Origin: an uncultured Gemmatimonadales bacterium | Lineage (GTDB): Bacteria > Gemmatimonadota > Gemmatimonadetes > Longimicrobiales > RSA9 | Reading direction: 5' to 3' | DNA length: 64,000 bases | Assembly: GCA_963798085.1 (NCBI GenBank) | Contig: CAWCRS010000007.1 | Span: forward strand, 960,001 to 1,024,000 | In this document: piece after piece, positions 1 to 64,000 of the stretch | How positions within the stretch are numbered: position 1 is the stretch's first letter | How the letters are laid out: each line of letters opens with the position of its first letter | The notes under the pieces: generated by a model | Databases searched by the model: none | What the model was told of the DNA's origin: nothing | Seen by the model: the letters and a program-made list of their open reading frames with translations, nothing else | Program-made: the position numbers and the translations under genes

Positions 1-1
1 G

Positions 2-442
2 TTCCGCGACTTCGTGGATCAGGACAACCTGCCGATTTCGCAACGCACATCATTCACCATGACGCCACTCACGGGCGCGCTGCGACTGTATCTGCTGCCG
101 CGCGGCCACAGCGTGAGTCGTTTTGCCTGGATACCCGCGCGTTTCTCGCCGTACGTTGGCGCGGGCGGCGGCATGGTTCACTACACGTTCAAGCAGGTGG
201 GTTCGTTCGTCGATTTCCAGGATCTCTCGGTTTTCGATGAGACGCTGCGTTCTTCCGGCTGGACACCACTCGGCATGATAATGGCCGGTATGGACTTCAG
301 TGTGGGTCCGCGCGTCGTGCTGACGACGGACGCGCGCTACCAGTGGGCGTCGGCGAACCTGGATCAGCAATTCGTGAGCTTCGCGGATGGCATCGACCTG
401 AGCGGGCTCCAGCTTTCAATGGGCGTGCACTTCCGTCTCTAG
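2..442 (+). CDS. Outer-membrane beta-barrel protein, C-terminal part (5'-partial)
   Basis: Frame is open from base 2. Alternating amphipathic strands (PYVGAGGGMVHY, LGMIMAGMDF) and a terminal barrel strand LSMGVHFRL*. Confidence 0.7.
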   Translation, partial: FRDFVDQDNLPISQRTSFTMTPLTGALRLYLLPRGHSVSRFAWIPARFSPYVGAGGGMVHYTFKQVGSFVDFQDLSVFDETLRSSGWTPLGMIMAGMDFSVGPRVVLTTDARYQWASANLDQQFVSFADGIDLSGLQLSMGVHFRL

Positions 443-456
443 CAGGAACGGGAAAC

Positions 457-1728
457 ATGGGCAAGGCACGAAGCCACATACTGGCATCCATGACCGTCGC
501 GGTCGTGGCGCTGGTGCTGGCGCCCCGTCTGGCACAGGCGCAGAACACCGATTCGCGCTGGCTGCCATGGCTGGGCTGCTGGGAACCGACCAGCGGTGAG
601 GTAGCCGACAACGTAATGGTTTGCGTGCGGCCCGCGGCCTCGACCAACGGCGTCGACATTGTGACGCTGTCCAATGGTGAGACCGCGTCGACGCGCACGC
701 TCGTCGGCGATGGACAGCGGCACCAGCTGTCCGATGCGGGATGCACGGGCTGGCAGTCCGCTGATTTCTCCTCGGACGGTCGCCGCGCGTTCCTGCGCTC
801 GGACCTCACGTGCGAGGGCGGGGCGAGGCGCACGGCGTCGGCCGTCATGTCGATCACCGATTCCGGCGAATGGCTGGACGCCCAGTCGCTGGGCTCGGGC
901 AAGCAGCGCCTGCCGCGCGTGATGCACTACCGGCTGGCGCCGGAATCAGCGGCGCGCGAAGCGGGCTTCACTCTGCCGGCGGACCGCGCGGTTGCCGCGA
1001 GTGACGCACGCCTGATGGCAGGCGGTGATCTCACGCTGGCGGATGTGAAGGAAGCGGCCTCGCACGTCGATTCCGAGACGCTGCAGGCGTTCCTGATCGA
1101 GCGTAATCAGCCGTTTGATGTCAACGCGGCGCGTCTCGATGATCTGTCGCAGGCCGGCGTATCCTCCGACGTGATCAATGTGCTCGTGGCGCTGTCCTAT
1201 CCCGAGCACTTCCACATCGATCGCGATGCGATGCACAACGCCGTGCAGCCCGTCGAGCCGCAGCAGCGCGATCGGCGTGCCGATCGCTACGGCTACGACG
1301 CCTTCGGCTGGGGTTACGGTCGCAGTGGCTACGGCTGCTATGACGCGTGGTACTCGGGCTGGTCACCGTACTGCGGTTATGGCAATGGCTATGGCTACGG
1401 CTACGGTGGCGGCTTCGGTCTGGGCTACTACAATCCTTACTGGTACGGGTACGCGGGCAGTCCGATCATCATCGTCGGCAACAACGGCGACAACAGCGCG
1501 CCTTCGGGGCGCGCTGTGAACGGGCGGGGCTACACGCGCGGTGGCTCGGGCAGCAGCTCGGGTACCGCCCACGGCACGAGTTCGGGAGCGCGTCGGCCGG
1601 CATCGGCAGGCAGCAGCGGGTCCAGTGGCGGCGGAGGCAAGGCAGGCTCCGGTGGCTACACCCGCGGCTCGAGCGGGTCCGGCTCCTCCTCGGGTCGTAC
1701 GGCCAAGACCCGGGGTGGCGGTGGCTGA
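457..1728 (+). CDS. Secreted hypothetical protein with Gly/Tyr-rich and Gly/Ser-rich C-terminal low-complexity tail
   Basis: ATG at 457; signal peptide ending AQA; globular N-terminal part (WLPWLGCWEP); YGYG-rich segment followed by a GS-rich tail. Confidence 0.75.
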   Translation: MGKARSHILASMTVAVVALVLAPRLAQAQNTDSRWLPWLGCWEPTSGEVADNVMVCVRPAASTNGVDIVTLSNGETASTRTLVGDGQRHQLSDAGCTGWQSADFSSDGRRAFLRSDLTCEGGARRTASAVMSITDSGEWLDAQSLGSGKQRLPRVMHYRLAPESAAREAGFTLPADRAVAASDARLMAGGDLTLADVKEAASHVDSETLQAFLIERNQPFDVNAARLDDLSQAGVSSDVINVLVALSYPEHFHIDRDAMHNAVQPVEPQQRDRRADRYGYDAFGWGYGRSGYGCYDAWYSGWSPYCGYGNGYGYGYGGGFGLGYYNPYWYGYAGSPIIIVGNNGDNSAPSGRAVNGRGYTRGGSGSSSGTAHGTSSGARRPASAGSSGSSGGGGKAGSGGYTRGSSGSGSSSGRTAKTRGGGG

Positions 1729-1752
1729 TCAGCCGTCGCCATTCGAACCTGC

Positions 1753-1786
1753 GAGCGGCGCGGGAGACACGTCTCCCGCGCCGCTC
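1753..1786 (+). terminator. Perfect 16-bp hairpin, probable intrinsic terminator
   Basis: GAGCGGCGCGGGAGAC-AC-GTCTCCCGCGCCGCTC starts 25 nt after the 1728 stop; the T-tail (TGCATTT) is weak. Confidence 0.6.
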
Positions 1787-1889
1787 TGCATTTGGCAGCC
1801 GCGGCCATTGTGGTTGCGTTCGCACGTTCGACCGCCGATTGTCAGGCCGCGCTCGCGCCGCGAGCCTGCCTGCGCAACCCGGAAGCGAA

Positions 1890-3417
1890 ATGAACGCCAC
1901 CACCGTGAATGGCGATGTTCGCTGGGCAAAGGTCATCGATCACACGCGCTGCATTGGCTGCCACGCGTGCACGACGGCGTGCAAGTCGGAGAACGAAGTG
2001 CCGCTCACCGTGACGCGCACGTACGTCAAGTACGTGGACACCGGGGTGTTTCCCAACACCAGGCGCGCCTTCCAGGTCACGCGCTGCAACCAGTGTGACC
2101 AGGCGCCCTGCACGTTCGCCTGCCCCACATCGGCGATGTACCGGCGCGCCGACGGCATCGTCGACTTCGACAAGTCGATCTGCATTGGCTGCAAGGCGTG
2201 CATCGCGGCCTGCCCCTATGATGCCATCTTCATCAATCCGGACGATCACTCGGCGGAGAAGTGCAACTTCTGCGCGCATCGCCTGGACGTCGGGCTGGAA
2301 CCCGCGTGCGTAGTGGTGTGCCCGACGGAAGCGATTCTGATCGGCGATCTGAACAATGCATCGTCCAGGGTGGCGCAGATCGTGGGGCGGGATGTGGTGT
2401 CTGTGCGCCGGCCGGAAAAGGAGACGAAGCCCAAGCTCTTCTACAAGGGCGCGCACCAGGCCACGCTGGATCCGCTGGCCGCACGGCGTCCGCCTAACGG
2501 GTTGTTCATGTGGAGCGAGCAGGGGCGGCTGCCCGGCCAGGTGACGTCCGGGCATCCGGGCGCATGGAACAACTCGGCGGCCGCTGTACTGGCCTACGAT
2601 GTGCCTCGCCGCGCGCCCTGGGACTGGCGTGTGAGCCTGTATACATGGACCAAGGGCATTGCCACCGGCCTCTACATCGCGCCGCTGCTGCTGGCGCTGC
2701 TCGGCATCATTGCCTGGAGCGGTCCGCTCTGGCAGCTGGCTTCGCCTGTGGGTGGCGGCATCTTCCTCGCGCTGACCTGCGTCCTGCTGATCGCCGATCT
2801 CGAGCATCCCGGCCGTTTCCACTACCTCTTCCTGCGCCCGCAATGGCGCAGCTGGCTGGTGCGCGGCGGTCTGCTGATCGCGGGCTACGGGCTGGTGCTG
2901 CTCCTGCATTTCGTGGCAGCTGTCACGGGAAACGTGCGGCTGCCGCGCGCGCTCGCCTGGGTGGGGCTTCCTCTGGCCGTGCTGACAGCCGTGTACACAG
3001 CGTACCTGTTCGCGCAGGCGAAGGCGAGGGACCTGTGGCAGAATCCGCTGGCGCCGGTGCACCTGCTGGTGCAGTCGCTGCTGCTGGGCAGCGCGGCGCT
3101 GCTGCCGGTGGCCGGGCGCATCGAGCCCGCAGCGGGCGCATCACTCGCATGGCTGCTCGCGGGCAGCTGCACCGCGCATCTGCTCGATCGTCCTGACAGA
3201 GCATTCCCTGACACACACGACGGCGCACGCCCGCCTGGCGGCGTGGGAGATGACGCACGGTCGTTTCTCGCCTGTGTTCTGGACGGGCGTGGTGCTGGCC
3301 GCGGCGGGGTGTGCCGCGCCATGGCTGGGTTGGTGGCTGGCGCTGCCCGCCCTGGCGGGCGTGCTGCTGCACGAGCACGCGTACGTGCAGGCGGGTCAGG
3401 CCGTACCGCTCGCCTGA
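1890..3417 (+). CDS. Fused 4x[4Fe-4S] ferredoxin (DmsB/NrfC/PsrB-like) and NrfD/PsrC-family membrane anchor; +1 frameshift near 3185
   Basis: Four Cys groups (CIGCHACTTAC, CNQC..C...CP, CIGCKACIAACP, CNFC...CVVVCP). NrfD motifs W.W.V..Y, ADLEHPGRF, SWLVRG. After the shift the protein continues IVLTEHSL...HEHAYVQAGQAVPLA* ending at 3417. Confidence 0.85.
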
Positions 3418-3427
3418 CCCCGCTGCG

Positions 3428-4492
3428 TCAGCAGATGCGCGGCAACTGATCGCCGGGCAGCATGTCGACAATGCGCATCCCGCCAATGCCCGTGCGCAAT
3501 GCGACCATGCCCGGGTGCGCGGCAACCACGCGACCAATGGCGGCCGCGCTCTCGCCCAGCGGATGCGCGCGCAACGCTGCCAGTGCTTTTCCGGCTAGCG
3601 CCTTGTCCACGAACGCGACCAGCAATCCTTCGTTAGCCACGTAGAGCGGATCCAGCCCGAGCATCTCACAAGCGGCTGCCACCGGTCCGGGCACGGGCAT
3701 CTCACCATCGACCAGCTCCACGCCCACGTGCGCGGCCGCCGCGATTTCGTTCAACGCGCTCGCCATGCCGCCACGCGTCGGATCACGCAACGCGTGCACC
3801 CCATCGCCCACCGCATCACGCAGCGCGCAAACCAGCGGGTACAGACACGCCGTGTCGCTGGCGACGTCCACCTCGAAGCCCAGGCTGTCACGCGCCGACA
3901 TCACGGCAATGCCGTGCCGGCCAATGGGTCCGCTCACCAGCACGACATCCCCGACCCTCGCCAGTGTCGGAGCCGGCGCGAACGCGTCATCGACCATGCC
4001 AATGCCGGTGGTGTTGATGTAGAGGCCGTCGGCCTTGCCGCGCTCCACGACCTTGGTGTCGCCGGTCACGATGGACACGTTCGCCAGCGCCGCACTGTCT
4101 GCCATGGCGCGGATCACGCGATCGAGCAACGGCAGAGGCAGCCCTTCCTCCAGAATGAAGCCGGCGGAAAGATAGAGCGGCGTCGCCCCCATCATGGCCA
4201 GATCGTTGAGCGTCCCGTGCACGGCGAGGTGTCCGATATTGCCGCCCGGAAACTCCAGCGGACTGACGACGAAGCTGTCGGTGGACAGCGCAATGCGGCC
4301 GTTGTGAACGGGCAGTACGGCCGCGTCACCCAGTTGCGCAAGCATGGTGTTAGAAAAGGCCGGCAGGAAGCGCTCGCGCAGCAGTGCCGCGCTCATCTTG
4401 CCGCCGGAGCCGTGACCCAGCTGGACGCGCTCCGTATCCGTGAGTGGCGCCGGACAGACGGCACCGCTGACCGGCGCGGCAATCGTGCTCAT
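3428..4492 (-). CDS. hypE: Hydrogenase maturation protein HypE
   Basis: [34 protein letters not shown] and the C-terminal PRIC. Confidence 0.95.
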
Positions 4493-5605
4493 GAAGCAGC
4501 TCCCTGCGGTTCGCCGCTGCGAAAGCGGGCGAAGTTGTAGTAGGCGGCGCAGGCGCCCTCGGACGAGACCATGGGAGCGCCCAGCGGGTGCTCCGGTGTG
4601 CAGGTTTTGCCGAAGGCGGCGCACTCGAACGGCTTGATGCGGCCGCGCAGCACGTCGCCGGCGCGGCACTCCGTGGGCTCCGTGGCGCGGATGTCGTACA
4701 GGTCGAACTTGCGCTCCGCATCGTAGGCCGCGAACTCCTCGCGCAGCGCCAGCCCGCTGCGCGGGATCATGCCAATGCCCCGCCACTGCCGGTCGACCAG
4801 CTCGAACACACGCTCGATCAGCACCTGTGCCGGGCGATTGCCATCGCGGCGCACCGAGCGCACGTACTGGTTCTCCACTTCGTGCCGGCCCGCCTGCAGC
4901 TGCGTAATCGCCATCAGCATGCCTTCGAGAATGTCGATGGGCTCGAAGCCGGTGACGATGATCGGGCACCTTGTAACGCGCTGCCAGGGGCTCGTATTCG
5001 GTCCACCCCATCACGGTGCAGACGTGTCCGGCGGCGAGGAATCCCTGCACACGGTTATCCGCGGACTCGAGGATGGCTACCATGGCGGGGGGCACAGTGA
5101 CGTGCGAAACCAGTACGCTGAAATTGTCGACGCCCAGCTCGCGCGCCCGCCACACGGCCATGGCGTTGGCGGGCGCCGTCGTCTCGAAGCCGACGGCGAA
5201 GAACACCACTTCCCGGTCCGGGTTCTTCTGTGCCAGCTCGAGCGCATCCAGTGGCGAGTACACGATGCGCACCTGGCCGCCGCGTGCCCGGATCTGGAAG
5301 AGATCGCATTCGCTGCCCGGCACGCGCAGCATGTCACCGAAGGATGTGAAGATGACGTCCGGTCGCGCGGCGAGGTTGAGGGCGCGATCGATCTGCTCGA
5401 GGGGTGTGACGCACACGGGACAGCCGGGACCATGGATCATCTCGACCGAGCTCTCGAGCAGCTCATTGAGACCCTGGCGCACGATGGTGTGCGTCTGACC
5501 GCCGCACACTTCCATGAGCGTCCAGCGACGCTGCGCGGTTTCGCGGATGCGGTCGATGAGCGCTCTGGCCACGCCCGGGTCACGATACTCGCTCAGGTAT
5601 TTCAT
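4489..5605 (-). CDS. hypD: Hydrogenase maturation protein HypD; +1 frameshift near 4965
   Basis: [25 protein letters not shown]; second frame supplies IVTGFEP...[18 protein letters not shown]. Confidence 0.92.
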
Positions 5606-5916
5606 GCGACGCCTCCGGGTCGGGAATTCGATCCGTTCATGCCGGCCATGCTCTGGTCGGCGACTTCGCGCATCCAGTCCAGCTCTTCCAGCTGGCTCAT
5701 TTCCCTGAGCACTTCGAACGTTCGTTTCGCCTCCGCCTCATCCACCTTCGCGATGGCGAAGCCCACGTGCACGATGGCGTAATCGCCTACCGCGACTTCA
5801 CTGGCGACGTACGCGAGGCAGACTTCGCGCTTGACCCCACCGAAATCGACAGTACCGACGGTGAGGCCCTGATCGTCGCGAATGTCGATGATGCGGCCGG
5901 GAATGCCGAGGCACAT
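5602..5916 (-). CDS. hypC: Hydrogenase chaperone HypC
   Basis: N-terminal MCLGIPG and VHVGFAI. Confidence 0.95.
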
Positions 5917-5925
5917 GGTTCACCC

Positions 5926-8285
5926 TCACTGTTCGGACTGCAGAATGGCGGCCGCAATGGCCGCCTGACCGTAACTGATGGCGCCGTCGTTGGGGCTCAG
6001 CTCGCGGGGCAGTAGTACGCGTACGCTGGCGCGCTGGAGGCGGTCACGCAAGCCTGTCAGCAGCCGGGCATTCTGGAAGACGCCACCGCCCAGCGCCACG
6101 ATGCGGACATTGTGCTGCTCGCAGAATGCGCAGCGCGAGACTCGCGGCGGAGGCCGCAAGGCTCTCATGGAAGCGTGCGGCGAGCTGACCCACGTCGTCG
6201 CCTGCCATGAGGCGCTCGCCCAGCGCGGCCAGCAGGGGAAGCGGATCGAGCACTTCCACATCGTTCTGCACGGCGCAGGGGAAGGGCAGTGGCTGCGCAG
6301 TGCGATTGCCGGCGAGCGCTTCCAGCTCCATGGCTGCCTGGCCCTCGTACGCGGCGGTGAGCCGCACGCCGAGCACGGCCGCGGCCGCGTCGAACAGCCG
6401 GCCCATCGACGACACCAGCGGTGCGTTCATGCCGCGGGCGATCTGCATTTCGGCTGCCGCACGCTCGTTGGCGGGCACGCCGGTAAAGGCACGCACGAAC
6501 ATTGGTGCGGCCGTCGGCTCGAGCGACAGGTACCCCAGCGCCGCGCGCCACGGCCGGCGTGCACCCAGGTCGCCGCCCGGCAGCGGGGCATAGCGCAGCT
6601 GTCCCACCCGCCGGAAGCCGGTCAGGTCGGCCAGCAGTGTCTCGGCGCCCCAGACGCGCCCATCATCGCCGTAGCCGGTGCCATCGAAGGCCAGCCCGAC
6701 CACGCGCTCTCTAACGCCGTGTTCGGCCGCCACGGCGGCCACGTGGGCGTGATGATGCTGCACTTCAATGGTGCGCTCCAGCTCCAGCTCTTCCGCGAGA
6801 CGCGTGGACAGATAGCCCGGATGCCGGTCGCGTACCGCCACGCGTGGCTGAATGCGGAACAAGGTGCGGAAGCGCGCCAGCGACGCCTGGAAATGCTGCA
6901 TCGTCTCGAGGTTTTCCAGGTCGCCAATGTGCTGGCTGACGAAGGCGTACTCGCCGTCTGCCAGCGTAAAGGTGTTCTTCAGGTGCGGCCCCACGGCCAG
7001 CAGTGGTGTGGGCGTGGGCAGTGGCAGCATCAAGGGCAGCGGCGCGAAGCCGCGTGCTCGGCGCAGAAAAACCGTCGTGCCATCGGCCACGCGCACGACC
7101 GAGTCGTCGTAGCGCGCCACAATGTCGCGATCGTGCAGCAGCAGTGCATGGGCAATGTCGCCCAGGCGCTGCTCGGCTTCCTCATTGCCGGTCGCGATCG
7201 GCTCATCGCTCATGTTGCCGCTGGTCATGACCAGCGGGCGTCGCGCGTGATCGAGCAGCAGCAGGTGCAGCGGCGTATAGGCCAGGAAAACACCCACGCG
7301 GTCCAGGCCTGGCGAAATCGCAGCCGACAGCCCGTTTCCAGACCTTGCCTGCAGCAGCACAATGGGTCGCTCAGGCGAGGTGAGCCGTGTGCGCTCCGCG
7401 AGGGCGGCATGGCCCAGCTGCAGTGCCTCATCGAGCGAGGCCACCATCACGGCCAATGGCTTCGCTTCCCTCGCCTTGCGCCGCCGCAACAGACGCACCG
7501 CTGCATCGTTGGTCGCGTCCACTGCCAGGTGGAATCCGCCGAGTCCGCGGATGGCCACGATCTGGCCGCTCAACAGAAGTCGCGCCGCAGCGGCGATCGC
7601 CGCCTCGCTGTCCCGCGCCCCATCCGTGTCCGCCGGCGGGGCGCCGGGAACGCGCAGCCACACGCGTGGCCCGCACTGCGCACAGCTGTTCGTCTCCGAA
7701 TGGTAGCGGCGGTCGGACGGCGAATGGTACTCACGCAGGCATTCCGGACACTGGGCGAACACACGCATGCTGGTGCGCTCGCGGTCGTACGGCATCGACT
7801 CGATGACGGTGAAGCGCGGACCGCAGTCCGTGCACGTAATGAAGGGATAGCGGTAGCGGCGGTTCGCGGGATCGAGCAGCTCCCGGCGACACGCGTCGCA
7901 CAGCGCCACGTCCGGTGAAACGGGCAGACGACCTGTCGCTTCAGTTTCGCTGGCGACAATGCGGAATCCGTGTGCGACGCCGGCCGCTGCGGGGAGCGCA
8001 TCAATGCTTTCGAATGCGTGCCAGTGAAGGGGCATCTGCGCGCAGCTCTACCAGGAACTGGTGAACGGCGTCGGGCTCGCCCTCAATGTGAATGCGCACC
8101 TCGCCCGCTTCGTTGCGCACCCAGCCTGAAAGCGCGAGACGGTCGGCGAGGCGGTGCACGAACGGGCGGAAGCCAACGCCCTGCACGACACCACGCACGT
8201 GCAGCAGGAGCGCTTCACGGCCGGCGACGTGACGGTCCAGCCGGGACGGTATCGGCGAGCCGGAGGCGTCATCGTCGTCCGCCAT
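5926..8285 (-). CDS. hypF: Carbamoyltransferase HypF; frameshifts near 8012 and 6124
   Basis: Acylphosphatase domain (GVVQGVGFRPFV), two zinc fingers (CDAC..CTDC, CPEC..CAQC), YrdC-like GLGGFHL, QHHHAH, DGTGYG, GGVFQN, NDGAISYGQ. An alternative GTG start exists at 8300. Confidence 0.92.
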
Positions 8286-8301
8286 CAGCGCATGCGTCAC
8301 C

Positions 8302-9009
8302 TCACGGCACCGGCGCGGGCGAGCGCATGGCGGCGGCTGCACGCGCGCTCTGAGCGTCACGTACGTGCTCGCGCAGGAATGCGTACCACTCGTCCATGCC
8401 CTGTCCGGTGAGGGCCGAGACAAAAAAGAAGCGCAGCCACGGATTCACCTTGCGTGCGATCTGCACGGCGCGGTCCACATCGAACGGGACGTAGGGTAGC
8501 AGATCCTGCTTGCTGATCACGACGAATTCCGCGCGCTCGAACATGCGCGGATATTTTTCCGGTTTGTCTTCGCCTTCGGTCACCGAGAAGATCACGATCT
8601 TGCTGGCCTCGCCCAGGTCCCAGGCGGCCGGACACACGAGGTTGCCGACGTTCTCGATGAAGAGCAGGTCCGTGCTCGACAGATCGATCTGCTCGATCGC
8701 GTCGAGCACCTGGCGTGCGTCGAGGTGACAGGCGCCCCCCGTGACCACGGCCTGCACGAGCCGCTCCGTGTGGCGTGCCAGTCGATCGGCATCGTTCTGT
8801 GTCTGCACATCACCGGTCACGACGGCGATCGACAGGTCGGAGCACGCATCCAGCGTGCGCTCCAGCAGGAACGTCTTACCCGCGCCCGGCGAGGAGACGA
8901 GGTTGAATGCGGGAACCAGGTTGTGGCCGAGCCGGCTGCGGACTTCGGCGGCCAGCTCATCATTCTTGGCCATGACGCGCTCGCGCACGTCGATTCTACG
9001 GACTGCCAT
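8302..9009 (-). CDS. hypB: Hydrogenase nickel incorporation GTPase HypB (short form)
   Basis: SSPGAGKT, ACHLDA, ENVGNLVCP, EGEDKP.KYP. No N-terminal Cys/His-rich extension. Confidence 0.95.
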   Translation of the reverse strand: MAVRRIDVRERVMAKNDELAAEVRSRLGHNLVPAFNLVSSPGAGKTFLLERTLDACSDLSIAVVTGDVQTQNDADRLARHTERLVQAVVTGGACHLDARQVLDAIEQIDLSSTDLLFIENVGNLVCPAAWDLGEASKIVIFSVTEGEDKPEKYPRMFERAEFVVISKQDLLPYVPFDVDRAVQIARKVNPWLRFFFVSALTGQGMDEWYAFLREHVRDAQSARAAAAMRSPAPVP

Positions 9010-9250
9010 CATCCACCTCGACCCAGGTGACGCGCAGGTCGTCACCCGGCAGCTGCTCAATGATCGGCCTGGCCTTGCCGAACGGGGGCGAGGCCAGCAG
9101 CGCCTCGAGACAGAATGCGAAGTTATCCAGCTCGATGCCGGAGCGCTCGCCCACTTCCAGGCCCACCGCGGTTACCTGTTCCAGACGATCCTGACCCACC
9201 GTCTCCTCGGCAATGCGACAGACGTCGAGGGCCAGGCTCATCTCATGCAC
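8996..9250 (-). CDS. hypA: Nickel metallochaperone HypA lacking the zinc-finger subdomain
   Basis: GTG start gives MHEMSLA; VG..SG and C-terminal G.DL.V..VEV are present; position between the protease and hypB; no CxxC. Confidence 0.85.
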   Translation of the reverse strand: MHEMSLALDVCRIAEETVGQDRLEQVTAVGLEVGERSGIELDNFAFCLEALLASPPFGKARPIIEQLPGDDLRVTWVEVDDGSP

Positions 9251-9749
9251 GCAGTACCTCGGCAACAGGCGAAGCTTCGTGGCCCCACGCGCGCAGGCGC
9301 ACGAGTGCGCGCTGCACGAGCGATTCGATGGCGGACGCCACAGCCGGACTCAGCTCGGTGGACATGTCGAGCTTTCCCGGCTGCAGTCCGATCACCACGG
9401 TGTCATCCGGCAGCGTGCCGCGCAACTCGCAGAGGGCCAGCACCTCACGCAGATCGATCTGGTGCGGCGACAGCTTGAGGGAAAGGAAGCGGGGCAGTTC
9501 GGCGCGCTCCAGCTCGAGGAGTGTGCCCGGCTCGCGGCCGGCGTGCACGGCGTCGAGGATCAGCAGTCGATCGGTGTCATCGATGAGTGGCAGCAGATTC
9601 ATGCCCCAGGTGCCGCCATCCACCAGGTCGACGGCATCATCGAAGCGCCAGCCTTCCCGCAGCCGCTCGAGGGCGGCAATGCCAATGCCATCGTCGCCCA
9701 CGATCGGATTGCCCGCGCCGAGCACCAGTGTGCGCTGCACCTCAGGCAT
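9243..9749 (-). CDS. hyaD: Hydrogenase maturation endopeptidase (HyaD/HupD family)
   Basis: LVLGAGN...GDDGIG, VDGGT.G, ILDAV, SPHQ. Confidence 0.92.
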   Translation of the reverse strand: MPEVQRTLVLGAGNPIVGDDGIGIAALERLREGWRFDDAVDLVDGGTWGMNLLPLIDDTDRLLILDAVHAGREPGTLLELERAELPRFLSLKLSPHQIDLREVLALCELRGTLPDDTVVIGLQPGKLDMSTELSPAVASAIESLVQRALVRLRAWGHEASPVAEVLRA

Positions 9750-10488
9750 CCTCGAAGTGCGCGTGCTCGGGAATGTAGCGGCCACCACTGAAGATGGCGC
9801 CGATATTGCCCTCGCGCTCGAGAATCGTCGAGCGCACCGCCAGGTAGACGTGTATGGGCACGAAGATGGCCCAGGTCCAGAGCAGCACGTGGTGCAGCAG
9901 GCGAACCAGCTGCCAGCCGCCCAGCAGCGGTCCCATCCAGCCGAGCGCGTGGAAGAAAACGCCGTTGGGGTTGCTCAGGCCATACAGCGCAAAGCCCGTC
10001 ACCGCCTGAATGAACGCCACCGTATACATGCCCGTGTAGCTGAACTGCTGCAGCGGATTGTGGCCCAGGTAGTGGGGTGCGCGTTCCGGCCTGATGGTCA
10101 CGTACGCCATGCCCTGCTTGAACAGATTCTTCCAGTCCTTCACCTGCACCGGGAACAGCGCCCTCCACGACTCGAACTTGTTCCCGAAGAACAGCCAGTA
10201 TACACGCCAGATGGAGACGGCCACGAGCAGCGCCGCCGCCAGGAAGTGAATGAACCGCATCCAGCCCATGAAGAAGGGCGAGATCTGCGGGTCTCCCATG
10301 GAAAAGAACGGTCGCCCAATGTAATACCCTGTCAGGCAGAGGACCACGATGCAGATCGCCGCCACCCAGTGACCAATGCGCAGCGGTACGCCCCACAGAT
10401 AGATCCAGCGGTAATTGCCCTCCTCCGGGTGTGGCTTGCGATCCAGCGCCCGGGGCGGCGCCGAGGCCGGCATGGGCGCGGTGCTCAT
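9742..10488 (-). CDS. hyaC: [NiFe]-hydrogenase b-type cytochrome subunit
   Basis: W...LRIGHW, RFIHF, GHNPLQ, LLHH...IHVY haem-ligating histidines in four TM helices. Confidence 0.92.
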   Translation of the reverse strand: MSTAPMPASAPPRALDRKPHPEEGNYRWIYLWGVPLRIGHWVAAICIVVLCLTGYYIGRPFFSMGDPQISPFFMGWMRFIHFLAAALLVAVSIWRVYWLFFGNKFESWRALFPVQVKDWKNLFKQGMAYVTIRPERAPHYLGHNPLQQFSYTGMYTVAFIQAVTGFALYGLSNPNGVFFHALGWMGPLLGGWQLVRLLHHVLLWTWAIFVPIHVYLAVRSTILEREGNIGAIFSGGRYIPEHAHFEDA

Positions 10489-12200
10489 TGGACCCTCACG
10501 CGTGTGACCTCTTTGCCCTCCGTGTCCAGGACGTGCACGCCGCACGCCATGCACGGATCGAATGAATGGATGGTGCGCAGGATCTCGATGGGCCGTTCCG
10601 GATCCACCAGCGGGTGGTTGTCGACCAGCGCCGCCTCGTATGGACCCATCACGCCCTTGCTGTCACGCGGCGAGCAGTTCCACGTGCTGGGCACCACGCA
10701 CTGGTAGCGCGAGATCTTGCCATCAGTGATCTCCACCCAGTGGCCCAGGCCGCCGCGTGGTGCATCGAGGTAGCCGTAGCCGCGTGCCGTCTTCGGCCAC
10801 GTCGACGGGTCCCACTTGTCCGGGTTGAAGGTCGCGACATCGCCGCTGCGGATGCGCGAGATCAGCTCGTTGTACCAGTTCTCCATGCGCCGGACAATGA
10901 GCACGGTCTCAATGCCACGCGCTGCCACGCGGCCCAGCGTGGAGAAGAGCGCAGCCGGCGGTGCGCCCAGCTTGCCGAGCGTTTCGTTCACCATGCCCTT
11001 CACGTCGGCATGTCCCAATGCATAGGCGACGAGCATGCGCGCCAGCGGTCCCACTTCCATGGGCGACTCGTCGTAGCGCGGCGCTTTCATCCACGTGTAC
11101 TTGTCGCTGTCCTGCAGGTATTGCCACGGTGTGGGCGGGCCCGCGTACTTCGGCTTCGTCTCGCCTTCCCACGGATGCAGCCCGGTGCTGTCACCGCCCG
11201 CGTATTCGTACCAGGAGTGCGTAATGTACTCCTTTACCTTCTGGTGATCGTACGGCAGCACCTCACCGAGGTTCTTGTTCATGATGATGCCACGCGGCAG
11301 GTACAGCTTGTCGATCTCGCGCACATCGCCTTCCGGCCACTCGCCGACAGCCAGGTAGTTGCCGGTGCCGCCACCGATGCCAGCCCAGTCCTTGTAGAAG
11401 CCGGCAATGGCGACCAGGTCCGGCCAGTACACCTGCTCCACGAACTCGCGTGCGCGCTTGATCATGGCGTGCACATCGATCAGACGTTCGGCGTTGATGG
11501 TGGCCGTGTCATCCACGTTGATGGCCGACGCCATGCCGCCCACCAGGAAATTCGGATGCGGGTTCTTGCCGCCGAAGATGGTGTGCACGCGGATCACATC
11601 GCGCTGCCAGTCGAGGGCTTCCAGATAGTGCGCCACACCCAGCAGATTCACGGCCGGCGGCAGCTTGTACGCGGGATGACCCCAGTAGCCGTTGGTGAAG
11701 ATGCCGAGTTGTCCGCTCTGCACGAAATTCTTCACCCGGTCCTGAACCGCGCGGAAGTAGGTGGCCGAGTTGTTGGGCCATGGCGAGATCGACTTCGCGA
11801 TGCGCGCGGTGTCTTCCGGATCCGCCTTCAGTGCGCTCACCACATCGACCCAGTCCAGCGCGTGCAGATGGTAGAAGTGGATCACGTGGTCCTGCACCAG
11901 CTGCATGCCGTGCACGATGTTGCGGATGATGTTCGCATTGGGTGGAATGCGAATGTCCAGCGCATCCTCGACGGCGCGCAGCGAAGCCACGGCGTGGACC
12001 ACGGTGCACACGCCGCAGATGCGCTGCGTGAAGGCCCACGCGTCGCGCGGGTCCCGGCCCTCCATGATGATCTCAATGCCGCGGAACTGTGTCGACGTGG
12101 CCCAGGCGTTGGCGATCCTGCCGTTGTCGGCCTGCACCTCAATGCGGAGGTGCCCTTCGATCCGGGTGATCGGATCGACAACGACTTTAGCTCTGGCCAT
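10485..12200 (-). CDS. hyaB: Group 1 [NiFe]-hydrogenase large subunit
   Basis: DPITRIEGH; L1 QRICGVC; L2 SFDPCMACGVH followed by a cleavable C-terminal tail. Confidence 0.96.
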   Translation of the reverse strand: MARAKVVVDPITRIEGHLRIEVQADNGRIANAWATSTQFRGIEIIMEGRDPRDAWAFTQRICGVCTVVHAVASLRAVEDALDIRIPPNANIIRNIVHGMQLVQDHVIHFYHLHALDWVDVVSALKADPEDTARIAKSISPWPNNSATYFRAVQDRVKNFVQSGQLGIFTNGYWGHPAYKLPPAVNLLGVAHYLEALDWQRDVIRVHTIFGGKNPHPNFLVGGMASAINVDDTATINAERLIDVHAMIKRAREFVEQVYWPDLVAIAGFYKDWAGIGGGTGNYLAVGEWPEGDVREIDKLYLPRGIIMNKNLGEVLPYDHQKVKEYITHSWYEYAGGDSTGLHPWEGETKPKYAGPPTPWQYLQDSDKYTWMKAPRYDESPMEVGPLARMLVAYALGHADVKGMVNETLGKLGAPPAALFSTLGRVAARGIETVLIVRRMENWYNELISRIRSGDVATFNPDKWDPSTWPKTARGYGYLDAPRGGLGHWVEITDGKISRYQCVVPSTWNCSPRDSKGVMGPYEAALVDNHPLVDPERPIEILRTIHSFDPCMACGVHVLDTEGKEVTRVRVQ

Positions 12201-13338
12201 GTCCGCCTTCCTTCCCGGTTGGAGGCTGCTGCACGATGGGCAGAGCCTTGCGCTGACGTGAACGTTGGACGCCGGTCGCGACCGCGTGCGCGGCAATGCC
12301 GGCGGTCACACCCAGCGCGAGCGCGCCGCCGATCCGGTCCACGCGGCCCTCGACACCGAAGCCCGCGACGTTGGGCAGCCGGCCGTAGAAGGGCGACATC
12401 GTATCCCAGAAGTGTCGCTCGGTGCAGCCAATGCAGGGGTGGCCCGCGCCAATGGGCCAGTTGGTGCCCGTGTTCCACATGAAGATGGGGCAGGGCGAGA
12501 AGGTCGCCGGGCCCTTGCAGCCCACGTGGTAGAGGCACCAGCCCTTGCGCGCCGCCTCGTCATCGAAGCGCTCCACGAACTGGCCGGCATCGAAGTTGGC
12601 GCGTCGCGGGCACTGGTCGTGAATGCGCGCGCCATACGCGAACAGCGGGCGGCCGTCATAGTCCAGCTCGGGCATGCGGCCGAACGTCAGGTAATGCACG
12701 ACCGTAGCCGTCACCACGTCGGCAATGGGCGGACAGCCCGCGATGTTAACAACGGGTTTGTTGCCGATCACCTGGGAGACGCCCACCGCTCCCGTGGGAT
12801 TGGGCCTCGCCGCCTGCACGCTGCCCCAGTGCGCGCACGCGCCCACCGCGATGATGGCGGCGGCGCCGGCGGCGGCTTCCTCGAGGATCTCCTTGACGGG
12901 CCGGCCGCCGATGGTCGTGTAGATGCCGCCGTCATTGAGCGGCACCGACCCGGTGACGACGAGCAGGTAGCTGCCCTTGTTGTCCGCCATCGACTTCTTG
13001 AGCGCGTTCTCGGCGGCGCTGCCCGCGGCGGCCATAAGCGTGTGCTGGTAATCGAGCGAGACCAGATCGAGCACGAGATCGCCGATGGACGGCTCACTGG
13101 TGCGGATCACGCTCTCCACGCAACCGGTGCATTCCTGCAGCTGCAGCCAGATCACTGTGGGTCGCTTCACCTGCTCGAGCGCGCGCACGAGTCTGGGCGT
13201 CATGGCAGTGCTCAGACCCAGCATCGCGGCGAACTTTCCGCACGACTCGACGAACTCCCGTCGTCCGATGCCCCTGCGCCTCGAATGCTCGCCCAGGGTG
13301 TCTCCGTCGATCCACGGTTGCGTGGAAGGAGAGAGCAT
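12187..13338 (-). CDS. hyaA: Group 1 [NiFe]-hydrogenase small subunit with Tat signal and C-terminal membrane anchor
   Basis: Tat motif GRREF; ECTGC, GAC, GCPP, HDQC, CLYHVGCKGP, HPCIGC; C-terminal hydrophobic helix. Confidence 0.96.
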   Translation of the reverse strand: MLSPSTQPWIDGDTLGEHSRRRGIGRREFVESCGKFAAMLGLSTAMTPRLVRALEQVKRPTVIWLQLQECTGCVESVIRTSEPSIGDLVLDLVSLDYQHTLMAAAGSAAENALKKSMADNKGSYLLVVTGSVPLNDGGIYTTIGGRPVKEILEEAAAGAAAIIAVGACAHWGSVQAARPNPTGAVGVSQVIGNKPVVNIAGCPPIADVVTATVVHYLTFGRMPELDYDGRPLFAYGARIHDQCPRRANFDAGQFVERFDDEAARKGWCLYHVGCKGPATFSPCPIFMWNTGTNWPIGAGHPCIGCTERHFWDTMSPFYGRLPNVAGFGVEGRVDRIGGALALGVTAGIAAHAVATGVQRSRQRKALPIVQQPPTGKEGGHGQS

Positions 13339-13697
13339 GGCTCACCTCCGGTCACCGTAAGAGGATCCGGCGCCGGCTCCACCCGGACCGGCGTCCGGGG
13401 CGGGACACTGCCTCGGCCCCGCGCGCGCGCAGCTTCTGCTCGCCACAGAAGCCTCACGCGTCACATCGACCGCCGCGTGGTCGAGGGAGCGGCCACGGGG
13501 CCAGTCCTACGGCTGTGCAACGTGCCGCCACCTGCCCAGTTGTGCTGTCCGGCTACGGTGGATGCTCGTAAGCACGTTCCCACTTCGCGCGTGGGGGAAT
13601 TCCTTACCCCACCACCGCCGTGCGGGGCGCCACCCCTTCAGTTTCCGGGCGCCACGGGCCAGATTGCGCCGCGTCCACGAAACAGAGCGAGGGATCC

Positions 13698-16640
13698 TTG
13701 GAGCGAGCCACACCGGGACCGGTCACACCGCCGCCTGCCGACGAAGCGGCTGGCCGACAGGAGACTTTCTATCGCGGCCCCAGCGGGATTCACCTGGCTT
13801 CGTTTCCGCCCAGGGAGCGGTGGGAGGACTGGGCCGAGCTGGACTCCCGCGCGTGGCCCGAGCGTGTCGAGCGGCGCTACACGCTGGTGCCCACCACGTG
13901 TTTCAACTGCGAGTCCGCCTGCGGCCTGCTGGCCTATGTCGATCGCACGACGCTCGAGATCCGCAAGTTCGAGGGCAATCCGGAGCACCCGGGCTCGCGC
14001 GGCCGCAACTGCGCGAAGGGACCGGCCACGCTGAACCAGGTGCGCGATCCGGACCGGGTGCTGCACCCGCTGAAGCGGACGGGCAAACGCGGCGCGGGGC
14101 AATGGACGCGCGTGAGCTGGGATGAAGCGCTGGAGGACATCGCGGCGCGCGTCCGTCAGGCCATTGTGGATGGGCGACACAGCGAGATCATGTATCACGT
14201 GGGCCGTCCGGGCGAGGACGGGTACACGGAGCGCGTACTGGCAGCGTGGGGCGTGGACGGTCACAACTCCCACACCAACATCTGCTCCAGCGGTGCGCGC
14301 GCCGGCTACCACTTCTGGATGGGCCTGGACCGGCCCAGCCCGGACCATGCTAACGCCAGTGTTATCCTGCTCATCAGCAGCCACCTCGAGGCCGGCCACT
14401 ACTTCAACCCGCACGCGCAGCGCATCATCGAAGGCAAGAAGAACGGCGCCCGCCTGATCGTCTTCGACACCCGCCTCTCCAACACGGCCACACACGCCGA
14501 CTGGTGGGTGGCGCCCTGGCCCGGCTCCGAGGCCGCGATTCTGCTCAGCATCGCGCACTACCTCATCCGCAACCGCCTGTATAACCGCGAGTTTGTGGAG
14601 CGCTGGTGGAACTGGCGCGAGTATCTGGAGCAGGCGGGCGGGGACGTCGGCGGCCCGGCGGAAGGCGAGCCTTCCTTCGAGGACTTCCACCAGGCACTGG
14701 ACCGCCTGTACGCGGAGTACACGTTCGATTTCGCGGCGCGCGAGTCGGGCGTGGCTGCGCATACGCTCGAGGAAGTCGCGCAGGCGGTGGGCCAGGCGGG
14801 CACCCGCCTGGCCACGCACAACTGGCGCAGTGCCGGTTCGGGCAACCTGGGTGGCTGGCAGGTGGCGCGCACGCTGTTCCTGCTCAACGCGCTCATGGGA
14901 GCAGTCGCCACCGAGGGCGGCACCTTCCCCAACGCCTGGAACAAGTTCGTGCCCCGGCCCATTCACCTGCCGCCGCACCCGCCGCGCTGGAACGGGCTCA
15001 CCTGGCCCGCGGAATTTCCGCTGGCCATGTTCGAGATGTCGTTTCTGCTGCCCCACCTGCTGCGCGACGGTCGCGGCCGCCTCTCCGTCTACTTCAGCCG
15101 CGTCTACAATCCGGTGTGGACCAATCCCGACGGCTTCTCCTGGATCGAGGCGCTCACGGACGAGAAGCTGCTGGGCCTGCACGTGGCGCTCACGCCGACG
15201 TGGAGCGAGACGGCGTACTTTGCAGACTACGTGTTACCGATGGGCGTGGGCGCGGAACGACACGACGTGCATTCGTACGAGCAGTACGATGGGCAGTGGA
15301 TCGGCTTCCGGCAGCCGGTGCTGCGCGCCGCGCGCGAGCGCATGGGTGAATCCATCCAGGACACGCGCCAGGTGAATCCCGGCGAAGTGTGGGAAGAGAA
15401 CGAATTCTGGATCGAGCTGTCCTGGCGCATCGATCCCGACGGCTCGCTGGGCATTCGCCGCTGGTTCGAGTCGGTGCAGCGGCCCGGCGAGAAGCTGGGC
15501 CTGGACGAGTATTACGGCTGGATGTTCGAAAACTCCGTGCCCGGCCTGCCCGAGGCGGCGGCTGCGCAGCAGCTGAGCCCGCTCGCGTACATGCGGCGCT
15601 ACGGCGCGTTCGAGGTGGCGCAGCGTGTGGGCGCGGTGTACGAGCAGGAGGTGGCACGCGACGAGCTCGATGACCTGCAGGTCGATCGCTTCGGTCGCGC
15701 CTACACGCGATCGCCCAGGCCGGCCTCCCCTAACATCGTACCACAGCCGGTGCCCGAGCCCGATGCGGAGGGCCGGCGCGCGGCTGGCGTGCTGCTCGAT
15801 GGCAAGGTACGCCGTGGCTTCCCGACGCCCAGTGGCCGGCTCGAGTTCTGGTCGCGCACGCTCGCCGAATGGGGCTGGCCCGAATACGCGATTCCCACCT
15901 ACATCCGCAGCCAGATCCACCCGTCCAGTCTCGAGCCCGGGCAGATGCCGCTCATCTCGACGTTCCGCCTGCCCGTGCAGATCCACACGCGCAGCGCCAA
16001 CGCCAAGTGGCTGGACGAAATTGCGCACACGAATCCACTGTGGCTGCACACCAGCGACGCGGCTCGCCTGGACGTGGAGACCGGCGACCTCGTGCGGGTG
16101 GAGACCGCGATCGGTCACTTCGTCGTGAAGGCGTGGGTGACGGAGGGGATCAGACCGGGCGTCGTCGCCTGCAGTCATCACATGGGCCGCTGGCGCCTGC
16201 GCGATGGGCCCGGACAGCGGCAGATGATGGCGACCGCGGCGCTGGCGCATGACGGCAATGTCTGGCGCCTGTCACTCGAACACGGTGTCAGGCCGTTTGC
16301 CTCGAATGACGCCGACACCGCGCGGGTCTGGTGGACGGATGCCGGCGTACACCAGAACCTGACGTTCCCCGTGCAGCCGGACCCGATCTCGGGCATGCAC
16401 TGCTGGCATCAGGCCGTGCGTGTGCGCAAGGCCGGGCGCGGCAATGCCTACGGCAATGTTTCGGTGGACACGGCGAAGGCGCATGCCGCCTATCAGCAGT
16501 GGCTGGAGAGGACGCGCCCGGCCGATCGTCATTCACCGGATGGGACGCGCCGTCCCTACTGGCTCATGCGACCGCTCCGCCCCACGCGCGAGGCGTACCG
16601 CCTGGGTGTGCAGCCCGCCGCAGATCCACCGCACCGCTGA
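13698..16640 (+). CDS. Mo/W-bisPGD (DMSO reductase superfamily) catalytic subunit, Psr/Phs/Arr-like, no Tat signal
   Basis: TTG start after GAGGGA (start uncertain); FS0 motif CFNCESAC...CAKG; RVLHPLKRTG..G.G.W..VSWDEAL; NSHTNIC with candidate Mo-ligand Cys; SETAYFADYVLP; HTRS.N..WL in the C-terminal dinucleotide-binding domain. Confidence 0.9.
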   Translation: MERATPGPVTPPPADEAAGRQETFYRGPSGIHLASFPPRERWEDWAELDSRAWPERVERRYTLVPTTCFNCESACGLLAYVDRTTLEIRKFEGNPEHPGSRGRNCAKGPATLNQVRDPDRVLHPLKRTGKRGAGQWTRVSWDEALEDIAARVRQAIVDGRHSEIMYHVGRPGEDGYTERVLAAWGVDGHNSHTNICSSGARAGYHFWMGLDRPSPDHANASVILLISSHLEAGHYFNPHAQRIIEGKKNGARLIVFDTRLSNTATHADWWVAPWPGSEAAILLSIAHYLIRNRLYNREFVERWWNWREYLEQAGGDVGGPAEGEPSFEDFHQALDRLYAEYTFDFAARESGVAAHTLEEVAQAVGQAGTRLATHNWRSAGSGNLGGWQVARTLFLLNALMGAVATEGGTFPNAWNKFVPRPIHLPPHPPRWNGLTWPAEFPLAMFEMSFLLPHLLRDGRGRLSVYFSRVYNPVWTNPDGFSWIEALTDEKLLGLHVALTPTWSETAYFADYVLPMGVGAERHDVHSYEQYDGQWIGFRQPVLRAARERMGESIQDTRQVNPGEVWEENEFWIELSWRIDPDGSLGIRRWFESVQRPGEKLGLDEYYGWMFENSVPGLPEAAAAQQLSPLAYMRRYGAFEVAQRVGAVYEQEVARDELDDLQVDRFGRAYTRSPRPASPNIVPQPVPEPDAEGRRAAGVLLDGKVRRGFPTPSGRLEFWSRTLAEWGWPEYAIPTYIRSQIHPSSLEPGQMPLISTFRLPVQIHTRSANAKWLDEIAHTNPLWLHTSDAARLDVETGDLVRVETAIGHFVVKAWVTEGIRPGVVACSHHMGRWRLRDGPGQRQMMATAALAHDGNVWRLSLEHGVRPFASNDADTARVWWTDAGVHQNLTFPVQPDPISGMHCWHQAVRVRKAGRGNAYGNVSVDTAKAHAAYQQWLERTRPADRHSPDGTRRPYWLMRPLRPTREAYRLGVQPAADPPHR

Positions 16641-16846
16641 GTCGCGCACGCGCGCGAGACTTGCCGAAATCCAGGCTGATGTGACCGGGCCGCAGACGGA
16701 CGCCGGATCGTATGCGACCCGGCGTTTGTCGTTTGCGGCGGTTGCCGCTCGAACCGGCCCACCCTATGGTCGGGGACGGGCAGGGATACGCTGCGCCCTC
16801 CCGGGATTCCGAACGGTGACACGAGCGCGGCGGGGGTGGTGTGTGC

Positions 16847-18388
16847 ATGGCGGTCGATCAGGGCGAGCCGGTTGGACCGGACCTGGCGCAGGGCATTACC
16901 GAGTCCGAACTGCCGGAGGGCAGCTGCCTGACAGGACATTTCGAAGGCGAGCCGGTAATGCTCGCACGCGTGCGCGGCGAGGTATTTGCCGTAGCGGCGC
17001 ACTGCACGCATTACGGCGGGCCGCTGGCAGAGGGGCTGATCAATGGCGAGATGGTGCACTGCCCGTGGCATCACGCGTGCTTCAGTTTGCGCACGGGTGA
17101 AGCCGTCAGCCCGCCCGCTCTCAATGACATTGCCACCTGGGGCGTGCGGCGGAGCGACGGACGTATTGTGCTGACGGGGCGAGTGGACGCGGCCCGTCCG
17201 CGTCGCACACCGGTCCGGAGTCCAGAGTCGATCGGGATCGTGGGCGCGGGCGCCGCCGGCAATGTCGCGGCGGAGACGCTGCGGCGCGAAGGCTACGCCG
17301 GACCCATTACCGTCTTCGATGCCGAATCCGCTTCACCGTACGACCGCCCGAATCTCTCCAAGGATTACCTGGCCGGAAACGCGCCCGAAGAGTGGATTCC
17401 GCTGCACCCGCCCGAGTTCTACGGCGAGCGCAACATCGAGTTTGTGCGGCAGGCCGTGCTGCAGCTGGATGCGGCGCAGCGCGCTGTGATGCTGGCGGAC
17501 CGAACGCAGCACCGCTTCGAAGCGCTCATCCTCGCGCCGGGTGCGGAAGCCATTCGTCTCCCCGTACCCGCGGATGCGGGTACGACGATGCTGACACTGC
17601 GTTCGCTCAATGACAGCCGCGCCATCATCGCCGCCGCCGCGGCCGGCGGGAGCGTTGCCGTCATTGGCGCGAGCTTCATCGGCCTGGAAGTCGCGGCGTC
17701 ACTGCGCCAGCGGGGTCTCGACGTGCACATCATCGCGCCCGAGCCTGTGCCGCTGGCGCGCATCATGGGTCCCGACCTGGGCCGCTTCATCCGCGAGCTG
17801 CACGAGGAACACGGTGTTCACTTTCACCTGGGGCGCACCGTGAGCCACGTGGGCAGCGATCAGGTCACGCTGGATGACGGAACGCGGATCGAGGCGGGCC
17901 TCGTGGTGCAGGGCGTGGGCGTGCGGCCGCGAACGACGCTCGCGCAGGAGGCGGGGCTCACGGTGAACAACGGCATCGTCGTGAACCAGTACCTCGAGAC
18001 GTCGGCACCGGGCATCTGGGCCGCCGGTGATGCGGCAGCGTGGCCGGACGCGCGCAGTCAGCAGCCCATCCGCGTGGAGCACTGGGTGGTCGCCGAACGC
18101 ATGGGCCGCACGGCCGCGCGCAACGTGCTGGGCCTGCGCACGCCGTTCACCGCGGCGCCGTTCTTCTGGAGCCAGCACTACGACGTGACCATTGCCTACG
18201 TGGGCCACGCCGTCGACTGGGATGAAGCCGAACTGGCTGGCGATCCCGCAGCGCGTGACTGCGCCGTGCGGCTGCGCCGGGACGGCCGCACACTGGCGCT
18301 GGCCACCATTTTCCGCGACCAGGCCAGCCTTGCGGAAGAGCTGCGCCAGGAGGCGGAGAACGCGCAGGCGGCATCGGCCGCTATCTGA
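16847..18388 (+). CDS. Rieske [2Fe-2S] and FAD/NAD(P)H-dependent reductase fusion
   Basis: CTHYG...CPWH Rieske ligands; GAGAAG and GASFIGLE Rossmann motifs; YDRPNLSK; AAGD; RVEHW; PFFWS. Confidence 0.9.
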   Translation: MAVDQGEPVGPDLAQGITESELPEGSCLTGHFEGEPVMLARVRGEVFAVAAHCTHYGGPLAEGLINGEMVHCPWHHACFSLRTGEAVSPPALNDIATWGVRRSDGRIVLTGRVDAARPRRTPVRSPESIGIVGAGAAGNVAAETLRREGYAGPITVFDAESASPYDRPNLSKDYLAGNAPEEWIPLHPPEFYGERNIEFVRQAVLQLDAAQRAVMLADRTQHRFEALILAPGAEAIRLPVPADAGTTMLTLRSLNDSRAIIAAAAAGGSVAVIGASFIGLEVAASLRQRGLDVHIIAPEPVPLARIMGPDLGRFIRELHEEHGVHFHLGRTVSHVGSDQVTLDDGTRIEAGLVVQGVGVRPRTTLAQEAGLTVNNGIVVNQYLETSAPGIWAAGDAAAWPDARSQQPIRVEHWVVAERMGRTAARNVLGLRTPFTAAPFFWSQHYDVTIAYVGHAVDWDEAELAGDPAARDCAVRLRRDGRTLALATIFRDQASLAEELRQEAENAQAASAAI

Positions 18389-18475
18389 CAGCACGTTAGG
18401 ATGGCGCCCGTGGCCTGATGCGCCCGCACATCGGAATTGCGGTTGTCGGCCCATCCTGAGGCCAGCGCTGCGATA

Positions 18476-20584
18476 TCAGGGTGTACGCGAGGCCACATCC
18501 AGGCGGTAGGCGTTCTCGACGTACTCGCCCACCATGCGATCGGTATTGAAGTATGCGCAGACCTGCGAAATGGCGGCGCGCATGCGTTCCACCCAGCCGT
18601 GCGGGATGCCGCGCTCGTCGCGCGCGTAGAACAGGGGCACCACCTCGGTTTCCAGCAGTGTGTAGAGCGCATCCGCGTCGGCCTCATCGGTGGCGCCGTT
18701 GCCGGTACCTGGGTCAATTACCCAGCCGATGGGCGCGGTCAGGTTGTTGTGCGCTTCCCACGCCTCTGCCCACCAGCCATCCGCAATGCTCAGGTTCAAT
18801 CCCCCGTTCGCGGCGGCCTTCATGCCACTGGTGCCGCTGGCTTCGAGCGGCCGGCGAGGCACGTTGAGCCAGACATCGGAGCCCTGCACGAGGTGGCGCG
18901 CCAGCTCGACGTCGTAGTTCTCCACGAACAGAATGCGGCTCAGGAACTCCGGCCGGTGGCTTGCCGCGAACACATCGTGCAGGAACTGCTTGCCGCCGTC
19001 GTCGCGCGGGTGCGCCTTGCCCGCAAAGATGATCTGCACGGGCCGGCCCTCGCCGTTCAGGATGCGCGCCAGGCGAGGCAGATCGGATAACAGGAGTGTT
19101 GCGCGCTTGTAGGTCGCGAAGCGCCGCGCGAACGTGATGGTCAGCGCGGACGGATCCAGCAGCAACGCCTCCTCGCCCGCCAGGCCGCGCGCTCTCGACT
19201 GCGTCAGCAGCGCCGCGCGCAGGCGATCGATCAGGTAGCCGCGCTGATCCTGGCGCGCGGCCCAGAGCCGCTCCACCGGGATGGTGGCGGCGCGTGACCA
19301 GCTGACGGCGCCGCTGCGCACGCGCCAGTCCCTGGCGATGACATCGCTGTAGACACGCGCCAGGCGCGAGCCCACCCAGCTGGGCAGGTGCACGCCGTTG
19401 GTGACGTGGCCGATCGGTGTCTCCGCTACGGTCGGCGCCTGGAACAGCGTCTGCCACATGGTGCGGCTGATTTCGCCGTGCCGTTCGCTCACACCATTGC
19501 TGGCGCGCGCACCGCGCAGTGCCAGCGCCGTCATGCAGAACTGGCCCGAGCGGTACGGGTCGCGGGTCAGGCCCAGCGCATAGAAGTCGCGCCAGCTGAT
19601 GCCCGCGGCCTCTACATGGGCGCGGAAGTAGCGCTCCATCAGGTCTGCCGGAAAGTAATCGTGCCCCGCCTCGACGGGCGTGTGCGTGGTGAAGACGATC
19701 TGATCGGCGGCGGCCGCCAGTGCGCGGTCGAATTGACCGGCGCCGCGCATCGCCTGTCGCAGACGTTCGAAGACTGCGAACGCCGCGTGACCCTCGTTCA
19801 GATGCAGGGTTTCGATGGGATGACCCAGCGCTTCCAGCGCGCGCACGCCACCCACGCCCAGCACCAGCTCCTGCTTCAGCCGGTGCTCCAGATCGCCGCC
19901 GTACAACCGGTCCGTGATGTGCCGGTCTTCCGTGGTATTGCTGTCGACGTCCGTGTCCAGCAGATAGAGCGGCACCGCGCCCACGTCCGCGCGCCACACG
20001 CGCACACCCACCATGCGACCGGGGAACTCGACTGTCAGCAGAAGGGGTCCGCCGTCGGCGCCAGCCACGGGTCGCAGCGGCAGCATCGAGGGTTCGAGGT
20101 GTCGATACATCTCGTGCTGCCAGCCCTGCGCATCCACGCGCTGCGTGAAGTAGCCGTCACGATACATCAGACCGACGCCTGCCAGCGGCACGCCCAGATC
20201 GCTCGCCGATTTGAGATGATCGCCGGCCAGCACGCCGAGCCCGCCCGAGAACACGCGAATGCAATCCGTGATCGCGAACTCGGCCGAGAAGTAGCCGATG
20301 CGCCTCGGCTCCGCGCCCGGCCTGGCAGCCAGATAGCCTGCGAGTTCGCGGGCCGCCGCCTGCACTCGTTCCACGTAGCCGGCATCATTGGCGGCCTGGC
20401 GCAGCCGCTGCGGCGAGAGGTCGCTCAGCAGGCGCACCGGATTGTGATGCGAATGCGCCCAGGCATCATGATCCAGCCAGCGGAAGAGGGACCACGTCTC
20501 GCGCCACCACGTCCAGCGCAGATTGTAGGCGAGGATTTCGAGGGCTTCCAGCGGCTGTGGAAGCAGCAGCGATGTTGTGGGCAT
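18476..20584 (-). CDS. glgP: Alpha-glucan (glycogen/maltodextrin) phosphorylase
   Basis: YFSAEF, SGGLGVLAGD, HLNEGH, FTTHTP, TNGVH, RRFATYKR, EASGTSGMKA (PLP lysine). Confidence 0.95.
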   Translation of the reverse strand: MPTTSLLLPQPLEALEILAYNLRWTWWRETWSLFRWLDHDAWAHSHHNPVRLLSDLSPQRLRQAANDAGYVERVQAAARELAGYLAARPGAEPRRIGYFSAEFAITDCIRVFSGGLGVLAGDHLKSASDLGVPLAGVGLMYRDGYFTQRVDAQGWQHEMYRHLEPSMLPLRPVAGADGGPLLLTVEFPGRMVGVRVWRADVGAVPLYLLDTDVDSNTTEDRHITDRLYGGDLEHRLKQELVLGVGGVRALEALGHPIETLHLNEGHAAFAVFERLRQAMRGAGQFDRALAAAADQIVFTTHTPVEAGHDYFPADLMERYFRAHVEAAGISWRDFYALGLTRDPYRSGQFCMTALALRGARASNGVSERHGEISRTMWQTLFQAPTVAETPIGHVTNGVHLPSWVGSRLARVYSDVIARDWRVRSGAVSWSRAATIPVERLWAARQDQRGYLIDRLRAALLTQSRARGLAGEEALLLDPSALTITFARRFATYKRATLLLSDLPRLARILNGEGRPVQIIFAGKAHPRDDGGKQFLHDVFAASHRPEFLSRILFVENYDVELARHLVQGSDVWLNVPRRPLEASGTSGMKAAANGGLNLSIADGWWAEAWEAHNNLTAPIGWVIDPGTGNGATDEADADALYTLLETEVVPLFYARDERGIPHGWVERMRAAISQVCAYFNTDRMVGEYVENAYRLDVASRTP

Positions 20585-20666
20585 CCTGTCCCTGTCAGAG
20601 ATACGCGACGGTGGGTCAGTGGTCACGCGGTGTTCTTTCGAATCCCGTGCAAGCGGCCGGGCCCTG

Positions 20667-21362
20667 TCAGGCGCCGGACGTGCCTTCCAGTTCGCCGGCC
20701 GGCGGCGCGTCGTGCGCTTGCGCCGGCCGTGCAGCGCCGTGTGCCAAGTGACGGGCCGCACGCCAGCGGCGCAACCCTGCAACTGTAATCGGCATAAGCA
20801 ACACCGGGCTGAAGAGCAGCGCCTCGACGATGGCGACTCCGAGGGCGTGAAAGCTGAAGAGGGTGTGGAAGAAAACCGTGGCGGTGGGCCCGAACTGCAA
20901 ATCGACGAAATGAATGAGCCAGGCGGGGAGCGGCAGCGTGGTGGCGACGTAGACGTTGCTCACGGGCCACCAGAGGCGCATGCCCGAATTGCCGATCATG
21001 TCCGGCGACAGCAGATCCAGCACGATGTGCGAGAACCAGACGGCCAGCGTGAAGAGGTACCAGAACCCGAACGAGCGTTCGTCGCCTGCCATCCGTGGCT
21101 GGTCACGGGACCGCGCGCGAAACACCAGGGTGATCACGAGTGCCAGCGGCAACGAAAACAGGAGCGCGCCAGCCAGCGAATGCGTGGGACCGCGATGGTA
21201 ACGGCCGGCGTCACCCACGAAGATGCCGGGAATGAAGTCGAGGTCGGGCAGCCAGGAGATCGCGATGGCCAGCGCGGTCAGGCGCCAGCGCTCAGTCCTG
21301 CTCGACCGGATCGTGGCCGCCACGGCATACCCGGCAACGCCGTGAGCCAGAGGTGTTGGCAT
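20667..21362 (-). CDS. Membrane-bound metal-dependent hydrolase (YdjM/DUF457-like)
   Basis: AH...LPDLD...HRGPTHS...SHIVLD...G..L.WP motif set. Confidence 0.8.
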   Translation of the reverse strand: MPTPLAHGVAGYAVAATIRSSRTERWRLTALAIAISWLPDLDFIPGIFVGDAGRYHRGPTHSLAGALLFSLPLALVITLVFRARSRDQPRMAGDERSFGFWYLFTLAVWFSHIVLDLLSPDMIGNSGMRLWWPVSNVYVATTLPLPAWLIHFVDLQFGPTATVFFHTLFSFHALGVAIVEALLFSPVLLMPITVAGLRRWRAARHLAHGAARPAQAHDAPPAGELEGTSGA

Positions 21363-21429
21363 TCTGTTCTGCTGCCTTTCAGGTGGTCCAGTATAACCCG
21401 ATGGCCGGTCTCCGATCCGCAGAAAGCAG

Positions 21430-21466
21430 GACACCCCGTGTCCGGGCAAGCCGGGCACGGGGTGTC
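21430..21466 (-). terminator. 16-bp hairpin downstream of the RND operon
   Basis: GACACCCCGTGTCCGG-GCAAG-CCGGGCACGGGGTGTC (one mismatch), followed on the minus strand by CTGCTTTCT. Confidence 0.6.
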
Positions 21467-21489
21467 GCTGGCGACCGGAAGTCGCGCGC

Positions 21490-24400
21490 TCAGTAGGCTG
21501 GCGCAGCGCCCACCACCGACGGTGCTGCCGTGACGGGCTGCATGGCCGCCACGCGCTTACGCTCCGCGCGCCGCTCGAGCATCAGGTACAGCGCCGGCGT
21601 GACGGTGAGCACCAGCAGTCGTGGAGCTGGAGAGGCCGCCCACCAGTGCGTACGTCAGCGCGTTCCAGATGTTCTGGTTCACGTCCTTGCTGAACAGCAC
21701 CAGTGGCAGCAGACCGAGAATCGTCGTCATGGTCGTCATCAGAATCGGGCGCACGCGTTCGATGGTGCCGCGGATCAGACGTCCTGCAGCGAGAGATCCT
21801 TCACGGCGGCGCAGCTGGTTCACGTGATCGACGAGCAGAATCGAGTTGTTGACCACGATACCCGACATCATGATGACGCCAACGTACGCCTCGCGCGTGA
21901 AGTTGGCGCCCGTGTAGAAGAAGATCAGGAAGACGCCGATCAGCGCCATGGGCACGGTGAGCAGCACGCAGAACGGCTGCTTGATGGATTCGAACAGCGC
22001 AGCGGTCACCATGAAGATCAGCACGATGGCGATCGCAATGACGCCCCAGATCTGCGCCCGCTCCTCGGTGGACCAGGTCCACAGCTGCCGGTCCTTGATG
22101 GTGTAGCCGGGTGGCAGTGCCGTGGCTTTCACCACCGCGTCCTTGACGCGATCGCCGAGTTTGGTTGGCCCGCGGAACTCGTAGCTCACAATGCGCTGGT
22201 ACTGCTGGTTCTCACGGATCACCTGATTCAGCACCTGGCGCTCGTGGATGTCGCGACGTCGCTCAGGCGCACACCTTCGCGCGCGGTGCGCTGTCGGGCA
22301 GCAGCAGGTCCTTCAGCCTGATCCACATCGATGTTGCGACTGCCCGACAGCTTCACCGACAGCTGCATCTCCTCGCCGCCGACGCGAACCTGGCTGTTCT
22401 GATTGCGCCCGCGGATGGCGGCGGCGACGTAGGCTACGATGTCGCGCGATGTGAGATCGTGCAGCGCCAGCCGCTTGCGATCGATGTCGACGACGATCTC
22501 CGTCGACCTTGTCGCGCTGGAAGAAATGGCCCGCAGAGTTGGTGTCGACATCGCGTATGCGTGAGAAGCGCTTGAGGCGCTCGCCAATGTCCTCCGCAAT
22601 CTTGCGCACCTCCTCGTAGTTGTAGCCCAGCATCGTCATCGCATAGTTGGGCGACGATCCGCCGCCGCCGCCGTAGAAGGACGGACCATAGCCGGTCACG
22701 CGCACATCCGTGCCGCCGAACAGCAGACTGTACTGCACCATCTGCTCCTTGATGGCCGGTGGCATGGCGGAGTACTGCAGTGAGTCAGGGAAGTAGACGT
22801 TGATGAGACCGACGGCGGCCTGGATCTGGCTGAAACGAAGTGATCCACTTCCGGCATGGCGTTCAGCCGGTCCTCGAAGAAGCGCGCCAGCTGGTCGGTG
22901 TCGCTCCAGCTCTTCGCCGCGCGGCTGCGAGATGTAGATCGTGATCCTGTCCTTCTGGTCGCCGAAACCGCCGCCCCAGCGGATGCCGCGGCTCACGTAC
23001 TTGTTGAACAGGTAATAGGACCCACCCAGCGCCATGCAGGCCAGCAGCACCGCCACCCATGGCCGCCGCAGCGACGCGCGGATCAGGCCGGCATAGAGAC
23101 GCACCACGAACACGCGACGCAGTGCGGGCGGGATGGCGGTGAGATGTGCGGGCGCCGGCACCGCATGGTCGGCATCAGTCGCCGCCGCAATCGGCTTGAT
23201 GCCCCCCAGCAGCCGTGCGCCCAGCGAGGGAATGAAGGAGAACGAGACCGCCATGCTCGCCACCAGCGCAATGCCCACTACGAGCGCCAGCGGCACGTAG
23301 TAGACGCGCAGCTCGCCCTGCAGATAAACGAAGGGAATGAGCGCCACCACCGTCGTGCCCGTGGACGCCAGGATCGCGAGCCACACCTCCGATGCGCCAC
23401 GCGTGGCCGCTTCCATCGCGGAATCGCCCGCGCGTCGTCGGCGGTACGTGTTCTCGTACACGACGATGGCGTTGTCCACCACCAGTCCGAAGCCCATGGC
23501 CAGTCCCATGAGCGTGAGCAGGTTCAGCGTGAACCCCGCGAAGTACATCACGTTCACTGTGATGAGGACGGAGAACGCGACGGTCGCGAATACCACGACG
23601 GCCGAGCGCACGGAGCGCATGAACAGCAGCAGCACCACGAGCACGATGGCGGCGGAGACCAGCGAGCGTGTGCGCAGGTCGGTGAGCTGCTTGCGAATGT
23701 CCTTGCTCTGGTCCGCATCGAGGAGGACCTTCACGCCGGATGGGTGCGAATGCTCCAGCTCGGCCAGCCGCTGTTTCACCCGGTCCGCGGTGGCCACGGC
23801 ATTGGAGCGCGGTGCGCGGTAGATCTCGAAAGCGACCGCGGGGAAGCCGTTGATCCGGTAATAGAAGAGAGGGTCCTCATAGGTCTCGAACACCCGACCC
23901 ACATCCTCGACACGCACCACGCGCCCATGGTCGACCATCACCGGCAGATGGCGGATGTCGTCCGCGGTTTCCGCGCGCTGCCGCATGGCCACCGTGCGCA
24001 GCAGGCCGCCTTCCGCGTGCACCGCGCCGGCCTCCTCGACGATCTCCATGCTGCTTACCCGATCCGACACCACCTGCGGCAACAGGCCGAGCGAGCGGAT
24101 CTTGTCTTCGCTCAGCTCGATCTCCAGAACGCGGTCGCGGCCGCCCTGTGCCACCATGTCGCCCACGCCCTCGATCTGGCGCAGCTGCGGGTCCAGTTCG
24201 TCCTCCACGTACTGGCGCAGATACTCCTGTGTGTAAGGGCCTGTCAGTGTGTAGCGCAGCAGCGGCTGGCGGGATTCCTGGAACTGGTCCGGCACGTAGG
24301 GCGTCACGCTGGTGCTGACGCCCGCGGGCAGCTTGCTCTTGAGGTTGGCAATGCGCTCGGACAGCTCCAGCCGCGCGAACTGCATGTCGGTCTCGAGGGC

Positions 24401-24680
24401 GAACTCGACCGCCACACTGGTCGTGTTCTCCTTCGACGTCGACGTCACCTTCTCCACGCCCCGCACCTGCTGCACTTCTTCCTCGATGGGCGACGCGACG
24501 AATGCCTCCATCACCTCGGGCGAAGCACCGATCCAGTTCGCGGTGATGCTGAGCCGGGGCAGATCGGTGTCGGGCAGCAGCTCGATGGGGATGTTGCGCC
24601 ACGGATGCGACTCCCAGCGCGGCAATGACCAGGTACGCCATGGTCACCGCGACCGGACGGCCGATGGCTAGGCGGATCAT
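21490..24680 (-). CDS. RND efflux permease subunit 2 (AcrB family), multiple frameshifts
   Basis: RPVAV..., GLVVDNAIVVYEN, ALFES...PF, GIVVNN, RVRPILMT. Frame switches near 24603, 22900/22835, 22508, 22315, 22250 and 21620. Reconstructed C-terminus LLVLTVTPALY...APAY*. Confidence 0.85.
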
Positions 24681-27600
24681 CAGTCCCCCGATGCAGGTTC
24701 AGGCATGCTCGCAGGTGCGCCGTGCTCGCGGCTGCGGGCCTCGGCCGCAACCGGGCGGCCGAGTCGCGCCGCGATCCAGACGCCGGCGTCATCGAACATC
24801 TCGTAGACCACCGGGATCACTACCAGTGTGAGCGCGGTGGAGGCGAAGAGGCCCCAGAAGATGGCCACCGCGAGAGGCGCCTGCAGGCCGGCTCCTGCGC
24901 CGATACCCAGCATCATGGGCGCGACACCGAGCATGGTGGTCACCGACGTCATCAGAATGGGTCGCAGACGCGCGTGGCCCGCAGCCATGATGGCCTGGCG
25001 CGTGTTCATGCCTTCGCGCCGCATCTGATTGATGAAGTCGATCTTGACGACGGCGTCGTTGTCCACGATCCCGGCCAGGATCACGATGCCGATCAGGCTG
25101 ACCGTGTTGAGGCCCGAGCCGTGCAGCCACAGCCCGAAGGTGGCGCCAATCAGCGAGAGCGGCACGCACAGCAGAATCGTGAACGGGTGCAGGAACGACT
25201 CGAATTCCGCGGCCAGGATCATGTAGCACAGCAGCACGGCAAGGCTCAAGGCGAAGGCGAGGTCGCGGAAGCTCTGCCGCATCTCCTCGTTCTCGCCGGC
25301 GATCTCAATGCGCAGGCCGCGGGGCGGCGTCACATCGGAAAGCGAGGCGCGCACGGCGCGCACTGCCTGGTCCACATCACCCGTGCTGACATCCGCGTAG
25401 ACAGGCACGACACGACTCTGATCGACGCGCTCGATCTCTACCGGGCCCACGGACTCGCGCACATTGATCAGCTCGCGCAAGGGCACCGTGCCCACACGCA
25501 GCGTGTTCAGTGTCTCCAGCGAGCGGCGCTCCTCTTCGGGCAGGCGCACCACCACGTCGATCTTGCGGTCGAAGTCGGTGAAGCGTGTGGCGATCTTGCC
25601 CAGCATGCTGTTCTCGATCACCGTCTTCACCTGGTCCGCCGTCAGACCGAAGGCAGCCGCGCGGTCGCGGTCCACTTCGATCAGGTATTCCGGCTGACCC
25701 AGCTCCGTGCCGATGCGCACGTTGTTGATCTCGGGCACGCGCGCGAGCCTGCCCTGGATGGACTCGGCGTAGGTGAGCGCCGCACCCATGTCATCGCCCC
25801 GCACGCGCACCGCCAGATCGGACTGTCCGGCGCCCAGCAGTTTGCCCACCGCGGTGGCCTGCCCGGTCTCGACCGACACGGTTGCGCCCGGTACCCTGAG
25901 GTGCGGGCGCAGCCTCGCCACGACAGGCCGCGCACTGGTGTGACTCTTCGTGCGCACGTCGAGCGTCGCCGTATTGAGTCCGGTCTCTTCCTCCTCCACA
26001 CCCGCGATCGCCGTCTGTTTGCCGGCGCGCATGAATACGGCGTCCACGCCGGGATCGGCGCGCAGCAGGCTGTCCAGTCGCGATGGCTCCCGCCACCGTC
26101 AGGTCCAGCGGCGCGCCGCGCGGCAACTCGAGACGCACGCGGAATTCGCCCTGATCCACCTCCGGCAGCACGGAGCGCGGCAGGCGCAGCGCCAGCGGTA
26201 TGGTGAGAACGAGCGCGAGCGCGGAAAGGCCGATCGTGATCACGCGATGGAGCAGCGCCCACTCGAGTGCGTGTTCGTACGCAGCGGTAAAGCGCCCGAA
26301 GATGCGCTCGAACCAGTCGAGCATGGGTGTGAACATGGCGCTCACGGCGCGGCCGAATGCGCCCGGCGGCTTGTGTTCCCCGGCTGCGGCCGCGGCCAGC
26401 ACGGGCAGCAGCGTCACCGCCACACCAAGGCTGGCCAGCAGCGAGAAAGCCACGGCGAAGGAGAGCGCCGCGAACAGCTGTCCCGCCACGCCGTGCACGT
26501 ACACGATCGGCCCGAACACGGCAATGGTCGTCAGTGTGGAAGCCGTGATCGCACGTTGCACCTCCTCCGATCCGATCACGGCGGCCGCCTTCGCGGCCAG
26601 TCCCTTCTCGCGGTGCCGGAATATGTTCTCCAGCACCACAATGGAGTTGTCCACGAGCATGCCGGTGCCCAGAGCCAGCCCGCCCAGGCTCATGATGTTG
26701 AGCGACACGTGCGCGGCATCCAGCAGCGCGAATGTGACCACCACCGAGATGGGGATCGCCATCGAAATGGCGATGGGATAACGCGCATCGCGGAGGAAGA
26801 AGAAGAGCACGAGGAAGGAGAGCAGCCCGCCCAGCCACAGTTCCTGAATGAGATTCGAAATGGACATGTTGATGAAGCCGGCCTGGCTCATCGCCACGTC
26901 CACCGTGACGTTCGGATACTCCGACTTCAGCTCCTTGATGATCTTGTCGACATCGCGCGCCACGTTCACGGTATTGGCGCCGGACTCCTTGAAGACGAGC
27001 AGCCCGATGGCGGGCTTGCCGTTGTAGCGTGCTTCCGACTCGCGGTCGCGGAAGGCGTCCTGCACGGTGGCCACGTCGCCGACCACCACGCGGCCCGTGC
27101 CTGAACTGTCACTCGGCGGGCGTTGCGCGACGACGATGTTCGAGATCTGATCGACGCTCTGCAACTCGCCCAGCGTGCGCAGCGAATACTGGAATTGACC
27201 CTTGCGCACGCGTCCGCTGCCGCCGGCCGTGTTGGCTGCCGAGAGCGCATTCGAGAGCTGGTCGATGTTCAGGCCATAACTCTGGAGTTTGCGCTCGTCC
27301 ACATCGACGTGGATCTCGCGCTCGAGTCCGCCCGACAGTGCCGCCTGCGCCACGCCGTCGATCTGCTCGAGGCGCCGGCGGAACACATCATCGGACAGCT
27401 GCTGCAGTGTCCACAGATCGAAATCCGCGGACACGCTGAGCGCCATGATGGGCTCGCTGCGCGGGTCCTGGCGCAGCACCACGGGCCGGTCGGCCAGCTG
27501 CGGCAGGTGGTCGCGGATGGCATTCCGTCTTCTCGCGGACATTGAGCGCCGCGAAGTCCATGTCCGTGCCCCACGCGAAGCGGATGAAGACCAGCGATGT

Positions 27601-27861
27601 GCCTTCGCGGGACACGCTCTCCACGCGCTCCACGCCGGGCACACGACTGACCTGCGCCTCGAGGGGCTCCGTGACGAAGTGCTCGACCTCTGCCGGGCCG
27701 ACATTGGGATAGTTCGTGTAGACCACGAGCCGCGGATAGGCAATGTCGGGCAGCAGGTCTACCGGCAGACGCAGGAACGACAGTACGCCCAGGAACACCA
27801 CCGCGATGCTGAGCATCCACGTGGCGACGGGCCGACTGATGGCAAGCTTCGGTATCGACAT
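24680..27861 (-). CDS. RND efflux permease subunit 1 (AcrB family), frameshifts near 27522 and 26085
   Basis: RPVATWM, LPVDLLP, GMLVDNSIVVLEN, AAEFESFLHP, RLRPILMT. Confidence 0.88.
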
Positions 27862-27864
27862 GGC

Positions 27865-29238
27865 TCAGTGCGCCAGCGGCGCGCCCAGGCGCTCCTCGAG
27901 GTTTACCCGCTGCGTAAGGAAGTTGAACCGCGCGATCACGGCCTGCTGCTGCGCATTCGCGTTTTCGTCCACCACCTGCTGCAGCTGGATGAACCCCATG
28001 TCCTGCGCGCCATTCCTGTAGCGCTCCTCGGCCAGCTCCAGGCGCTGCCCGGTCAGGCGCGCGATTTCCTCGTTCGCCGTCAAACCGCGGTACGCATCGA
28101 TCAGGTCGAGCAGAGCGGAGCGGACATCCGTCTCCACCTGTATGCGTGCGCTGCGCAGATCCTGCGCGGCATCCTCCTCGGCTGCCGCTGCCTGTGCAAT
28201 GCTGGCCGAAGTCTGGAAGCGTGTGAACAGCGGAAAGCTCACGTTCATGTTGAAACCGAAGCTGTGGTTCTGCGGATTGAGTTCACCCCACGCACCGTAC
28301 CCGCGCTCGGACGCGCTGCGACCGTAACTGACGCCGCCGCTGATGGTCGGCAGGCGAGCGCCCCGGGCACCCGATGCCTGCGCCTTCGTGGCCGCGTAGG
28401 CGGCCTGGCGCTGCAGTATGGTCGGGCTGGAACTCAATGCCTGCGCCACCAGCGCATCCGCGTTGAGCGTCGCGGACGGGTCGAATGCTTCCGGCAGGTC
28501 TCCGGTCAGCTCGAAGTCAGGACTGCCTGCGATGCCCAGCTGCTGCGCCAGCGACAGCTTCTGCTTGCGAGCGTCCTTCTCGAAGCCCGCCAGCTGCCGT
28601 TCTTCCCGTATAACACTCTGCTGCGCCCCCAGAAGATCGACCTGCGTCGAACTCGCGAGGCGAAAGCTCTGCTGCAGGCGGTCCAGCCGGTCACGGGCCG
28701 CGGCCAGCGTGCGGCGTTCCACTTCCTCCGTCCTCTCGGCCTGCGCGGCGAGGAAATACTGCCGTGCCACGCGCGCATCCAGAGACACCAGCTGGGAATG
28801 GACCGTCGCATCCACGGATCTCGCCTGGGCGCGGGAGGCGGCCATATCCCGGAACATCCGACCGCCATCGAACAGCGTAAAGTTCATGTTAGCGCCCTGC
28901 GACGCACCGCTGCTCTTCGTGGTAACGGCAACCGGCTGGCTGAGTGGTTGACCGAAGGGATCCACCGCCGTGTACGTCGTGCTGGACACGCCGTTGAAAC
29001 CCAGAGAGGTGTTGACGTTCGGCAGCAAGGCCGCCCAGCTGCGCCGCACCTGCGCGGCCGCCACGTCGGGATCATTCTGCACCTTGATGTAGTCCGGGTT
29101 GTTCTCGCGCGCGATGCGCAGCGCGTCGTCCAGCGTGAGCGTGCCCGGCATCTGCGCCGTCGTCGTCATCTTCTGCGCCTGCGCGAACGAGGCGATGGAC
29201 AGCAGCAGCGCGGCGACCAGAGAAACGCGGGTCTTCAT
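27865..29238 (-). CDS. TolC-family outer membrane efflux protein
   Basis: Signal peptide; LTLDDAL..A.ENNP; two OEP repeats (LLPNV / RLPTI; LFDGG / PLF); AEERYRNG. Confidence 0.9.
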   Translation of the reverse strand: MKTRVSLVAALLLSIASFAQAQKMTTTAQMPGTLTLDDALRIARENNPDYIKVQNDPDVAAAQVRRSWAALLPNVNTSLGFNGVSSTTYTAVDPFGQPLSQPVAVTTKSSGASQGANMNFTLFDGGRMFRDMAASRAQARSVDATVHSQLVSLDARVARQYFLAAQAERTEEVERRTLAAARDRLDRLQQSFRLASSTQVDLLGAQQSVIREERQLAGFEKDARKQKLSLAQQLGIAGSPDFELTGDLPEAFDPSATLNADALVAQALSSSPTILQRQAAYAATKAQASGARGARLPTISGGVSYGRSASERGYGAWGELNPQNHSFGFNMNVSFPLFTRFQTSASIAQAAAAEEDAAQDLRSARIQVETDVRSALLDLIDAYRGLTANEEIARLTGQRLELAEERYRNGAQDMGFIQLQQVVDENANAQQQAVIARFNFLTQRVNLEERLGAPLAH

Positions 29239-29255
29239 CGGGGGCCTCCTTCCGC

Positions 29256-30452
29256 TCAGCGGGGCCGGCCGCCCTGAGCGGCCGCGTTTTCCGTCAGACG
29301 AATGCGGGCGCCATGCGTGAGCGTGTAGTGCCCGCTCACCAGCACGACCTCACCCGGCTCCACCATCTTGGTCTCGGGATTGGGCACGATCTCGACGTAC
29401 TGCGAGTTGCGCTGGCCCGTGGTCACGTAGCGCCACTCCGCCGTGCCTTCCGTCCCCTCGCCGTTGAACACGAAGAGCATGGTGCGGCGATCGACGTCGC
29501 GCTCCAGCACCGCCGAGATGGGCACCAGGATGCGATCCGAAAGGTGGCGCGCGTCCAGCGTGACGTTGGCGTACATGCCCGGCAGTACGCGCCCATCCTT
29601 GTTGGGCACGACGACGGTGACTTTCGCCTGACGCGTCGTCTGGTCCACCAGGGGATTGATCGTCTCGATCCTGCCGCGGAAGGTCTCGCCCGGAAACGCC
29701 GCAAACGTCAGCGTCGCGCCGCCGCCCGTGCGCAGCGAACCGATCTCGCTCTCCAGCACCTGCACTTCCACCTTGATCGGGTCGAGATCGAGGACCGTCA
29801 GCAGCTCCTCGCCCACACTCACCATCTGCGCCGGCACCACCTTCACGCTGGCCACGCGACCTGCGAACGGCGCTGTTATCACCGTGCGATCCAGGTCCAG
29901 CTGCGCCCGCTTGACCGCGACCTCTGCGCCGTCAATGCCCGCCTTGATGCGTGCCGCGCGCTCGCGGTCCGCCTTCACCTGCGGGTCCGCAATCTTGTCA
30001 TCGCCCAGCGTGATCTCGCGGAATTGCGCCTGGGCCTGAGCCAGCCGCGCATTCGCGTCGTCCAGTGCCAGCTGCTTTTCCGTGGTGTCAATGCGCACCA
30101 GCAACGCGCCGCCGCCAATCGCCGCGTTCTCGCGCACCGCCACCTCGTCCACACGCCCTGCCGTCTGCGCGCGAATCACGTTGCCCTGCCAGGCCGCTGC
30201 CTGACCGGATGCGCGCACCTCCAGGATCAGGTCGCCCTTGATGACCTGGGCACCTTCCACGGGAATGGGCAGATCCGTCGAGAACGTGGAGTCTGCCGAG
30301 TTCGCCGGCGCGGCTCCCTTGCTCGGTGAACTGGCGGACGAGGTCGCGCCCGCCGCCTTGTTGCCTTTGACTCGGAGGTAGATGCCGGTCCCGGCCGCCG
30401 CCAGGATGACGATGACAATGCCGCCAGTCAGGAATTTCCGGGGTGAGCTCAT
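29256..30452 (-). CDS. RND efflux periplasmic adaptor (membrane fusion protein)
   Basis: N-terminal TM; ITAPFAGRV; INP.VD..TR; L.PGMYA; first gene of the efflux operon. Confidence 0.92.
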   Translation of the reverse strand: MSSPRKFLTGGIVIVILAAAGTGIYLRVKGNKAAGATSSASSPSKGAAPANSADSTFSTDLPIPVEGAQVIKGDLILEVRASGQAAAWQGNVIRAQTAGRVDEVAVRENAAIGGGALLVRIDTTEKQLALDDANARLAQAQAQFREITLGDDKIADPQVKADRERAARIKAGIDGAEVAVKRAQLDLDRTVITAPFAGRVASVKVVPAQMVSVGEELLTVLDLDPIKVEVQVLESEIGSLRTGGGATLTFAAFPGETFRGRIETINPLVDQTTRQAKVTVVVPNKDGRVLPGMYANVTLDARHLSDRILVPISAVLERDVDRRTMLFVFNGEGTEGTAEWRYVTTGQRNSQYVEIVPNPETKMVEPGEVVLVSGHYTLTHGARIRLTENAAAQGGRPR

Positions 30453-30883
30453 TCGGCAATCCGGGCTGAGGTTGAACGGGCCGGGCCACCCTCACCGGTC
30501 CGCTGGACCGGGCGGCCTCGCCTGTTGCCGGGGTCGGTCATACGATCCCATTGCAACAGGCAGGGTTGCTCATGGCGAGCACGCAGTTCCGTGCAGGATG
30601 TCATGGGTAGTCGAGCCTTCGCCACGATTCGACTAAGATGCTAATAGTCTGGCCTCGCGGAAAGTACGAAATGGGCCAGCCACCTGCTTCAACGGGCCGC
30701 GCCGGGCATTCATCAGAGAGTCTGTTGTCGCGCCGAGCGTGAGACAGTACTGGATTTCCAGTCGTTGCGTTCCCTCGCCGGTGCGAGCGGGATCGGAAGT
30801 GGGATCGTGCGAGATCATACCGCCGTGACCCGGCGGGCGAGGTGGAGCCCGGCCGGGCGCCGGGCTCCACGACATGCGCTGCC

Positions 30884-32143
30884 TTACTTCCAGTTCGCCG
30901 GAAGCCGGCGCACCACCACCTGCTCCACATCCAGATCGGTCTTCTCGACCCACGCCGCCAGTCCCGTGCTGCTGACAGCCATCGGGATGGCGGTTCCGGT
31001 GACCGTGCCGATGTAGCGGCCATCGCTGGCAATGAGGTCAATGGGCGACGTGTCGCGCACGTGTCCGGGATTGCGCTCGACCCAGATGCGCCCGGTCGCA
31101 TCGACGGTGATGCGCCTGATGGCGGGAATCCGATCGGCGAACGTCATCTGCTTCACCTGCTCCTCGATCTCCGCCTCCGTCATCGTGCGCCCCGTGCTGC
31201 TGCCGCCGAAGGCGACGGTGCTGCCCCGGCCGCCCGAGACGACGGTCGTCGTGGGTCCGCCACTCGTACGCAGCTGCTCGCGCTGCTGGTCGCGCGCATC
31301 ATCCTGGTCGCGACGCGTGACATTGCGAGCCGCGAACGGGCGTGTCAGCAGCCGCTGCACGGACCCCGAGGCGTCGGTAATGCGGATGGACCAGTCATCA
31401 TCCTGGCGAACGGCGAGGCCGCCGTCGGGCAGGACGCCCCAGGTGGGATCCACGTCGAAGGTCGCCCGCGAAAAGCCGACCATGCTGAATGTGGCGCCGC
31501 CCCGTCCCGGCGCCGTTCGCACCGTGGGCGGCGGCATCATGAACTGGTAGAGCCTGGTCGCCGCGGGCGTCTCATCGAGCGTCAGGCTCACAATCGGTGA
31601 AGCGACGGAGTCGGTGGGTGCGCCCGCCTGCAGATTGAGGCGGGGCATGGTGCGAACCACCAGGCCGCCCTGCGGCGAGGCAAAGATCTCGTCGGGCCGC
31701 GGTGAGCCCACGTCAGCTGCGGGCGTGATCAGCTTGCGATACTGACCGTCGGGTCCAAACACGCTGTATCCCCGCCGGCCCGCATCGTAGATGACGATCG
31801 ACCCGTCGCGCGCAATCCGGATGGCGAGCGGGAACTGGAATTCGCCGGGGCCGCCGCCTTCCTTGCCGATCTGTCGCAGGAACCTGCCGTTTGCATCGAA
31901 CTCCAGCACACGCTTGTTGCCCAGCTCGAGCACGTAGAGGTTGTCGTGGCTGTCGAAGGCCATTGAATTCACGGTGGACAGCATCTCCCACGTGTCGCCC
32001 TCTTCCTTGCCGACTTTCCAGACATCGGCCGGCTTCTCGTTGAGCGGTCGGTCGCGCGGCGGCAGCTCGACACGCTGCTGCGCCTGCGCAGTCAGCGGTG
32101 CGAGCAGTACCAGCGCGACGAGTGCTGCGCTGCCGAATTTCAT
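30884..32143 (-). CDS. Secreted 6-bladed beta-propeller (NHL-repeat-like) protein
   Basis: Signal peptide (AQA); FDANGRFLRQIGKEGGGPGEFQFP NHL-type repeat; VDATGRIWV. Confidence 0.8.
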   Translation of the reverse strand: MKFGSAALVALVLLAPLTAQAQQRVELPPRDRPLNEKPADVWKVGKEEGDTWEMLSTVNSMAFDSHDNLYVLELGNKRVLEFDANGRFLRQIGKEGGGPGEFQFPLAIRIARDGSIVIYDAGRRGYSVFGPDGQYRKLITPAADVGSPRPDEIFASPQGGLVVRTMPRLNLQAGAPTDSVASPIVSLTLDETPAATRLYQFMMPPPTVRTAPGRGGATFSMVGFSRATFDVDPTWGVLPDGGLAVRQDDDWSIRITDASGSVQRLLTRPFAARNVTRRDQDDARDQQREQLRTSGGPTTTVVSGGRGSTVAFGGSSTGRTMTEAEIEEQVKQMTFADRIPAIRRITVDATGRIWVERNPGHVRDTSPIDLIASDGRYIGTVTGTAIPMAVSSTGLAAWVEKTDLDVEQVVVRRLPANWK

Positions 32144-32526
32144 TTGCGAAGCCTCCGTTCCGGGTTGCACGTCGACGCGCCTGCAGGCTCGCGCCGGGGA
32201 TGGGGACGATGCTCTTGGATGCCGCCGCGGCGTGCGTCGTTGTCTGCTGCTGCGACGCTGTTATGGTGCAGCCTGTGCAACACTCTTGTGCTTCGCTATC
32301 CAAGTGCATAGCTATAACGCACTTGCATGTCTCCGTAACGCTGCATTGCGGCGCGGCGCGAAAGGAGGGCACGCAGCGAGCGCTCTGAACCACGCGCTCG
32401 GGGGGAGCAGGAGCCTACCGCAGGTCGAATTCACGCACGGGAGAAACGCGCGTCCCCACGGCGGGACCGAGCGCAGCGCTGATGCAGCGTACGGTGCTCG
32501 CCCGCGACTCGAACAGGAGAGACACG

Positions 32527-33027
32527 ATGGCGGCGAAGAAGAGTGCGAGGAAGAAGGCTGCGAAAAAGGGCGGACGCAAGAAGGCGGCGAAGAAGGCCGT
32601 GAAGAAGACACGCAGGAAGGTTGGGCGTCGGCCCGCGAAGAGGTCCGTGAAGCGAGCAGCAAAGAAGCGGGCAGCGAAGAAGGGTGGACGCCGGAAGGCT
32701 GCGAAGAAGGCGGTTCGTCGCGTTTCGCGCAGGGCCGCCAAGCGCCCGGCAAAGAAGGCAGCAAGAAAAGGCGCGCGCAAGGCAGCAAAGCGTCCCGCGA
32801 AGAAGGCGGCGAAGCGTCCGGCAAAGAAAGCCGCGAAGCGTCCCGCGAAGAAGGCCGCGAAGCGTCCCGCGAAGAAGGCGGCTGCGCCGAAGAAGGCTGC
32901 GGCCCGGAAGAAGGCCCCCGCTCCCAAGCCAATGGCGTCGGCTGCGCCCAAGCCGGTTGCAGCGCCCGCGCCCCGGCCCGTGATGCCAGCACCCACTCCA
33001 CCTGCTCCGCCGCCGCCCATGATGTGA
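32527..33027 (+). CDS. Histone H1-like Lys/Ala/Arg/Pro-rich basic protein
   Basis: AGGAGA RBS; 166 aa with no acidic or aromatic residue; repeats vary at synonymous positions; strong terminator downstream. Confidence 0.85.
   Translation: MAAKKSARKKAAKKGGRKKAAKKAVKKTRRKVGRRPAKRSVKRAAKKRAAKKGGRRKAAKKAVRRVSRRAAKRPAKKAARKGARKAAKRPAKKAAKRPAKKAAKRPAKKAAKRPAKKAAAPKKAAARKKAPAPKPMASAAPKPVAAPAPRPVMPAPTPPAPPPPMM
32782..32877 (+). repeat. 4 x 24-bp coding tandem repeat (AAKRPAKK)
   Basis: GCNGCRAAGCGTCCSGCRAAGAAR repeated four times, differing only at third codon positions. Confidence 0.9.
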
Positions 33028-33048
33028 TGCGCGGCAGGCAGATCTTTT

Positions 33049-33089
33049 CGAAGCGTCACGGGTGCAGACCCGTGACGCTTCGTGTTTTT
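33049..33089 (+). terminator. Intrinsic terminator
   Basis: Perfect 15-bp stem CGAAGCGTCACGGGT-GCAG-ACCCGTGACGCTTCG followed by TGTTTTT. Confidence 0.85.
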
Positions 33090-33145
33090 CGGCAGCCGTT
33101 GCGCGCGGTAGATTGAAGCACAGCAACAACGCAAGCGGAGGAGAG

Positions 33146-33988
33146 ATGGTCGAAAGCGCCAATGTGCCCATCGAGCCGCAGCACGGGCGGACCGTAGCGG
33201 AGCGGTTCGAGCGACGCGTCGAGATCAATGTTCCCGGTCGCAACAATCCGCGTCTGACGGCATTCATCGAGCGGGTCAACGCGGACGACGATCTGTACGC
33301 GCTGTGGCTCGCCGCGAACGTCAACGCCATCGAGCGGCTGGGCATGACGGATCACGGGCCCGTGCACGTGAAGATCGTCATGAACATCGCGGCCAAGCTG
33401 TACCGCCTGCTCGCGGATGGCGATGTGACGCCCGGCGTGGTCACGAACTGGGGCCTGGAGGTGACGGACGGCGAAGTCGTGGTGGCGGCGGCGGCGCTGC
33501 TGCACGATGTCGGCATGTCCATCCACCGGCCGGAGCACGAGGGCTTCTCGCTGTTCATCGCGCAGCACAAACTGGAGTCGCTGCTGGCCGGGATCTATGA
33601 TGCGCGCACGGCGACCGTGGTGCGCAGTGAGATCCTGCACGCCATAATCGCGCACCGCGCCGGCGGCCGGCCCCTGACCATGGAAGCCGGTGTGGTACGT
33701 GTGGCCGATGCGCTGGACATGGCGAAAGGACGCTCCCGCATTCCCTTCGCGGCCGGCTCATCCAGCATTCACTCGATATCCGCAGCTGCCATCGAAGCGG
33801 TGCACCTCGAACGCGGTGAGACCAAGCCGGTCAAGCTGCGCATCGAGATGTCGAATTCCGCGGGCGTGTTTCAGCTCGATCAGCTGTTCCGCGAGAAGCT
33901 CGCGGGCTCGGGCCTGGAGAGCCACGTCGAGCTGGAGGCGACGATCACGGGCGAGGAAAAACAGCTGGTCAGGGAATTCCGGATCTGA
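33146..33988 (+). CDS. HD-domain phosphohydrolase
   Basis: GGAGGAG RBS; DHGPVH...LLHDVG...H...VADALD. Confidence 0.85.
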   Translation: MVESANVPIEPQHGRTVAERFERRVEINVPGRNNPRLTAFIERVNADDDLYALWLAANVNAIERLGMTDHGPVHVKIVMNIAAKLYRLLADGDVTPGVVTNWGLEVTDGEVVVAAAALLHDVGMSIHRPEHEGFSLFIAQHKLESLLAGIYDARTATVVRSEILHAIIAHRAGGRPLTMEAGVVRVADALDMAKGRSRIPFAAGSSSIHSISAAAIEAVHLERGETKPVKLRIEMSNSAGVFQLDQLFREKLAGSGLESHVELEATITGEEKQLVREFRI

Positions 33989-34003
33989 TTCCTGCTGTCT
34001 GCA

Positions 34004-34705
34004 ATGAGTGAACCCAGCTTCGAGCCGCTAACCGGATACCAGCGGATTCCGGAAGAAGAAATGCGACGACGCGCCGCCGCGTTCTACGCGGAAGTGCGGC
34101 GGCGTCGCACGATCCGTGAATTCGCGCCCGATCCCGTGCCGCGCGCTGTGATCGAGCAGTGTCTGCGCGCCGCGGGCACGGCGCCCAACGGCGCGAATCG
34201 ACAGCCGTGGCACTTCGTCGTGATCACGGACGCGCCGATCCGCCGGCGCATACGTGAGGCGGCGGAAACGGAGGAACGCGAGTTCTATGCGCACCGCGCG
34301 CCGCCCGAGTGGCTGGCGGCACTGGCGCCGCTCGGCACGGGTCCGGAAAAACCGTTTCTGGAAACCGCCCCCGTGCTCATCGCGGTATTCGCGCAGAGCT
34401 ACGAAGCCACGAAGGATGGGCGGAAACTGAAGAACTACTATGTCACCGAGTCCGTGGGCATCGCCACCGGCATCCTCATCCTCGGCCTGCACCACTGCGG
34501 TCTCGGCACGCTCACGCACACGCCCAGTCCGATGGGTTTCCTCAACCGCCTGCTGGGCAGGCCCGGCAACGAGCGACCGTTCCTGCTGCTCGTGGCCGGC
34601 TATCCCGCCGCGGACGCGACTGTTCCTGTGATCACGAAGAAGCCGCTGAACGAGATTGTGACCTTCGTGGGAGAGTTCCGCGCGGCCGCGGAACCGGATC
34701 AGTAA
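34004..34705 (+). CDS. Nitroreductase-superfamily flavoprotein, iodotyrosine deiodinase (IYD)-like
   Basis: [62 protein letters not shown]. Confidence 0.85.
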
Positions 34706-35631
34706 ACGCCGAGGTCGGCCGCGGAAACCAGCGCTCCCGTGTACCCGGCGGCGCGCATTTCCTGCACCAATCCATTGTCGTCCGTGCCCCAGTAGAGCTG
34801 ATGGTACAACACCAGCAGCTTCGGCTGCGCGTGCGCCGCGATGCCCGCGAGCTGTGTCGTCGATGTGTGAAAGCTCGCGTGATAGCGCTGCCACTGCGCG
34901 GGCCGCGTGGCGAAGCGCGTGGCCGAGTAGACTTCGTGCAGCAACACATCGCAGCCATGACAGGCGGCTGCTACGGAGTCGCTCGGACCGGTGTCGCCGG
35001 AAACCACGATCGTGCGGTCGGGCGCTTCGAAGCGATAGCCGAAGGCGTGCGCCCAGGACCCGTGACGCACGGCGAACGCGATTACGCGCACGGCGGAATC
35101 CGCATAGATCTGTCCGGGCGCGATCTCATGGACTTCGGCCTGATAACCGGTGCGATTGGCGTGTTCCAGACCTTCCGTGCGCATCTGGATGTCTTCGGCA
35201 TACGCCGCCGCCAGGTGGTCCATCATGTTTTTCGTGCCGGGCGGCCCGTACACGCGCAGCGGACGGTTGCGCTCGAGCACCCACGGCGAGAGCAGCAGGT
35301 CGGGCAGACCCACCGTGTGATCCGAGTGCAGATGCGTGATGAAGACGATGTCCAGGTTCTGCATGAACAGCGCGGATTCGCCATTCCGTGAGGCCGCAGC
35401 CGCACGCCGCACGATGCCCGGTCCCGCATCGACGAGGTAGGCGTGCCCGCCCGCGATGATGGCAACGGCGGGCCCGCTGCGCTCGGGATCAGCGTTGGGT
35501 GTGCCCGTGCCCAGCATGACGACGTGCGTGCCGGTCTGTTGCCGCGCCTGCGGTCGGGTGGCTGGCAGCGCGCGTTGCACGAGGAACGGCAGTGTAGAAA
35601 GGAGTGCGAAGCCGGCCGCGAGCCGACGCAT
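34699..35631 (-). CDS. Secreted MBL-fold hydrolase (RNase Z/AtsA-like)
   Basis: Signal-like N-terminus; LGTGTP, VDAGPG, THLHSDH, SGDT, HE, HT, YH. Confidence 0.85.
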
Positions 35632-35771
35632 GCGTCCGATCCTGCTGGAGTGAAGGTTGTGCGCAACGTGGACACGCGCACGAGCAACGGCAAGCCACCG
35701 TGGCAGTTTGCCGCTGGCGCAGCGGCGCTCTATCTTGCCGCGACGATTCTTCCCCCACCGACGGTGGACCC

Positions 35772-36332
35772 ATGAGCGTCCCTCCCGACTCGACGGCGTC
35801 CCGTTCCGACCAGCCCGGTGCTGAAGGTCGGCGGCTGCACCCGGAGATCTTCCTGGCGCGACGACGCGCGAGACTGGAGAAGCTGCTGCAGCACCCACTG
35901 GTCGCGCCGCGCGATTCGGGCGCGCCGCCGGAAATGCGCAAATTCCTGCTCGAAGAAGCGGAAGAGCTGTACTGGAACGAGCTGGAATGGGAAAAGCTGA
36001 TGGAAGAAGAAATGTCCAAGGGCGGCAGCGAGCTGGTCGAGCTGGCGTTCCCCGGCTTTCTCGCTTTCGTGGATGGTCTGCTGCTGAAGGAAGCGAATCG
36101 CGATTCCAAGGTGCCGGCGCACCCTCGCCCGGAAGTCGTCGAGGATGTGCTGCTCTTTCTCGCGCGACGCTGTCTGGAACTGCTGCCCGACGGCTCCTCC
36201 GATGCGAAGCTCGAGCGCTGGATGACGGAGCGCCTCATCGATCTCGTGCTCTACCGCCTGCACGGCATCTCGACCGACGGACTGGACACGTTCGAGATGA
36301 CGCAGCGCGACGAAGAAGAGCAATGGAACTGA
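35772..36332 (+). CDS. Hypothetical acidic, helical protein
   Basis: Good GC3 bias and natural amino-acid composition; overlaps the start of the next gene. Confidence 0.7.
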   Translation: MSVPPDSTASRSDQPGAEGRRLHPEIFLARRRARLEKLLQHPLVAPRDSGAPPEMRKFLLEEAEELYWNELEWEKLMEEEMSKGGSELVELAFPGFLAFVDGLLLKEANRDSKVPAHPRPEVVEDVLLFLARRCLELLPDGSSDAKLERWMTERLIDLVLYRLHGISTDGLDTFEMTQRDEEEQWN

Positions 36333-37219
36333 CCGCGGCGGCGCTGCTCGCCGGATTCGCTCCGCTGGGCGCCCCCCGTCGTACCACGCCGCCCCTGCTC
36401 GCGCGCGCACCTCTCCTCATCGCCCACCGCGGCGGCGCCGGCCTGGCGCCCGAAAACACGCTGCAAGCCTTCCGCAGCGCCGCCACCGACTGGGCCGCGG
36501 ACATGATCGAGCTGGATGTGCGCGCCACCGCAGACGGCCAGTGCGTCGTCATCCACGACGAAACCCTGGAACGCACCACCAATGGCCGCGGCCGCGTCGC
36601 GGACCTGCCCCTCGCCGCGCTGCGCGACCTCAATGCCGGCTACCACTTCACTCGCGATAACAAGACATTTCCCTTCCGCGGCTGCGGCGTAGGGGTTCCC
36701 ACCATCGAGGAAACGCTGGAAGCGCTGCCTGACATGGCGTTCACCATCGAGGTCAAGACGGGCGCGGCGCAGCGCCCGCTGTTCGCTGCCATCGAGCGCT
36801 TCGCCGCCGCCGATCGCGTGGTGGCCGCCGGCATGTACGACCGCGACCGCACCCTGTTCGCCACTTTCCCGGGCGCCATCAGCGCATCGGTCGAGCAGCT
36901 GACACGCTATTATCGAATGTTCCTGATGCGTCTGGGCCGGCTGTGGACCGTGGATGCGGACGTGGTGCAGATGCCGGAATTCAGCGGTCAGCGCCGTGTG
37001 CTCACCCAGCGTCTCGTGCGGCTGCTGCACCAGCAGGGCATCCCGGTGCACGTGTGGACGGTCAATGTCGAATCCGACATGCAGCGCCTGCTCGACTGGG
37101 GTGTCGATGGGCTGGTGACGGACCGGCCGGACACGCTCGCTCGCGTGCTGCACCGCCGCGTGGGCCGGCCCGTGCCGCCCGGCGTGGATGCCACCCGGGG
37201 CGGCGCTGCCGGCCGCTGA
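36323..37219 (+). CDS. Glycerophosphodiester phosphodiesterase
   Basis: IAHRGG...PENT, ELDV, HD.TL.RTT, EVK, WTVN, GVDGLVTD. Confidence 0.92.
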   Translation: MELTAAALLAGFAPLGAPRRTTPPLLARAPLLIAHRGGAGLAPENTLQAFRSAATDWAADMIELDVRATADGQCVVIHDETLERTTNGRGRVADLPLAALRDLNAGYHFTRDNKTFPFRGCGVGVPTIEETLEALPDMAFTIEVKTGAAQRPLFAAIERFAAADRVVAAGMYDRDRTLFATFPGAISASVEQLTRYYRMFLMRLGRLWTVDADVVQMPEFSGQRRVLTQRLVRLLHQQGIPVHVWTVNVESDMQRLLDWGVDGLVTDRPDTLARVLHRRVGRPVPPGVDATRGGAAGR

Positions 37220-37247
37220 ACCGCGGGACGCCCGCATCCGGCGGACG

Positions 37248-38609
37248 TTGAAACACGATCTCGCCTCCCGCTTTCTCCTCCATCTGCAGCAGAGCCGCCT
37301 GCTGCCCGAGCGATCGCACCTGCTGGTCGCGCTCTCGGGCGGTATCGACTCGGTGACGCTGCTGCACCTGCTGCGCTTTCATGCGGCGCATCTGCAGCTG
37401 CGACTGAGCGCAGCGCATTTCGATCATCGCATGCGCAACGGGAGCGAGGCAGACGCCGCGTGGGTGCGCGGCTTGTGCGCCGCCTGGGGCGTGCCGTTGC
37501 ACGAGGCCGCGGCGCAGCAGCCACTGCACAGCGAAGCGGAGGCGAGGGCCGCACGCTACGCGTTCCTCGAGCACGCGGCAGCGGAAGCGGGCGCGAGCCT
37601 CATTGTCACGGCGCATCAGGCCGACGATCAGGCGGAGACGGTGCTGTTCCGGCTGGTGCGCGGCAGCGGGCTCGCAGGCCTCGCGGGTATTCCCGCACGT
37701 CGCGGCATGATCGTCCGGCCGCTGCTGCCGTTCCGCCGCGCCGACATTGTGGCGTGGGCGCGCGCGGCCCGGCTGTCGCACCGCGAAGATGCCACGAATC
37801 GCGATGCGCGTTACGCGCGCAACATCATCCGCCACGCGGTGCTGCCGGCGCTGGAGCGGGCACGGCCGGGCGCCACGAGGGCGGTACTGCGCCTGGCACA
37901 GGAAGCAGCAGCGGCGGAAGCCGCGTGGAACGTGCTGTTGGACGAAGTGCTCGAGCATGTGGTCGTTGAGCGTTCCAGTGACGCGATTTCGCTTGCCAGA
38001 GACCGGCTGCTCGGGTATCATTGGCCGATTCGCGCACGGGTGCTGCGGCGCGTGCTGGGCCAGCTCGGCCAGACGCCTGGCCGCGCAGGAACGCTCGCGT
38101 TGCTGACGTTTACTAGAGACGGCGCGAGCGGCAGGGCTGTGGAGCTGGCTGGTGGTCTTCGGTTCGAGCGGCATTTCGAGCGGTTCGTGGCGAAGCGGGT
38201 CGCGCCGATCGAACGGGCAGAAACAAATGTGCCGCTCGTCATCCCGCAACCGACGCAGGGTCGGGGCGATGCCGTGATTGGCGGCCACCGTGTGCGGGTG
38301 CAGTGGTCCGATGACACCAGAACTGACCCCGACGCTGCGAGCTTCGATCCAACCGCCGTGCGGTTCCCTCTCGAGTTGCGAGCGTGGCAGCCCGGTGATC
38401 GGATCCGACTGGCCGGGGGCACCAGGAAACTGAAGAAGCTGTTTACGGAACGGCGCGTCGAGCGCACTCTGCGGCAGTGCATTCCTGTTCTCGTGCAGGC
38501 TGATGGCCGTGTTCTCTGGGTGAGTGGTGTAGCACGCGCGGCGGGCACGGAACCGCGAAGCGGAGGCCCGGTGTTCCAGATTCGGGTGACCATTGGAAAC
38601 GACGGCTGA
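37248..38609 (+). CDS. tilS: tRNA(Ile)-lysidine synthetase
   Basis: PP-loop SGGIDS, HFDH, ARAARY, AHQADDQAET, RPLL, RN.IR; start codon (TTG) uncertain. Confidence 0.93.
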   Translation: MKHDLASRFLLHLQQSRLLPERSHLLVALSGGIDSVTLLHLLRFHAAHLQLRLSAAHFDHRMRNGSEADAAWVRGLCAAWGVPLHEAAAQQPLHSEAEARAARYAFLEHAAAEAGASLIVTAHQADDQAETVLFRLVRGSGLAGLAGIPARRGMIVRPLLPFRRADIVAWARAARLSHREDATNRDARYARNIIRHAVLPALERARPGATRAVLRLAQEAAAAEAAWNVLLDEVLEHVVVERSSDAISLARDRLLGYHWPIRARVLRRVLGQLGQTPGRAGTLALLTFTRDGASGRAVELAGGLRFERHFERFVAKRVAPIERAETNVPLVIPQPTQGRGDAVIGGHRVRVQWSDDTRTDPDAASFDPTAVRFPLELRAWQPGDRIRLAGGTRKLKKLFTERRVERTLRQCIPVLVQADGRVLWVSGVARAAGTEPRSGGPVFQIRVTIGNDG

Positions 38610-39147
38610 GATCGCGGCGCGGACAGGGGGTCTGCCGCTGCGTCGCATCATCTATACGGCCGAGCACATCGCCCGGCGGGTCGCAGAAATGGGCCGTGAG
38701 ATCTCGACGGCGTACCCGCTGGATGAGGATTTGCTGGTAATCGGTCTGCTGAAGGGGTCATTCATCTTTCTGGCAGACCTCGTGCGACAGATCGAGCGGC
38801 CGCTCTACGTGGATTTCCTGGTGGCCGCCAGCTACGGCGCCGGGACCGTGAGCAGCGGAACCGTTCGTCTGGTGTATGATCCCGAGGCGGCAATCGAAGA
38901 CAAGCATGTGCTCCTGGTGGAGGACATCATCGACAGCGGCAATACCTTGAATCGTCTGGTGCCGATTCTGCGTTCGAGAGGTCCGCGCAGTATCGAGCTG
39001 TGTGCGCTGCTGCACAAGCGACTGGCCCCACCGCTCGCCGTGGAGCCACGATGGGTCGGATTCGATGCGCCGGCCGAATTCCTGGTCGGGTACGGCCTGG
39101 ACCACAGTGAAAACTTCCGCAGCCTGCCGTTCATTGCGAGCATCTGA
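38593..39147 (+). CDS. hpt: Hypoxanthine phosphoribosyltransferase
   Basis: [33 protein letters not shown]. Confidence 0.95.
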
Positions 39148-39173
39148 GGGCGGCGCGGAGAGCGGATAGAGAG

Positions 39174-41246
39174 ATGCAGGACAGAGACAGCGGCCGGGGT
39201 AATCGCGACATGTCGCGCTTCGGGCGGTTCTCGAGAACGGCTTCGTTCTGGATTCTGATTTTCCTTGTTCCACTGCTGATCATCAACACGCTTACGAATC
39301 ATCGGCAGGACAAGGCAGAGCTGAGCTATTCCGCGTTCCGTGATCAGGTGCGGAACGACAACATCCAGGAAGTCACGATCTACGAGGGCGAGCGCGTGGA
39401 AGGCACGCTGCGCACGCCCATTCCGCGCGAGGGCAAGGCAGTGCGCGACTTCGTCACGCAGTTGCCCATGCCCAACGATCCGACGCTGGTTCCCGATCTG
39501 CTGGCGCGCAATGTTCTGGTCAAGGGCGCCAAGGAGCGGCAGAACTGGTGGATGCTCATTCTGAATTTCCTGCCGTGGCTGCTGATCGTGGGCTTCTGGC
39601 TGTTCATGCTGCGCCAGATGCAGATGGGCGGCTCGAAGGCATTCCAGTTCGGCAAGTCGAAGGCAAGGCTGCTGACGGGGGACACGCCCAAAGTGACTTT
39701 CGCCGATGTCGCGGGCGTCGATGAAGCCAAGGAAGAGCTGCAGGAGATCATCGAATTCCTGAAGGATCCGCAGAAGTTCAGTCGTCTGGGCGGCAGACTG
39801 CCCAAGGGTGTGCTGCTGGTGGGCCCGCCGGGGACAGGCAAAACCCTTCTGGCACGAGCCGTTGCCGGCGAAGCCGGGCGACCCTTCTTCTCCATGAGCG
39901 GTTCGGACTTCGTCGAGATGTTCGTGGGCGTAGGCGCCTCACGCGTGCGCGACCTCTTCGAACAGGGCAAGGCCCACGCTCCCTGCATCATCTTCATTGA
40001 CGAAATCGATGCGGTGGGTCGCCATCGCGGCGCCGGCCTGGGTGGCGGGCACGACGAGCGGGAGCAGACGCTGAACCAGCTGCTCGTCGAAATGGACGGC
40101 TTCGAATCCAACGAGGGCGTGATTCTGCTCGCGGCCACGAACCGGCCGGACGTGCTGGATCCGGCACTGCTTCGCCCGGGTCGTTTCGACCGGCAGGTTG
40201 TGGTGGATGCGCCTGATGTGAAGGGGCGCGAAGGCATCCTGCGCGTGCACCTGCGCAAGGTCCCGATCTCCGATGACGTCGACGTGCGCGTGCTCGCGAA
40301 GGCCACGCCCGGCATGAGCGGCGCCGACCTGGCCAACCTCGTCAACGAGGGCGCGCTGCTGGCCGCGCGTCGGGGTCACGACCAGGTCAACATGCCCGAC
40401 CTCGAAGATGCCAAGGACAAGGTCATGCTGGGCGCGGAGCGGCGTAGCATGGTGCTGTCGGATGCGGAGCGGAAGCTCACCGCGTACCACGAAGCCGGAC
40501 ACGCTGTCGTCGCGCTGCGCATGCCGGGCCTGGATCCGGTCCACAAGATCACGATCGTGCCGCGCGGGCGCGCGCTGGGCGTGACGTCTTCGCTGCCGGA
40601 AGAGGACCGCCATTCCTACACGCGCGAGTATCTCATTGCCAGCCTGGCCATGTTGTACGGCGGGCGGGCTGCGGAAGAGCTGGTGTTCGGTCCCGAGAAG
40701 ATCACGACCGGTGCCGCCAACGACATTGAGCGCGCGACGTCCATTGCCCGGCGCATGGTCACGCAATTTGGAATGAGCCACTCGATCGGGCCAATGGCGG
40801 TTGGCGATGCGGAGCAGGAAGTCTTCATTGGCCGTGAGCTGGTTCAGCGTCGATCGATCTCGGAGAACGTCGCGGAGCGTGTGGACGTGGAGGTCGGCCG
40901 CCTGCTGGAGGAAGCATACGAGGCGGCCACGAGGACGCTCAACGCCAGTCGGGAACTGCTCGAGCAGCTGGCGGAAGCGCTGCTCGAACGGGAGACGCTG
41001 GATCGCGAGGAAGTCGAAATGCTGGCCGCCGGCGAGCCTCTGCCGGAAGCCAAGGTGATACGGCGGGCGCGCGAATTCGCGGACAGCCTGCGTCGCGAGA
41101 TTGCCGGTCCGCCGGGCGGTGCGGCCGGCACCGTGGGCGGCGGCGAGCGCACCAAGGATGGGCGCCTCGCAATCCCCGGTGAAGGACGCAAGACGGACGT
41201 CGAGGTCCCGGTCTCGGCGGAGCGCAAAGCGGAATCCTCGTCCTGA
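39174..41246 (+). CDS. ftsH: ATP-dependent zinc metalloprotease FtsH
   Basis: Two TMs; [40 protein letters not shown]. Confidence 0.98.
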
Positions 41247-42121
41247 TGATCGCGGCCGGACCGGTCTGGCGGACCGCACGCGGTCCCGTCGTGATCGACC
41301 GGCCGCTCCTGCTGGGCATCGTCAACATCACGCCGGATTCATTCTGGGAAGGCGGCCGCCACGCAGGCTCAGGCGACGCCATCGCCTGGGCCGAGCACCT
41401 TCTCGAGGAAGGCGCCGATCTCCTCGATTTCGGCGGCGAGTCGACCAGACCAGGGGCTATGCCGGTCGACGCGGAGGAAGAGGTCCGACGAGTCGTTCCC
41501 GTCATAGGCGAAGCGGCACGCCGCTGGCCGACGGTCCCCCTCTCCATCGATACCGTGAAAGCGCCTGTGGCTCGCGCCGCCGTGGAGTCCGGGGCCTGGA
41601 TCGTAAACGACGTCTCTGCTCTGCGCCTCGACCCGGACATGGCCGACACGGTCGCGGGCCTCGGCGCCGGCCTGATCCTGATGCACTCGCGTGGAAGCGT
41701 GGATCGGATGGCCCGCTACGAGCTGGCCGAGTACGGCACCGACCCGGTGGGCGATGTGCTGAGTGAGCTGCAGCAATCGCTCACACGCGCGCGCGAGGCA
41801 GGAGTGCCCGAAGATGCAATGGTCCTGGACCCGGGTCTCGGCTTCGCCAAGCGCACCGAGCACAGTGTCGCCGTGATCGCGCAGCTGCACCGGCTGGTGG
41901 CACTGGGGCGACCCGTCCTGGTGGGCGCATCACGCAAGCGTTTCGTAGGAGAGCTGGCTGGTGAAGCGGGCGCGCTGCTCGGCCCGGCCGAGCGGCTCGA
42001 GGGGTCACTCGCTGCGTGCGTCGCCGCGTTGCTGCACGGCGCGCGGCTGTTCCGCGTTCACGATGTGCGCGCCACACGGCGCGCGCTGGCCGTCGCCGAA
42101 GCCGTGAGGAAGGCGTCGTGA
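41246..42121 (+). CDS. folP: Dihydropteroate synthase
   Basis: N.TPDSF, GGESTRPG, SIDT, NDVS, DPGLGF.K, SRK, RVHDV. Confidence 0.96.
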   Translation: MIAAGPVWRTARGPVVIDRPLLLGIVNITPDSFWEGGRHAGSGDAIAWAEHLLEEGADLLDFGGESTRPGAMPVDAEEEVRRVVPVIGEAARRWPTVPLSIDTVKAPVARAAVESGAWIVNDVSALRLDPDMADTVAGLGAGLILMHSRGSVDRMARYELAEYGTDPVGDVLSELQQSLTRAREAGVPEDAMVLDPGLGFAKRTEHSVAVIAQLHRLVALGRPVLVGASRKRFVGELAGEAGALLGPAERLEGSLAACVAALLHGARLFRVHDVRATRRALAVAEAVRKAS

Positions 42122-42945
42122 TAGCGCTGGTCGAACGATTCGGCTTCGTACTGCCCGGACTGGGCGATCTGCTCCAGATCCTCATTGTCGCCGCTGCCAT
42201 CTACTACGTGCTGCGGCTGCTGGCCGCGACACGCGCACTGCAGATGCTCGTCGGCCTGCTGGTGCTGGCACTGATCTACTTCGCCTCGCGGATCCTCAAC
42301 CTCGAGCTGATCCGCTACATCCTCGAGAAGCTCTTCCAGTACGGCGCGATCGCCGCGCTCATCGTGTTCCAGCCGGAGCTGCGCAACGGCCTGGCCCGCC
42401 TGGGACAGAGCCGGATGCTGCGCATCTTCAACCGGCTGGAGAGCCAGGAGCTGACCGAGGAGCTGGTGGATGCGGTGGAGCGTCTCTCCCGCTCGGGCAC
42501 AGGCGCCATCCTCGCGCTGGAACATGAGGTGGGACTCACGGAATACGCGGTTACGGGCACTCGCCTGCAGGCGAGAGTGAGCGGCGATCTGATCGTCAGC
42601 ATCTTCTCACCCTATGGACCATTGCATGATGGCGCCGTTCTCATTCGTGGCGACACCATCATCGCCGCAGGCGTGATTCTGCCGCTCACGCAGTTCCCCG
42701 TTTCAGACCGCACACTCGGCACGCGCCATCGCGCCGCCCTCGGTCTTTCTGAAGAGACCGATGCTCTGGTCATCGTGGTGAGCGAAGAAACCTCGACGAT
42801 CTCCATCGCCCAGCACGGCCGGCTGGAACGCAAAGTCTCGCTCGAGCGCCTGCGCACCGCCGTCGGCAGCGAACCCGGGGAGCGCGCGGAGCCGAGAGTA
42901 CCGGCGGCGCCCGGTGTCGCCGAGCGGGTCGGCGAGAAGGTCTGA
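42118..42945 (+). CDS. cdaA: Diadenylate cyclase CdaA (DacA)
   Basis: Three N-terminal TMs, FQPELR, catalytic LHDGA and GTRHRAA, VSEE. Confidence 0.93.
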   Translation: MIALVERFGFVLPGLGDLLQILIVAAAIYYVLRLLAATRALQMLVGLLVLALIYFASRILNLELIRYILEKLFQYGAIAALIVFQPELRNGLARLGQSRMLRIFNRLESQELTEELVDAVERLSRSGTGAILALEHEVGLTEYAVTGTRLQARVSGDLIVSIFSPYGPLHDGAVLIRGDTIIAAGVILPLTQFPVSDRTLGTRHRAALGLSEETDALVIVVSEETSTISIAQHGRLERKVSLERLRTAVGSEPGERAEPRVPAAPGVAERVGEKV

Positions 42946-43286
42946 GGCTGGCGCCTGTTGCTCGGGCTGGGGTTCGGGATGGTGTTACGGATCGGGATCG
43001 GCTTCTGCCCAGCTGAGCGCGGGGCACGCTCTAACAGATCATCTCACACAGGGGCCACAGGGTCGGTGGAGGAGGATGCGCGGGAGCTCACGCGAGAGCC
43101 CTGGACCACCATGGCGTTCCGAGAGTGGCGCCTGCGTCGGCTCCACCAGGTCTGACACCGCGTTCCAATCCGTTGAATCCGTAACCCCAGCCTCAGCACC
43201 AGCAGCGCCATCCAGAATCGTACCGCAGTTCCCCAGCAACCAGCCCCGGCAACGAGCAACCAGCAACGCCGTTCAAGAATGGTACG

Positions 43287-43315
43287 TTGAACTTTGACGC
43301 CGGCGTAACTACGTT
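43287..43315 (+). promoter_or_regulatory. Putative sigma70 promoter; predicted start coincides with the yggS ATG
   Basis: TTGAAC-N17-TACGTT; ATG 7 nt after the -10 element; no SD sequence. Confidence 0.35.
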
Positions 43316-43321
43316 ACCAGC

Positions 43322-44014
43322 ATGTATCTGGCGCGGCTGCGCGAACATCTGCCGCAGGTCGAAGAGCGGATCGCGCGGGCGCTCGAGCGGTCGGGACGCG
43401 CCAGTGCGGTTACGATCGTCGGCGTGACGAAGGGCCATCCGGCGGCGGCTGTGCGCGCCGCGGCGGAAGCGGGTCTGCGTCACTGCGGTGAGAACCGGGT
43501 GGCCGAGCTCGCGGGCAAGCGCGCGGAGCTGGGTCAGCCGGTTCAATGGCATCTGATCGGGCATCTGCAGCGGAACAAGGTCCGGCAGGCACTCGGCCTG
43601 TTCGACCTGATCCATTCGGTGGATTCCGTCCGGCTGGCGGAGGAGCTTTCGGCCGAGGGCGGTCGCTCCGGGGTACCGGTGGAAGCGCTGGTGCAGGTGA
43701 ATGCGTCGGGCGAGGGCACGAAGGGCGGTCTGGACGTGGAGTTGGCCCTTGGGACTATCGCGGAAATGGCTCTGCTGCCGACACTTCACCTCAGGGGCCT
43801 CATGACGATGGCCCCGTTCACGGATGACGAAGCGGTGCTGCGCCGAACATTCCGGCGCACGCGCGAGCTTTTTGACGCGTGTGCGCGGGAGGTGGCGGGC
43901 TTCGAGGCCCGACACCTGTCCATGGGGATGTCGAATGATTTCGAGATCGCCGTGGAGGAGGGGAGCACAATGCTCCGGCTGGGTACCGTCCTGTTCGGGG
44001 AGCGAACACAATGA
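43322..44014 (+). CDS. yggS: PLP homeostasis protein YggS
   Basis: VTK, GENR, WHLIGHLQRNK, HSVDS, GLMTM, LSMGMS.D, R.GT..FG. Confidence 0.95.
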   Translation: MYLARLREHLPQVEERIARALERSGRASAVTIVGVTKGHPAAAVRAAAEAGLRHCGENRVAELAGKRAELGQPVQWHLIGHLQRNKVRQALGLFDLIHSVDSVRLAEELSAEGGRSGVPVEALVQVNASGEGTKGGLDVELALGTIAEMALLPTLHLRGLMTMAPFTDDEAVLRRTFRRTRELFDACAREVAGFEARHLSMGMSNDFEIAVEEGSTMLRLGTVLFGERTQ

Positions 44015-45717
44015 TCGAGCTGACGCCACTCGACGTTCGGAAGAAGAAGGGAGACTTCCGACGAGGGCTGAGAGGATACGAAACCGCGCTGGTCGATGAT
44101 TTTCTCGACCTGGTCGCGGATCGACTGGAAGTACTGGTGCGCGAAGCGGCGTCGATGGGTGAGCGCGTCGCCAGGCTCGAGCAGCAGGTTGCGGATTACC
44201 GGGATCGCGAGCGCGCGCTGACCGAAGCGCTGGTCACGGCGCAGCAAATGCGCGAAGACATCCGCACACAGTCGACGCGCGAAGTCGAGCTGCTGCGTCG
44301 TCAGGCCGAGCAGGAGGCCAGCCAGATCAAGGCGGAAGCGGTCCAGTCGCGCGAGCACGAGGAAGAAGCACTGCGCTCGCTGCGCGCACGACAGACGCAG
44401 GTCATCAGCAGCTACAAGGCGTTCCTCGAGCAGGAAATCTCGCACCTCAACGCGATGGCGCGGGGGCTCGACATGCACGCGGGCTCAATGCCGGCGCCGC
44501 CGGCCGCCCCGCCTGTGATGCCATCCCATACGCCGCCAGCACAATCGCCGGCGGCATCCACCGAACCGGCGAAAACCGCTCCGCCCGCACCGCCACCGCC
44601 GCCCGCACGGCCGCCTGTCATGGAGCGGCCCGCAGCGCCGGCGGCAGAAGCCAGCCCGTACGCGCGCGGTCCCGTCAGCTCGGTGGCCTCTCCGGCCTCG
44701 CCGGCCTCGCCGCCGCTACCACGACCGGGTCCCGTACCGTCGCCGCGCATGGCGGAACGCCCCGAGCCGCGAGGCGAGATTTCCACCGCGACGCGCAGCG
44801 AACCTTCGCGCACCAATGTGAGGCAGGGCGGTGCGGGGCGCGCAACAGAGCCGCCGCGCGCAGCATCCGGCCTGGCGCTGCCCATGGACGAAGTGGAAGC
44901 GCAACTGGAAGAAGCGCTGGCGCGCTGGGAGCCTGAGCTGGAGCAGGAACTGGAGCTGGGGAGCGACGACGCGGAAGACGATGCGCTGGTTCAGGAGATG
45001 GAGCTGCTGCTCTCCGATGATGACGTAGTGGGCGCGAATCGCAACGACGACGAGGAGAATGAGCCGGAAGCGAGCGCACCCGCGGACACCGACGATGACG
45101 ATGAGGTGCTCGAGTTTCTCGGCCTGATGGAGGACGACGAGCCGGCGGATGATTCCGAAGCCGACGACGCAGTCGCGTCGTCGCCTGCCATGCCTGCCGC
45201 CACGACAGCCGAGGCGCCCATGCCCGCGCCCCCGGCAGCGCCGCAGCGTACGGATGCGCAGCGTGCCGAGCTGGCGCGTGAAGCTTCGGCGGCGCTGCCC
45301 GAGACCGAATCGGCGAGCAGCGAGTTGATCGACCTCGATGACGCTTTCGGTGAGCCGCCGGTCACGCCAGCGGCACAAGCAGACGCGGAATCCGCTGTCG
45401 CTGAGGAACCCGAGCCGACGCCGACGGCCGCGCTGGAAGAGGCGTTCGAAGAAGCGCCGCCGGAGCCGGTCGCCGACGGACACACCGACGCCGGCAACGG
45501 GCACTCGAGCAACGGTCGCGACCTGATCGATCTGGATGCGCTGGGCTCGATCTCCAATTTCGATCTGCCCGGTCCCGGGTCCGGGGACACCTCGACACTG
45601 ACGCTGCACCCCATGTTCTTCGACCAGGAGTCGTCGGACTTACCGGGGATCAAGGAGTCCCGCGACAAGGCGAAGGACGAGCGACGCGACCGCTGGTCAT
45701 CGTCAGGAGGCGGGTGA
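44011..45717 (+). CDS. DivIVA-domain protein with long Pro-rich and acidic disordered C-terminus
   Basis: LTPLDV...F....RGY....VDDFLD, then coiled coil; about 400 aa of low-complexity tail. Confidence 0.85.
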   Translation: MIELTPLDVRKKKGDFRRGLRGYETALVDDFLDLVADRLEVLVREAASMGERVARLEQQVADYRDRERALTEALVTAQQMREDIRTQSTREVELLRRQAEQEASQIKAEAVQSREHEEEALRSLRARQTQVISSYKAFLEQEISHLNAMARGLDMHAGSMPAPPAAPPVMPSHTPPAQSPAASTEPAKTAPPAPPPPPARPPVMERPAAPAAEASPYARGPVSSVASPASPASPPLPRPGPVPSPRMAERPEPRGEISTATRSEPSRTNVRQGGAGRATEPPRAASGLALPMDEVEAQLEEALARWEPELEQELELGSDDAEDDALVQEMELLLSDDDVVGANRNDDEENEPEASAPADTDDDDEVLEFLGLMEDDEPADDSEADDAVASSPAMPAATTAEAPMPAPPAAPQRTDAQRAELAREASAALPETESASSELIDLDDAFGEPPVTPAAQADAESAVAEEPEPTPTAALEEAFEEAPPEPVADGHTDAGNGHSSNGRDLIDLDALGSISNFDLPGPGSGDTSTLTLHPMFFDQESSDLPGIKESRDKAKDERRDRWSSSGGG

Positions 45718-46574
45718 GCGGCGAAGCGGACACCACACGAACGGCGTTGCGCGAAGCCGTCGAAGCAATCCGCACACACATTCGCAGCGCGCCAGAATAC
45801 GCGATCATCCTGGGCACGGGACTCGGGCGGCTGGCATCCGAGATCCGCGTCGAGGCGGCGATTGCGTATGCCGAGATCCCGCACTTTCCGCTTTCCACTG
45901 TCGAGACGCACACGGGCCGGCTCATCCTGGGTGAGCTGGAAGGCCGGCACGTCGTGGCAATGCAGGGGCGATTTCACCGCTACGAGGGGTACACGCTCGC
46001 GGAGGTGACATTCCCCGTGCGCGTCATGCGCCTGCTCGGAGCGGAAACGCTGATCGTCTCCAATGTGAGCGGCGGCATGAACCCGCTCTGGCGGCCAGGC
46101 AATGTGGTGCTTCTCGATGACCACATCAATCTGCTGGGTGACAACCCGCTCATCGGTCCGAATCTGGACGAGCTGGGTCCGCGCTTTCCGGACATGTCTT
46201 CGCCTTACGACGCGGAGCTGCAGGCGCACGCGGAAGCCGCGGCGCTGGAGCTGGGCATGGCGCTGCGCCGCGGTGTCTACGTGGCGGTGGCGGGACCGAA
46301 CCTCGAGACGCGCGCGGAATACCGCATGCTGCGTGCACTGGGCGCGGACGTGGTGGGCATGAGCACCGTGCCCGAAGTGATCGTCGCGCGGCACATGAGC
46401 ATGCGGGTGCTGGGGCTCAGCATCATCACGGATGCGTGTCTGCCGGATGCGTTGGAGCCCGCGAACATTGATGTTATCATCCGCACCGCCGGTGAGGCCG
46501 AGCCGCGGCTCACCGCGCTGATCCGGAAGGTACTGCAGCGAGCCGGTCCCGGGAGGGAAGCCAGGGCCGTCTGA
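45714..46574 (+). CDS. punA: Purine-nucleoside phosphorylase (trimeric type)
   Basis: ILGTGLG, GRFHRYEGY, GPRFPDM, GPNLET.AE, GADVVGMSTVPE. Confidence 0.93.
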   Translation: MSGEADTTRTALREAVEAIRTHIRSAPEYAIILGTGLGRLASEIRVEAAIAYAEIPHFPLSTVETHTGRLILGELEGRHVVAMQGRFHRYEGYTLAEVTFPVRVMRLLGAETLIVSNVSGGMNPLWRPGNVVLLDDHINLLGDNPLIGPNLDELGPRFPDMSSPYDAELQAHAEAAALELGMALRRGVYVAVAGPNLETRAEYRMLRALGADVVGMSTVPEVIVARHMSMRVLGLSIITDACLPDALEPANIDVIIRTAGEAEPRLTALIRKVLQRAGPGREARAV

Positions 46575-46594
46575 ACAGGGCGACGACGCACGAC

Positions 46595-49500
46595 ATGAAA
46601 TACCCCGAGTATCCCGCATCACCCGTCGAACTCGAGGAATGGGTTCTGGCACGGTGGCGCGAGGAGGATCTGTTGCGCCGCACGCTGGAGGCGACGGCGC
46701 ACCTGCCCGAGTTCGTGTTCCACGAGGGACCGCCGACGGCCAACGGCCGGCCCGGCATCCATCACGTCATCAGCCGCACGCTCAAGGACCTGGTGTGCCG
46801 TTTCCAGACGATGAACGGACACCACGTCACCCGCATCGCGGGCTGGGACACGCACGGCCTGCCGGTGGAGATCGAAGCGGAGAAGAAGCTGGGCATCAAC
46901 GGCAAACGCGAGATCGAGGCGATTGGCGTGGCGCGCTTCAACGAGGTCTGCCGCGAGAGCGTTTTCACGTACAAGGAGGAGTGGGAGCGGCTTTCCGAGC
47001 GCATCGGCTACTGGCTGGACTACTCGAAGCCGTACGTCACGTTCACGCCCGAGTACATCGAGAGCGTGTGGTGGATCCTGGGGCAGCTGTGGGAGCGCGG
47101 GCTGATCTATCGCGGGCACAAGAGCGTGCCCTACTGCCCGCGCTGCGGTACCGCGCTCAGCTCGCACGAGGTGGCGCAGGGCTATGAGGAGGTGAAGGAC
47201 CCGTCGCTCTACTTCCTGTGCCCGCTGCTCACGGCGGACGGCCGCCCCGATCCGGACAACAGAGCGTTTGCCGTATGGACGACGACGCCGTGGACGGTGC
47301 CATCGAACGTGGCCCTCGCAATGCATCCGGATCTGCCCTACGTCGAAGTCGAGGCGGACGGCAGGCGGCTCATCCTGGCGGAGTCACGCGTCGCCGCCAC
47401 ACTCGGTGACGCTGTGTCCGTGCTGCGCCGCTACGCGGCACACGAGCTGGAAGGCGTGCGCTACGCGCGGCCGCTGGACATGGTGCCCGCAGCAGAGAGC
47501 GATACCGGCTGGCGCGTGGTGCTGGAACGCTTCGTCACGGCGGATGACGGCACCGGCATCGTGCACATTGCGCCCGCGTTCGGTGCCGATGACTACGCGA
47601 CCGGGCAGAAATACGACCTGCCATTCCTGCGCCCCGTGGATGACGCGGGCCGCTTCGAGGCAGGCATCGCGCTGGTGGGCGGCATGTTCGTGAAGGATGC
47701 GGACGCGCCGCTGGTCCAGGCGCTCGAGCAGCGCGGCCTGCTGCTGCGCTATGGTCAGGTGGTGCACACCTATCCGCACTGCTGGCGCTGTGGCAGTCCA
47801 CTGCTCTACATGGCGAGAGACTCGTGGTACATCCGCACGACGGCTCTCAAGCAGAACCTGCTGGACAACAATGCGCAGGTGAGCTGGCATCCGCCGGAAG
47901 TGGGATCGGGCCGGTTTGGTGAATGGCTGGAAGGCAATGTCGACTGGGCGCTCTCGCGCGAGCGCTACTGGGGCACACCCCTGCCCGCCTGGGTGTGCGA
48001 CAACAATGCCGCGCACGTGGACTTCCTCGGCTCGTTCGCGGCACTGGCGGAGAGAGTCGGGCCGCTGACGGAGCCATTCGATCCGCACAAGCCGTTCATC
48101 GATGAGCTGACATGGTCGTGCGCGCAGTGCGATGGCACCATGCGGCGTACGCCGGAAGTGATCGACGTGTGGTTCGACTCCGGGTCGATGCCCTATGCGC
48201 AGTGGCACTACCCGTTCGAGAACCAGGCGCAGTTCCAGCGCCACTTCCCGGCGGACTACATCTGCGAAGGCGTGGACCAGACGCGCGGCTGGTTCTATTC
48301 GCTGATGGCGATCTCGACAATGCTGGGACTGGGTCCCGCGTACCGCAACGTCGTGGTGAACGACCTGGTGCTGGACGCGGAAGGCCTGAAGATGTCGAAG
48401 TCGCGGGGCAACGTGGTGGACCCGTGGCAGGCGATCGCGCAATTCGGCGCCGATGCCATCCGCTGGTATTTCCTCACGGTGTCGCAGCCATGGGTGCCCA
48501 AGCGTTTCGATCCCGCGGCACTGACCACGGGCGCGCGCGGCACGTTCGACCGGTTGAGCAACACCTATCGCTTCTTCGCCATGTATGCGAACGAAGAGGG
48601 GTGGACGCCGGCTGTCGCGGCGCCGCCGGTTGCCGAACGCCACACGCTCGATCGCTGGGTACTCTCCCGCGTGAGCGATCTGGCGCGCCGCGTGCACGCG
48701 GACTTCGAGGCGTACGACATCACGCGCGCGGCCAGGGCTATCGCGGAATTCGTGGTGGACGATCTGTCCAACTGGTACGTGCGCGGCAGCCGCGACCGCT
48801 TCTACGGGCGGGCCGGGCAGGCCGACGCGGCCGCTACTAACGCCGCGTTTGCCACACTGCACGAAACCCTGGTCGCGGTGGCCCGCATGCTGGCGCCGCT
48901 GGTGCCGTTCCACGCCGACTGGCTGCATCGCGCGCTGTGCGACAATGCCAGCGTGCACCTCTCGCCTTTCCCGGGCAGTCCGGCGAGCAATGTGGCGCAG
49001 GCCGCCGTGGACGACACGCTGGAGCGGGGCATGACGGCGGTGCGCGAGCTGGTGCGGCTGGGTCGGGCGGGGAGGGACCGCGTGCGCATTCGCACCCGGC
49101 AGCCGCTGAGCACGCTGTTCGCCGTGGTGCCGGGCCGCCACGCGCTGGATAACACGCTGCTCGAAGTGCTGAAGGAAGAGCTGAACGTGCGCGAGGTGCG
49201 TTTCCCGGAGCGTGCCGATGAGCTGGTGACGCTGCGCGCGTCGCCCAGCTTCCGCGTACTGGGCAAGCGCTTCGGCGGCCGGACGCAGCATGCGGCGGAG
49301 CACATCCGCGCACTGTCTTCCGCGGCACTGGCCGCGTTCCGCGCGGGTGCGCCGCTGGCGATCGAGCTGGAAGGCGAGCGCTTCACGCTGAGCGCGGAGG
49401 AAGTCGAGGTGCGGGAAGAGCCGCGCGGCGAGCTGGCCATCGAGTCGGACGGCGGCTACACCGTCGCCATCGACACGACGGTTACGGAAGAGCTGCGCCT

Positions 49501-49765
49501 GGAAGGACTGGCGCGCGATCTGGTGAACCGCATTCAGCGGCTGCGCCGGGATGCGAAGCTGCACGTCAGCGACCGCATCCGACTGGGCATCTTCGGACCG
49601 GAAACCGTGCGCGCCGCCGTCGCGGTCCATGGCGCCAGCATCGCCCGCGAAACGCTGGCCACCGACCTCGTGAGCGACGCGGCGGCGCCGGATGGCGTGT
49701 TCCCGTTCACGAGCGACGTGGACCTGGACGGCCTTGTCCTGACCATCGGACTGGCGCGCGCATGA
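46595..49765 (+). CDS. ileS: Isoleucyl-tRNA synthetase, type 2
   Basis: GPPTANGRPGIHH, GWDTHGLP, WTTTPWT, GTGIVHIAP, EGVDQTRGWF, KMSKS; C-terminal EG.AR..VNRIQ..R typical of IleRS2. Confidence 0.97.
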   Translation: MKYPEYPASPVELEEWVLARWREEDLLRRTLEATAHLPEFVFHEGPPTANGRPGIHHVISRTLKDLVCRFQTMNGHHVTRIAGWDTHGLPVEIEAEKKLGINGKREIEAIGVARFNEVCRESVFTYKEEWERLSERIGYWLDYSKPYVTFTPEYIESVWWILGQLWERGLIYRGHKSVPYCPRCGTALSSHEVAQGYEEVKDPSLYFLCPLLTADGRPDPDNRAFAVWTTTPWTVPSNVALAMHPDLPYVEVEADGRRLILAESRVAATLGDAVSVLRRYAAHELEGVRYARPLDMVPAAESDTGWRVVLERFVTADDGTGIVHIAPAFGADDYATGQKYDLPFLRPVDDAGRFEAGIALVGGMFVKDADAPLVQALEQRGLLLRYGQVVHTYPHCWRCGSPLLYMARDSWYIRTTALKQNLLDNNAQVSWHPPEVGSGRFGEWLEGNVDWALSRERYWGTPLPAWVCDNNAAHVDFLGSFAALAERVGPLTEPFDPHKPFIDELTWSCAQCDGTMRRTPEVIDVWFDSGSMPYAQWHYPFENQAQFQRHFPADYICEGVDQTRGWFYSLMAISTMLGLGPAYRNVVVNDLVLDAEGLKMSKSRGNVVDPWQAIAQFGADAIRWYFLTVSQPWVPKRFDPAALTTGARGTFDRLSNTYRFFAMYANEEGWTPAVAAPPVAERHTLDRWVLSRVSDLARRVHADFEAYDITRAARAIAEFVVDDLSNWYVRGSRDRFYGRAGQADAAATNAAFATLHETLVAVARMLAPLVPFHADWLHRALCDNASVHLSPFPGSPASNVAQAAVDDTLERGMTAVRELVRLGRAGRDRVRIRTRQPLSTLFAVVPGRHALDNTLLEVLKEELNVREVRFPERADELVTLRASPSFRVLGKRFGGRTQHAAEHIRALSSAALAAFRAGAPLAIELEGERFTLSAEEVEVREEPRGELAIESDGGYTVAIDTTVTEELRLEGLARDLVNRIQRLRRDAKLHVSDRIRLGIFGPETVRAAVAVHGASIARETLATDLVSDAAAPDGVFPFTSDVDLDGLVLTIGLARA

Positions 49766-50265
49766 CAGCGAACGCGAATCAGGCGAAGCTGCGCTTCCTG
49801 CTGCTCATTCTGTTCGTGGTGGTGGCGCTGGACACGGCGACCAAGCTGGCGGTGCAGCGCACGATGGGCCGCTACGATCGCGTGCCGGTGCTGGGCAATG
49901 TGGTGCGCCTCACGTACATCCAGAATCCGGGCGCCGCATTCGGCATCCATCTGGGCGCGCACTCGCGCATCATCTTCCTGCTGCTGTCGCTGCTCGCGCT
50001 GGGTGTACTGGCGGCCATGTACTGGTACACGCCGGCGACCGACCGCGCCCGCCTGCTGGCCATCGCCCTGATCTGCGGTGGCGCACTCGGGAACCTGGTG
50101 GACCGCGTGCGCTCGCCGCTGGGTGTGGTGGACTTCGTCGATGTGGGTCTGGGCTCACTGCGCTGGCCGGTCTTCAATGTTGCGGACATGGCTGTTACCA
50201 CGGGAGCGATCGTGCTGGCCCTTTCCCTCTGGCGGGAGGACAAGCGCGTTGCAGGAGCTGACTGA
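49762..50265 (+). CDS. lspA: Lipoprotein signal peptidase II
   Basis: D..TK, NPGAAFG, GGALGNLVDR, VVDF, FNVAD. Confidence 0.96.
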   Translation: MTANANQAKLRFLLLILFVVVALDTATKLAVQRTMGRYDRVPVLGNVVRLTYIQNPGAAFGIHLGAHSRIIFLLLSLLALGVLAAMYWYTPATDRARLLAIALICGGALGNLVDRVRSPLGVVDFVDVGLGSLRWPVFNVADMAVTTGAIVLALSLWREDKRVAGAD

Positions 50266-51226
50266 GCCGGGACCGGTGCGGCTGGTGGTGGAAGCCTCCG
50301 TGGCGGAGCGGCTGGACAGCTGGCTGGCGGCCCGCCTGCCCCAGCATTCGCGGTCGCGCATTGTGCAGCTGATCGAGCAGGGTCACGTGCGCGTGAACGG
50401 CGAGCAGCCGCGCAAGAGGGATCACCCGGCAGCGGGCGATGTCATCGAAATCGACATACCCCCACCCGAGCCGTCGGCGTTGCTGCCGGAAGCGATTCCG
50501 CTGCGCATCGCCTGGGAGGATGCGGATCTGCTCGTGGTGGACAAGCCGGCGGGCCTGGTGGTGCACCCGGCGCCGGGGCATCCGTCGGGAACGCTGGTGA
50601 ATGCGCTGCTGCACCACGCCGGCGATCTGCAGGGCATTGGCGGAGTCCGCCGGCCCGGGCTGGTGCACCGCCTGGATCGCGACACCTCCGGACTCATGCT
50701 GGTGGCGAAAACGGAGGCGGCGCAGCGCGCATTGTCGAGCGCGTTGAAGCGGCGGGAGATTCGTCGCCTGTATCAGGTTGCAGCCTGGGGCCACCTTCGA
50801 TCCGATACTGTGAAGGTGGAGGCGCCGATCGGGCGGTCGCCGTCCGATCGGAAACGCATGGCGGTAGTGGAGAGCGGGCGCGCAGCGGTCACGCATTTCG
50901 AGCGGCTGGAGCGCTGGCGAGGCGTGGATCTCCTGCAGGCAAGGCTGGAAACGGGGCGCACGCATCAGATTCGCGTTCACCTGTCGCACATCGGGCATTC
51001 CGTGGTCGGGGATCGGGCCTATGGCGGAGCAGACGATCGGGGCACGAGCGGACCGGCGCGCGTATGGGCGCGCGAGCTGTTGCAACGCGTGCACCGACAG
51101 TTTCTGCACGCGACAGAGTTGTCGTTCCGGCACCCGCGCACAGGGGAGATGATGCAACTGCGCTCGCCATTGCCCGCTGATCTGGAAGCTGCGGCCGAAT
51201 GGGCGCGGCAGACTTCGTCTGGTTGA
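50249..51226 (+). CDS. rluD: RluA/RluD-family pseudouridine synthase with S4 domain
   Basis: RLDSWL..SRS, KPAGLVVHP, HRLDRDTSG, TGRTHQIRVH; TTG start after GGAGGA. Confidence 0.92.
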   Translation: MQELTEPGPVRLVVEASVAERLDSWLAARLPQHSRSRIVQLIEQGHVRVNGEQPRKRDHPAAGDVIEIDIPPPEPSALLPEAIPLRIAWEDADLLVVDKPAGLVVHPAPGHPSGTLVNALLHHAGDLQGIGGVRRPGLVHRLDRDTSGLMLVAKTEAAQRALSSALKRREIRRLYQVAAWGHLRSDTVKVEAPIGRSPSDRKRMAVVESGRAAVTHFERLERWRGVDLLQARLETGRTHQIRVHLSHIGHSVVGDRAYGGADDRGTSGPARVWARELLQRVHRQFLHATELSFRHPRTGEMMQLRSPLPADLEAAAEWARQTSSG

Positions 51227-51252
51227 CCGCCTCGTGCGCGCGGACGTATTGT
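51223..51252 (+). promoter_or_regulatory. Putative sigma70 promoter for the che-mgl operon
   Basis: TTGACC-N18-TATTGT about 50 nt upstream of the cheW ATG. Confidence 0.35.
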
Positions 51253-51300
51253 TCCCGCAGCCTGCCAGTCAAGGCTCTCCCCGAGACAAAGTCGTGCACA

Positions 51301-51759
51301 ATGGAGCGTGACCTTTCCATCGGCGAATCCGCGCACGCGCCACCCTCGCCGTGGGCGTTCTTCGCCTGCAGTGGCAAGGGTTACGCAGTGCCGCTGGAAC
51401 GCGTCGATGAGATCGTGCCGCCGCAACCGCTCACGCGCATTCCCGGTTGCGGACCGTCCGTGTGCGGGCTGATCGGCCTGCGCGGCCGGGTGATCACCGT
51501 GTTCGATCTGGGCGTGCTGACAGGCGTGTCAGCAGCCGCGGCGCACCCGGATTATCGTGTGGTGCTCATGTGGCGGGGCGAGCGCGTGCTTGGCCTTGCC
51601 GTTGACGAAATGATCACGATCGCCTCGCCGGAAGAGGCGGAAGACATGGAAGCCGCCAGGGACGGCGGCGCCGACGCGGCGAACCGTGCAGTGAAGATCG
51701 GCGGCCGCGAATTCACCATACTCGACCCGGACGGACTGTTTGCCACGTTGCTTACCTGA
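51301..51759 (+). CDS. cheW: CheW-family coupling protein
   Basis: YAVP...V.EI, TRIPG....V.GLIGLRGRVITVFDL, GLAVD. Confidence 0.88.
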   Translation: MERDLSIGESAHAPPSPWAFFACSGKGYAVPLERVDEIVPPQPLTRIPGCGPSVCGLIGLRGRVITVFDLGVLTGVSAAAAHPDYRVVLMWRGERVLGLAVDEMITIASPEEAEDMEAARDGGADAANRAVKIGGREFTILDPDGLFATLLT

Positions 51760-51782
51760 CGGCCGGGCGTTGTGAGGAGGTC

Positions 51783-52145
51783 ATGGCACGAACCGTTCTG
51801 ATCTGCGACGACGCGCTCTTCATGCGGACGATGCTGGCTGAGATCATGGAGCAGGCGGGATTCGAAGTCGTGGCACAGGCTGCCACCGGCGCGGAAGCGG
51901 TGAAGCTGTATCGCGACCTGAAACCGGACCTGGTCACGATGGATATCATCATGCCCGACATGGGTGGCATTGAAGCCGTCAAGGCGATCGTCAACGAGCA
52001 CCCGGAAGCAAACATCGTGATGTGCAGTGCAATGGGGCAGCAGGCGCTGGTCATCGAGGCGATCCAGGCCGGGGCGAGGGATTTCGTGGTCAAGCCATTC
52101 CAGCCGGCGCGCGTCCTGGAGGCGGTTCACCGCGTTCTGGGCTGA
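51783..52145 (+). CDS. cheY: Single-domain response regulator CheY (Bacillus/Thermotoga/DifD-like)
   Basis: DDALFMR, PDLVTMDI.MP, CSAMGQ, DFVVKPF. Confidence 0.93.
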   Translation: MARTVLICDDALFMRTMLAEIMEQAGFEVVAQAATGAEAVKLYRDLKPDLVTMDIIMPDMGGIEAVKAIVNEHPEANIVMCSAMGQQALVIEAIQAGARDFVVKPFQPARVLEAVHRVLG

Positions 52146-52160
52146 TTGCGCGGAGGCGCT

Positions 52161-54053
52161 GTGCAATACGAGCGCTTTCTCGACCTTTACATCACGGAGA
52201 GCCGCGAGCATCTCGAGCTGCTGACGCGGAGCCTGCTGCATCTGGAGCAGGGCAAGGCGGACGCGGTCGACGATGCCTTTCGCGCGGCGCACACCATCAA
52301 GGGGTTAGCCGCCGCCATGGGTCATGCCGCGGCGGCCGCCACCGCGCACGAGCTGGAAGACCGGCTGTCCGCTGTGCGCGAGAAGAAGGAACCGGTGCAC
52401 GGCGAGCTGGTCGATGCGCTGCTCGCGGGACTGGACCGGCTCGAGCACGCCATTGAGAAGGCGGTCAGCGAACAGGGCGCGGCAGGCCTTGCGCTGGAAC
52501 GGATCGAAGGCGACGACGCCGCGTCCGGTGCGGCACACGGTGCAACCATGCCGGCGGGTGCCGCGGCTGCGACGGGGAACCCGCCTGGCGGGATTCCCGG
52601 ACCGGTTGTCACACCGGCGCCGCCGGGTACGCGCACGGTAGCTGTCGTTCACCTCGTGCCTGACGCGGCCCTGCCCGAAGCCAGGGTGCAGCTGATCCGG
52701 CGTGCGCTGCAGCGCGCGGGGGCATTGCTCGACTCCTCACCGGACATCGGCGAGCGCTACGGCGGCGAGCTGCGACTCTACCTGAACGCGGTAGCGGACG
52801 CGGCAACCGTGGAAGCGGCGATCCGTGCCTGCGGCGAAGTGGCGGACGTGCGCTTCGAGAAGCCACCACGGAGTGGTTCGAACGGGATTGGCGAAGCATC
52901 CTCAGCAACCGCAGCGAAGTTACCGGACGGAGGCGGCAGACCGGCTGCGACGCAAAGCCGCACGGTGCGCGTCGACCGCGCACGACTGGACGAGCTGGCC
53001 GAGGGTATCGCCGAGCTTTCCGTGCTGCAGGCGAGAGCGGCGCAGACGTCCATTGGCCTGGGCAGCGATCGCGCGTCCACCGTGCTCTCCGCGTTGCAGC
53101 GCACCGTGCTCGACATGCGCATGGTGCCGGTGTCCACTGCATTCGAGCGTTTCGGCAGGCTGGTGCGGGACACGGCGCGCGCGACCGGCAAGGATGTGGA
53201 CTTCACGCTGCAGGGCGGCGAGATCGAGCTGGATCAGGCCGTGCTCGACGCGCTCGTGGATCCACTGGTGCACGTGGTACGCAACGCCGTGGACCACGGC
53301 ATCGAGCCGGCGGCGGTACGTGAGCGCGCGGGCAAGGCGGGGCGGGGCAGCGTGCGCATCGAAGCGGAGCGCGAGCGCAACAGCGTGCGCATCCGCGTGA
53401 GTGATGACGGCCGCGGTGTTTCGCGCGATGTCGTCGCCGCACGCGGTCGCGCCATGGGTCTGCTGCCGGAGGATGCGAGTGAGCTTTCGGACGACGAAAT
53501 CCTGCGTCTGCTGTTCCACCCGGGCTTCTCCACCGCGGAGACGGTGACCGAGCTGTCCGGTCGCGGTGTGGGCCTCAATGTGGTGGCCGGCCGCATCCGC
53601 AGCCTGGGCGGCGCCATCGAATTGAGCACGGCTGCGGGCACGGGTACCACCTTCACGCTGCGCGTTCCCGTGACACTCGCGCTGACGCACGCGCTGCGCA
53701 TCCGGCTGGGCGAGGAAGAGTACGCGCTGCCCATCACGCACGTGAGCGAGGTGATCCCGCTGGAGGGTGATGCGCGCAGTGAGCGCGGCGGTGTGCGCGT
53801 GCGCGGCGATGTGGTGCCGCTCGTCGAGCTGGGGCGTGTTCTGGGCGCGCGCGGCGGCGAGCCCAGCGCGGCCATTGTTGCCGAGCTGGGCGGCAGACGC
53901 GTCGCGCTGGCGGTGGATCGCGTGCTGGGCCACGAACAGATACTGGTGAAGACATTCAATGCGCCGGTGGACACGCTGCCCGTCTTTTCGGGCGCGACCC
54001 TCCTGCCCGATGGGCGGCCGGCTTTGCTGATCGACCCGCTCAGCGTAGTCTGA
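52161..54053 (+). CDS. cheA: Chemotaxis histidine kinase CheA
   Basis: HPt FRAAHTIKG; VRVD..RLD; RMVP; HVVRNAVDHGIE; DDGRG; GFSTA...SGRGVG; C-terminal CheW-like domain. Confidence 0.95.
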   Translation: MQYERFLDLYITESREHLELLTRSLLHLEQGKADAVDDAFRAAHTIKGLAAAMGHAAAAATAHELEDRLSAVREKKEPVHGELVDALLAGLDRLEHAIEKAVSEQGAAGLALERIEGDDAASGAAHGATMPAGAAAATGNPPGGIPGPVVTPAPPGTRTVAVVHLVPDAALPEARVQLIRRALQRAGALLDSSPDIGERYGGELRLYLNAVADAATVEAAIRACGEVADVRFEKPPRSGSNGIGEASSATAAKLPDGGGRPAATQSRTVRVDRARLDELAEGIAELSVLQARAAQTSIGLGSDRASTVLSALQRTVLDMRMVPVSTAFERFGRLVRDTARATGKDVDFTLQGGEIELDQAVLDALVDPLVHVVRNAVDHGIEPAAVRERAGKAGRGSVRIEAERERNSVRIRVSDDGRGVSRDVVAARGRAMGLLPEDASELSDDEILRLLFHPGFSTAETVTELSGRGVGLNVVAGRIRSLGGAIELSTAAGTGTTFTLRVPVTLALTHALRIRLGEEEYALPITHVSEVIPLEGDARSERGGVRVRGDVVPLVELGRVLGARGGEPSAAIVAELGGRRVALAVDRVLGHEQILVKTFNAPVDTLPVFSGATLLPDGRPALLIDPLSVV

Positions 54054-54056
54054 GTC

Positions 54057-54674
54057 ATGGATCCGAGATCGCTCGACGAGCTGCACCTCGACGCACTGCG
54101 TGAGACCGCGAACATTGGCGCGGGTCACGCCGCCACCGCGCTGTCCCGGCTCACCGGGCGGCGCGTCATGGTCAGCGTGCCCGAGGTGAGCATCCTGCCG
54201 CTGGAACAGGTGGGCGGCATGCTGGGCGATCCGGGCGAAGTCGTGTCCGCGGTGATCGTGACTGTGGAAGGCGACGCGACGGGTCGCACACTGCAGATCT
54301 TTCAGGGCGCCACCGCGGCCAAGCTGGTTTCGATGCTGCTCAACATGCGCGAGCCGGTGTTCCCGGACGGCTTCGGTGTACTCGAGCGGTCCGCCGTGAA
54401 AGAGATCGGCAACGTCATCGTGGGCGCGTACCTCAACGCGCTCGCCGACTTCACCGGCATGACGCTGTCAATGTCGGTGCCCGCTTTCGCGATCGACATG
54501 GCGGCGGCGATCCTGATGACGAGCTACCTGAACTTCGGCAGCGAAGATGATTTCGTGCTGTCGATCGGGACTCGCCTGGTAGTGGATGGCAGTGAAGAGC
54601 TGCGCGCGCATTTCCTGCTGATTCCGGACGACGATTCACTCAACCGGATCCTGCGATCGTTGCGCGTGGTGTGA
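54057..54674 (+). CDS. cheC: CheC-family phosphatase
   Basis: Two E..N motifs: DALRETANIGAGHAATALS and SAVKEIGNV. Confidence 0.92.
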   Translation: MDPRSLDELHLDALRETANIGAGHAATALSRLTGRRVMVSVPEVSILPLEQVGGMLGDPGEVVSAVIVTVEGDATGRTLQIFQGATAAKLVSMLLNMREPVFPDGFGVLERSAVKEIGNVIVGAYLNALADFTGMTLSMSVPAFAIDMAAAILMTSYLNFGSEDDFVLSIGTRLVVDGSEELRAHFLLIPDDDSLNRILRSLRVV

Positions 54675-57385
54675 CGGTGGAGGCGGCGCTGGCCGATTCG
54701 AACCTCTTCCTTCCCTGGACAGATCGACCGGGTCCGCAGGCGGGCGCGCCGCGATCGGATCGCGATGTCACGATTCTGCGCGGGCTGGCGCGTCGCATTC
54801 CCGCGAATGATGCGGGCGCGCACAACAACCTGGGCGTGGTCTTCTTCCAGAAAGGCATGCACGCGGATGCCGCGGAGCAGTTCGAGCGCGCGCTCGAGCT
54901 GGATCCGCGCATGCAGGTCGCAGAGCGCAACCTGCAGATCGTGTATTTCGGCACCGACTACTACGACCGCACACTCGAACAGCTGAACCAGCGACTGGCC
55001 GCGAACGCAGACGACGCGGCCGCGCGCAGCCAGCTGGCCCGCACATACCTGTTCGGCGGCGACGCGCGCGCGGCGCTCCGCGAGTGGCAGCGACTGGTGA
55101 CGGAGCGACCGGGCGACCCGGAGGCCGAAGCGTGGATCGCGCGCGCGGAGGTACGCCGCGGCGATCTCGACGGCGCCGTCCAGGTGCTCGCGCGCGCCGC
55201 GGAGAAACACCCGGACAATGCGCGTCTCGCTCTGCAAATGGGAGAGATCCTGTACCTGCGCGGCATGGCGGCGGAAGCATCGCGCTGGCTGGAGCGCTGC
55301 CTGGCGCTGGACGAGAATCATGCGGAAGCGCATCACCTCATCGCATTCGTCTACGGCGAGCTGGGCCATGCGGCACGCGCGCAGGAGCACGCGGCGCGCG
55401 CCGCCGCGCTGAATCCGAGCTTCGCGAAGGCGGACCGCAGTCTCTCACTGGATCGCTACAACGAGGCGAGGTACAGCGAGCTGACCGGGGATCGCGGCAA
55501 GCCCGTCGTTACCGAAGGCGGTGGCCTGGTCCATTACAACATGGGACTCGCCCTGCGCCAGAAGGCACTGTACGAGGAAGCGCTGAAGGAATTCAAGCTG
55601 GCGGATGAGCGAGGCGAGGATCGCTACCTCGTGATGCAGGCGCAGGCCGAGATGATGCTGCTGCTCGGCAACGGTGGACAGGCGGCGTCGCTTTACACGG
55701 AATTGATCGAGGAGGAGCCCGCCAGCCCGAAGCTCTGGAACGAGCTGGGTGTGGCGCAGCATCAGCTGGGCCGGCTGGCGGATGCCGAGGCATCGTATGC
55801 GCGCGCCATCGGACTCGATCCGAAATACACGCTGGCGTGGAACAACCTGGGTGTGGTGCGACACCATCGCACGCAGGAAGGCAGTGAAGAAGCGCTCGAG
55901 TCTGCGCTCGCGGCGGGACGCTCACTGGCCGAGATCTGGCGCAACCTCGGCTGGCTGCACCACCTGCGAAAGGACTGGGTCGGCGCGGAGCACGCCTATC
56001 GGCAGGCCCTGGACGTGGACACGCGACTGGCCACCGCATGGACGGGTCTCGGCATGCTGTTCCTTGAGCGCGGCCGAGCCGAGCCGGCGAGCACCGCGCT
56101 GGCCCGCGCGGTCGAGTGTGATCCCAACCTGCCGGAAGCGCATTATCACTACGCTTTCGCTCTGTCGGCGAGCGGAGATTATCCTGCAGCATTGCGTGAG
56201 ACGAGTCGCGCACTCGAACTGAACCCGTACATCACACTGCCGCGCTTCCGACTGCTGATCGACCTGCAGTTCGAGGATGCCGCCGTGACCGCGCCGGAGC
56301 TGGATGCGCCTGAACGGCTGATGGCGGGCGCGACCGTCGAGCATTTCGACTTCGAGGCGGAGGACATCAGCCTGGCGCTCGAGGCGGTCGAGCCGCGCGT
56401 GCCGGAAGCGTCGAAGGCCGAGCCCGAGCTGTCACTGCCCTCGAAGCCGGCATCGATCGAATGGCTGGCGGCGGCGAGAGCCTCGCTGCACAGCGGCCAC
56501 TATGCGGAGGCCATGGCGGATGTGCAGCGCGCGGTGGCGTTGGGCGCGAACCGCATCGAGGCGCAGCTGCTCCAGGGCGAAATCCACCTGCTGAGCGGCG
56601 CGGCGGGCGAGGCGGTGGACCGGTTCGACGAAGTGCTGCACGAGCTGCAATGGTCGGTCCCGCAGGCATGGCTGGACGAGAAGGACATTCGCGTGCGCGC
56701 CCTGGCAGGCATGGCCAGGTCGCTGCTCGATCTGGAACGCGCGCCCGAGGCGGTGGATTTCGCGCGCAAGGCACGGGAGCTGGCGCCATCGGCCGAAACT
56801 GCATCATTGGAGGCCGATGCGCTGCTTTCGGTGGGCGTGCCCCTGGAAGCAGCCGGCGTGCTGGAACGGGCACTGGCAGAGAATCCGGAAAACGTGGAGC
56901 TGCGCACGCGACTGGGCGCGGCCTGGCTGCAGGCGGGTGATGTAGCGAGAGCGGAGCCCATGCTGCGCGGCGCATTGGAGCGGGAGAGCGAGCTGCCGGC
57001 GGCGCGCGCCACGCTGGGCAGGCTGCTGGCGATCGAGGGGCGCAGCACCGACGCGGAACAGGAGTACCGCGCGGCGCTGCACGTGATACCGAGCTTCACG
57101 GACGCGGCCATTGGCCTGGCCGATCTCCTGGCCGAGCAAGGACGGCTCGATGAGGCGATCAATGTGCTGGCGACATTCCTCGAGGCGGACCCCTACAGCT
57201 TCTTCGGTCTGGTGCGCCTGGGTGACGTGCTCTGGCGCGCCGGCCGCGAGATCGAAGCGGGGTTCGCCTACCGGCGCATCCTGCACTTCGACCCCGGCCA
57301 CGAGGAGGCACGCGAAGGACTGGAGCGGCTGGAACCGCACGAGGAAGACGTCGATGCATCCTGGACTGTCGTGTTAGCGGAGTAA
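54671..57385 (+). CDS. Large cytoplasmic multi-TPR protein
   Basis: Many TPR-like repeats (AHNNLGVVF, WNELGV, AWNNLGVV, AWTGLG); no signal peptide; GTGA overlap with cheC. Confidence 0.9.
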   Translation: MTVEAALADSNLFLPWTDRPGPQAGAPRSDRDVTILRGLARRIPANDAGAHNNLGVVFFQKGMHADAAEQFERALELDPRMQVAERNLQIVYFGTDYYDRTLEQLNQRLAANADDAAARSQLARTYLFGGDARAALREWQRLVTERPGDPEAEAWIARAEVRRGDLDGAVQVLARAAEKHPDNARLALQMGEILYLRGMAAEASRWLERCLALDENHAEAHHLIAFVYGELGHAARAQEHAARAAALNPSFAKADRSLSLDRYNEARYSELTGDRGKPVVTEGGGLVHYNMGLALRQKALYEEALKEFKLADERGEDRYLVMQAQAEMMLLLGNGGQAASLYTELIEEEPASPKLWNELGVAQHQLGRLADAEASYARAIGLDPKYTLAWNNLGVVRHHRTQEGSEEALESALAAGRSLAEIWRNLGWLHHLRKDWVGAEHAYRQALDVDTRLATAWTGLGMLFLERGRAEPASTALARAVECDPNLPEAHYHYAFALSASGDYPAALRETSRALELNPYITLPRFRLLIDLQFEDAAVTAPELDAPERLMAGATVEHFDFEAEDISLALEAVEPRVPEASKAEPELSLPSKPASIEWLAAARASLHSGHYAEAMADVQRAVALGANRIEAQLLQGEIHLLSGAAGEAVDRFDEVLHELQWSVPQAWLDEKDIRVRALAGMARSLLDLERAPEAVDFARKARELAPSAETASLEADALLSVGVPLEAAGVLERALAENPENVELRTRLGAAWLQAGDVARAEPMLRGALERESELPAARATLGRLLAIEGRSTDAEQEYRAALHVIPSFTDAAIGLADLLAEQGRLDEAINVLATFLEADPYSFFGLVRLGDVLWRAGREIEAGFAYRRILHFDPGHEEAREGLERLEPHEEDVDASWTVVLAE

Positions 57386-57388
57386 TTC

Positions 57389-58519
57389 ATGGCGATCGAG
57401 GGACCGCTCCGCGAACTGGGCATTCAGGATGTGCTGCAGCTGCTCGAGCTGGCGCAGAAGACCGGTGTGCTCACGGTGCGCAGCGAGCGGCTCAATGATG
57501 AAGCCATCGTGCACTTCAGCCGCGGCGAGATCGTGTTCGCGGTGCGCCGCCGCTCGACTCGCCGGCTGGGCCAGCTGCTGATCCGCGCGGGTAAACTGAC
57601 GCGCGGTGATCTCGACCGCGCCCTCGAGAAGCAGCGCTCCGATCCCACCAAGCGCCTTGCCGAGATCTTCGTGGACATGGGCCTGGTCAGCGAAGAAGAG
57701 CTGGCGAGGCAGCTGCGCTTCCAGATGGAAGAGACCGTCTACGAGCTGATGTCGTGGGAAGAGGGCTACTTCAAGTTCGAGGAGCGTGCAGAAATCGCCG
57801 GCCAGCGACTGCTGGCGAGAGTGCGTGTGGACTCGCTCCTCATGGAGGGTGCCCGCCGGCTGGACGAATGGTCGCGGCTCGAGTCGAAGGTACCGACGCC
57901 AGAAGCGATTCCCTCGCTGGCCCCCGCATCGGAGCGCGACGTCACGCCGCTCGACCTGTCGCCGGAAGAATGGGAAGTGCTGGCGGAGATCGATGGCGAA
58001 CGCGATGTGCGTCAGATTGCGGCCGACCTGGGACGCAGTGCGTTCGATGTGGGCAAGACGCTGTACGGTCTGGTCGCGGCCGGCATTGCGCAGGTCCAGA
58101 TCCGGCACACGCGCATGCCGGAGGAACAACTCCGCCGCTCCATCATTGAAGTGCACGATCTGCTGTCGGCGGGCCAGATCGAGCGCGCACGCAAACTCGC
58201 GGCTGACCTGGAATCGGCGCATCCCGATCGCGCGGATCTCGCCGTCCTGAGCGGACGCGTACTGGCCGCGCAGGGCCGCCTGCGCGCGGCGGCGGAAGCG
58301 CTCACTCGCGCCGTGACACTGGACCCGCTGTCCTCCGAAGCTCACTATGAGCTTGGTTTCTGTGCCGCGAAAACCGGCGACTTCGAGCGCGCTGTGAGGG
58401 CGTGGGAGACATTCGTGCGTTTGTCCCCCGCCGGCGAAGAGCGACAGAACGCCTCCAACGGGCTCGCGGCGGCACGCACGTTATCGCAGATCCTCGACAG
58501 GACGTCGAAACGGACATGA
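57389..58519 (+). CDS. DUF4388 (PatA-N-like) protein with MshEN motif, wHTH-like segment and TPRs
   Basis: G.L......DVLQLL....KTGVL; RLGQLLIRAGKL....LDRALEKQ; W.EG.F.F; LLMEGARRLDEW; C-terminal TPRs. Confidence 0.85.
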   Translation: MAIEGPLRELGIQDVLQLLELAQKTGVLTVRSERLNDEAIVHFSRGEIVFAVRRRSTRRLGQLLIRAGKLTRGDLDRALEKQRSDPTKRLAEIFVDMGLVSEEELARQLRFQMEETVYELMSWEEGYFKFEERAEIAGQRLLARVRVDSLLMEGARRLDEWSRLESKVPTPEAIPSLAPASERDVTPLDLSPEEWEVLAEIDGERDVRQIAADLGRSAFDVGKTLYGLVAAGIAQVQIRHTRMPEEQLRRSIIEVHDLLSAGQIERARKLAADLESAHPDRADLAVLSGRVLAAQGRLRAAAEALTRAVTLDPLSSEAHYELGFCAAKTGDFERAVRAWETFVRLSPAGEERQNASNGLAAARTLSQILDRTSKRT

Positions 58520-59794
58520 AGACACCGGCCCCGGCAGACCTGCATCGCTGGAGCGAAGAGCTGGCGAGGAATCCGACGTCGCTCGCGTTCCTGCCGCTCG
58601 CGCGCGCCTATCGACGTCTGGGGCGCCGCGATCTCGCGCTGCAGCTCTGCCTGCGCGGGCTCGAACATCACCCCGCGCACGTCGAAGCACACGCACTGCT
58701 GGCGCTGCTGTACTTCGAGTCCGGCGAGCGCGCCCGGGCAGCGGACGAATGGGCCACCGTGCTGCGCCTCAAGCCCGGCAACTTCGAAGCGCTGCGCGGC
58801 ATGGGCTTCCGCTATCTCGAGCAGGGCGACATGGCGAGGGCGAGGCAGCACCTCGAGCGCGCGGGCTTGATCCGCCCCGATGATGCGACCGTGCAGGAAG
58901 CCTTGCGCCTGATCCGCCACCGCGAATCCAGCACCATTTCCGGCACGCGGCCCGCCGCCTCGCCCGGCGGCCCGACGAGTGCGCCGGCAGCGCCACGAGC
59001 GGCGTCGCCTGCACCCGGACCGACTGCGCCGGCACCCGCAGCGGCCGCGCAGAGCAGTGCGCCCCCCGCCGCTGCGGCGCCAGCGTCGAGACCACCCTCG
59101 CCAGCGGCGAGCCGGCCAGCTGGCGCGCCCCCGGCCCCGCCGCGCGCCGCGGCGCCGGCCGCCACCACCTCCTCGAGGCCGACACAGCCGGCGACCAGGC
59201 CAGAGTCCCGCAGCGCCAGCCCGCCCAGGCCGGGCGTGATTGCGCCCAAGCCGGCGGCAGGCATCCCGGCTGCGGCCACGGCCGGCTGTACCGTCGTCAC
59301 CGGCGCCTGCGCCGACGCCAGCGCAGGCCGCGGCTGGCCCACCGACCCCGAAGCGAGCGCCGCAGGCCGCTCCGCGACCGGTCGAGCCGAAGCGGATGGA
59401 GCCGGCGCGCGAGCTGGTGGCGCCACCGGATCCGGAGCGCGTGTTCGAGTCTCTGTCAGGGGCGACGCCGCTGCTCGGTGTTCTGCTGCTCGACCGCCGC
59501 GGCCTCGTGCTCGCAGGCGGACTGCGCAGTGCCGCCGCAGGTGCGGCCGAAGACCTCGGCGCGATCCTGGGCGGCGCGATTGACGAAGCGGTGCGCACGG
59601 TACTGCACCTCGAGCTGGGCGAGTGGAAGGGGCTCATGCTGGATTGCGCAGAGGCTGTGCTGCATGTGGCGCCGGTGGGTGACGACGCGCTCGTCGTCAT
59701 CGCGGCGCGCAAGGACTCGCCGGCCGGCTGGACCATGCGCGCGGCCGAGCACGCGGCTGCGCTGGCCGAGCGCTTCCTGGGGGTCTACTCATGA
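58516..59794 (+). CDS. TPR - Pro/Ala linker - Roadblock/LC7 fusion; probable +1 frameshift near 59260-59285
   Basis: N-terminal TPRs and PA-rich linker in one frame; the linker continues in the next frame into a roadblock domain (GVLLLDRRGLVLA...LELGEW). Confidence 0.75.
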
Positions 59795-60156
59795 GCGACG
59801 TCTTCCGCGATGCGGTGCTGAACCTGAGTCACGTGCCGGGCGTCAGCGGTGCGCTCATTGTGGACGCGCAGGCGGGCGTGGCCGTGGTCGAAGAATTGAA
59901 AACGAACGTGTCGGGCACTGCGCTGGCCGCGCTGGCGACCGCGCTGTATGCGCGCACGGCGCAAGCCAGCGAAGCGGCGGAATACGGCAGCCTCGGTGGC
60001 CTGCAGCTGGATGCGGAGCGTGGCCGTGTGCTGATCGCGAGCGCCGGTGAGCTGCTGATTGTGGCGCTGACACAGGATGATGCGCAGCTCGGCCGTGTGC
60101 GCCTCGAGGCGCAGCGGGCGGCGCGCGCCGTGCGCGCGGAGCTGGAGAGCGGCTGA
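59791..60156 (+). CDS. Roadblock/LC7-domain protein (MglB/MglC-like)
   Basis: L..VPGVSGALIVD..G.., LAALA, G.L, L.....G, LG...L pattern. Confidence 0.85.
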   Translation: MSDVFRDAVLNLSHVPGVSGALIVDAQAGVAVVEELKTNVSGTALAALATALYARTAQASEAAEYGSLGGLQLDAERGRVLIASAGELLIVALTQDDAQLGRVRLEAQRAARAVRAELESG

Positions 60157-60650
60157 TGCGCAGCTCCGAGCTGCCCGTGCTGGTGTCCGCGCTGGGAAAG
60201 CCCATCGAGCGCTTCGTACGCGAATCGCGCGTGCGCATTGCACTGCTGATCACGGGCAGCGGTCAGGTGCTGGCGCAACACGGCTTCACCAGCAGCTACG
60301 AGATCATGAACGTCGCCTCGCTGGCTGCCGCCACGCACGCATCGTCACGCGCACTCGCCCAGCTGCTGCGCGCGGGGAACTGGCTGCACCTGCACCATCA
60401 GGGCGCGCGCCAGCAGCTTTTCCTCGCCACGCTCGATACTCCCATCGAGAAGCTGATCCTCGTCGTCATCTTCGACGCCGAGTCGTCGCTCGGGCTGGTG
60501 CAGTTCTTCTTCGGCCAGCTCGCGGAACACGTGCGTCGCATGCCCGAGCTGGCGGCCGCTACGCGCTCCGCCGATCAGCGCAGCTTCGAGCGCGACCTGG
60601 AAGCCGGACTCAGGCGCGCGTTTTCTCCGGAAACCGGCAGTGAGGCCTGA
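60156..60650 (+). CDS. mglB: MglB-like GTPase-activating Roadblock protein
   Basis: ALLI..SGQ..AQ.G, ASLAA......ALA.LL, LHHQG, IL.VIFD..SSLGLV; immediately upstream of mglA. Confidence 0.82.
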   Translation: MRSSELPVLVSALGKPIERFVRESRVRIALLITGSGQVLAQHGFTSSYEIMNVASLAAATHASSRALAQLLRAGNWLHLHHQGARQQLFLATLDTPIEKLILVVIFDAESSLGLVQFFFGQLAEHVRRMPELAAATRSADQRSFERDLEAGLRRAFSPETGSEA

Positions 60651-60651
60651 C

Positions 60652-61263
60652 GTGTCGCTGGTCAATTACTCCACGCGCGAGATCACCTGCAAGATCGTGT
60701 ACTACGGGGCGGGCCGCTCCGGCAAGACCAGCAACCTGCAATACGTGCACGCGTTCGTGCCGGAAGACCGCCGGGGCGCCATGGTGTCGCTGGCCACGGA
60801 GACGGAGCGCACGCTCTTCTTCGATTTCCTGCCACTCGATCTGGGCCTGATTTCGGGATTCCGCACACGCATTCAGCTGTACACGGTGCCGGGTCAGGTC
60901 TACTACGGCGCGACGCGGCGGCTGGTGCTGCGCGGCGCAGATGGCGTGGTGTTCGTCGTCGACTCACAGCGCGAGCGCTTCGAGGAAAACTTCGAGAGCT
61001 TCCGCGCACTGCACGAGCATCTGCTCGAGGAAGGCCTCGATCCCCGCGATTTCCCGCTGGTGCTGCAATACAACAAGCGCGATCTGCCGGGTGTCATGGG
61101 ACTCGATGAGCTGGAGGATGTCTTCAATTTTCGCGAGTTGCCATCGTTTCCCGCGGTGGCCGTGGAAGGCGAAGGTGTGTTCCCCACACTGAAGAGTGTG
61201 AGCACCCTCGTGCTCCAGGGTCTGTCGCGGCGGTTCCGCGCTCAGGGCAGTCCGTCACCCTGA
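60652..61263 (+). CDS. mglA: MglA-family small Ras-like GTPase
   Basis: NY..REI.CKIVYYG.G.SGKT, SLATETERTLFFDFLP, LYTVPGQVYY, DGVVFV.DS, NKRD. Confidence 0.95.
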   Translation: MSLVNYSTREITCKIVYYGAGRSGKTSNLQYVHAFVPEDRRGAMVSLATETERTLFFDFLPLDLGLISGFRTRIQLYTVPGQVYYGATRRLVLRGADGVVFVVDSQRERFEENFESFRALHEHLLEEGLDPRDFPLVLQYNKRDLPGVMGLDELEDVFNFRELPSFPAVAVEGEGVFPTLKSVSTLVLQGLSRRFRAQGSPSP

Positions 61264-61275
61264 CGGAAGCGGGCC

Positions 61276-62976
61276 ATGACGGGTCGCGGGCTCGATCACC
61301 GTTTTTCCTTCGAGAACTTCGTCGTGGGTGGCGCAAACCGGCTGGCGGCCGCGGCGGCCCGCCGTGTGGCGGAAGCACCGGGCAAGGCCTATAACCCGCT
61401 GTTTGTGTACGGCGCATCCGGGCTGGGCAAGACGCACCTGCTGCTGGCAATTGGTAATCAGGCGTTACGCCGGCAGCCTGCGCTGCGCGTGGTGTTCGAG
61501 ACGGTGGAGCGGGCCGTGCATCAGATGGCGCCCGCGGCAGACGAAACCGGTGAAATCCGCACCGCACAGCTGCTGCTGCTGGATGACGTGCAGTACCTGA
61601 CCGGCGACCGGCGCGCACAGGAGACGCTGCTGATCTGGTGGGACGAGCTGGCGTCGCGCGGCGCGCAGATCGTACTGGCGGGCGACCGGCCACCGACCGA
61701 AATCGATCGCCTCGATCACCACCTGCTCTCGCGCTTCGCCGCCGGGCTGGTCGCGGACGTGGGGCCGCCCGATTACGAGACGCGCATTGCGCTGGTGCAG
61801 CGCAAGGTGGAAGAGCGCGGACACGCGCTGCAGCCCGGTGTGGCCGACGCCATCGCGCGGGTTGCCTTCTCCAACGTGCGCGAGCTGCAGGGTGGACTCA
61901 ACCGCGTGATCGCGGCGCAGGAACTGGACGGCAATCCGGTGCGGCCGGAGGACATTCCCGGCCTGCTGGGTGTGGCCGCGGCGAGAGCGGACAGCGAAGA
62001 GTTCGATTCGTTCTTCGAGGAAGTCGCGGGCGCGGTCGCGGAAATCGCGACGCGCGTGACGCCCGAACAGCGTCTGGTGGATGCGATCCTGCGTTATGAG
62101 GGCGAAGGCTATCGCACGTTCCGCCTGGAAGTCGCGCTGCGCACACCGCCGGGCGAGCGCGAAGTCGTGGAGCTGGTCGAGCGCTACACCGCCGATGTCG
62201 AACGATTGCAGGCAATCGCCGCGGAGATCCGCAGCCTCGATGGCGATGCGCCCGAGCTGGCAAGGGCCGACCTGCTGCGCAATCCGGATCGCGTGCTGGA
62301 AGCCGAGACACTGGTGGCGCAGGTGCACGAGCGGCTGCGCCCGCTGCCCGAGCCGACGCCCGGGCCCGGTCTCGACAGCCTGGGACTGGACGAGGAGAGT
62401 CCCGCGCTCGATGCCGTGCGTGCCGTGGCGCGCAGGCCGGGCGCGCGACCCGGCCCGCTGTACGTGCGCGGAGAGCCCGGCTCGGGCAAGAGCGCGCTGC
62501 TGCACGCACTGGCGCGTGAAGTCCGGCGCGAGCTGCCCATGCTGCCTATTGCCGTGCTCGGCGCGCAGCAGATGGCAGGGGAAATCGAGGCGGCGATCAA
62601 CGCCCGGCATGCGGATGCATGGCGGGCGCGCTACCGTCGGGCCCGCCTGCTGGTGATCGACGACTTCGATCGCATGCATGCTGACAGCGCTGTTCGCGAC
62701 GAGCTGTTTTGCCTGTTCGACGGTGTGCGCCGCAGCGGCGGGCAGATCGTGCTCGCGGGCGTGCGCGACCCTGCGGCGAATGGCGGGGCCGACCGCCTGG
62801 GCGGCCTGGTGGCCGAGTCGGATGTCGCGGACATGAAGCCGGCCAGCACGGGGCTGGACGGTGGCCGCGCGGGCGGCGAGCCGGCTGACCTGCGCGACGT
62901 GTGGTTCCTGAACCGCGAGAAGTCGCTGCCCCGCTGGCCGTACATCGAGGACTGGCTCGTGACGGAGCTGGACTAA
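61276..62976 (+). CDS. Tandem DnaA/Hda-type AAA+ protein lacking DnaA domains I, II and IV
   Basis: Module 1: FSFENFVVG.ANRLA, YNPLFVYGASGLGKTHLL, LLLDDVQ, DRPP, SRF, NVRELQG. Module 2: PLYVRGEPGSGKS.LL.A, LLVIDD, ELF..FD, GGQIV. Confidence 0.85.
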   Translation: MTGRGLDHRFSFENFVVGGANRLAAAAARRVAEAPGKAYNPLFVYGASGLGKTHLLLAIGNQALRRQPALRVVFETVERAVHQMAPAADETGEIRTAQLLLLDDVQYLTGDRRAQETLLIWWDELASRGAQIVLAGDRPPTEIDRLDHHLLSRFAAGLVADVGPPDYETRIALVQRKVEERGHALQPGVADAIARVAFSNVRELQGGLNRVIAAQELDGNPVRPEDIPGLLGVAAARADSEEFDSFFEEVAGAVAEIATRVTPEQRLVDAILRYEGEGYRTFRLEVALRTPPGEREVVELVERYTADVERLQAIAAEIRSLDGDAPELARADLLRNPDRVLEAETLVAQVHERLRPLPEPTPGPGLDSLGLDEESPALDAVRAVARRPGARPGPLYVRGEPGSGKSALLHALAREVRRELPMLPIAVLGAQQMAGEIEAAINARHADAWRARYRRARLLVIDDFDRMHADSAVRDELFCLFDGVRRSGGQIVLAGVRDPAANGGADRLGGLVAESDVADMKPASTGLDGGRAGGEPADLRDVWFLNREKSLPRWPYIEDWLVTELD

Positions 62977-62977
62977 G

Positions 62978-64000
62978 ATGGCTATCAAGGGCGCGCTGCG
63001 CGAAGCCAGCCTCGCCGAGGTCTGCCAGCTGCTGGCGCTCGGGCTGAAGACGGGATGCCTTTCCGTCGCAGACCGCTCGCGCTTCGGCCAGATCTACTTC
63101 GATCGCGGCAAGATCACGTTCGCACGCATCGTCAACCGCCGCGACCGCCTGGGCGATCTGCTGATCGCTGATGGTGTGCTCGAGCCCGACCAGCTGGAAG
63201 AGCTGCTCAGCATACAATCGCGACATCCGGAACGACGCCTCGGCGAGCTGATGCTGGAGCGCGACCTGATCCAGGAGCCGGATCTGCAACGCTACATCCG
63301 CATGCAGATCGAGGAAGCCGTGTGCCATCTGTTCACCTGGACGCGCGGACACTTCTACTTCGAGGCCGGCGAAAAGCCCGATCCGCGTGAGACGCCCGTG
63401 CCCATGAACGCGGAGAGCCTGCTGCTCGAAGCCGCACGGCGGGTCAATGAGTGGAGCCTCATCCAGAAACGCATTCCCTCGCTCGAGCTGGTGTTCGAAG
63501 TCGATCGCGATCGGCTGGCCGCATCCACCGCGCAGCTGACGGAAGAACAGCGCGCCGTCGCCGAGCTGCTCGATGGCCGGCGCTCCGTGCATGACCTGAT
63601 GCGCCAGACAGGCCTGGGCGAGTTCGACGCGGGTAAGGCGCTGTTCGGGCTGGTGCAGGCAGGCTTCGCACGGCGTACGGGTCGCCAGACGGAAGGTCCG
63701 GAACGGCCCCGCGAATCGGAGATCCAGGAGCGGCACAACCTGGGCGTCGCGTTCTTCCGCTCGGGCATGCTGGACGATGCGGCGAGGGAATTCCGCCGCG
63801 TGCTCGAGATCGCTTCCGATGATCTGCGTTCACGGTTTCACCTCGCCATGATCTCAATGCGACAGGGCGAGTTCCGCGACGCGGCCCGCGAGCTGGTGCA
63901 GCTGGCGAGGCGGCACGGGCCGCGCTACCCCGTGATGGTGAACCTGGCCACTTCGTTCCGCCACATGGACCGGCTCGATGATGCGCTGTTAGCCCTGAGC
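62978..64000 (+). CDS. Second DUF4388-MshEN-wHTH-TPR protein (3'-partial; absent from the ORF track)
   Basis: My translation is open to the window end: MAIKGALREASLAEVCQLLALGLKTGCL...RLGDLLIADGVL....LEELLSIQ...LLLEAARRVNEW...HNLGVAFFRSG. Confidence 0.88.
   Translation, partial: MAIKGALREASLAEVCQLLALGLKTGCLSVADRSRFGQIYFDRGKITFARIVNRRDRLGDLLIADGVLEPDQLEELLSIQSRHPERRLGELMLERDLIQEPDLQRYIRMQIEEAVCHLFTWTRGHFYFEAGEKPDPRETPVPMNAESLLLEAARRVNEWSLIQKRIPSLELVFEVDRDRLAASTAQLTEEQRAVAELLDGRRSVHDLMRQTGLGEFDAGKALFGLVQAGFARRTGRQTEGPERPRESEIQERHNLGVAFFRSGMLDDAAREFRRVLEIASDDLRSRFHLAMISMRQGEFRDAARELVQLARRHGPRYPVMVNLATSFRHMDRLDDALLALS

What the first reader, a model, noticed from the sequence alone, without database searches (positions are those of the whole stretch)
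51301..64000. One operon joins a Che phosphorelay, c-di-GMP-type sensors, three Roadblocks with MglA, and a DnaA-like ATPase: candidate undescribed polarity or cell-cycle system
Seen: twelve co-directional genes that overlap or are separated by at most ~25 nt: cheW-cheY-cheA-cheC-TPR-DUF4388/MshEN-TPR/Roadblock-Roadblock-mglB-mglA-tandem DnaA-like-DUF4388/MshEN/TPR. Established: in Myxococcus, MglA/MglB set leading and lagging pole identity for type IV pili and gliding, act through TPR effectors, and are controlled by a chemosensory pathway encoded elsewhere; MshEN motifs bind c-di-GMP. Inference: here the Che core, second-messenger sensing, GTPase switch and an initiator-clade ATPase are co-expressed as one module, which could link pole identity (pili, motility or budding) to replication or cell-cycle state. 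I know of no characterised system with this composition, but could not search for one.
Basis: partly seen in the sequence, partly recalled or inferred. Interest (0 to 1): 0.85.

Follow-up and report, generated by a model that had tools for sequence, protein, structure and literature searches.

The report
Chemosensory-polarity operon with DnaA-derived adaptor
In Gemmatimonadota bacteria a conserved string of about 15 genes packs a chemotaxis-type signalling pathway, a Ras-like polarity switch and predicted cyclic-di-GMP sensors around a relative of the replication initiator DnaA that lacks the DNA-binding part and is predicted to dock on its neighbour as an adaptor, so the unit likely steers surface pili rather than flagella or DNA replication.

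Summary
The twelve genes are real. The string runs on past the window into cheR-cheD-cheB, and the order is conserved across class Gemmatimonadetes. The TPR/Roadblock gene is split by one extra base, likely an assembly error. The Che part is Dif/F1-like. It sits in 59 of 80 genomes, 41 of them without the flagellar P-ring gene flgI; pilM is in 77 of 80. The mglA is an intact second paralogue. The DnaA-like protein is not the initiator: true dnaA lies elsewhere, domain IV is missing, and in six genomes the gene shrinks to two short motifs. A complex prediction docks its tail in the TPR groove of the next PATAN-MshEN-TPR protein (0.78, best control 0.01). Its helical middle domain recurs as tandem repeats beside a DnaA-type ATPase in archaeal-type proteins (one named Thermoplasmata). 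Best reading: a Che, MglA and c-di-GMP hub acting on type IVa pili. A cell-cycle link is unlikely. Co-transcription and all binding are untested. The PATAN-MglA-PATAN core is one row in a 2014 supplement; the rest was not found in print. This scan noted the cluster before in other genomes.

The parts
51304..51759 (+). cheW
   Evidence: Pfam CheW E 5e-24
51783..52145 (+). cheY, single receiver domain of F1/DifD type; 58-90% identical in relatives, mostly 69% or more
   Evidence: shares F13, M14, M17, I21 with the DifD specificity residues listed in PMC4671073
52146..54053 (+). cheA with Hpt, weak P2, dimerisation, ATPase and CheW domains; no fused receiver
54057..54674 (+). cheC phosphatase
   Evidence: Pfam CheC E 4e-22; best NCBIfam model CheC of Thermotogales, below its cut-off
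54671..57385 (+). 904-aa TPR protein, candidate MglA effector or scaffold (SgmX-like by analogy only)
   Evidence: only generic TPR structures matched
57389..58519 (+). PATAN1: DUF4388/PATAN with MshEN insert (57563-57724) and TPR
   Evidence: c-di-GMP motif 51.9 bits, cut-off 38
58516..59794 (+). TPR-linker-Roadblock gene, in two frames in this assembly (break near 59278)
59791..60156 (+). stand-alone Roadblock/LC7
60156..60650 (+). mglB-like Roadblock (candidate GAP)
   Evidence: E 1e-11 to solved MglB
60640..61263 (+). mglA, second paralogue; switch arginine and glutamine kept, arginine in the P-loop
   Evidence: E 1e-68 to solved MglA; motif table
61276..62976 (+). DnaA-derived protein: AAA+ 1 (about 61291-61950), acidic helix motif (61993-62046), helical bundle (62044-62355), AAA+ 2 (about 62362-62841), tryptophan tail (62893-62973); no DnaA domain I or IV
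62978..64000 (+). PATAN2: DUF4388/PATAN with MshEN insert (63146-63307) and TPRs. 540 aa, ends 600 nt beyond the window; followed there by cheR, cheD, cheB
   Evidence: c-di-GMP motif 42.2 bits, cut-off 38

Best explanation
This is a conserved Gemmatimonadetes gene string in which a Dif-like chemosensory pathway, a second MglA/Roadblock switch and two MshEN-bearing PATAN-TPR proteins likely feed one output complex, built on the last PATAN-TPR protein and a DnaA-derived protein predicted to dock in its TPR groove, which likely controls type IVa pili rather than flagella or replication. Shown: gene content and order, intact catalytic motifs, independence from flagellar genes, a separate true dnaA, reduction of the DnaA-like gene to two motifs in six genomes. 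Predicted: its tail binds the PATAN2 TPR groove. Inferred: an orphan 44H-like receptor drives CheA and CheY; CheC, CheD, CheR and CheB tune it; MglB with the two extra Roadblocks acts as a multi-part GAP; c-di-GMP binds the MshEN inserts; the PATAN domains contact the pilus motor as in cyanobacteria; the AAA+ domains are an accessory nucleotide switch or oligomeriser.
For: Cluster-type CheA beside cheC in 59 of 80 genomes, 41 of them without FlgI; 58 of the 59 have PilM and 58 have a receptor. This genome has a second CheA and CheY in its flagellar cluster, and 7 of 21 flagellated relatives show a second CheA within 70 kb of flgI. PATAN2 is in 65 of 66 genomes with loci, the one miss being a cut contig; it stays when Che genes are lost (G014, G126) and when the Mgl block is lost (G091, G093). 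The 60-73 aa two-motif remnant abuts PATAN2 in 5 of 6 genomes and lies 105 nt upstream in the sixth. Both motifs are low-confidence in the monomer model. Complex of the G091 remnant with its PATAN2: score 0.78, best of 3 controls 0.01; the mark was reached by 116 of 157 solved and 2 of 215 mismatched pairs; runs agree in at least 89% of contacts; partner pLDDT at least 76. The TPR/Roadblock, Roadblock and mglB genes are lost together in 5 genomes of 3 genera. PATAN (DUF4388) domains bind PilB1 and PilC in Synechocystis (10.1101/2021.06.11.447907, passages). MglA drives pili through a TPR effector in Myxococcus (PMC7519303, search listing). 12 GGDEF matches in this genome.
Against: No experiment and no RNA data. 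PilM is almost universal (77 of 80), so it cannot show co-variation, and several genomes with PilM have no cluster. No pilus gene lies in the string. The closest Che relative, Dif, controls exopolysaccharide downstream of pili. Six of 21 flagellated genomes show only the cluster CheA. The complex was predicted for the G091 pair, not the window's own. TPR-peptide complexes are common among solved structures, so the pass may partly reflect likeness. The predicted interface is no more conserved than the rest of the TPR region (0.59 vs 0.55; 420 of 2000 random sets as high), and the window's PATAN2 has leucines at two groove asparagines. pilB, pilT and pilC appear broken into several frames in this assembly; whether those breaks are real stayed unchecked.
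Confidence: 0.5

Rival explanations
1. The same hub, but the output is exopolysaccharide or biofilm formation, as for Myxococcus Dif: pili act upstream as the sensor and c-di-GMP sets matrix production.
For: Gene order cheW-cheY-cheA-cheC matches difC-difD-difE(-difG) by locus tags and homologies. CheY shares 4 of 5 primary DifD specificity residues. The lone full receptor aligns with the Thermotoga receptor 2ch7 (recalled as class 44H) without gaps in the C-terminal arm; DifA is 44H.
Against: Dif has no MglA, Roadblock or PATAN partners in the passages read; these families are tied to pilus placement. No exopolysaccharide gene was seen in the string. The shared CheY residues may be general F1 features (not tested).
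Confidence: 0.2
2. Two separate systems share an ancestral locus: a Che pathway and an Mgl polarity module that are co-regulated but do not touch.
For: Each block is lost on its own: Che genes in G014, G126 and mostly in G024 and G090; the Mgl block in G091 and G093. G026 and G028 split the string between mglA and the DnaA-like gene. The string follows the widespread yggS-divIVA-ileS-lspA-rluD run.
Against: Che genes bracket the Mgl block on both sides with overlapping stops and starts. PATAN2 plus the two-motif remnant is kept in both kinds of reduced cluster, as expected of a shared output.
Confidence: 0.15
3. The Che genes are the ordinary flagellar chemotaxis pathway.
For: F1-type components normally steer flagella or archaella (recalled). 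This genome has flagellar genes. Six of 21 flagellated genomes show no other CheA at E 1e-25.
Against: 41 of 59 genomes with the cluster CheA have no FlgI, including assemblies in 3 to 10 contigs at 95-100% completeness. This genome has its own flagellar CheA and CheY.
Confidence: 0.07
4. One reading: the DnaA-like ATPase couples pole identity to replication, for instance by co-polymerising with or inactivating true DnaA as Hda does.
For: AAA+ 1 keeps Walker A lysine 60/60, first Walker B aspartate 60/60, arginine finger 54/60 and sensor II arginine 54/60. It superposes on B. subtilis DnaA domain III (rmsd 2.2 A). divIVA lies upstream.
Against: No domain IV match; a separate full dnaA exists. 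Both AAA+ domains are absent in six genomes and AAA+ 2 in six more. AAA+ 1 and 2 group apart from true DnaA (quick tree, support 97 and 99). The same ATPase-plus-helical-unit pairing occurs in archaeal-type proteins, one named Thermoplasmata; archaea initiate with Orc1/Cdc6 (recalled).
Confidence: 0.07

Closest known systems
Myxococcus xanthus MglA/MglB polarity module with RomY, MglC and the TPR effector SgmX
   Same: MglA E 1e-68 and MglB E 1e-11 to solved structures; several Roadblocks; large TPR protein; chemosensory input.
   Different: This is a second paralogue; the canonical mglBA pair lies after dnaX-ybaB-recR. Partners are in one string. The Che system is Dif-type with no CheA-receiver fusion, not Frz. 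No SgmX orthology shown; RomR not searched.
Myxococcus Dif and Geobacter Dif-like chemosensory clusters (F1-type, 44H receptors)
   Same: cheW-cheY-cheA-cheC order, CheD and CheR as in Geobacter, 44H-like receptor, non-flagellar use.
   Different: The receptor gene lies elsewhere; an eight-gene Mgl/PATAN/DnaA-like block is inserted between cheC and cheR.
Cyanobacterial PatA-type PATAN-REC regulators (PixE, PixG) binding PilB1 and PilC
   Same: DUF4388/PATAN domains in a chemosensory cluster.
   Different: No fused receiver; the PATAN domains carry MshEN inserts and TPRs.
PATAN-MglA-PATAN neighbourhood of Gemmatimonas aurantiaca GAU_1409 (PMC4316618, supplement file 3)
   Same: The same core of this cluster, listed as one table row in 2014.
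   Different: The row names no Che genes and leaves the gene between mglA and the second PATAN unnamed; no function was tested.
DnaA / Hda
   Same: Domain III fold and ATPase motifs.
   Different: No domain I or IV, tandem AAA+, a helical bundle and a TPR-docking tail; ATPase domains dispensable in some lineages.

Membership tests
DnaA replication initiator | AAA+ domain III with Walker A/B, arginine finger, sensor II | tested here: met
DnaA replication initiator | C-terminal DNA-binding domain IV and N-terminal domain I | tested here: not met
   No Pfam match beyond AAA+ families; TIGR00362 covers only model positions 103-329 of 437 and scores under the cut-off; the protein ends in a low-confidence tail
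DnaA replication initiator | is the genome's initiator gene, next to dnaN | tested here: not met
   a full 4-domain dnaA lies before dnaN on another contig
Hda | single AAA+ domain scoring in the Hda family | tested here: not met
   TIGR03420 129.9 bits, cut-off 194.8; two AAA+ domains
Hda | clamp-dependent stimulation of DnaA ATP hydrolysis | not testable with these tools
   needs biochemistry
MglA group 1 GTPase | sequence identity to MglA with P-loop, switch arginine and glutamine, G4 motif | tested here: met
   58 of 62 orthologues keep both residues, four in one genus are degenerate (roles of the residues recalled)
MglA group 1 GTPase | adjacent MglB/Roadblock | tested here: met
   absent from the locus in 5 genomes that keep mglA, PATAN1 and the ATPase
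MglA group 1 GTPase | polar localisation and GAP activity of MglB | not testable with these tools
   needs microscopy and enzyme assay
Dif-like / F1 chemosensory system | CheW, CheY, CheA without receiver, CheC (plus CheD, CheR, CheB) | tested here: met
Dif-like / F1 chemosensory system | 44H receptor | tested here: inconclusive
   lone full receptor aligns gap-free with 2ch7 on the C-terminal arm, 7-residue gap on the N-terminal arm; no class-specific model run; it is not in the cluster
Dif-like / F1 chemosensory system | CheA phylogeny inside the Dif clade | not tested
   no DifE sequence was in hand
Frz-type system | CheA-receiver fusion | tested here: not met
   FrzE architecture
MshEN c-di-GMP receptor | tandem 24-residue motif | tested here: met
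   NF053729 above cut-off in both proteins
MshEN c-di-GMP receptor | measured c-di-GMP binding | not testable with these tools
   needs a binding assay
SgmX | orthology of the 904-aa TPR protein | tested here: inconclusive
   only generic TPR matches

The most novel reading that the evidence does not exclude
A DnaA AAA+ module has been taken out of replication and reused as a signalling part, paired with an undescribed ~95-residue helical unit that is single in Gemmatimonadetes and repeated about eight times in archaeal (Thermoplasmata-type) proteins. In Gemmatimonadetes it docks on a PATAN-MshEN-TPR protein and forms, in trans, a c-di-GMP-gated ATPase (five of six genomes that lost the ATPase also lost the MshEN insert) that joins chemosensory and Ras-like polarity signals at the pilus motor. 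That would be a hard-wired polarity circuit of a kind not known from Myxococcus.
Probability: 0.3. Interest if true: 0.85.

Novelty: new variant of a known kind. Interest (0 to 1): 0.66.

Why it matters
Gemmatimonadota are common soil and sediment bacteria (recalled) whose signalling is almost unstudied. In Myxococcus the link from chemosensory pathway to MglA is spread over the genome and was found piece by piece. Here a candidate set of linkers sits in one string, with natural deletion variants that say which parts go together. This gives direct tests of how a CheY signal reaches a Ras-like switch and the pilus motor, and of what PATAN domains do outside cyanobacteria. It also points to a non-replicative family of DnaA-type ATPases, now annotated as 'DnaA' in databases, that spans bacteria and probably archaea.

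Tried and rejected
RNA evidence: no RNA holder listed, so co-transcription is untested. Promoter/terminator scan: 1 promoter-like site against 1.1 by chance and 8 terminator-like against 6.1; uninformative. Rfam: no match in the window. Fold search of the middle domain: best Z 6.6, a common helical-bundle level, no family assigned; DnaA domain IV was not among the 50 rows listed. P0066, an apparent fusion of middle domain and DUF4388, reads as a frameshift-ridden sequence and was dropped. The N-terminal domain of the archaeal-type proteins resembles PATAN only at E 0.06, no better than a CheY control at E 0.04; not claimed. Context of the one Thermoplasmata-named relative (two contigs of one sequence) showed no Che, Mgl or PATAN-like neighbours on reading the ORF starts. 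Names for ten large repeat proteins could not be looked up. The idea that the acidic helix is a CheY-docking peptide (resemblance to CheZ/FliM peptides, recalled) was not tested; it is weakened because the motif stays in genomes without cheY. Interface conservation test negative. A codon-based count of frame breaks missed known breaks and was discarded. A small alignment check found two real splits (this gene and a dnaJ-like gene) among 34 genes; three other multi-frame hits were artefacts or repeats. Middle-domain profile: no match in 5 genomes of other phyla, without a positive control in that call. The tree is the quick method only, midpoint-rooted.
Full report
1. Observation. Gaps run from -11 to +23 nt, with 77 nt between rluD and cheW. 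The window is part of contig C7 of G000. The last gene ends at window position 64600 and is followed by overlapping cheR, cheD and cheB, so the unit has 15 genes and the Che genes bracket an eight-gene insert. The TPR/Roadblock gene is in two frames here. It is one ORF in 14 of 14 relatives with both halves, of 20 loci. One short-read contig of depth 2.4, otherwise differing at one letter, lacks one base at 59278, which is the shift that joins the frames. An assembly error is likely; one contig is thin support.

2. Distribution. Full-length relatives of the DnaA-like protein come from records titled Gemmatimonadota, Gemmatimonadales or Longimicrobiales. A profile of its middle domain hit 22 of the 80 loci, all so titled; the other 58 were mostly ordinary dnaA loci of other phyla, plus two Gemmatimonadota loci without a hit. 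A relative 78% identical over the middle domain is named Longimicrobiales. An MglA match at E 1e-30 was found in 89 of 111 genomes of the phylum and in 0 of 11 outside the class. Of 29 genomes tested for PATAN2, chosen mostly for lacking the cluster mglA, one had a full orthologue. Among 66 genomes with fetched loci, 40 carry all 12 genes; three of these from two loci, of which G026 and G028 are true splits after mglA, and in G071 the upstream cheW is cut off by the contig end. These loci were picked by hits to cluster genes, so this is not an unbiased rate. Kin are not independent.

3. The Che block. It has CheA without a fused receiver, CheC, CheD, CheR and CheB; best NCBIfam models are from Thermotogales and haloarchaea, all below their cut-offs. 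The order matches difC-difD-difE of Myxococcus by locus tag (PMC3945109, passages), DifG being the CheC homologue (PMC4671073, passages). Geobacter Dif-like clusters add CheD and CheR (PMC2577667, passages). The window's CheY has F13, M14, M17 and I21 of the five DifD specificity residues. No receptor is in the string. The genome has one full receptor and one fragment; the full one aligns with Thermotoga 2ch7 at about 44H length (class recalled). In 80 genomes: FlgI 21, a CheA hit 64, a receptor 64, PilM 77. The cluster CheA was seen beside cheC in 59; 41 of these have no FlgI. Receptors are missing where the cluster CheA is lost or truncated (G014, G024, G061, G090, G126). G000 has a second CheA and CheY in its flagellar cluster, and 7 of 21 flagellated relatives have a second CheA within 70 kb of flgI. 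Against this reading, 6 of 21 show only the cluster CheA.

4. The Mgl block. MglA matches solved MglA at E 1e-68. 58 of 62 orthologues keep the switch arginine and glutamine and share an arginine in the P-loop; four, in one genus, are degenerate. A canonical mglBA pair lies elsewhere, after dnaX-ybaB-recR; the two MglA are 56% identical. The three Roadblock genes vanish together in G030, G087, G108, G110 and G118, which fits a multi-part GAP like MglB/RomY (PMC9481161, abstract); this is inference. Both DUF4388 proteins carry an MshEN insert above the curated cut-off, and the genome has 12 GGDEF matches.

5. The DnaA-like protein. True dnaA lies before dnaN on another contig. The cluster protein has two AAA+ domains, no match to domain I or IV, a confident helical bundle between them (pLDDT 94; no clear fold match) and two low-confidence motifs. 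AAA+ 1 keeps its catalytic residues in 54-60 of 60 sequences; AAA+ 2 keeps the Walker A lysine in 47 of 54. Both group apart from true DnaA in a quick tree of 62 rows (support 97, 99, 89). Six genomes lack AAA+ 2. An earlier scan note (e1-9558903) said the gene shrinks to two motifs; I checked this. In G058, G069, G074, G091, G093 and G128 (three genera of one family) a 60-73 aa ORF holds only the acidic helix and the tryptophan tail, next to PATAN2. Five of these six PATAN2 proteins (two genera) have lost the MshEN insert; the other 59 PATAN2 sequences listed keep it. In G091 and G093 the whole cluster is cheWYAC, remnant, PATAN2, cheR, cheB. The complex prediction for the G091 pair scored 0.78 against a best control of 0.01 (mark reached by 116 of 157 solved and 2 of 215 mismatched pairs; contacts agree at least 89%; partner pLDDT at least 76; my own alignments, so counts hold roughly). 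The tail lies in the TPR groove; the acidic helix is not in the named interface. It supports binding and does not show it, and TPR-peptide complexes are common among solved structures. The interface residues are not more conserved than other TPR residues (420 of 2000 random sets as high), and two groove asparagines are leucines in the window's PATAN2.

6. Outside the phylum. The middle-domain profile matched 508 of 1.84 billion representatives. Among the best 150 are large proteins with the unit in tandem repeats: best repeats of 17 such proteins score 30-46 bits against 5.1 for 104 shuffled or reversed controls. Five of those scanned end in a DnaA-type AAA+ with no domain IV match; two start with DUF835 and one has a KaiC-like domain. 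One relative is named Thermoplasmata archaeon; the taxon of the others is unknown. Its two contigs show no cluster. The pairing of this unit with a DnaA ATPase in a likely archaeon argues for a role outside origin firing.

7. Mechanism. Shown: content, order, motifs, loss patterns, independence from flagellar genes. Predicted: tail to TPR docking. Inferred: receptor to CheA to CheY, MglA-GTP and c-di-GMP all act on a PATAN2 complex, whose PATAN domain acts on the pilus motor as PixE does on PilB1 and PilC (10.1101/2021.06.11.447907, passages). I put about 0.8 on a shared, non-replicative and non-flagellar output and 0.5 on pili as that output. A Dif-like matrix output is the main rival. PilM is too widespread to discriminate. 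The pilus motor genes of this assembly look frame-broken; whether that is real stayed unchecked.

8. Prior art. PMC4316618 (passages; supplement searched, file 1 not searched) notes PATAN genes near some group 1 mglA and lists GAU_1409 of Gemmatimonas aurantiaca as PATAN-MglA-unnamed-PATAN. PMC11580455 (passages) notes PATAN proteins co-occurring with SgmX. Makarova 2006 on PATAN was seen only as a citation. Ten searches found no paper on the Che-Mgl string or the DnaA-like protein; the library lacks most subscription papers. This scan noted the same cluster in at least eight other windows; these notes are not independent support.

9. Verdict. A real, conserved and uncharacterised joining of known modules, with one new protein family. 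New variant of a known kind; interest 0.66. The cell-cycle reading is unlikely.

Noticed in passing
window 44011-45717: DivIVA carries a long acidic, Pro/Ala-rich tail (568 aa); in two relatives where the gene was in view the matching stretch is much shorter.
   Followed up: no
P0036, P0041, P0059, P0094, P0159, P0188 (L191:5577-9350): Proteins of 1100-1400 aa with 5-8 detected repeats of the helical middle unit and a C-terminal DnaA-type AAA+ without domain IV, often with zinc ribbons; one named Thermoplasmata archaeon. Others pair the repeats with DUF835 or a KaiC-like domain.
   Followed up: partly
G000:C7:1263705-1264791: Canonical mglB-mglA pair after dnaX-ybaB-recR, before a pgsA-like gene; same setting in six relatives fetched.
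   Followed up: yes
G000:C3:731018-776981: Flagellar cluster with a FliM-FliN fusion, a second CheA whose Hpt domain is internal, a CheY and a CheZ-like gene; several flagellar genes appear split into two frames.
   Followed up: partly
G000:C5:169763-171466: The only full chemoreceptor found in the genome, 44H-like, far from both cheA genes; seven relatives of the same family also show exactly one receptor.
   Followed up: partly
G000, type IVa pilus motor genes: pilB has an MshEN-like N-terminus; pilB, pilT and pilC each appear in more than one frame. Whether the breaks are real stayed unchecked.
   Followed up: no
L173-L176 (G060, G059, G111, G121): One genus keeps the cluster with a degenerate MglA (switch residues lost), a shortened TPR gene, PATAN1 without MshEN, and no cheR, cheD or cheB.
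   Followed up: partly
L052, L079 (G061, G114): CheA lacks its CheW-like domain and cheW, cheR, cheD, cheB are gone; G061 has no receptor, so CheA-CheY-CheC may run without an array.
   Followed up: no
many loci, after cheB: A second cheW-domain gene, a further TPR gene and a peptidase-like gene follow cheB in most relatives; G000 has only the peptidase-like gene.
   Followed up: no

Follow-up and report, generated by a model that had tools for sequence, protein, structure and literature searches.

A DnaA-derived tandem ATPase without DNA-binding domains, encoded in a chemosensory-MglA-PATAN operon of Gemmatimonadota

The described proteins closest to the one analyzed here, the product of a gene that we call X, are the replication initiator DnaA and its paralog Hda. 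Domain III of DnaA (PF00308; PDB 8bv3, 8btg, 2z4r, 2hcb) has the same fold as X and shares the full set of nucleotide-site motifs with the first of its two ATPase modules. X differs from DnaA, however, in lacking domains I and IV, in the duplication of the core, in the replacement of W267 and of the residues that bind single-stranded DNA, in having a novel linker and two novel peptides, and in being located outside the rpmH-dnaA-dnaN locus. Hda (TIGR03420; PDB 5x06, 3bos) is likewise a DnaA-clade AAA+ protein with no DNA-binding domain, and a further likeness is that the face donating the arginine finger is kept in the second module of most relatives of X. Unlike Hda, X has no clamp motif, has an active-looking site in module 1 and is encoded in a signaling operon, and in sequence it is much nearer to DnaA than to Hda (E values of 1e-48 and 1e-4, respectively). 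X does not fit the type II, p97-like double AAA+ proteins, which retain two ring-forming modules of the classic clade: both modules of X belong to the DnaA clade, and the second of them has a full site in only 16 of 248 proteins and can be lost.

The gene neighborhood of X resembles a second group of known systems. The Frz-MglA/MglB system of Myxococcus and the PATAN regulators of cyanobacteria share with it a chemosensory core, MglA, Roadblock proteins of the GAP-like kind, TPR proteins and PATAN domains, whereas in the present case all of these are found in one operon, together with CheC and CheD. The PATAN domains of Synechocystis bind PilB1 and PilC, and neighborhoods combining mglAB with PATAN genes have been noted, according to the passages covered of 10.1101/2021.06.11.447907. 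Neighborhoods of mglA and PATAN genes were also reported in PMC4316618, which lists a Gemmatimonadetes MglA and, in the passages covered, makes no mention of DnaA. No DnaA-type ATPase appears in the Myxococcus or cyanobacterial systems in any of the literature passages covered. A search of the literature available without subscription found no published description of the X family. Within that scope, X is an undescribed family and adds a new component to a known kind of polarity system.

The DNA analyzed, referred to below as the window, is a stretch of 64,000 nucleotides from an uncultured Gemmatimonadales bacterium. The operon occupies its final part, with the following features.

51199..54674, forward strand: cheW-like, cheY, cheA and cheC genes at the head of the operon (the cheW-like label comes from position and from relatives)
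54671..58519, forward strand: a large TPR protein and the first DUF4388-MshEN-like-TPR protein
58402..60650, forward strand: TPR-Roadblock (two frames), Roadblock and MglB-like Roadblock genes
60640..61263, forward strand: mglA, operon copy
61276..62976, forward strand: gene X, a tandem DnaA-domain-III protein of 566 residues without domain I or IV
62978..64000, forward strand: downstream DUF4388 (PATAN) protein with an MshE-related c-di-GMP motif and TPRs, continuing to 64600, past the end of the window

Beyond the window end, open reading frames read as cheR, cheD and cheB complete the series, so that the order is cheW-like-cheY-cheA-cheC-TPR-DUF4388-TPR, then TPR-Roadblock-Roadblock-mglB-like-mglA-X-DUF4388-TPR, then cheR-cheD-cheB, all tightly packed on the same strand. 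The MshE-related c-di-GMP motif scores above the cut-off in both DUF4388 proteins. A second MglA is encoded outside the operon (G000:C7:1264207-1264797). The initial annotation placed X directly after mglA, and the 61263 end of mglA and the 61276 start of X bear this out. Among 80 loci, mglA precedes X in 68; of the other 12, seven begin at a contig edge and five have upstream DNA with no mglA match. The downstream gene is the more constant neighbor. A DUF4388 gene follows X in 78 of the 80 loci, the remaining two stopping at a contig edge. Of 77 loci that could be scored, 57 have the stop codon of X overlapping the start codon of DUF4388. X is tied more tightly to the downstream DUF4388 gene than to mglA.

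Two irregularities were seen among the Roadblock genes. At 58402-59794 of the window, the TPR part is encoded in one frame and the Roadblock part in another, and a single open reading frame covers both in all seven relatives checked (7/7). The cause is either a frameshift or faulty assembly; the stretch is rich in GC and encodes many prolines. Furthermore, Gemmatimonas-type loci (L060, L064, L071, L074, L205 and similar ones) gave no matches to the TPR-Roadblock, Roadblock and mglB genes, and often none to cheR; mglA, X and both DUF4388 genes are kept.

X itself is a real two-module protein derived from DnaA, and is neither an initiator nor an Hda. Two stretches of X match Bac_DnaA (Pfam, E 1.2e-63), DnaA_N and Bac_DnaA_C (PF08299) find no match in it, and the translation begins at the domain III boundary. 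The domain I and domain IV HMMs matched none of 267 tandem sequences (the number collected before removal of duplicates). A domain IV hidden in the linker or tail of X was sought and rejected: the HMMs, hhalign of the linker and module 2 against domain IV of the host DnaA (no alignment, E 0.17) and structure searches of the linker all failed to find one. The scores of X fall below the cut-offs of both the DnaA and the Hda models (291 bits against 343.9 for TIGR00362, and 129.9 bits against 194.8 for TIGR03420). The one Bac_DnaA_C match in the host genome is a canonical dnaA of 459 residues with domain IV, on contig C3, and the open reading frame that follows it reads by eye as DnaN at its start. 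Full-length homologs of X with about 60-70% identity and the same length come from many independent assemblies, which rules out misassembly or a chance fusion. These results agree with the initial annotation, in which X was two DnaA-like AAA+ modules without a DNA-binding domain, starting at the domain III boundary, and not an initiator; a domain IV helix-turn-helix, a genome with X as its sole dnaA and a misassembled tandem, any of which would have told against it, were not found.

The full-length AlphaFold2 model (pLDDT 88.7, pTM 0.53) has two P-loop domains with a helical domain between them, and the pTM value leaves the packing of module 1 against module 2 undefined. The best structural match of the model is domain III of Bacillus subtilis DnaA (Foldseek TM 0.89 to 8bv3, rmsd 1.9 A). 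The parts of the protein are as follows.

61291..61971, forward strand: module 1 (residues ~6-232), a complete DnaA domain IIIa/b with a shortened initiator-specific motif and with the single-stranded-DNA residues replaced
61996..62049, forward strand: conserved peptide 1 (residues 241-258, EFxxFLxD/E..V helix), a predicted docking element
62053..62340, forward strand: helical linker unit (residues ~260-355)
62371..62835, forward strand: module 2 (residues ~366-520), a degenerate domain IIIa
62914..62973, forward strand: conserved peptide 2 (residues 547-566, EKxxWxWP...IEE), a predicted docking element

The strongest indication of what X does comes from relatives that have lost parts of it. 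Fifteen genome regions, chosen as seemingly atypical or complete, were inspected. In three genomes (G106, G049, G084) module 2 is missing and the protein has just module 1, the linker and the C-terminal peptide; the C-terminal peptide ends 23 of 34 single-module sequences. In three more (G036, G047, G114) both ATPases are gone and the rest of the operon persists; the space from mglA to the DUF4388 gene holds an open reading frame of 69-73 residues, which adjoins mglA and carries nothing more than the EFxxFxxD helix and the WxWP...IEE tail. With matrices made from the tandem proteins, both peptides in all three of these small frames outscored 300 of 300 shuffles, and the same matrices gave no score on the host DnaA; the three frames come from two genera only, two of them being close relatives within one genus. 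Both peptides also persist in relatives without an adjacent mglA. They have low pLDDT in the full-length model of X, as expected of segments that would fold on a partner. The series from two modules to one module to peptides alone points to the two peptides as the minimal parts, and X is likely to be an adaptor with a regulatory ATPase, because both cores are lost in relatives in which the two peptides stay.

Several minor features of these loci may be recorded here. In two genomes with a peptide-only frame, the downstream DUF4388 protein appears to lack the MshEN-like insertion (L197:9148-10440, L198:7532-8824). In G114 a 34-residue open reading frame made of a short repeated unit (L199:8988-9092) lies between the peptide-only frame and the DUF4388 gene. 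A complex prediction for the G114 peptide-only protein and the N-terminal part of its own DUF4388 protein scored 0.15 against a mark of 0.32, and counts as evidence neither way. Finally, a separate Gemmatimonadota protein (L209:6363-8363 in G050; P0249, P0257) joins an N-terminal domain, with a weak Fe_hyd_lg_C match in P0249, to one copy of the linker and has no ATPase; in P0257 the C-terminal peptide of X is present as well. Proteins of this type may also dock at the site that X would use.

In our view X probably serves a chemosensory-MglA-PATAN circuit as an ATP-switched adaptor, with peptides that would dock on operon partners, and the circuit probably steers type IV pilus polarity. The two peptides would form the binding core of X. 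To judge from gene linkage alone, the most likely peptide partner is the adjacent DUF4388 protein. Module 1, from its residues, would bind and hydrolyze ATP and oligomerize head to tail; the arginine finger would be supplied by another module 1 or, in most relatives, by module 2. The latter option cannot apply to X, because module 2 has no arginine finger in the 26-member subclade to which X belongs. The nucleotide state would then control the clustering or the exposure of the peptides. The pilus motor may be the output, an analogy drawn from PATAN and MglA proteins in other systems.

The residues behind this proposal were compared across 248 tandem proteins, duplicates removed, whose first module is nearly complete. 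The sensor I and sensor II positions are taken as those of DnaA, and the assignment of residues to faces, which follows a figure legend and general background, is presumptive. B. subtilis numbering was transferred through the host DnaA. The roles of residues in single-stranded DNA binding and in the DnaA filament follow the passages covered of PMC6669920 and PMC10721633. In X, module 1 carries K52, D103/D104, D137, R153 and R202, and motif mapping confirms the initial annotation that Walker A, Walker B, sensor I, arginine finger and sensor II are all present; the initiator-specific motif is about 6-7 residues short. Across the family, Walker A, Walker B, sensor I and sensor II occur together in module 1 of 233 of the 248 proteins, and the arginine finger in 222. 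Module 2 of X keeps GSGKS and VIDD. The initial annotation had it lacking the lid and sensor II, which is correct for X, where sensor I and the arginine finger are gone as well, but does not extend to the family, in which 140 of 248 proteins keep sensor II in module 2; the arginine finger is present there in 212. Every one of the 26 members of the subclade of X lacks the finger, lid and sensor II in module 2 and has a shortened initiator-specific motif in module 1. Outside that subclade, in 222 relatives, module 2 keeps R202, R206, R260, R264 and L269 at 94-97%. These patterns suggest a division of labor, with the nucleotide pocket in module 1 and the finger-donating face in module 2.

The initial annotation offered two roles for X, a regulator of DnaA and a polar scaffold. 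The first, in which X would be an Hda-like or co-polymerizing protein that links a polarity switch to replication initiation, is unlikely in our judgment, and the second is favored. Module 1 is about 41-43% identical to domain III of the host DnaA and keeps R264, L269, G317 and R321, by which it could still co-assemble with DnaA, and the finger-donor residues of module 2 in the 222 relatives would suit such a role. An AU test also allows descent together with Gemmatimonadota (host) DnaA (p 0.43). Against this, module 1 has other residues in place of R206 and H231, so that on sequence comparison the DnaA filament face is no longer complete, and none of the 248 tandem proteins has W267. The Hda-type clamp-binding motif was found in 0 of 263 tandem proteins (by a regular-expression search), and the Hda cut-off is missed. 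Both ATPases are dispensable in an operon that survives without them, X is missing altogether from 52 of 151 genomes, and the surroundings of X in this genome showed no gene for replication, the relatives having been screened with the window's own operon proteins only. The finding that DUF4388 rather than mglA is the closest gene partner likewise bears on the choice between the two roles.

It is also improbable that X is an active AAA+ remodeler that dismantles or resets an MglA-Roadblock-PATAN complex, with the peptides recruiting the substrate. The tandem arrangement and the catalytic residues of module 1 (in 233 of 248) fit such an activity, and a fold search on X lists p97/Rix7-type double ATPases after DnaA. 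These matches, however, have TM of about 0.3 and rmsd of 16-20 A, reflecting only the presence of two AAA+ folds, and module 2, or both modules, can be lost. Moreover, ATPases of the initiator clade work as switches and form open filaments.

A further reading, which we hold highly improbable, makes X a sensor of single-stranded DNA, for example of DNA imported by the pilus, that reports to the polarity module through the surface that binds the DnaA-trio. In its favor, 124 of 248 proteins retain the I190/K222 pair in their second module, which also conserves R202 and E228, and 28 of 36 archaeal-type fusions have the pair. Against it, the pair is absent from module 1 in 248 of 248 (compared with its presence in 154 of 156 canonical DnaAs) and from both modules in all 26 subclade members, including X (at positions N187, I190 and K222 X has H/A/D in its first module and G/E/D in its second), and in the passages covered of PMC6669920 the binding of single-stranded DNA by DnaA requires a filament loaded through domain IV.

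The linker connects X to a wider set of proteins. It has no Pfam family; modeled alone it is a helical domain (pLDDT 86) whose best PDB matches are generic helical bundles (best Z 6.4, rmsd 6-8.5 A), with no Foldseek match at E 0.001 and no usable match in the Atlas. A profile search identified it as one copy of a repeat that is present in multiple copies in long rod proteins of Thermoplasmata. Of twenty linker-profile matches that were looked up, three belong to clusters bearing Thermoplasmata or Thermoplasmatota names and two are named Methylacidiphilaceae. Ten multi-repeat proteins that were tested scored 120-255 bits forward and less than 6 bits reversed, and hhalign gave a probability of 90% for the linker against the rod repeat. 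Some rod proteins begin with an N-terminal domain, continue with up to about eight repeats and also contain a DnaA domain III that lacks domain IV, as well as zinc ribbons; P0305 and P0309, named Thermoplasmata, are rod-type DnaA-core proteins. Other DnaA cores without domain IV are fused to a T2SSE-type ATPase or to DUF835, which PMC5847659 describes as an inactivated KaiC-like domain. These database proteins, and the fusions that bear MshEN, share with X a DnaA core without domain IV, and the rod-type ones the same helical repeat, but the Thermoplasmata fusions differ in having a single ATPase after the repeats, zinc ribbons or DUF835, and the single-stranded-DNA residues. At the W267 position, 33 of the 36 archaeal-type fusions have G, a further likeness to X. 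The C-terminal peptide of X was absent from the two fusions tested, P0144 and P0291.

We tentatively propose, as a reading that we hold possible though somewhat doubtful, that X represents, in Gemmatimonadota, a class of signaling switches that spans two domains of life. In this class DnaA would have lost its DNA-binding domains, and a helical repeat common to the members would connect its ATPase core with PATAN, MshEN, KaiC-like and pilus-motor modules, both in bacteria and in archaea of the Thermoplasmata; the ATPase of X would polymerize, cluster the two docking peptides and gate a second, chemosensory-controlled MglA polarity circuit. In the trees modules 1 and 2 fall together on the same side of a branch (98/93) and do not join the clade of the host DnaA, and a grouping of X with the archaeal and MshEN fusions was not rejected by the AU test (p 0.52), any more than that with host DnaA; these tests and trees involve long branches, and the 52-row tree excluded Hda and several long rows. 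Escherichia coli Hda is placed apart from X in the tree, though on a long branch, and the 80 canonical dnaA loci from the archaeal-context scan served as an outgroup only. The archaeal N-terminal domain gave nothing against PATAN in a full-length hhalign comparison and E 0.027, in register, with a cut profile, and its Atlas values were 0.88 for DUF2226 and 0.84 for PatA_N; that it may be PATAN/DUF2226-like is a lead only. An apparent fusion of X with DUF4388 (P0307) was set aside, being a single record with no contig and with the start of DUF4388 missing.

Two fusions deserve separate mention. P0308, named Thermoplasmata, joins a DnaA domain III to a T2SSE-type secretion or pilus ATPase. Eight proteins of about 1900 residues (P0291-P0298) combine MshEN with a pair of DnaA domain III modules and a long rod of helices, without the X repeat, and their two modules group together apart from X, suggesting an independent duplication.

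If these proposals are correct, a replication initiator ATPase has been reused outside DNA replication, in a polarity circuit that is common in the Gemmatimonadota, a widespread but little-studied phylum. The shared repeat connects the X family with DnaA-core proteins of archaea. Many such proteins are named chromosomal replication initiators by automatic annotation, which is probably wrong.

Proteins of the tandem form make up a conserved family in Gemmatimonadota. With a profile built from the linker, which is specific to the family, X was found in 99 of 151 sampled genomes, almost always as a single copy; ten of the 52 genomes without it are listed as single-contig, and there was no match in several families among the 151. 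Named homologs are from Gemmatimonadota, apart from one locus titled Myxococcales and a few with no phylum name. The DUF4388 gene occurs in 104 of the 151 genomes, including all 99 that have X, and MglA in 123, usually as two paralogs; since the sampled genomes are related, these co-occurrence counts, and those that follow, are not independent and are descriptive. By overlap of the genome lists, an MCP is present in 93 of the 99 X-positive genomes and pilM in 96. pilM does not single out pili as the output, because 47 of the 52 genomes without X have it too. A flagellar output was considered and finds no support in co-occurrence, with a flagellin-family match in only 26 of the 99 by the same overlap.

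A last observation concerns the DNA beyond the window. Open reading frames resembling mraZ, rsmH, ftsL, ftsI, murE and murF, as read from N-terminal translations, lie at G000:C7 ~1041500-1048300, beginning about 14 kb past cheB.
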